64,000 nt of DNA from Diretmus argenteus (lineage: Eukaryota), in the NCBI GenBank assembly GCA_048569125.1, contig CM109057.1, positions 35,006,381 through 35,070,380 on the forward strand, given 5' to 3'. A model generated the notes under the pieces. It was given only the letters and a program-made list of their open reading frames with translations, did no database searches and was not told where the DNA came from. The translations under genes were made by a program, and so were the position numbers. Position 1 is the stretch's first letter. Every line of letters starts with the position of its first letter. Shown one piece after another: positions 1-64,000 of this stretch.

Positions 1-1854
1 TTGTGGGACTACCAGATGGGTGGCGTTTAAAGTCAGTTTAGCATACTTTTGTTTGTGAATGACAACTTATTTGACACTATTTTAACTGTCTTGATTAAAA
101 CCCTGTAGGCTGTAAAACCTGATCTACTGATCTGATGCTGCAGGTAGATCAAAACAAAAGCCTACATGTGATAGAAATGCTGGGAGACACAGTTTAACTC
201 TGAGACATCAAAGACAGAGTTGTAACCGCAGCTTATTATGCAACGGTAGTACAGCTTTTGCATCACTTCCGTTTCAGACTCTGCACAGTTCCTCTTTTCC
301 CTCTTTTGGCCCGTTTACTTGCACTTCCCTTCGGTCTGCAGCCTTATATGGTGTTGAACAGCCCACACCTGTTTACTAGACACGTGATCTATCAAACCCA
401 ATACATGACAGATGGGTAATTGTATGGTCAGGTCAACCTGCTCCTCAGTGGACACACCATCTTCCTCAGAATGCTGTTGATGTACAACAACAGTAGCCAT
501 GTAATGGGATTCATCAAACTTGGGGTGTGTCAGATATTCAAAATAAGTTTTTTAAAGTCAATTTGTGCAAAAGGATAAAATGGTAAAAAACAAAAAAAAC
601 AAATGGAAGAACATTTAAAGTACCACACTCGATCCTCCACTACAGGACAGAATCTCTTCAGATATCTCCTCTCTTCCTTCATCTCCTCCATCATTCTTCT
701 GTTCTCCACCCAGGCCAGGATAGAGGGAGAGAGGAGAGAGAGGAGAGCAGCAGCTGAGCAGAGGACCACTGGCCAGGGATGTGGAGAGCAAACAGCCATG
801 GGGGACAGAAGCAGCGAGAGTGGAGCCTGGATAAGAGCCTGTTCCGGGTGCTAAGGAGGGGAGAGCAGTAGGAGGAGGAAGTGAAGAGAAAGGTGAAGGA
901 CAGGCTGGAGGGTTGGAGAGAGGGGCAGGAGGAGGGTTGCGATGCCAGGTTTGAAAGCTTAGAGCCGGGCTGAGGCATCAGAGAGGAGGCCTGGGCTAGG
1001 AACTTATTCTCCAGACTTGGAGGAACATAGTTTGAGAAGAGACGTCTCCCTGATGTGGTCTGCTGCTCTCCAGGGACGCTGTTCACCTGTAGCAGCGTCC
1101 GCATCTCTGCTGAGAAACACATCAAGGGTCATAGTCCATCACAAAGGTGAGCGTCCAACCTCCCCCGCCCTGACATGCAGTGGGATACACTGTTCAACCA
1201 CATTCCATCAACTGTTTGAACAGTCACTGTACTACAGTAGTTATAGTTACAGTAGTTGCTCAGATACAGGTTATTGCTATGACAAAGAGAACAATAAAAC
1301 GAGGACAACATTGGCAAGCAGTCAGCCCAAGGCCCAACAGACTGGGTGGAGTGTCAGTAGATACTGTGATGGGAAATCTGTCGATTACCTTATTATGTGT
1401 GTTATGTGACTGCACAGTCCTGTCTTTATCAATGTATTATGATTACAATATGTTCTAAAACATCATATACGTCATCTAAAGTAAAACTAGAGAGCGCCTG
1501 CTGATTCATGCATATGCCTGAACACACTGTAAGCCTCCCATGCAATAGGTCCTGTTATGTTATTGTTATTTGACTTCTGTCCTAGAAATGTTCAGATCAC
1601 GCTCCACTACCTACAGTATAATACAGCTCTCTACTGTGTATACTGGGGCTCTCACTCACCAGACCCGTGAGTGCTCTGGTGAGTGTGTGATCTTCTCACA
1701 AGAATACAATCTTAAAAACAGTTTGGTCCAAAAAAAGTCTAAATAATAAAGTCTTTATTTCATATTTCACCACAATCTGAGTGCATATTGCCACCACAAT
1801 ACAAGGAGTACCATGCATAGGAAATATCCAAAAAACAAACTTGTGCATGACTCC

Positions 1855-1885
<31 letters not shown>

Positions 1886-1892
1886 ACCTCCA
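1855..1892. repeat. poly-C tract followed by a (CA)n run
   Basis: cccccccccccccccccc cacacacacacacacac. Confidence 0.9.
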
Positions 1893-2879
1893 AGTTAATT
1901 CACACATACATTATTTTTATACACTATTTTTGTTCTTATTCCTGTTTGTTTTTTTCTTCCCTACTGGACTATTTTGCACATATTTTTTCTTTCTTAAAAA
2001 AACAAACAACAACAAATTACTTTTGCACATTTTGAGCACATTTCTTTTCAAAATCCTCTTATTCTTATCTACTATGTGCATGTATATCATTTTATTATCT
2101 TTATTATTATTTTCATTATTTTATCATTATTTCTTTATTATCATTATTTTGTTGTTACTTATATTGAGCCGGAATAGGTACTAAATACATTTCACTTTAC
2201 ATTAAACTGTGTATGATTGTGTACATGACATATAAAACTTTAACTTTAACAGGGAATGTAATGTAGTTGGGGGTGGGGCAAAATGTAAATTAAATTAAAT
2301 GTCAACCCTGCACTGTGCATCCTTCATCACATGTACTAACATGTGTTATAGGAATACAATACAATTTTATACAACATTCATGTTTTGTCTTGTCCAATGA
2401 AAGAATTCATTAAAGAATTCATGTCATTAAAAAAATGCAACACTAGTTACATTACATCAGTACCTGTACTACGAACAATGACAATAAAGTTGAATCTAAT
2501 CCAAGATTCATGCAAATAAGAACTACTGGGTTGAGTGGATTGAAATTGCAGTACTTTGTTAATGGAAATAAAATCACATATCACTACTGTAACTTTAAGG
2601 CAGCAGCTGGATTTGTCTGGTACATGTGACTAAACGTGATTTAATAGTAGGGAAGCTGTTTCCTACTTCTTTGGAATGACTATGACTCAAGAGTTTACAT
2701 AAGTGATGCTGATGAGCACAAAGGGAATTGAGACGCACAAACTCACCCTAACCCACAGTTTACCCCCCTGTGGGGCGGCAGACATATTCAGTATGTCTGT
2801 ATGTTCCCACTATAATGTTAGTTTTTACTAAAGTCACATCAGGCTGATTTACAGTAAATATCCTCCTCCAGCTGCACGG

Positions 2880-3485
2880 TTGACCAGAGCGCAGCGCTGA
2901 TTGGTCAGTTTTGTTGTGTACATTTTTACCGTAATGACGGGTCCACGGGAGACTGTCCCCGCGTAATTGAAGATTTACCGAAAATTAGGATGAAACGTGT
3001 TAGGCAGAAAACAAACACGTATATAAACACCATTGAAGAAGTCTGAAAGCCTATTTTCCGCTCAGCGTCTGAATTTAACGCGTGTTAGAGATTGGATGAC
3101 GCTACCGTAAAGTACCGCTGTACGGCGCAAAAGGGAGGAAGCGCAACGACGCCGACGTCGTTCCACTTCCGCTGCAGCAGCAGGCAGCGGCCAGCAGCTC
3201 GGGCACCTCGAAGAAAAGAAAGAAAAATGTGGAGAGAAAGGACGGAGTGAGTCCGGAGAAGCGACGCTGAACCGCGGATACCGTCCTCGCGTCGGGCTTG
3301 GTTATTATTTGTAGTTCTCGACCGAGTATTAACGGTTAATTTCGGAGCGGTGGACGGCACAGTTTAGTAGTAGTAGTAGTGAGTGAGTGACGCGTCTCCC
3401 CCTGTAACCGTTGAGGAAGCAGCTCGCGCCAGGCCAGGCTGTGTGACATCATCTCGCGGCTCGAGGAGGAAGAGAGAGCGAGACG
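2880..3485 (+). promoter_or_regulatory. CpG-rich promoter and 5'UTR region of the znrf1-like gene
   Basis: CpG density rises sharply from about 2880 through exon 1, with many CGCG/GCGC clusters, directly upstream of the Kozak ATG at 3486 (gacgATGG). No TATA box is evident. The transcription start site is not defined. Confidence 0.45.
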
Positions 3486-6400
3486 ATGGGGACGAGAGCG
3501 AGTCGCCTGCAGGAAGACCCGGTGGTCCCCTCGTCGGCGTTCAGCGGGAAGGACGGCGCGACGACGGCGACGAAGCGAGAGTCGTACCGGCGGCCCCGCT
3601 GCGCCAGGCCCACCAGTCTCATGGTGGACTTCTCCGGGAGCTTCGAGGACACGGAGGCCAACCGGAGCCGGTCGGAGGAGGGCAGCGACTCGGATGTGGG
3701 TCAGCAGGCGAGCGCCGACGGAAGCCCCGCCGACCACCACCACCATCACCACCACAACCACCAGCACCAGCACCACCACAGCGGCCTCCTCCCGTCCAGC
3801 ATCAGCCAGGCGTCGCCGGACGACAGCAGCGAGGGCAAGCCGGAGGAGGACGGCGGGACTCTGAGCCCGGAGGCTGCGGCGGCTGCGGCTGCTGTCAGTG
3901 CGGAGCATCAGTCCGGGGAGGAGACAGGAGGCCGCGTGCCCCACCGCACCTTTTCTGAGCGGCTGCCCGGGAATCGGCACTCTTCCGGGGGGCGCAATGT
4001 CAGCGCGAGGTCCGCCCGGGTTCGAGGCGCGCACCAGCGGCCGGTGTCGGAGGCTTGGATCGGCCTGTACCGTGTCAACAACCGCCATGGCAGTAAGTTA
4101 AAAACCAGACCTGTCGTGATTTATTTAGATCAGTGGTTCTCAAGCTTTTTCATATCAAGGACCATTATTTAGATCAGTGGTTCTCAACCTTTTTCATATC
4201 AAGGACCATTATTTAGATCAGTGGTTCTCAACCTTTTTCATATCAAGGACCATTATTTAGATAAGTGGTTCTCAACCTTTTTCATATCAAGGACCATTAT
4301 TTAGATAAGTGGTTCTCAACCTTTTTCATATCAAGGACCATTATTTAGATCAGTGGTTCTCAACCTTTTCCATATCAAGGACCATTATTTAGATCAGTGG
4401 TTCTCAACCTTTTTCACATCATGGACCATTATTTAGATCAGTGGTTCTCAACCTTTTTCATATCAAAGACCATTATTTAGTCGTCATTAGAGCCATTTGA
4501 TGAGATTTCACCTCTCAGACCCAAAACTTAGAATATTTTGTTATTGTTGGATAAGATTTTGTCCAGAATTCCAACGCTATGGAGAGATAACAGCCAAACT
4601 TCAATCAAAATAACTCTTCTTCTTCTTCTAATTCTTCTACATTCTCTAATGGTGTAAACTTCTTGTAAATTAGGTAATGCAGATGTTCAACAATAATTTA
4701 ACTCTGAGTGTACAAATGAAACCAAATGGACCCCTAAGTTACAGACCTATAAGGGTCCATTTGGTTCCCAACTACCTATCATTTAGCTGGGGACCACCTG
4801 GAACCCCCCTCAAGGACCACTGGTGGTCCCCAGACCACTGGTTGAGAACCACTGATAGATAGTTAATGGATTTGGAAGGGAGTTGCTTTGTTTGTGTTGA
4901 TTGTCTGTGTCGGTGTCAAGCTCAAGTCAAGATATGATTTAAAGAACAGGAGTAACTTGATTTAGAAAGTAGGTGGAATCCAACAATGTGACCCTCAATC
5001 TGGCCATTGCGAAATTAAAATGGATTATTCAGGGAATTTACATTCCTGAACAGATAATCTCTTCTCTTGTGCTTACACACTGAGACTCCATTGTGCTAAG
5101 TCGCCTGGAGGAGTTCACGTACGAGCCTTTCTGCTACCACAAGGCCCGTTGACACTGGTGATAATATCATAAGGCATAAAGTGTGTAATTACTCAGCATG
5201 ATGCACCTCATTTCTTCTCAAGTGCACAGAAAAGGGAACATGAGCTTGAAGAGGAAATCAAACATGATCCAATCAGCAGGGATGGTGGCGGTGGTGGTGG
5301 TGGGATCAGCAGAACATCTCAAGCCAAAACACAACAATGGTCTGAATATCCCAGGGCAGCCCCCCAAGCAAGTGTAGGGAAGTGGGTCAAAGGCTTCACG
5401 TGCCCACTTGTATGCTGGCAGAGGCTCATAGATGGGGCAGAATGTAGGGCATCTAGGGACCGGTTCCCACATTCTGTCCCATCTACTGACGGGACGCGGC
5501 TCGACTGTCTCTCCAGCCCGAGTCGGTGTTTTGTGAGGTGGATGCAATAATATCTACGATAGGGTTCCCACTCGTCCTGGAAAACCTGGAAAATCAGAGA
5601 CTAGATTTCCAGTCACGGGGAAAAACCTGGAAAATTGACTAAAATGGCCAAATATCCTGGGGGGAAAAATCTATGTTGTCTGATTGTATTTTAGCCCCTC
5701 ACTCAGATCGCCTATGTAAACCTATGTATAACTGTTAGTAGGACTATAGCGGCGCTGCCTAATTTGGGTCCCGCGGGCCACGTTTGAGAGCTTGTAAGTA
5801 AATAAACTAACAACAAGAAGAGGCCTGAGACACTTCATCATGAACCCTGCATCGTTAACAAAGGAGAATAAAACTGGGGGTTAAAGGTGTCGATACTAAG
5901 GACTACTGGTAAATCATACGACCGTTTGCGAGCGAGTGCTGTCCTGGATTGTCAAGAAAAACTCCTGGAAAATGTCCTGGAAAAAGGATTTCCTCGAGAA
6001 GAGTGGGAACCCTGAGAATGTAGGTCATCTAGGGACCGTTTTTCACATTCTGTCCCATCTACTGACGGCCGCGGCTCGGCTGTCTCTCAAGCCCGACTCA
6101 GTGTTTTGTGAGGAGGATGCAATAATATCTACGAGACGGCGATATAGGGTGATTGTATTTCAGTCCCCTTTATTTAGGTAAATCAGGCCGTGTAAGCTAG
6201 ATGTCCTAACGCGGCGCTTGTGCTCAACTTAATGCGTATCATCTATCATTTATGTCTCGCTACTCACTCACTAATCTCAGCGCTATTGTCTCTCTACTCT
6301 GTGCAGATATCCGCTGTCCTTTCTGCTCAAAGCCCTTCCCAGGAGGTCGGATCGAGGATCACTTGTTGAGCTGCCTCACGTCTCCTCCTCTACCGTACAA

Positions 6401-6964
6401 CGGTAAGTATCATAGCGCAGAAATCTGCCGTAGTCATTTTTTTTGGGGGGGGGGGAGCTGAAAATGCTAATGTGTCGTAGTCTCCTCTGTGTTTATGGTA
6501 ACGTTGATGTCTAACGCCGTGTTGTGTTTGTGTTCGTCGGACAGCGGATGTGCTCAGTAAAGACAGCGGCGAGTGTTCTATCTGTTTGGAGGATCTGGTA
6601 CAGGGAGAGACCATCGCCAGGCTGGCTTGCCTCTGTGTCTACCATAAGAGGTAAACAACCTTAACTCAACTGACGATGACAAAAAATAATCGCACAAAAC
6701 ACATAAACAGTACAACAAAAGCAAAATAAACACTAACTTGTAAACACTTTTTTCACATCTTACCAGTGGTCCTTCATATTTAAGGAACCTTGAAAGGCCT
6801 CGATCACATCACATCACACTGACTGCATTCAGTCGTTTTTCACACGTTGGTGACTGACAGAGAAGCCGTTGAGGAAGCTGACGTGGAACGGTCTATTGAA
6901 TCCGCTATCTCGACAGTATTAAACCAACTGGACGGTATATTTATCTATTAATGACGATAGCGTA

Positions 6965-6997
<33 letters not shown>

Positions 6998-9236
6998 GTC
7001 TGTCCTTCGCGTATCTCGAGAACCGTTGAACGGATCGACTTCAAACTCGGGGAGTGCGTTTAGCATGGGTGCACGGAGTCCAGAGCACTGTGTTTGTACA
7101 GTTTGGACAATATAAATAATTACCATGAATAAATTAGTGTTATATTCTGCTCCGCCCGTCTGGATATACCTGCATATAAAACTAACAGACCCTCTGGCAC
7201 CACTGGGCGGAGTTGCGTGACGTCACCAGGTCCCGCCGCCACAGCAACAAGACGACACAAAACACGAGATACAGGGCGGTGCATGGGGGGAACGGGCACT
7301 GCACTAGTTTTCTCTAAAAGAACAACCAACTGCACTTAAAGCTGTTGATCAGAAAGATGTATTTGCCGTACTTCTGACAGGATTTGAGAGCACACGTGTC
7401 GTTGCTCTGATTGGTTGTAGGTGTATCCGATTGCGTCCAGAAGCATGGCAAATGAACATGAACTGAGAGGTTTAGTTTAGTTTATTTAGAATCCCCATTC
7501 GTCATTACCTCAGTAACAACTGCTCTTACTGGGGTCCTTTCAAATACAATAATACATTCAAACCTAAAATCATCGTACAATCTGAACAAAACAATACTTC
7601 CATGCACATTGTACAATACATCACCAAAACAAAGAAGAAGAATAAGAAAAAAATATATAATAAAACAAGTAAATCATAATAATATAATAAAACAAGTAAA
7701 TAATAATATAATAATAATAATAAAACAAGTAAATAATAATAATATAATAATATAATAAAACAAGTAAATAATAATATAATAATAATAATAAAACAAGTAA
7801 ATAGTAATATAATAATAAAAAAAGTAAATAATAATATAATAATAATAATAAAACAAGTAAATAATAATAAACAAGTAAATAATAATAATAAATAATAATA
7901 ATGATGATTACTTCACCATCATTTTTAAAAGAACTCATGAGAATATCCATCTTAAGTCTATCAGGGTAAAACTCCTCAGAGGTGGAGAGGCGACAAAGGT
8001 CCTAACTCATACCCAACCCACATCACACAAGTGACCTATATTTGGATTCAAAACTGCAACTGAACTCTATCAGAAAAAGATTTCCTTCTGTATAATCGCT
8101 GATCTAAGTTTCTTTTTGAAGCTTGTCTCGCTGCTAATCTGAGTTAGATGTAATGGCAGTTTGTTCCAGTTTGACATTGCTCTATACAATACAGTTTTCT
8201 TTACTGCATTGGATTTAGGTCATGGAAGTGTGAAGCGTTCCATAGCTGCATGTCTGGTATTATAATAGGGTTGATCATTAGTCCATGTTAACCGTGAATA
8301 TAAACAGATAGGCTCGCTCAAGATAGAGATGATGCTACTAGCCAGTCTGTCTTCCACCCTCATCCGTGACAGAACTGAGAGGTTCCAGACTAATACGCAT
8401 TGGTGAGTTGGTCTCGCGATGCCAGGCTGGTAGGAAGGTAGTGGGCACGACAACGACTGACCTTCATGACATGAAGTCCTCGGCAAATGAACCAGGGTTC
8501 GTAAAATCAAACTAGCACTAATGAGAAAATATACAAACGATCCCCGGTTCAGAGTCGAGCATTCGGCCCAAGTGTGAAAACGTATAACACAATAGCTCCG
8601 TCAATTACTGCTTTCTAAAGTCGGCTAAATAGTGGCGCTTTGTGCTGGATTTCTATGAGAAGTTGTAAAACGTTAGATACAAACAGAAGTGCATAATAAC
8701 CGTCTGACCCGTCTAGCAGAAATAAAGTAAGTTGGGCATCAGTCTTCAGCCCCCTCCATCCATACTCCTCACCGATGTTTACTATAGTCCTAATGTGAGA
8801 TCGATCAAACCCTCCCGGATGCTTCAGCGTTGGTCTTCCTTTTTTTGTTGCTGTTTTTGCAGTCGATATGCTGCTGTTGGCAATGGCGGAATGGGGTATT
8901 GTTGATGAACGTGGATGATGACGTAATTGTGATTGACAGGCATAGTGGCCTCAGAGCTTCCCTGATTGGTCGCATGCTACCGGGAGCGCAAAACAACCGT
9001 TACGCCCCCTACAGTACAGAGGCAGGAATGGACACCAGCGCCAGATATTCTCACAGACCACTCGACTCACTCATACCTGACAGACCACGGGGACAATTCT
9101 GGCACATTGACATGAGTTAATCAAAGAGTAATGTTGTCTCTTTAACCCCCCCCCTCCTTATTTGTCCTCTCCCTCTAGTTGTATTGATTCCTGGTCCAAG
9201 GTGAAACCCTGCTGTCCTGAACATCCCTTCGATTGA
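3486..9236 (+). CDS. znrf1: ZNRF1-like RING-H2 E3 ubiquitin ligase, 288 aa (zinc and ring finger family)
   Basis: Coding exons are 3486-4092, 6307-6402, 6545-6650 and 9179-9236, with stop TGA at 9234-9236. All junctions are canonical GT-AG (CA|GTAAGT, ACG|GTAAGT, AG|GTAAAC; acceptors tgcag|, acag|, ctag|) with consistent phases 1, 1, 2. The N-terminus MGTRAS has the Gly2/Ser6 N-myristoylation pattern of ZNRF proteins. Exon 2 encodes the C4-type zinc finger ...IRCPFCSKPF...HLLSCLT. Exons 3-4 encode the RING-H2 VLSKDSGECSICLEDLVQGETIARLACLCVYHKSCIDSW...CPEHPFD*, which aligns to the human ZNRF1/ZNRF2 C-terminus as I recall it. The YHKSCIDSW motif favours ZNRF1 over ZNRF2. Exon 1 is long (202 aa), low-complexity, and carries poly-His and poly-Ala tracts. 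The 3'UTR probably extends to a polyA signal near 11936. Confidence 0.75.
4125..4856. mobile_element. TIR-bounded non-autonomous DNA element (MITE) with tandemly amplified terminal 44 bp unit
   Basis: About 8 tandem copies of agatcagtggttctcaacctttttcatatcaaggaccattattt span 4125-4480. The matching inverted terminus ggttgagaaccactg lies at 4841-4855 (TIR CAGTGGTTCTCAAC). The same TIR defines the element at 14691-15069. It lies only about 35 bp downstream of the znrf1 exon 1 donor. Confidence 0.6.
5330..6150. repeat. Composite interspersed repeat (two direct copies of a ~160 bp unit plus an inverted segment)
   Basis: 5400-5560 and 5990-6140 share ...atctagggaccg(g)tt(c/t)cacattctgtcccatctactgacgg...ggatgcaataatatctacga.... 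Between them, gggttcccactc at about 5567 pairs with gagtgggaaccc at about 6001. It lies in znrf1 intron 1. Confidence 0.5.
6964..7006. repeat. (GTCT)n microsatellite
   Basis: tgtctgtctgtctgtctgtctgtctgtctctctgtctgtcc. Confidence 0.9.
7621..7915. repeat. AT-rich minisatellite, ~27 bp unit (aataataaaacaagtaaataataatat) x ~10
   Basis: The tandem periodic repeat is visible directly in the sequence. The ORFs over it (poly-Y/L/I) are artefacts. Confidence 0.9.
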
Positions 9237-12094
9237 CTTATGGGTCACATATATTCCACACAGTGACCAACCCGACTCAGGTGTGTGTGTGTGTGTATCT
9301 CAGACTGACTGAATAACACAATATTTCAGTACAGCAGTAAGAATACTTGTAAATGTAATAATAATGGGCACTTTCTCCCTTTCCACCCCTACAGGAGACT
9401 ACACTGAACCCCAATACTGCAGAAAACAATGTATATTAGATTGAGAAAGTTATATTTGAGTGAAGTAGTGGTGGTCCTAAGAGGAAGCTGCAGTTGACGA
9501 CACCCTCTCTGTCTGGATCAGTCCATTTGAACTTGGTCTAGACCATTTTAAGCCAAACTCCAACAATGAAAACAGCTGCTCCATCAATCTGTGGTCCAGA
9601 CCATGGCTGGAACGGAGGGGGATTCCCTCTCTCCTTCATGGACTCGGCTTGAAACCACTGGACACAAAGAAATATGTCAAATCAATATTAGCATCCCAGA
9701 ATGATGGAATGCCCCTTCAAAGATTTCTTGGAACTTTGGGGAGGAACGCAAACAAATGTCTTAACTGTGACTCTGCGTCCTCCTCCCCTGTGTCTGTTCT
9801 TTTTCTATTCCAAATGGGATTGGTCATTTATCTGCCATTTCGCAAAAAAAAAGTATTGTTCCATGTTACATTGGATGAATGTTTCTTTCCTTGGCTAACC
9901 CCAATGAACCAACCTCACACCGAAAGAGAACTGTTACTAGGTAAATATGGTATTGCTTTATATTGAGCGAGCTGGAGGTTGAGGGCTTGTTTTTGTGAAC
10001 GGGGGCTGCTGTAACTAGGTGTTTTCTGTTGTGGCCTGTATACATTTCAGGGGAAGTTTTGGGGGGTGATTGATTTGATTGTGTTGCTGAGTAGGTCAGT
10101 TTCCTGTAGGTGGTTAGTTAGCGCTGAACTTCACGTGCTGCTACTCGGGTGTTTTAGGAAGGTTGTAGGTATCTCATAGGGCCATAGTAGCGCTGGTGTC
10201 AGCACCATTTTGAGCACTTTTGTCCCTCAAGGCTGATTTTTTTTTCTCTCAAATAAGGTCTCAAATGAGGTTGTGTGTGTGTGTGTGTGTTCATATGACG
10301 ACTGGGGACAGGAAATGTCCCGATGATGACTATATACTCGAGAATGTGTGTGTGTGTTTACAGTACAGTGCCCAGAGGTCTGCCGGTCAAGAGGGTTCCC
10401 TTTTTAATTTGTAATGCTAGTTTTTAATGACACAGTCACGTTGGAAACCGCTACGCGTGGCCGTGGTACACGACATGGCGCTCCACTGGTCCCATTTTAC
10501 TTTGCTAAAGGAATGCAGTGTGGGTCTCGTCCCGCTACCCCCCCCCCCCCTCGCTCTCACGCTCTCTGGGGAGTGCAGTCCGCATGTTTGGACCAGACCC
10601 CGAGCGGCAGTTTGGCCATCTGGTTACATTAATGCCGGACCGGGGAGGGATGGAGGGACGGATGAACTGAGGGATGTATTTTTGGGGGCATGTTTACGCC
10701 ATGTGGCAGCTGCCTCTTTCCCAGGACTGGAGGCTATGAACAGCTGATGGCTAATTATTGGATTAGCTTCACCCCCCCTATTACTTTTTTAAAAAGATTT
10801 ATAGACATTGTATCATCACATTAGGATTCTGATTATCGCTAAATGTGTTAAATGGCTTCTCTTGCCTTTTTTGTGTGTTGATTGCCTTTGCCTGGTGAAG
10901 GGGTTCACGTGCAAGCAGGTGTGTGTCGTCTTTTTAGGCGTGAGTCGAGATGCTAGCCTAACAGTAAAGCCTGTCTAGGTTGTGTGCGCAGTCCAGGGTA
11001 CTGTACTGCGCACACAGGACGAGGAGGGGGGGGACATTTATTGATAATGTTTCTGATTGCTTTTGCCGCCTGCTCAAAGGCCACGTCTGCTCTACATGAT
11101 AAACCTCTATCCTACCACGGTATGGATCAGCACAAAGGTCCGCTCTGTCGCTCCGTTGCACAGGTTTCCCATTGGCTAGTGTCTTCACCCGGCCTTCTTC
11201 GTCCCTTGTGTTCTGCAGTCTGAGGTGCTATGACTTACCCTGCCACTAGAGGGCAGCCCCATGCATGTTTCCCCCTTTTTTGTACTGAGAAAAAGAACAA
11301 TGCCAAAAGTCCGTCTGAGCGCTCGGTGCTCGGTGTGTGTGAGAGAGAGAGAGAGAGAGAGAGTGCAGAAGAGGAGATACATTGACCATTAGGTGTTACA
11401 TTTGTTGTGGTGATAATGAATAATGATGTTGTATACTTTGAGCGGGGGGGAGGGCGGGGGGTTGTCGGGTTGTCACTCAAGATAACGGACAATCCGAAGC
11501 CCCTCATGTGACACAATTTAGATTTTTTTTACCCCCTGTGAGCTGTGTGGTGCAATACCTCAATTTTTACCAATGCTAACGAGATGCTCTGTAAACTCGC
11601 TCCTCTCCGACCGAGGATGTTTTGTACAATGTTCCTCCATCCTTGGTTTTGAAACGCAGGGCGCCGATCCCTTTCTTTTGAGACCATCGCGCCGATGTAT
11701 TTGATGAGAATGTTTAAAAAAGAAAGAAAAAAAGAGTCACCACAGTGGTATCATCCCCAAGATATGGACAATCTGCCTTTTACTCTGGTATAAGAAACAA
11801 ATTGAGTTTTATTTATTAAATTGTAAATATGTAATGCAATTCAAAAATGGCTTGGTCTTTGTCTGTTCAATATACTGTTTCTAAGCGCCGATCTTTTGTA
11901 TGTCTCAGAAGTTGTTTTTATATGTATTTTTTACAATAAATATATTATGTGTGAGAGACGTCCCTGTGAGCGTCTGTTTTTATGTGTTTTGAGGTTCGTC
12001 GTGTATTTGTGGGTGTGTTTCAGGGTTCAGTGCAGTGGCAGGACGCACTCTTTCAGAGATGGTGAAGAATCTACTTTTACTGAATCTTAAATTA

Positions 12095-13310
12095 TACTTT
12101 TAAAACGGTGTCCACAGGGTCTTAAAAAGGCTTAAATTCGCCGCCCAGGTAGTCCAGCTGTAAAAGACACTGCCTACCAACCCTGAGGTCATAGGTTCGA
12201 TCCTTGGGGTTGCTACCGGCTTGGCTGGGCGTCCCTACAGGCGCAATTGGCCGCGTCTGCAGGTGGGAAGCCGGACACGGGGATTTGTCCTGGTCGCTGC
12301 ACTAGCACCTCCTACTGGTCGGTCGGGGTGCCTGTTCGGTGGGGGGCGGAGCTGGGGAGGATAACGTGTTCCTCCACACGCGCTATGCCTTCCCGGTGAA
12401 ACTCCTCGCCGGCTGGTGTAAAAGAAGCGGCTGGTGACTTCACATGTGTCGGAGGATGCATGTGTTAGTCTACACCCTCCCCAGGCCGACAGTGGGAGGC
12501 GGAACAGCGACCGGGACGGCTTAGGCAGTACAGGGGGAATTGGATATGTAAAAATTGGGAGAAAATGGGGTGAAAATAAAAAAAGGGAAAAAAAGGCTTA
12601 AATTCACAATTTTCAATAAAATGCCTTAAAAAGTATTTTGTGATAAGAATAAGAAAGTTTCTATCTACATTGTTACACAGAGAACGTGGTGAATTATCTG
12701 CCTGATTCTTAAGATGGAACTTCATCGATTCCCGAGGCAGAATTGGGTCAATATTAAAGACGGACCATCTGTATGATTCCATTGAAGAGAACTGCATCTA
12801 CTGAATAGATTTTGGAGACACTTTAACACAGTTAAAATCCTCATTTCCTACATGTTTGCGAAAGGGACGAATGACAGAAAACCTCATTTATTTGACTGTA
12901 ATTGCACAGGAGAGCGAGTACGAGTTTATCAGACGTGATAATAAGAAAGTTTCTAATAGAACATTGAGGTAATTACTGTCTCCAGTTTTTGATTGCGCTT
13001 CACATTATCAGGGTGTCTGCGGGGTCTTAAAAAGTCTTAAATTCTCAATAAGAGGCCTTAAAAAGTCTTAAATTTAATGTTCATAGGTCTTAAATATTTA
13101 GTGGGTCTGTCAAGAGATTAAATAGTAGCTAGGACCTTAATGTTAATACATTCTAGGACTTTTAACATCATTCTAACACTGATATTTACCTACAGTAGGT
13201 ATCACTACTTGTTCTTTTAATAGTACGGCAGTGAAATTGATATTAAATTCCATTCAAAGTGGTCTTAAAAAGGTCTTAAATGTACCTTGTTGAAACCTGC
13301 AGATACCCCG
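12095..13310 (+). mobile_element. Copy of an interspersed 'GGTCTTAAAAAG'-motif repeat family (unclassified non-autonomous element) carrying a nested SINE
   Basis: It is shared with 24130-24800 (reverse complement, roughly 80% identical) and 31105-31455 (reverse complement). Short related fragments are at 43795-43900 and 44530-44620. It contains repeated ggtcttaaaaag / tcttaaat motifs. Confidence 0.6.
12139..12593 (+). mobile_element. tRNA-derived SINE (~455 bp) with A-rich tail, flanked by a target-site duplication
   Basis: The 5' head is tRNA-like (gccgcccaggtagtccagctgtaaaagac...ggttcgatccttgg, giving A/B-box-like elements). The tail is A-rich (aaaataaaaaaagggaaaaaa). The flanks aaaaaggcttaaattc (12122-12137) and aaaaaaaggcttaaattc (12590-12607) form a TSD. 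A second copy at 45251-45706 is roughly 95% identical. Confidence 0.75.
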
Positions 13311-14690
13311 TGTAAAAGGAGAGTAGTTATTCAAGTTTGTAACCTCAGATCAGACCTCTTCCCCTGCTGGTCTCAGGTCAGCTGCAGTGGGGGAATCCCA
13401 GTCTGCTCCCACCTGTCTGTCTTGTCTGCGACTAAACTGTAGAAAGCTGTGCCAGTCATGGTTATCAGTTATTATCACGTAAACAGGGAACCAGAATAGT
13501 GACTTGTATACATCCACTCTAGACTAGAAACAGTGAAGTCGAACCACTCCTCATTCTGCTGTGGACCCCTGGAGCCTCCTCAAGGGAACCAGGAGGTCCC
13601 GTCCGGAGACCCCACTCTGAGAGCATCTGACCTCAAGGACAGTGTGAAGCAACCGTGGAGTTTCCAACCTTTCCCCAATGAGAGTTCTCTGAGGAAGTTT
13701 TTTTTTTCTTCTCTTGAGTTGTCAGGAAGTGACACCCTACACCAGTCTGGCAGAATAAATGCTCTCTCTTTCTCTGCGAGCACTGGCTTGTGTCTCACCG
13801 TCATTCGCAGAGCAGGAACAAAGGTAAACACATCACTGTACTATTACTTTAACTTCTCCGAGCATTAAGTACTTATTTCCACTTTGAAGAGCTAAACTTG
13901 TTCTGTGCTCGATTTCTAACCAAATATGCTACTGCTGCGTGTTTATCTTCCTACGGACAATTATATTGAATTATATATGGGCTTTAAACTTTAATGGGGA
14001 TGTGTATTAAATAGAGAACACTTCAATATTTATATTTCGATAGTATTGATTTCGATTTCGATTGATAGTTTTGTATGAAGAGGAGTTGTTTTTTTACTTT
14101 CACTTTTGTGGGGGTTTTGTGTCCTCCTGCCATGTTTGAAAGTACATTTTAGTATATCAGAGTTGTTGTATATTTGACTCTGTTTTAACAAATATTTCAT
14201 ATCCAATCTGGAAAAAATTAAATTAAATGTGCTGGTCCCTTTCCGAGAAGTCCCTCCCAAAGGTTTCTTCCCTAAATGGTTTTGTGGGAGTTTTAACTTT
14301 TATTTGATTCTAAACTTTGAAGCCCTTTGAGACTGTGATAGCGATTAAGATCTATACAAATAAAAATGTGATGGATTGAGGTATCATGGTAAATATCTGT
14401 TGGGAGAACACAGTAAACCACGCAGTGTGTTTCTTGTAAACGATACTTATCAGCTTCCCCAGGATGTAGTTGATAGGCAGCAGTGGCTCGTTGCTTTCAC
14501 TCTTACTTCCTTATGTACCAGCACGAGGAAGTAAAGCAGTTGGAACCATTAGTACAGAGAATGTGACGTACGCACATCTTCTGGTAATCAGGGTGATGAT
14601 GTAGAAATCTGGGGGATGTTAAGAGGAAAGGGGGGGGGAGTCAGGACACCTGTAGAAGGCTCAACACTTTCAGAGCTATATACACCACAG

Positions 14691-15069
14691 CAGTGTTTCT
14701 CAACTCGTGGGTCACAGCCCAAAAAGGGGTCGCGGACTCGTTTTGAATGGGTTGCGAAGTGAGTGGTTAAAAAACAAAACAAAAAACTACTCCTTTTTTA
14801 AATGCAAAAGTGTTTTCTATCATCTATACATTTCAAACACACACAAAAAACTAAAACAAATCAGTTTTGACACTTTTAGGTTGTAGAAAATGGGTTTATA
14901 TGATAATTTATCAGCCAACAGATGCTCAAACCTTTCCTGAATCTTCAAGGAAACGTAAGGATTTCCTTGAGAAATACATTTTCTTGGTTTGAATTCTATA
15001 AAAGTGAGTCGCGACTTAATGACCGTGGGAAACTGTGGGTCCCAGGGCCAGACCAGTTGAGAACCACTG
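14691..15069. mobile_element. MITE (~380 bp) with TIR CAGTG(G/T)TTCTCAAC, same family as 4125-4856
   Basis: The left terminus is cagtgtttctcaactcgtgggtcacagccc (14691). The right terminus is gggtcccagggccagaccagttgagaaccactg (ending 15069), which is its inverted complement. Confidence 0.7.
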
Positions 15070-15253
15070 CTCTACAGTCACCATATCGTGACAGTTCCCA
15101 CCTCACATCTCAACAAATACCCTGAAGGGACGACAGAACGTTCAGGAAGTGAATTGCATCAACAGTGAGAATGGTATGACCCACTTGTACTATACAACAC
15201 GTCATCATGTGTGTTACTCTAATATTCCCTCTTTCCCCTCAGTCTCCTCCAGA

Positions 15254-23039
<7,786 letters not shown>

Positions 23040-23836
23040 AAATATCGCACAATCACACTCCAGTGTATACGCATTGAAAATGTTCTTTATTATTTGTAAA
23101 TACACATCCACATCCATAAAAACCTTTTACAGAGTCTTGTCTTATTTTTTGTACATCAAGAAAAATGGTTTCACCTGAACATGTACGATAACAGACACAA
23201 GTATTTAACAAATTCTAAAACAAACATTACTAAGACACATTGTTTGAAATAGCCATTGGAAATTCCCATTTATAGCATTACGTCATTAAAACATTGCTCA
23301 TTCAATAGATAAGGCCATTCAATCACATATAAAAATGAAAAAGCAAAATGCTTTGAACACAGCTCAGTTGATCCAAACACACGCAGCAGCGGAACGTTAG
23401 TGCAAAACGTCAAATGGCTCCGTCCTTTTACCCTTCAACACCACGTTAGTTACCCTGCAGCCTTGTGCCATGTAGTTTCATTCTGCTAAACAAGAAGCAT
23501 TCACACATTCTCAAGAAGTTACGTCGTGTTCTGACTCACAAAGAAAGACAATAAGCCATTAACCTATTGCTGTTGAAAAAAAACAAGAAACAGCAATTCT
23601 GGCATTTCTCTTCTTGAAGTGAAAATGAAACTCTCTTGGATCAAAGGTTTTGTTCCGTTTCTTAAAACCCTCGTGTTTAATTTCAACAATCCGCAGCTGA
23701 AGAGAAAATAAGGACTTTTTAGACACCTGTTGTTGGTCCTTGATTACCCAGGTACACAGTATGTAATTGTACATGAAGAATGACCAATAAATCAACCCTG
23801 CTTTATGAGGAGAGACCCTCTCTGCCTTGGCCGGTC

Positions 23837-42463
<18,627 letters not shown>

Positions 42464-43041
42464 GGTTTACGAAATGGAAGATGTCAACAGTGGAGGGGAA
42501 AGATATAAACGTGGCCGGAGAGAGACGGCGGGAAGTTGTCCTCACTGTTTCAGGGTTCGAGGTGCCGCCAAAGAATCCCCACTCAACTTCCGGTCCGGTC
42601 CGGAAGTCCCGCCTCCCGTTTCCATTGCGACCAATCTGCTACAGATATGAAACCAAGTTGTTCTGATCAAAAACTACTACAACTACTACTACTACTACTA
42701 GTCAAGAAACTTTTATTTGTGTGTACATTTATCACGAAATAAATCTTAAATATTTCTAATGGTTGATATCAGCGACAGTTTACCAGATCCGGTACTCGGA
42801 AGTAGGGGTGGAGCGCGAGCCCTTTTGTTTTGTCCTCCTCCTCTCTGGTATCGCTCAACTTCACTGGTGGTGGAAAGTAAATTCTATGCCAAACGTTCCG
42901 CCTTAGTGGGGGGGTCGGAATTATTTTGTAGAGGGACCGGTACGAATCCATCGTGTTCTTCATGGATCGAGATTTCGCCGGTTTACCAACCAAAGTCACA
43001 GCTTTATTAACTTAAGAAGACATTCATCCGACAGCGAAGAT
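42464..43041. promoter_or_regulatory. Bidirectional CpG promoter shared head-to-head by parp2 (minus) and mettl17 (plus)
   Basis: Only 578 bp separate the two ATGs. The region contains tandem ETS/GABP-type GGAA cores (acttccggtccggtccggaagt, 42586-42607), an adjacent GC box (cccgcctcccg), CCAAT (42631-42635) and a TATA-like ttatatc on the PARP2 side (about 42500-42512). It is CpG-rich throughout. Confidence 0.6.
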
Positions 43042-46000
43042 ATGACATCAAGAACCTACGGAGCGTGTGTCCTGTGTCAAAGGGCGGTTGTCGTGCGGAT
43101 GATGTGCAGGGTGAGTTGTTTTTGGATGTCATTGAAGACAGCAGCATATCGACAGGGTGATCACACAGCTTTGAAAATAAAGATAACTTAACTGGCTCTA
43201 TTCAAACTGTAATATAATAAGCTTGGTCCAAACCAAATACCCGAACATGGATCACTGATGAATACAACTGGTGCACAAGGAATTTGACCTTGTTACCTGG
43301 TGGTGCTGATACATGACAGATATATAATGCAGGAATGACACACTAGGTGCTGGATACATCTTAACAGGTGAGAATGACATAGACCCACTGCAGATACACA
43401 TTCAGAGTGTGAGTTAATCAATTAAATCAGAAATAATCATTAAATGGGCCGTAGACATGATGGTATTTACCGATACACAGGATCTAATGCAATCCTGTGT
43501 GCTTTTAATAAAGTTATCAGTTCTGCTATTAAACTAGTGTCTGCACTGGAGCATTTTATTTAGGTGACAATTGTTTGTTTGTCTTTTAACTTTTTGTTTT
43601 CAGGGAATGAGTGCTGCAGCGCACCCACAGTCCCAGGTAGATTTCCTAAACGGAGCACCCCACAGGAAGCACCCAGGTGTGACCAACATGAAAACACTGC
43701 GCTTACCTGAGGAACTCCAGAGGGCAGCGCATTCCATTATCAAGAGTAGGTTAACTTACTACTGTGCCTATCAATGGTGCTGTCACAGGGTACCCGCGAG
43801 GTCTTAAAAACTTGAAAAAGTCTTACATTTAGTAGTCATAATTTAAGGCCTTGAAAAGGTATTGAATTTTGTTAACAGGTTTTAAATTTCGTTCATTAAG
43901 TCTTAATTTTTTACTAGGGCTTCAGAACGCAGTCACGCTGTCTATTGATTGAGCGTGTAGATCGATTTGTACGGAAGCGTGTGGCCGCTGACTGTTGCAT
44001 TCAAGTGCCGGGCGCCGAGTCCGACAGATGGTGCGTTCAGGTGAACCCGTAAACTCAGAAATCTAAGACCTGTACCATTTAGTTTGGTTTACATTTTAAT
44101 TTAATGTTCAGACATTTATGTTGACATTCAGATTTTTTTCAATAACAAACTAGATAAAACGTTAATGCCCTGGCAGTGGCAAATAGTAGGCTATTACTTT
44201 TATATTTGACTCGATTACATTGTTTAAATTGAGATAATAAAGATAGACAATAAATCTGCCACTGTGTAAATGGAATACTGCTGTTAAAAAGCACCTTATT
44301 TGTTTAAAGTGCAAACCAAATGTTATTGCACTTTTGTACACACACGTACACCCCTCACAGTTATTGTTTTAAATTCTGTCTTACGATTTAAATATAGTGT
44401 AAATTGTTGCAACAGCTGATGTCATGTTGAGAGATAAGATCTTTGAAGGCTGTATACCTCAGAGCATAGTGTTCATTAAAGTTATGTTTGATTGATTGAT
44501 TTCCTATTTTTTCTTTCATATGCATACCAGGAAAGGTGTGATGTTGGTCTTAAATTTCATTTAAAGTGGTCTTGAAAAGGTCTTAAAAAGTCTTAAATTT
44601 GAGATTAAAAATCCTGGGGGTACCCTGTGTCAACGCAACTCTTTCTGAAGCTTCCCAAGACATTCATGCGAGAAGGTCGTACTCATTCTGGCTTGACTGA
44701 AAAGAGGGGGAGTGCTGTTGGTAGTGACGGTTCCTACTCCTCTGGTTGATTTGATTTGACAGTGTGACTCTGCATTCTCCCCAACTTTAGGAGCTCAGCT
44801 GACAAGGCTGACTGACCGTGCTCAAAGTCTCACCAACTTCCTGTGGAGCAGGAAAAGAGCAGCTGACGATTTGACGCTGAGGAAGAAAGCCATGAGCCTG
44901 GAGAAGGTCCTATGGGAGAAAGAAAGAGAGAAGAGAGGAGGTGAGCGACAAAAAATGCAAAGACAATTGGAGGGAGATTTTTCGATGCAGGAGTGTGTGT
45001 GTCTATGATGCGTTTGAGAAATGTATGTTTTATATTGTAGATCTAGACAATCAAGATCTGAAAGCCCGCGTTAAGCAGAAGGTGCTGTCCGAACTCAAAA
45101 GAACGACGTATCACTGGACTCCCATCAAGTAACTCTCTTGCTCTTTGACCCTTTACATTTTGGGTTTATTCAGATGTGCAAACAGTTGAACTCTCAACTT
45201 TCAAATTTACATTTTATTTAACCTATCTTAACTCAAAATACAAGACAAAGGGCCGCCCAGGTAGTGCAGCGGTAAAAGACGCTGGACTACCAACCCTGAG
45301 GTCGTAGGTTCGATCCTTGGGGTTGCTACCGGCTTGGCTGGGCGTCCCTACAGGCGCAATTGGCCGCGTCTGCGGGTGGGAAGCCGGACGCAGGGATTTG
45401 TCCTGGTCGCTGCACTAGCACCTCCTACTGGTCGGTCGGGGCGCCTGTTCGGTGGGGGCGGAGCTGGGGAGGATAGCGTGTTCCTCCGCACGCGCTATGC
45501 CTTCCCGGTGAAACTCCTCGCCGGCTGGTGTAAAAGAAGCGCCTGGTGACTTCACATGTGTCGGAGGAGGCATGTGCTAGTCTACACCCTCCCCAGGCCG
45601 ACAGTGGGAGGCGGAACAGCGACCGGGACCGCTTAGGCAGTACAGGGGGAATTGGATATGTAAAAATTGGGAGAAAATTGGGTAAAAATCCAAAAAAAAA
45701 GAAAAAATACAAGACAAACATTTAAAAATACACTTTTTATAGCCTTAAATTACATAGTTAGTTTAACTTTGTTTTTACATGGTACCATAACAATCGCTCA
45801 AGCCAACTCATTTCAGTCTAATAAATCACCATGTAAACAAAGCCATATTGTAATGACAGGAGTCCATACTGCATTTATAGTTTTGGGCCTTTTAACAGGT
45901 AATTTCTCCTTTGGTTGAGCCTGAGATGATAATGAGTTTCTACGTTGTGAACCGTCTTAGGTATGATGAAGAGCTGGGCCTGGTTTACATAGCTGCTCGT

Positions 46001-49000
46001 CTGGCCGGGGGCTACGCAGCCGTGAGGAGAGCTCTCAACGAGGTCTGGAGGAGTGTTTTATTCTTCACATTGTTTTTTATCCGTTTAACCTTTGAATCAA
46101 CGTTACCTGTAGAATGATGTAGTAGTGATATTAACTGGACCTAAAGAGTGGCAGCTTTTTGATCCCTGATTCAGCACAGTGATATTCAGTCAGTAATTTT
46201 TCTACCTCATAGCTCTCCTGAGACTATCCCTTCTGCCATTTTCTTTCCTACATGTACATACCGGTAGTTTTTTTTTTTTATCGTTCCAGATAAAGAAGAG
46301 AGATCCCTCCTTTGCTCCTCACTCTCTCCTGGATTTTGGTTCAGGGTTAGGGTCGGCCGTCTGGTTAGTGTTCACATTAACATAGTTAATACATTTACAC
46401 ATCCATCTTGTGAGACTGTACATTCAGTCTCTTTCCTTCCTGTCCCCAGGGCATCACACTCGTGCTGGGGAGACACTTTGAAGGAGATGGTGTGTGTGGA
46501 CAGCTCTGGACCGATGAACACGCTGGCAGAGAGACTCCTCAAAGGTGAAGACAGACAGACAGACACACTTTGTGCTGTCCTTATGTCATATAATATATTT
46601 AAGGAGAAAATCTGAGAATCTTTGTCTTTTGTTGAGCAGGTGACAACGAAAAAGCCGAACCTCACATCAAGCAAGTCTATTTCCGACAGTTCCTCCCTGT
46701 TTCCCCTAAGGTAAGCCTGAGATGGATAAACCTTTTTATGTCAGTAACAACAAACCAGCTCTATATTCATTGGCGGCAAAACCATTGTTTTCACATGTTG
46801 CTTCAAAATGACATCTAGCTGAACAGAATTGGCTTTGTGTGAGTGAGTGTGCCAAAGCCAAAGCCAGCTTCTTCCTGTTTACATTACAAAATACATTTAT
46901 CTTAGGCCCCAACCACACGAGTGCGGATATATTTAGGATTGGCATATATTTCTGTCCGATTCGGCCTCCAAACCACACGAACTCTAGCTTTTCCCCAGAT
47001 ATCCGCACACATCTGAAACCGGATAAAGAAGTGGAGAAATTGGAAAATATCCGATTCAGTGGATTGGTGTGGTTGATATTCTCCGCATATCTAAAAATCC
47101 AGTGACGTACGCACTGTTCGCGCATGACAGATAAAGCCCAAACAAGTCCAAACAAAACGATATTGTGCGTGAAACTCGTCGGTGATGTCCGCATATTTCG
47201 TGTATACAGATTCCCAGTCGATACGTTCTTGGGCTTTGGTGGTTTTGTAGTTTAATATGATGTGAAGTAGCAACTCGACTTCGTCATCTGTCCACATAGC
47301 AATGTTACGTAGCTTCCGGACAACATAATGAACGCATCACACTGCTACGTTTCATTGACCAATCAAGTCGCTTTATTATGAATATTCAATGAGCCACATC
47401 GGATCAGATCAGATTTTTGTGAATCCACTAGTGTGGTCAGATATATTTATTTATCCAGAGTACTCAAATATCCAGATATTTAAATATCCACACTAGTGTG
47501 GTTGGGGCCTTAGTCACTTTAAAACCATGTGCGAAAAGAAGAAAAAAATCTCATTATTATTAAGGCACTTGATTACAATCAGTTTTCCACAGGTTTTTAC
47601 TGTAGGTTCTTTATGATAGTAGTAGGCTGGAGTGGGTAAGATACATGTAGCTCCATCCAAACTCCATCAACAGAAAACCCAAGGAGAAGGACGTCACAGT
47701 GTGCTGGACACACTGTTTGATTGACAGGTGATCTCTGGGAAGAGCAGAGAGGAACACCACAGTGATGAGAGACAAATGAGGATCTCACTTGTCAGTTTGG
47801 AAAATCTATTTTCTATCTATCTTGTCTGAGTTTCTGGAGGCTTCACAACTCAAATCTTGCGTACGTGAAACCCTGACAGTCCAATGTGTCTCGTTTCAGG
47901 TGCAGTTTGATGTGGTGCTAGCGGCATTTTCCCTCTCAGAACTGTCCAGTAAGAAGGAACAGGAAGAGACTGTGGTCACTCTGTGGAGGAAGACCAGCTC
48001 ATATCTGGTTGGTTGAAATAATGACACCACAACACCTCTACAATGTGTATAGTTTCATATATGACGTCTTTGTGAGTTTCTAATGCACACCTAGCTCATT
48101 AAATCATATTTGATCATATTTCATGTCATAGGTGCTGATTGAAAACGGGACCAGAGAGGGCCATCAAATACTTATGGAGGCCAGAGACATTTTATTAAAG
48201 GTATTCCGATATAATAAACTCCATTTCCCAATGTAAAAAGTTTTTCCCAGTTTCTGCCAGCAGACTGATGTTATTCTCTCCATGCTAACTACAGAAACAA
48301 GAGAAGACCGTCCATGATGCCAGAGCAGCGTCAGTGTTTGCCCCCGTACGTGTTTACATTCCACCTCCATAGTTTACAGCATCGTGCATACTTTCAACTT
48401 CCAGTGTTGATTGTGTGATTGCATCCCTTCTGTGCTGTTTTTCTAGTGTCCTCATGAGCTGATGTGTCCTAAGATGGCTCGTCTGCCCTCAGTACCCTGC
48501 AACTTCAACCAATTCTACCTGCCTCTCCCGTTACCTGGGGTAAGATGAAGCTCATGTGCCTTTTCTAATACTTGATTTTCAAATGACGGATAACAGGGAT
48601 GTTCAGCTTACAGGTAAAAGGTGAAAGAGACACTTTTTGAGGCAAACAACCATCCCATGTGTTGCATCCCACGTAGACCTTCATTTATTGAAGAGTCTCT
48701 GGTATACTTGTACTTGTGGTTTAGAGCCAAGTGTTCCTCGATCAGTTATTCAACTGTTAAAAGTAAAACGCATCACTTCCTGTACACCAGAAGGCCGACT
48801 GTACCTGACACCAAGGGGCCAAATTCTTACAATAAATTATAAGAAGTTCGTAAGAATGTTCCTAACTGCAATTCTTGAAAAAAAAGAGTAAGAAGTTCTC
48901 AAATATTATCTTAAGAACATCTAGATGTGTTTCTTAAGAATAAAAATTCAGATTCAGATTTCTTTATTGTTACGTCTGCCTTTACAGTACTAGGTACGGT

Positions 49001-49183
49001 ACACCAGAGTAAAAAACTTGGGCCTGGTCCCTCAACCACGCAGCACAGAAACATCACACAATTGTAAAAGAAACAATATCAAACATAGTAATAGCAATAC
49101 CAATACAATACAGTAGTAGCAGCCCTGTATTAAATAGCAGCAATGGTACTACAAAAAACAGATAGCAGCAATACTAAAGTGGG

Positions 49184-49258
<75 letters not shown>

Positions 49259-51469
49259 GTGCAGGGTCGCATATAATATAAAGTGACAAGTGTGTGTGTG
49301 TGTGTGTGTGTAGTGCAGGGTCGTATATAATATAAAGTGACAATGTACAAAACTTAAGTACAGTCCAAAAGTACAAAAAGCGTATGTGTGTGAGTGAGTG
49401 TCACCTGCGTGTGTGTGAGATTGTGCAGGTGTACTGTACTCAGTCCACTTGTGTGTGCAATGTCAGGCTTCCTTTGATTTTGAACTATTTTGATTATATT
49501 TTTCAAGTACAGTACACTTGACCATAAAAGCAAAATATTTTAGTTTTTTAATGTATTATAGTTTCCTAATGTTTACTATTATTTATTTTTATTTTTATTT
49601 TTTATTTTTTTATTTTTTTTTATTTTGAAAATCAATGGTACATAGCACAATGCAAACGTAAAAAAGAAAAAGAAAACAACACAGATCTACAAAGAACGAT
49701 TTGGGTGCCATACAACCCACCAGCAAAGGCACAAACAAAACAACAGCCAAAAGCAAATAAATAAATAAACAAAAAGATTTAAAAAAGAAATACTAATAAA
49801 TAAACAAATAAATGAAAAACACAACAAACAAAACATAAAAAAGGTATGCTGTTTCATAAACAATACGGCAATCCGAAAATCAAGGCACCAGTACTGTTGT
49901 GTCATAAATCATGCTTGCAAGATCAACCCCACTGACTAGATCCTCGATTGATCAGTCAGTCCATCAACCAATCAATCATTCAAACAGTCCATCAATCAAG
50001 ATATATACACAGTTCATTTCAGAAATCCAGCCGGAAAACACATAATTCCTCATTCCACTGAGCACCGAAGGCCCAAAAGATCCCAAAAAGAACACTGGTC
50101 TCTCATTGAGCGAAAAGAAACTTCAACCTTTAAGGGAGAGACGTGACACAGTCTACTGTTTAAAGTCTGTCTATATATATATTTAAGACAAGTAAGACGC
50201 GCGAACGCGGGAAGCGAACGCAACTCGAAAATAGCAATAAGAAGAATAGAAAGAAATGAGCAATTCTAGAGAAGTGGGTGGTACAGTAAAATAGTGATAA
50301 CAGGGTCGCCAGAGAAGGCTCCATACCGCTAACCAGTGTTGCCACAGATTACTTGAAAAAGTAATCTGATTACCGATTACTCCTTTAAAAAGTAATCGAA
50401 TTACTTTACTGATTACTTGAGTTTCAAAGTAACTAAGTTAGATTACTGTTACTTTATGAATTAAATCCCCACAATCGGTTTTGGCCACACAGTACTTTAT
50501 TGAAAGTGCATTATGTTACAACTGTTACTATTCAATGGTTTTTAACTTGTTTCTACGAACATAGTCAGTCTCTTCTTAAACCTTGTAAATCATTCAATCA
50601 AATCAAAATTCACACCCTAAGCACACCACGCCCCCCCTCGACTGTGTGGGGGTATGAGGCGAGCCCCCCCCTCGTGGACCTCACTATCCGGGGTTAGGGG
50701 CTGGTGTATTGCCTTGCCTGTGTATTGCCGTAGGGGCCGGGGTTTAAGGTGTTTTTCTGCTGCCCAATCTAATTCCGTGGGTTTGTGTGTGCCTGTACGT
50801 GTAGAGGGGGATGTGGGCAACACGTCCGGGGTGTTTTTTTGTGCTTGGGGAGGCCCTGGTGAGCAGTAACCGGCCCTAATGTTAGGCGTGGGGCGCTGAA
50901 GGCCTCGCCTCCTATTGACTTTGTATCGCCGTGGGGGCCGTGTGTTGGGGTGTTTTTCTCCGGTCCAAACTAACTGTGTGGGTTAGTGGGTGACTCTACA
51001 CGTTGAGGGTGAAGTGGGGCACACGTCTGTGGTGTCTTTTGTCCGTGGGGTGTGTGGAAACCCACTGCTGCAGCCGTGTTTGTGTGTCGTGCTCCGGCAA
51101 GCTCTGCCTCCGACTCGCGGTGTGTGCGCATGCGCAGTGGGTCGAATTTTGAATTTTCGCTTTTTCGCGGTTTCGGGTCCGGCCGAATTGTCGGCAAACT
51201 AAGCGGGCTTCGTGTGCCCTAAGCCCGGCTGTGTTTCCGGGCGAGTAGCCGGTGCCAGAGGCTGTTTTCTGCTGCCGCTCACGGCGTAAGCCGCTTGGTG
51301 TTAGCATTAGCCAGGTTCGCCATCATGGCTGCCTTGTTTACGTTGTAGTCCGAGGATTCGCGCATGCGCGAATGCGAGCTCATTCGCTTCCCGCGTTCGC
51401 GCTGTCCGCGGCCAATGAGAGCTTGACTCACATGGGGGCATGGCGCGGCGCGAAGCCCCTCCCAGCGTC

Positions 51470-51500
<31 letters not shown>

Positions 51501-54500
51501 GACGGACGCACAACCCCAGCACGGTTTCATAGTAAGCTCGCTTCGCTCCGGCGCCTACGGCGCCTCCGCTGCGTTCGCAAAAAGTATATTAGAATAGCCT
51601 GGGAATATAGGCAATAGTATCAGACCAGGTGGATAATGTCTCGAGTTTTGCACCATTAATCTTGGCTGTAGATCTTTCTAAAAGGCAGATATAGAACAGT
51701 ACAACCCAAATTATTTTCATTACAATAGTTGGTTCAAACCAACTTTTAAGAATGGTCTTTTTTGCAGCCGTAGAGGCTGCAAGGATGATTCGTTTCCGTG
51801 TATGTGGCAATATAACATTTGGGTTATAACCAAAAAGCCAAAAGGCTGGACAAAATGGGAGATGTTTCTCCAGCAAGTCTGAGATTGTTTGAACAACATA
51901 GACCCAAAGAGTTTTTACTGTTACACAATCCCAAAACATATGCATGTAAGTTCCTACTTTGGAGTGGGGGCACCTGTCACAGAGATCGCTACTTGTCAGT
52001 TTCAGTCTAAATCTACGTTCGGGGGTAAAGTAAACTCTATGAGTAAATTTAAAATGTATCAGCTGATGAGCAAGATTTTTGGACGAGGAAAAGACATTAT
52101 TCCAGATCTCAGGCCAATCCAATTCGAAACCAAGCTCATGAAGGTCTCTATCCCAGACCGATGTAACGGGTAGAGGATTAATGCTATGTTTTAATAACCA
52201 GTCATAAAAAGAACTGACGAACCCAGACTTTGAAGCAGCGTAGAGACGTTTTACAAAAGGATGTGAGGCTAAAGGGCGGTCCCACGGTACTCCATACGTT
52301 TTTAAAGCAGTACGAAGTCTGAGATAGAAAAACCAGGAGGAGCCCGGTAGTGAGTAAGACTCCTTAAGGTCCTGGAAGGAACGGAGACCTTGTTGATTAA
52401 AGATGTCACTAAGAACATTTACACCCTGATGAGCCCATTTGGGGAAGTGGAAAGGCATGGAACCAGTTAAAAGGTTGTTATTGTTCCATATGGGGGTCAA
52501 ATCATGAAACTTACAATTACTACATTGTAAATATTTAACTATTTGATACCAAACATTCAGAAAATTTGACATAATAGATCCCATATGTAACCGTGTCGTC
52601 CTGATCTTTGCACCGCAAAATGGCAGATCTTGAAGTCTAAAGGGGTGACATAAAGCATTCTCAAGAGTTCGCCATGGAACACAGGAGGAGGTATCGAGCC
52701 ATACCATCAGCGATCTTAGCTGGAAAGACCAATAATATATTTTAAAATTGGGTAGAGAAAGTCCACCTCGTGTTTTGGGACTTGTTAAGGTGGAAAAGCT
52801 AATTGAGGGACGCTTACCTTTCCAAAGAAAATTTCTACAAATTGCCTCCAAGTCCTTGAAAAATTTGCCGGGAGGTGAAAGTGGGAGCATGGAGAAAAGA
52901 AAATTGATACGAGGGAGAATATTCATTTTAATGACTGAAATACGGCCATGGAGAGTCATGTGTAAGGGAGACCATTTAATTACGTCACTGCTAATTTTTG
53001 CTAATACTGTGGAATAATTATCTTTAACAATAGAGGGTAGGCTGGGACAGATTGTTATTCCCAAATAGGTAAAAGCGTTATACTCCAAAGTAACAGGTAG
53101 TGATGAGGGGGTGATTTTACCAACTGTAGAATTAAGCGGCATTAAGAGGGATTTTGACCAGTTAATTCTATAGCCAGAAAGTGCCCCAAAAGCCTTGAAT
53201 AGACTTAGTACATGAGAGATAGAAATAGTCAAGTTGGACAAATATAGTATAATATCATCAGCGTAAAGAGAAATAGAGTGAGCTGTTCCTTTGATTGATA
53301 TAGGTAATATATGTTGATGTTGTCTAACAGCTTGTGCCAAGGGTTCTAAAGAGAGTACAAAGAGGCCAGGTGAGAGAGGACAGCCCTGTCTGGTGGATCT
53401 ATGTAGTGCAAACTCAGGTGAACCAGGGTGGCCAGTTTGAACGCGTGCCATGGGACTGGCATACAAGGTACGCACCATATTAATAAAAGTGGGACCAAAT
53501 CCAAAATGTTTTAAGACTGCCCATAGGTAGTCCCACTCCACGCGGTCAAAAGCTTTTTCTGCATCAAGAGAGAGGATGGCAGCTGGCTGTTCTAAAGACG
53601 GTGCTGCTTCAATAATATGCAGTAATCGACGAATATTATCAGAAGCCAAGCGGCCTTTAATGAAGCCCGCTTGGTCTGGATGAACCAAGGACGAGATACA
53701 AGTGTCTAGTCGTCTTGATAAGACTTTTGCATATAATTTGAGATCGCAATTTAAGATTGATATGGGCCTATAGCTGGAGCATTCCAACGGGTCTTTACCT
53801 TTTTTTAAAAGAAGAGAAATGAGTGCGATTTTTTGATCCCGATGGAAGCTTCCAACCATAAGTGAGAAATTTAAAGAGTCCAAGATGATTGGACCAACCA
53901 GGTCCCATAGAGCCACAAGAAGCTCTGGTGGAATGCCATCTAAACCTGGTGATTTTGCTCTTGGCATGGAGTCCAAAGCATCTTTTAATTCAGTTAAGGT
54001 AATAGGAGCCTCAAGCTTAGACTTCTGCTCTGCTGAAAGAGTGGGTAGATTTAGAGGGTTTGAAAATGACAATATTGCCGAATTATCTTTATGAGACTCA
54101 GATGTATATAATGTAGAGTAATAAGAGGTAAAAGTTTCATTAATTTGTGAAGGAAGTGTGCATAATTCTCCGTTAGCATTTTTGATCATATCTATAGATG
54201 CTAGTTGTTCAGATTGCTTCAGTCTCCAAGCCAGAAGTTTACTTGGTTTCTCTGCATTTTCATAAATATCTTGACGTGTTCTAAGATGCAGGAACTCAGC
54301 ATTAGCAGTTGTTAGAGATTTTAACTCTGATTTTACTATAGATAATTCTCTGTCGATTCTCAGAAAAAGAAGATTTCTGAAGGGATTCGAGACGGGTTAT
54401 TTCATTCTCCAGAGATATAAATTTACTTTTGCGTTCTCTACTTTGGTGCGAGGAGAAAGAAATACATATACCTCTCATACAACACTTAGTGACTTCCCAC

Positions 54501-57500
54501 AAAGTGTGAGGGTTAATCCCTGATTGTGAATTAAACGCTAAAAACTCTCTCAGTTCGTTGGTGACTTTGTTCAGAAAATCAGTATTCTGCAACAGAAAGA
54601 TGTTGAAACGCCACCTGTCCAGACGCGGTTTCAAATGACATAATGACAGGTGAATGATCGGAGATAACCATTGATAGGATATTCGTATGAGAGATACATT
54701 TTAAAAAGGTTGGAGAGATTAGTATATAGTCTATTCTGGAGAATGAATGATGGCGAGATGAATAAAAGGTGTAATCCTTCGTGGTTGGATTTTGTATACG
54801 CCAGACGTCAACAATATTCAGATCCTGTAAGAATGAATTAAAGTAGGAAGAGCATGCTCTTCTTGCAGAGGAGTCAGGATTAGTTGAATCAATTGAAGGG
54901 TCCGCTAATAGATTAAAATCTATGATGTGTACTGAGTCAGCAAAGTCCAATAATTTCAGCTTGATACCATCAAGGAATACAGAATTAAACACATTAGGTG
55001 CATAAACTGAGGACACACAGATCTTTGTTCCATTGAGGATTAAAGTTGCATAGCAAAACTTTCCCTCCACATCTCCACCTGAGATACCAATCTTAATATT
55101 GAGTTTACTTTTTACAACAATTAATACACCCTTTGATTTATTAGGGGCACAGGAATATGATATAACATTATATATTTTATTTTTAAATCTATTTATATCT
55201 ATCTGTTTCAAATGAGTCTCTTGCAGGAAAGCCAGATCAACATGCTTGAGTTTTAAATATTCAAGGCATTTCAGTCTTTTTACTGGTGAGTTCAAACCTC
55301 TTACATTCAGAGTCATGAAATTAAAGGTAGCCATAAGATGGATATGTGAAAGGATAGTGATAGATTATAGAGATCATATACCATATTTGGATACAGCATG
55401 GACAACAAACAAAACAGAAGACAAATAAAGCAAAATGAAGTAAAAGTAAAAAGTAAACTAAAATAAAAAAATAAAGGGATAAATAAAAGTGTGCAAAGTA
55501 GGCTATGTACCCATAAATAGCTGATTATTAGCTGTGAAGAAGAAACAATAGGAAACCGGTATGCCAGGGGACAGTGTTGAGAAGCCCCTGTGAGAGCACC
55601 GGTAAATGAGAGCATATAAGAGCTCATTGGGCTACTGACACAGCAGGGAGGAGCGATCTACAAACTAATAAAGAGAAAATAAATACATTGTTTACAGTGA
55701 TTTTTTTTTTACTTTATTTATTAACATGCACTAAAGTAAAGTGTTTATTTAAACAGATTTTTAGTTTTTAATTTTGTTCTATTTCCTTCCTCTTCCCAAC
55801 ACACTGCAGTCACACGACCAAACATAATAATATAGAGGGGCAGTAGCCTAATAGAAATAAGTCCGCCTCCTAATGGCTCATTTAGACTGCATAGTAAAAT
55901 AATAGAAAAGAATGAACATATTTTCGTGAAACAAGACAACAGCAATTAGATGACCATTTCCAGAGGAGCGACAGTAAGCAAGTGGAGGACCAGGCTATAA
56001 ATTGTCCAAAAAAAAGAAAGAAAAAGTCATCATGATGATGTTATTCATTCATAAATCGGATTAAACACTGGGAGCTACATATCAAGTCGGTGTTTCTGAG
56101 GATTGTAGCAATGTGATGATCCCAAGTTGAGAGAAAATAGAAGAGGGGTTGTAGGTTTATGTATAGCCTATGCGCTGGACCCACTGTAAGAGCGCGCGTG
56201 CGTACATGTCCGTGACCGTGTGTGGGGTACGTCTGTGAACGTCTATCAGAGTCTGTAAGTGTGTGAGCGATTGTGAATGTCTGTAGGTGTAGGAAGAAGA
56301 AAAACAAGGTTCACCTCACGCAAAAAAATATTCAGACTGTATGTATTTCAACTCACTGCAGCTCAGCCAAGAATTTCTCAGCATCTTCCGGAGTTTCATA
56401 CAGGCATTGCTTGTTGTTATGGGACACCCTCAACTTCGCTGGGTAGATGAGGAAGTGTTGGATGCCTTTCTTACGCATACTGAACATCACTTGGGCGAAA
56501 GCTTTCCTTAGCCTGGAAGTGGAAGGAGAGTAGTCGGCAAATAAGAGTAGCTTGTGGCCATCATGTGAGAGAGAAGATCCAGCTGCTCTGTAGGCGTCCA
56601 TAATAGCTTTCCTGTCAGAGTAGCGGAGAAGTTTGAAGATCAATGTCCGGTTGACGCTCTTACCATCCGATTTTGCAGCAGTATAAATCCGATGTGCTCT
56701 TTCAATCTCCATCTTCCCATGGGATGAAAGACTGGGCAGCCAAACTGGTAGATGACGCTGGAGAAATGCGATGGCATCACCCCCCTCCGCTCCCTCGGGT
56801 AGAAAAGTTAATCTCAAATTAGATCGACGGGTGTAATCTTCCATTTCGGCCAGGCGATCTGTCAGATTTTTGATTTTTTTCTGTGTTGGATCCAATTGTA
56901 TCCCTTTGTTTGCGCACATCAGCCTGGATTAAATCAGTGCGGCTTGATAAAGTTATGACAGACTTGTTGAGAATGACAAGCTCCGCTTCAATCTTGGAAG
57001 TCTTGGATTTCATGCACCCCAAATCTACCTGCATCGCCGTGACTGTTGCGCTGGTGTTACTGACCTCTTTGCGGATATTATCCAGAGACTCCTTAATTTC
57101 TGTGACTGCTGTAGAGATCCCAAGAACAACAGATAAACCAGAAGTGCCATCCGCGGCGGCGGCGGCTGAATCAGCTAGGTGCTGGGATGGATTTGTTTGG
57201 AGAACGCCGTCAAAGGCTGTTTTTGGCTTTTTGTCATCTTGGTAAGAAGCGGGCGACGGAGTAGATGGCTCCATATTATCGTTGTTTCTTTTAGTAGAGT
57301 TAGGCATTAACATGCGTGCCAGATGATTAAATAAAACACTGTAAATAGCGTTGGAAAAGTTTGTAGATCCGAGAGCTGTGCTCCTACACCACCATGCTGC
57401 TCAGTTTACTATTATAACCCAATAAATCAATAAAGCATCTTACCTGTTGGGACTGTGAGTCTCTCCTTACTTTAAAAAGTTATTTACCATGATTTTTAAG

Positions 57501-59317
57501 AAAAACAATTTCAAGAATTTGAATCCTTAACTTTTTTCTTAACATTAACAGAACTTTTTTGGGGGGGAATACAACATTTTCTTAACTTTGTTTCTTAAGT
57601 AAGTATATAAGAAGAAAATAACAATTAAGAAGAAATGTTTTGTGATTTTGGCCCCAGGTGCTGAAAACAGCAATTGTAAAAGCTTTCATGAGCTGTGTAT
57701 GGGATGTATCACTGTTGCGTTAATATGAAAATGTCACGATGATTGATTATGGATAACAGATGCCCAATCAATTGTTGTTTTTTGCAGCACCACGACCGTC
57801 AGACAGAGAAGTTCAGCTACCTGATTCTCAGCCGGACAGAACCAGTAGAGGTGGACAGAGAGGGTCTGGACTGGGGCCGGCTGATAGCGCCGGTCCTGCG
57901 CAGATCCAGGCATGTCCACTGTCAGACGTGCTGCCCCGACGGAGAACTCAGACGGGTGGTGGTGACGGCTAGAAAACACAGCAGGTAAAAAGCTCCTCTC
58001 ACAGGTCACATGTCCTAGATCATCAGCAGGGACGTGGTTGACCGTAAACCTGCCTGAACTCAGTTTATCCACCATAAAATCTGAGTTACTTTTCATTTGT
58101 GGAAGTTCACGCACCGTCTTAAGTTAATATACCTAATTCTATGTTCAGTGTCTAGTTATTTAACTTTTTTGGATCACTTGCTAAGGGGGTAAATTATAAA
58201 TATATGCAGAGAAAACACCTTTTACCAACCTAATTAATATGTGTTTCATACAAACACCACCCTACCTGTTTTGAGCTTAGAATCAGCTACTGTATGTTAA
58301 AGGAATAGTTCACCAAAAAATGATAATTAAGATTTCATCTACTCACCCTCTCGCCGATAAGAGGTGTGGTGTACTTTTTCCGTTCTCAAAACGCTCAACA
58401 GGGGAAACAGTTTTCAGTGGTAGTCCATATAACGGCTGTGGAGGGGGATCAAATGTGAAACCTAAAAAGTATCCCAAAAAAGCCTTCAAAGTACTCCAAA
58501 CTTCTCGTCCGTCACAACCGATATGTCCAGAATGCGCGAGATGCCGAAAAACGGGTGCCATTTTTCGGCAGTGACAACGTGGATATCAAGCTCTAGTCTG
58601 GTCAATATTTAGCCTATAAACATACAAGAAATGCAGTTTATTCACATAATTCTGCAACTTGCGGGTTCCGGACATATCAGTTGTGGCGGACGAGAAGTTT
58701 GGAGTATTTTGAAGGCTTTTTTGGGATACTTTTAGGTTTCGCATTTGATCCCCCTCCACAGCCGTTGTATGGACTACCACTGAAAACGGTTTCCCCTGTC
58801 TAGCGACACGAGTGTTTTGAGAACGGAAAAAGTACACCACACCTCTTATCAGCAAGAGGGTGAGTAGATGAAATCTTAATTATCATTTTTCGGTGAACTA
58901 TTCCTTTAATTTAACACTTTCTCTCTTATACAGTGGATCATTAAGTGCAGAATAATTAAATTACGACAAAGCATTTCAAGTTTAACATCAGGCAAAGACT
59001 AAAGGCTGTATAACACTGTACTTGGGTCATTTCAGACAGTGTCTATGATTTTTTTTATCAGATTGATGTAAGCTGATTGAAAATATTATGGAATCTCTTG
59101 AAATTGACTTAAAATCATGGTAGTGTTTGTGAGTGGTTCGCCTTGAGTTAGCTCCTCACTGGAGTTTGTTGTTGGCCTCATTCTTTACCACTGTTATTGT
59201 GTTGTGCTTCCTCCTATCAGAGATGTGTACCGCTGTGCCCGGAGCAGCGACTGGGGAGATCAGCTGCCGATCATTGAGCAAGAAGAGGCGGACGACATCC
59301 ACAGTGATTCAGAGTGA
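43042..59317 (+). CDS. mettl17: Methyltransferase-like protein 17, mitochondrial (Rsm22-family SAM-dependent methyltransferase), ~461 aa
   Basis: There are 14 coding exons: 43042-43110, 43604-43745, 44791-44940, 45041-45128, 45961-46042, 46290-46363, 46450-46544, 46640-46710, 47900-48007, 48132-48200, 48295-48345, 48447-48539, 57788-57984 and 59221-59317 (stop TGA at 59315-59317). All junctions are GT-AG with consistent phases. Two donors are weak (GAG|GTCTGG and TG|GTTAGT). The translation matches human METTL17 as I recall it along its length: ...[36 protein letters not shown]...[51 protein letters not shown], the SAM-binding motif [77 protein letters not shown]...[33 protein letters not shown], ...[12 protein letters not shown]... 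and [52 protein letters not shown]. Confidence 0.88.
45251..45706 (+). mobile_element. tRNA-derived SINE, second copy of the 12139-12593 family
   Basis: It is roughly 95% identical to the copy at 12139-12593 and has a poly-A/A-rich tail (ccaaaaaaaaagaaaaaa). It lies in METTL17 intron 4. Confidence 0.75.
46905..47509. mobile_element. Non-autonomous DNA transposon (~600 bp) with ~20 bp TIRs and a Myb/SANT-like ORF remnant
   Basis: The left TIR is ggccccaaccacacgagtg (46905). The right TIR is cactagtgtggttggggcc (ending 47509). The internal minus-strand ORF 47091-47297 encodes [35 protein letters not shown], which is Myb/SANT- or MADF-like, as found in Harbinger/PIF-type elements. It lies in METTL17 intron 8. 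Confidence 0.55.
49188..49312. repeat. (GT)n microsatellites (two runs) with a short duplicated flank
   Basis: (gt)n x ~35 at 49188-49258, then gtgcagggtcgcatataatataaagtgacaa repeated with a second (gt)n run. Confidence 0.9.
50196..51407. repeat. GC-rich cassette bounded by 24 bp inverted repeats, with internal ~200 bp tandem duplication and promoter-like motifs
   Basis: The left inverted repeat is gacgcgcgaacgcgggaagcgaa (50196-50218). The right one is ttcgcttcccgcgttcgcgctgtc (51384-51407), its inverted complement. Two tandem G-rich units lie inside, at about 50700-50860 and 50910-51060. The NRF1-type palindrome gcgcatgcgc occurs twice (about 51125 and 51358-51372), and a CCAAT (ggccaatgag) lies at about 51410. 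Confidence 0.4.
51470..57430 (-). mobile_element. L1-clade LINE (~6 kb), degenerate: frameshifted ORF1 and ORF2, antisense in METTL17 intron 12
   Basis: Minus-strand ORFs 56353-56919 and 56819-57313 are the two halves of ORF1p (coiled-coil plus RRM-like), split by a frameshift. ORF 54579-55334 is the APE-type endonuclease ([22 protein letters not shown]...FLQETHL, L1 signature). ORF 54302-54634 is the linker. ORF 51589-54189 is the reverse transcriptase (...[18 protein letters not shown]..., YADDIILYL, i.e. the FADD box) with a C-terminal domain. At least two frameshifts separate the endonuclease and the reverse transcriptase. The 3' end carries a (GACG/GACA)n tetranucleotide tail at 51471-51510. 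Confidence 0.8.
58298..58910. mobile_element. Palindromic MITE or long inverted repeat (arms ~275 bp, loop ~60 bp)
   Basis: 58298-58575 (aaaggaatagttcaccaaaaaatgataattaagatttcatctactcaccctctcgccgataagaggtgtggtgtactttttccgttctc...) is almost exactly the reverse complement of 58635-58910. It lies in the last METTL17 intron, between the exons at 57984 and 59221. Confidence 0.75.
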
Positions 59318-60197
59318 TCAGCCAGAGAGAAGAAACAGATTTATAGTTATTCAGTCAGTCTACTAAGGAATAAACCCTCAAATAGGGAGAAGGATGATCT
59401 ACAAAGTCTCATCAGCTGTCAGCGAACCAGAGCATCTCGTCGTTTCATTTCACTGATCCTTCCCTGTGTGTTGCCTAAATCTAAACAGTTGTCTTTAAAA
59501 TGCTGCTCAAATGTACTTGACAGAGATGAGTTACTGGAATTGGTAAAATATCGACTAACTTGATGACTGTTATCAAGAATACTACAATAAAAAGTCACAA
59601 TTTGTTCTACCGACGTTCATTCAATAAGCAAGTGCCACATACACATTAACCCAGATTTTAATGAGCAAAACCTTCAACAAACCATGAATCTGATGTTTGA
59701 GAAATCTTACATCATATTTCCGTACTTCAAATTCAAACAACCTTGAGAAATAACACCCCACTCCTGATAGAATCCCACAACCCCGGAACACCACCGAGTG
59801 GTAATTTGCTATTATTGCAACTTGTGATTGATGTGATCATGAAGCCAGCATCACCCTGTGGGCCCTCACCGTGGTGGTTGTGCTGATAATGGTCTCAGAT
59901 GATCAAAGATCTCAGGCGTGGAGGACATTGGTAGTAAATAGAAACCAGTTTGTTACAGCATCCAGACCATCCTGGTGGCGTAAAGATGTCCTGTCCAGTG
60001 TAGCACTAGTAGTGCAGATGAAATTATCAGCATCTACCAGTATGAGTCTAGTTACTTAAACTCCTGTTGTGGGACATGGAAGCATCTTGCAAGCAGTCGT
60101 CAGATGTTGCATGTTTCTGAATAATCCTAGCAAATACACAGAAAATAAATCAAAATGACGTTGAAGAAGGGAGTCAGTCAGGTTCTTCTCCGTTCTG

Positions 60198-62723
60198 TTA
60201 ACTCCCAACAATCTCCCTCAGGGCTGAGGTCAGGTCTGGGTACTGGTACTGAAACCCTGACTCTAGAGTCCTCTTGGGCGTTACGTTCTGGCCCTGGGTG
60301 AGGACCACGGCTCTCTCGGAGCCCATCAGCGCGTTCATGACGAAGCCGGGCACAGGAAAGATGGTGGGCCGCCTCAGGACCCGACCCAGTTCTTTAGTGA
60401 ACTCGTAGTTGGTGTTCTGCGCGGGGGCGACTCCGTTGAACACTTGCAGGGAGGGAGCGTCGGCAGAGGGCTCCAGGGCGTGGGCGATGATTCCCGCTAG
60501 GTCCGAGACGTGGATCCAGGGGAACGGCTGTCTTCCTGACCCCAGGGTGCCCCCGAGGCCGAGCCAAAAGGGCAGCAGCATTTGCTTCATGGCACCACCG
60601 TCACGGCCCAGTACTGCCCCTGGTGGAGGGACAGTCAGTTGTCAGTACAGTTAGAGATATCAGGGCTTCAGAAGAAGACATTCGCTTCTAATGTGATTCT
60701 CAAGGTTTCTCTGGTTCATCGTGCCCAAGTGTGTTTATATAAGCACACGCATTACGTTTCCTGACACCCACAGGAAGAAATGTAAGTCTCCGCCAATAAG
60801 GCCTTTCTTTGGCTTTAGTCACTCCCACGTCTTCTCATTTGGGGAATCTTTGTTAGCCGGGACACCAGTGATTAAGGGTAAACCTGATGTAGACGGCAGT
60901 AGATAGGCTATAACACTAAAGACGCCAATATTCTCCTTTAGGTACATTGTGCAATAAGCCGTCGTGTGTGTACGTACCAGCCCTGATGACCACTTGTCTG
61001 GTGGCCTTTGCTTCATCCTCAGGAAGACGTCCTGCAGCCTCCCACTCCTTCACTAGTCCTGACAGGAGGTCAAACGGCGTCCATTCACTGTCTTCTGTAT
61101 ACTGGGCTGTTAGACTGGGCTTGTAGCAAGCTGTGGGTCAGAAGCACATGGTTTGCTCATATAAAGTACACTTCATAGGCTCTTACATTCATCTATCAAC
61201 TCATCTGCCATGCTGAGCACCTAGCAGCATCGCAGGATGTGCAAGTTTAATCCGTTTTAAGGCGTTGACAGACACCAACCACCTACCTACACCCGTTACC
61301 AAGACCCACGAGTGAGGTGGACTGGGAGAAGCAGCGATGGCCTGAGCCAGGGACTTTGTGGTGTCGATGCGACTGGAGAACAAATCCTTCTTGTAACTCT
61401 CGTTCCACCTGAAACAACAAAGAATAAAATAGATTTTAATAAGCGCTGAGAGGAAGTGGTAATCATGCAGGTGCTATCTGTCTTGCTCACCATCTCAGTG
61501 GGTTCATGAGATTCTCTCCAGCCAAGTTGACAGCGCCATCACATGGTGGGAGGCCATTAGACTCCAAGTCCCCCTGCAAGAGGAAGATTGGACATTGGAA
61601 AACAATGGAAATCAGCAACATTTTGGAATTTGTATGTGACACTGGATCTGGAAACACATGGAAACTTAAACCTACAACCTCACTTACAATATAGAGGATA
61701 CAAGGGACTTAATAGACAGACTATGACCTTGCGTACATTATGATTCTGAATCAGTCTGTGACCGTACCCACGTTATCTTTCCGGGACCAGGTTGGCGAGA
61801 GATCACTGTGACCGTGTGACCTTTGTCTTGGAGCAAGCGAGTCAGCTCACGGCCCACAAAGCCAGATCCTCCTCCTTGAAGGCCAAAAACAGAGAGATGC
61901 ACATAAACAACATGAGATCCAGTGATATATTATACAGCATAATCCATGAGTTACCGGCTGTTTCAAGTTTCAAAGTTGTTTATCTGTTACGTCCTTAATA
62001 CAAGTACATTCTTGTGTTTCGGCTCAGCAACAGAAGAATAACAACAATTAATAATAATGATTGCACTAACACTTTCTGCATTCAGCAAGTTGCTTGTCTT
62101 GTCCCCGTGTGAGGTGATTTTGCACTGTGTTGTATTGTGTTGTTGTTCTGTCTGGTGTGTTGTCTTGGTGATGTATTTTGTGATGGATTGAATGTGTTTT
62201 TAATGCCTGGCTGCAACCAAATCTCCCCTAGTGTGGGATAATACATTTGATTTGACTTTTGGTTTGAAAATAGTTTAGAAATAGCAATAAAACGACTTTG
62301 CTGACTTGAATGAGAGAAAAGTTGCTTGTATGGGGTCCTACGTGTTGACTGTGATGGATGTGATTCATGGAAATATGACTTTGAACAAAGTAATCAAAGA
62401 CCAGAAGCTCCTACCGCTGAACAACTTGACAGCTCAGTGCGCATGCGTACAGGACATGCTTACAAAACAGCACAGTTACTACTTGTAACATAACTTACCT
62501 TTGAATAACAATGAAACGGAGTGAAACGATGTTGTTAGCACATAACATGAAACCTTGATGTTATCTATTTATGGCAATCATCAAGAAATAATGCATTCGG
62601 CAAGAAAACACGTAATGGTCATTGGTTTGCTATGCTACAAACAAAGTCACATTGACCTTTCCTGACGTAATAAGTTGAGTGACGTATATCTGATTCAAGG
62701 TGCATACCTATTAAGACTCTCAT
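60198..62723 (-). CDS. sdr39u1: Epimerase family protein SDR39U1 (NAD-dependent epimerase/dehydratase with DUF1731), ~300 aa
   Basis: Six coding exons on the minus strand: 62708-62723 (ATG at 62723; MRVLI + G), 61768-61874, 61491-61573, 61287-61408, 60978-61130 and 60198-60619 (stop at 60198-60200). The donors are GTATGC, GTACGG, GTGAGC, GTAGGT and GTACGT. The translation [41 protein letters not shown] | GDLESNGLPPCDGAVNLAGENLMNPLRWW | NESYKKDLFSSRIDTTKSLAQAIAASPSPPHSWVLVTGV | ACYKPSLTAQYTEDSEWTPFDLLSGLVKEWEAAGRLPEDEAKATRQVVIRAG | GAVLGRDGGAMKQMLLPFWLGLGGTLGSGRQPFPWIHVSDLAGIIAHALE...FQYQYPDLTSALREIVGS matches human SDR39U1 as I recall it (MRVLVGGGTGFIG...GENILNPLRRWNE...WVLVTGVAYYQPSLTAEYDED...[32 protein letters not shown]...). 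Confidence 0.88.
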
Positions 62724-63000
62724 GACCAAATGCCAGTTCAATAACGTAGTAGACGGATCACGTAGTACGTCGCTGCCCTCCTTCTTGATGTGTGATGTCT
62801 ACTGTTCAGTTCCAGAAGCGGCTCGTTATTAACCTTTTTGGACCAATAGGGACGCCGTAGCCAAAGGGATTTCATGTACGTTCTGTTAAAAGGCGGAAAA
62901 AAGATGCCTGGAGTGGGAATAACAGGTGGCGTTCAATCACGGAATAGTTTTAAAAGTATGGGAGATAAAACCCGGCATTTATATATAGTGAGAGTGAAAG
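62724..63000 (-). promoter_or_regulatory. Putative sdr39u1 promoter
   Basis: CRE/ATF-like sites tgacgtaa (62666-62673) and tgacgta lie just inside the first intron and 5' region. The region upstream of the ATG is CG-containing (acgtagtagacggatcacgtagtacgtcgc). There is no TATA box. The transcription start site is undefined. Confidence 0.35.
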
Positions 63001-63089
63001 TATCATATCAACTTGGTACACCAGGGGTTTCCATGTTTTCATGTCTAGGATGATGATCCCGTGTAAATAACAAATAAGACCAAATAACA

Positions 63090-63095
<6 letters not shown>

Positions 63096-63123
<28 letters not shown>
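63096..63123. repeat. (AAT)n microsatellite
   Basis: ataataataataataataataataat. Confidence 0.9.
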
Positions 63124-63124
<1 letters not shown>

Positions 63125-64000
63125 GGATCTTATTTTTGATAGGATATTGTCCCAAGGATTTCTTGCTTTAAACGTGTTTCAATTAGTTAAGATTTACTAT
63201 TTAATTGTATAATTAATGTATAAGTGAACCTCCTTATACATTGTCTCATCGTACCAATTTCTAGTGAGTGAAATAATACTGAAATTATTGACCCAAAAAG
63301 TACAAGTTACAACCCAATTAAGCAACTAGCAAACCAATCACAATGAAAATGAATAAAAATGACTTATTTCAGCAAACATCGTTTATTATTATTTTTTCAT
63401 TCAAGACTGAAAAATAAAACGCACGCTGTCATCATTAACCTTTTACCACAATTAAAACTATTTTGGGTGGCAATTAATATCATACACACTTTTAGAGGTA
63501 AAACTGTTGTTATTTTCTTAATTTCCCCCCCCACTTTTGTACGTACATTCATCAGAGACAGCGGTGCCAGAGCCGGAAGCGACGCGCGTGTTTAACAAAC
63601 ACGTGGTTTTGATCAAGACATAAATTGGGCCGCAGCCTCATTATCAGTCTTTCACTCCCCGTGTTGCGGTGAAGGAGGTCCGTGTTCAGGACAGAGACCG
63701 TAGATCCCCCCCCCACGTGTCTTCAACTCGCTTTCACGGTACGTTTGTATTTATCACATATCTTTTAATCTAATTATTATTATTTATTGTCGTAGATTGT
63801 CCATTAATGTCTGGATGTGCGTTTTTTTTGTGTTGTTTCCGGAGAGTCACTGGTTCAGTGGCACCGACCGGATGCGAGTAAAGTGATTTAAAATATTGCG
63901 TTTTATCTTGACAAATACCAGATAAAAGACCTTTTGCGTCGATTGTTATGGTCGTTTTTGCGGAGTTTAGTTGGTTACTGGCGTTATTACGACACCGTGG

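Follow-up and report, generated by a model that had tools for sequence, protein, structure and literature searches.

The last coding intron of mettl17 in Diretmus argenteus holds a long inverted repeat, and this raises the question of whether the structure was made in place by inversion and duplication, arrived as a mobile element, serves as a hairpin-RNA locus, or reflects a fault of the assembly. We approached this question in a window of 64 kb, the whole stretch of DNA analyzed, to which all coordinates refer. Concatenated, the plus-strand exons match human METTL17 (8csp_7, E = 2.7e-95) and the Pfam family Rsm22, and their cores are identical to the annotated Diretmus argenteus METTL17 (P0001). 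Between the last two coding exons lies an intron at 57985-59220, as the first-pass annotation of this DNA had correctly placed it, and the inverted repeat occupies 58301-58905 (605 bp) in the middle of it, separated from the donor by 316 nt and from the acceptor by 315 nt. The features are as follows.

57761-57984, plus strand: penultimate coding exon of mettl17, ending ..TARKHS (tblastn of P0001 and spliced translation)
57985-59220, plus strand: host intron, the last coding intron of mettl17, GT..AG, 1236 nt (exon matches and spliced translation)
58297-58300, no strand: left copy of the TTAA target-site duplication (read directly; neighboring bases differ at both ends)
58301-58323, plus strand: left terminal inverted-repeat core, AGGAATAGTTCACCAAAAAATGA, opening with the T2/Kolobok AGGRR motif
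58301-58548, plus strand: left foldback arm, 248 nt (gapped arm alignment)
58549-58649, no strand: central non-palindromic spacer forming the hairpin loop, 101 nt (arm alignment and folding)
58650-58905, minus strand: right foldback arm, 256 nt, reverse complement of the left arm (arm alignment)
58883-58905, minus strand: right terminal inverted-repeat core, TCATTTTTCGGTGAACTATTCCT on the plus strand, with the AGGAA motif at its end on the minus strand
58906-58909, no strand: right copy of the TTAA target-site duplication (read directly; a single TTAA in Centroberyx)
59221-59317, plus strand: last coding exon of mettl17, through the stop codon at 59315-59317 (tblastn of P0001 and spliced translation)

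Aligned with gaps, the left half and the reverse-complemented right half agree at 235 positions and disagree at 16, with 10 further columns taken up by gaps. The arms are thus complementary at 93.6% of aligned bases (90% with gaps counted), above the 85% that the first-pass annotation had taken as its lower threshold. Its dimensions need revision, in that arms given as ~275 bp measure about 250 nt (248 and 256) and a loop given as ~60 bp measures 101 nt. The description "near-perfect" is somewhat generous in view of a further difference between the arms, a 9-nt indel. The latter is a deletion in the left arm relative to the right, near 58397-58401, its polarity taken from related copies in an alignment described below (A1). 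Within the spacer, a small local hairpin is formed by GCCGAAAAA..TTTTTCGGC. The minimum free energy of the RNA is -443.5 kcal/mol, as compared with -153 +/- 6 kcal/mol for shuffled sequences (z = -49), and the folding energy of the DNA is -270.7 kcal/mol (z = -41). The foldback structure is therefore far beyond chance, and folding predictions give the sense mettl17 pre-mRNA a double-stranded stem of ~250 bp, in agreement with the long hairpin first proposed.

Of the 16 substitutions between the arms, 12 are transitions and 4 transversions; 8 fall at CpG, and the pattern looks like neutral decay. The observed/expected ratio of CpG is 0.91 in the element and 0.30 in the flanking intron. A recent origin, as originally suggested from the likeness of the arms, is thus tenable only as a relative statement: with 6.4% of the aligned sites differing between the arms, for the most part through CpG transitions, the insertion is not a fresh one.

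What points to the origin of the palindrome are its boundaries. The ends read TTAA-AGGAATAGTTCACC...GGTGAACTATTCCT-TTAA, that is, AGGAA...TTCCT with AGGAA at both termini, and because the neighboring bases differ at both ends, the direct repeat of the target site is exactly 4 bp. When the Diretmus flanks are joined at one TTAA, 46 nt across the junction align without gaps to the Centroberyx affinis ortholog of the intron (L121 9951-9996; 84.8% identity, E = 1.3e-9), colinear with further matching segments on either side. This intron has a single TTAA and lacks the element. In Myripristis murdjan, the flanks are likewise contiguous at the insertion position. Searched with the element and the family consensus, the METTL17 loci of Centroberyx, Myripristis, Polymixia and Sebastes (~46 kb) yielded no copies; the introns of Polymixia and Sebastes are unalignable and hence uninformative on the insertion site. 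Judged by its boundaries and the empty site, the feature is a transposon insertion rather than a local inversion-duplication. Since both the insertion and the empty orthologous site are cleanly documented, the locus may be used as a lineage marker separating Diretmidae from Berycidae and Holocentridae.

An inverted duplication specific to this locus, in which intron sequence would have been turned into a palindrome on the spot through fold-back replication or repair, had been offered at the outset as an alternative to a mobile element. It draws on the observation that the window contains one copy only, with no further copies beyond the two arms by blastn or by a 15-mer search allowing 2 mismatches. 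It also draws on the inner parts of the arms, since neither the spacer nor the inner ~150 nt of either arm found a match in the sequences searched; internal patterns of 25-32 nt likewise had no match among viral contigs or genome contigs. Against this stand boundaries consisting of a clean 4-bp TTAA duplication, a junction that becomes alignable with Centroberyx and Myripristis once the element is removed, and arms neither of which derives from the surrounding intron. In addition, a repeat family dispersed over vertebrate contigs shares homology with both ends of the element. In-place duplication is effectively refuted because of the TTAA duplication, the empty orthologous sites and the dispersed-repeat homology of the termini, and we consider it very improbable. 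A self-complementary microsatellite at 17718-17992 dominates the whole-window repeat search for other foldbacks, and blastn self-comparison was used instead.

The dispersed family was found with the pattern TTAAAGGRATAGTTCACCNAAAAATGA, which matches at least 120 metagenome contigs (MDSQ01/MDSP01, loci L001-L120). These contigs represent vertebrate host DNA because one of them carries a myosin heavy-chain exon, and presumably come from another fish; the relatives are thus multicopy, while the Diretmus element is single within the window. The flanks of the related copies diverge exactly at TTAA. Thirteen copies are complete (109-808 bp), 11 of them with TTAA at the end that the search left unfixed, and a duplication outside TTAA is absent in all 13. 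A MITE derived from Tc1/mariner, which implies a TA duplication flanked by variable bases, was rejected on the exact TTAA of the direct repeat and on these 11 copies. Over ~50-330 nt, the inner sequences pair with each other at 68-89% in the 12 copies tested (364-808 bp). Like the Diretmus element, the family has TTAA on both sides, long complementary arms and homologous outer arm ends; the outer ~100-130 nt of both Diretmus arms share 73-81% identity with these copies. In alignment A1, which spans ~130 nt and includes both Diretmus arms and 24 related copies, 36 columns are invariant, and the columns of the terminal cores (58301-58323 and 58883-58905) are invariant or nearly so across the 24 relatives. 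In contrast, inner arm and spacer sequences of the family are unrelated to those of the Diretmus element, and most of its copies have more decayed arms (68-85% complementary versus 90-94% in Diretmus). Among the contigs, locus L059 bears an RSBN1-like exon, whose protein matches are all Logan fragments, with identities of up to 93%.

Long-read assemblies are known to contain false palindromes, and a chimeric fold-back read could have given a spurious inverted duplication. Such a read would hardly leave arms that show 6.4% divergence and an indel, enclose a unique spacer of 101 nt, and terminate like a transposon, with a terminal repeat and a duplicated TTAA. With the same architecture recurring in the independent MDSQ01/MDSP01 contigs, we regard an artefact as exceedingly improbable.

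If the palindrome is a transposon, to which class does it belong? T2-MITEs are defined by a TTAA target together with a terminal AGGRR motif, and Kolobok elements by a TTAA target and an RR terminus (PMC6004289). The Diretmus element has TTAA at both ends, against a single TTAA at the Centroberyx empty site, and AGGRR at both termini, the motif described in PMC6004289. It is also short and non-coding, being 605 bp with no coding capacity: its open reading frames gave no significant Pfam match, and a 97-aa open frame had zero homologues among 5.8 billion proteins. No autonomous Kolobok element with matching termini was found in the window or in the loci retrieved. Since no transposase partner was identified, we infer the superfamily, Kolobok, from the termini alone, that is, from the TTAA and AGGRR signature. 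This leaves some room for mobilization by another TTAA-specific superfamily, piggyBac, whose derived MITEs share the TTAA target-site duplication. Terminal repeats of piggyBac elements characteristically begin with 5'-CCC/CCY and end with GGG-3'. The Diretmus element differs from them in ending AGG..CCT instead of CCC..GGG; its AGGAA...TTCCT termini fit the AGGRR/RR of T2-MITEs and Kolobok (PMC6004289) and do not carry the piggyBac motif, which makes a piggyBac transposase an unlikely agent.

Taken together with the dispersed relatives, the element is very probably one copy of a non-autonomous cut-and-paste DNA transposon, a TTAA-targeting foldback MITE of the T2/Kolobok type resembling zebrafish Angel. 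The initial guess of a palindromic MITE or foldback element was structurally right. A foldback of the FB type, with arms built of tandem subrepeats, was tried and discarded: Tandem Repeats Finder detected no array in 58200-59000 at a minimum score of 30.

Several known systems come close to the Diretmus element. The T2 MITEs of Xenopus (e.g., Xmix/T2-A1) have the same TTAA duplication and AGGRR end and are likewise small inverted repeats with no open reading frame (PMC6004289); they are regarded as non-autonomous Kolobok elements (PMC6004289). The Diretmus element, which we liken to them by structure and not by sequence, differs in its teleost host and in an inverted repeat of ~250 nt per arm, not a short terminal repeat. 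Similar in form is Angel, a zebrafish MITE-like DNA element described as high-copy with long inverted repeats (Izsvak et al. 1999, via PMC3636048 and PMC5172404), with "T2 motifs" at its ends, a loop-forming central domain and a stable RNA stem-loop (PMC3636048, PMC5172404). Long inverted repeats, a stable stem-loop and T2-type ends are common to both, a likeness of structure. Angel is ~325 bp long, and the Diretmus element, at 605 bp, is longer. Zebrafish repeats presumably begin with TTAAAGGGATAGTTCACCCAAAAATGAAAATT, which we take as a lead only; the sole literature find for the terminal sequence was a zebrafish primer containing GGGTGAACTATCCC. In the gsdfX promoter of sablefish, a Kolobok-derived MITE of 408 bp has 12-bp terminal repeats and a TTAA duplication (PMC8327909), is linked to transposase-bearing copies and has a demonstrated regulatory effect (PMC8327909). 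It shares with our element the teleost host, the TTAA duplication and the short non-autonomous form, and it belongs to a multicopy family (PMC8327909), as the related copies on the metagenome contigs do; transposase-bearing copies and a regulatory effect are features of the sablefish MITE. The Diretmus element extends the picture by placing Angel-like foldback MITEs that target TTAA in a trachichthyiform of the deep sea.

From these observations, a history of the locus can be proposed. A DDE transposase of the Kolobok family, supplied in trans by an autonomous element, would have recognized the ~25-60 nt conserved at the termini, cut the element out and moved it to a TTAA of the mettl17 intron. 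The move would have happened on the branch leading to Diretmus, once this had separated from the Centroberyx and Myripristis lineages. The long palindromic arms would be a property of the family and not a product of the mettl17 locus. After insertion, neutral decay would have acted chiefly through CpG transitions and the one 9-nt deletion. The element would be transcribed solely as a passenger of the mettl17 pre-mRNA, and its intronic stem of ~250 bp would probably be A-to-I edited and spliced out, and the METTL17 protein should not be affected. The palindromic repeats of zebrafish offer an analogy that makes such editing plausible.

Whether the hairpin has since acquired a role of its own is a separate matter, compatible with a MITE origin. 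It could have been exapted as a source of miRNA-like RNAs or endo-siRNAs, or as an ADAR-edited dsRNA that regulates mettl17. The predicted stem is very stable, self-folding palindromic repeats of zebrafish are heavily edited (PMC8096273), and compensatory changes are seen in two Angel hairpins that have been exonized in lncRNAs of zebrafish (PMC3636048). The element has also retained its high CpG content, which is equally explained by its relative youth. However, the window gave zero Rfam matches at gathering score, and in permissive mode the only match was MIR841, a generic long hairpin of plants, whose 27.9 bits fall far short of the gathering score of 200. The arms show a neutral spectrum of CpG decay, and pair-preserving changes on the sense strand are not in excess: 7 of the 12 arm transitions leave a G·U pair on that strand, and therefore there is no strand bias towards such pairs. 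Moreover, the element is absent from the orthologous intron of related fishes, and therefore it is not conserved. The first-pass annotation had itself named multiple copies with ordinary terminal inverted repeats among the grounds against a special role, and the ordinary TTAA and AGGRR termini and multicopy relatives indeed weaken that reading. We thus see little likelihood of an exapted hairpin. A broader proposal, that of a young and possibly mobile Kolobok-type MITE family in Diretmus, whose intronic dsRNA would be diced into endo-siRNAs, heavily A-to-I edited or recognized by a hairpin-sensing pathway and would modulate mettl17 expression or target sister copies by trans-acting small RNAs, is similarly a long shot. 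At the DNA level, a spacer of 101 nt disfavors cruciform extrusion, and cruciform formation or fragility at the element, raised in the original annotation, is speculative.

The element is an ordinary kind of fish repeat, a DNA-transposon relic in the last intron of mettl17, and it matters little beyond annotation, where the region should be masked as a T2/Kolobok-type MITE insertion and not carried as a candidate RNA gene or structural anomaly. By analogy with other self-complementary fish repeats, it likely adds to the pool of endogenous dsRNA facing ADAR.

The window carries a long inverted repeat at 58297-58910, and the hairpin described by the first-pass annotation is upheld in both place and nature. 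When the right half was reverse-complemented and aligned, with gaps, to the left, 235 columns matched, 16 mismatched and 10 held gaps; complementarity is 93.6% at aligned bases (90% with gaps counted), one 9-nt indel distinguishing the two arms:

58301-58548, left arm
58650-58905, right arm

Folded as + strand RNA, as had been proposed, the element forms a single long stem with a minimum free energy of -443.5 kcal/mol (z = -49; dinucleotide shuffles, -153 +/- 6 kcal/mol), and folded as DNA it reaches -270.7 kcal/mol (z = -41). The sizes first estimated, ~275 for the arm and ~60 for the loop, were somewhat off, the non-palindromic centre measuring 101 nt. With such a spacer, cruciform extrusion or fragility would probably not be notable.

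Concatenated plus-strand exon pieces match human METTL17 (PDB 8csp chain 7, E = 2.7e-95) as well as Pfam Rsm22; their top database match is the annotated METTL17 of Diretmus argenteus (P0001), whose exon cores are 100% identical to the window by tblastn, which places the window in the silver spinyfin (Trachichthyiformes) or in a fish that cannot be told apart from it. Joining 57984/57985 (GT) to 59220/59221 (AG) restores the METTL17 C-terminus in spliced translation, and the element therefore lies, as initially placed, in the last coding intron. This intron is 1236 nt long, with 316 nt between donor and element and 315 nt between element and acceptor. An SDR39U1-like gene comes after mettl17 on the minus strand. 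The gene order PARP-like (WWE/WGR/PARP), METTL17, SDR39U1-like (opposite strand), of which the window shows the METTL17-to-SDR39U1-like part, is kept in Centroberyx, Myripristis, Polymixia and Sebastes (L121-L124). In the Centroberyx affinis locus (L121) the last coding exon of METTL17 occurs a second time (12725-12841, 79% identical), ~2.3 kb downstream of METTL17 and inside the stretch covered by the SDR39U1-like gene on the other strand; the Diretmus window holds no duplicate of this exon.

The orthologous Centroberyx affinis locus was compared with the Diretmus intron minus the element and one TTAA. Across the junction, the joined Diretmus flanks (TTTTGAGCTTAGAATCAGCTACTGTATGTTAATTTAACACTTTCTC) and Centroberyx (TTTTGTGCATAGAATCAGGTATTGTCTGTTAATTTAAAACTTGCTC) match over 46 nt ungapped (84.8% identical, E = 1.3e-9), with further colinear matching segments on either side, and Centroberyx has one TTAA at this position and lacks the element. 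In Myripristis murdjan (L122) the flanks are likewise contiguous (..ACTGTGTTGAATTTACACTT..). The empty site in one species and the contiguous flanks in the other show the feature to be an insertion with TTAA duplication, gained in the Diretmus lineage; they effectively refute the locus-specific inversion duplication offered earlier as an alternative. Nor would an assembly artefact be expected to show 6% divergence between the arms, unique sequence in the spacer, or a transposon-type terminal repeat flanked by a target-site duplication.

As to class, the direct repeat around the element is TTAA, exactly 4 bp (..GTATG TTAA AGGAATAGTTCACC ... GGTGAACTATTCCT TTAA TTTAAC..), and the element proper starts and finishes with AGGAA, the second on the complementary strand (AGGAA...TTCCT). 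PiggyBac elements target TTAA as well, with ends beginning CCC/CCY; despite its target, the present element, ending AGG, is unlikely to be a piggyBac MITE. Arms of Drosophila-type foldback elements are made up of tandem subrepeats, and Tandem Repeats Finder gave none in these arms. T2-family MITEs combine a TTAA target with terminal AGGRR and are placed in the Kolobok superfamily, with its TTAA target and RR terminus (PMC6004289); teleost Kolobok MITEs with TTAA duplication are on record (PMC8327909). The ends, as read here, are this published signature, and the element, with its TTAA duplication and AGGRR terminus, short and without coding capacity, is best described as T2-MITE/Kolobok-type, a placement made by target site, termini, size and non-coding nature. 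Protein searches with its ORFs gave no significant Pfam match and no homologues. No Rfam family reached its gathering score in the window; the sole permissive match, of the inner stem (58493-58704) to the plant MIR841 precursor (27.9 bits against a gathering score of 200), is no evidence of a miRNA, as any long hairpin draws such models.

Relatives were sought by scanning metagenome contigs with the pattern TTAAAGGRATAGTTCACCNAAAAATGA, which matches at least 120 contigs, those listed belonging without exception to the records MDSQ01 and MDSP01. These contigs are vertebrate host DNA: in L032, for instance, an exon of sarcomeric myosin heavy chain was recognised (E = 1e-61). The flanks of related copies part company exactly at TTAA, and the 13 complete copies (109-808 bp) have no duplication beyond it. 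In 11 of the 13, TTAA recurs at the end not fixed by the pattern, which contradicts a TA-targeting Tc1/mariner MITE. In the 12 copies tested for pairing (364-808 bp), the inner sequences are complementary at 68-89% along stretches of about 50-330 nt, and foldback architecture is thus a family trait. Together with the TTAA duplication and T2/Kolobok-type termini, these foldback relatives bear out the original structural guess of a palindromic MITE or foldback element. Both Diretmus arms align with 24 related copies over about 130 nt (36 invariant columns; pairwise identity 73-81%), and this alignment polarises the 9-nt arm difference as a deletion in the left arm. The inner arms and spacer matched nothing in anything searched, and the Diretmus subfamily may be uncatalogued. 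In the fish contig L101, on the - strand, a related-family terminus (translated ..KGIVHPKMKIQSLSTH..) shares an open frame starting at 911 with a Ty3/gypsy-like reverse transcriptase identified by eye, which points to a retrotransposon with a MITE copy beside or within it.

The Diretmus arms pair better (90-94%) than most related copies (68-85% in all but one), which points to a relatively young copy, yet not a fresh one: the 'recent origin' first suggested holds in the former sense, and the ~6% divergence between the arms speaks against the latter. On the assumption that the element inserted as a perfect palindrome, substitutions amount to ~3% per arm, from which we draw no absolute date. The 16 arm mismatches comprise 12 transitions and 4 transversions, and eight are CpG-to-TpG/CpA changes; the element has an observed/expected CpG ratio of 0.91, the intron around it one of 0.30. 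Of the transitions, seven leave a G·U pair in sense RNA and the other five none, which gives no indication that pairing on the sense strand has been kept by selection. Judged from these sequences, the arms show neutral decay of an inserted copy.

Mechanistically, a Kolobok DDE transposase would have mobilised the element in trans, presumably binding the conserved outer ~25-60 nt. In its workings the element resembles the T2 MITEs of Xenopus and the zebrafish element Angel, the latter compared by its published description. The element would be transcribed only within mettl17 pre-mRNA and leave the transcript with the spliced intron. Its ~250-bp intramolecular dsRNA is likely to be an ADAR substrate: many families of zebrafish repeats form approximate palindromes, self-fold and are highly edited (PMC8096273), and Angel elements yield stable RNA stem-loops (PMC3636048). 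Dicer products are possible, though without support here. Hairpin-triggered 'SOS splicing', recently described as taking transposons out of mRNAs (PMC12779559), is a conceivable additional fate which would be of no consequence for an intronic copy. That the hairpin belongs to a young, active family and has a small-RNA- or editing-based function strikes us as very improbable; the element is one more of a known class, and nothing about the Diretmus copy is unexpected.

Other repeats occur in the window. An apparently full-length LINE (51589-57313, - strand) lies in the 9.2-kb mettl17 intron (48540-57760) preceding the last coding intron, and the length of its open reading frames points to a young copy:

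56353-57313, minus strand, ORF1-like ORF
54579-55334, minus strand, endonuclease ORF (Exo_endo_phos)
51589-54189, minus strand, reverse-transcriptase ORF, 866 aa (RVT_1)

A 457-bp dispersed repeat occurs at 12140-12593 and, in an early mettl17 intron, at 45252-45707 (95% identity). Further repeat pairs and minisatellite-like tandem arrays (three) are:

12819-13284 with 24176-24707, inverted repeat pair
24174-24476 with 31123-31435, repeat pair
25316-25571 with 33009-33285, repeat pair
4121-4480, tandem array
20004-20377, tandem array
42039-42327, tandem array

A ~275-bp self-complementary simple-sequence tract (17718-17992) dominates inverted-repeat searches, and long CA/TG microsatellites at about 30-52 kb read as HTHT.. 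and CVCV.. frames.
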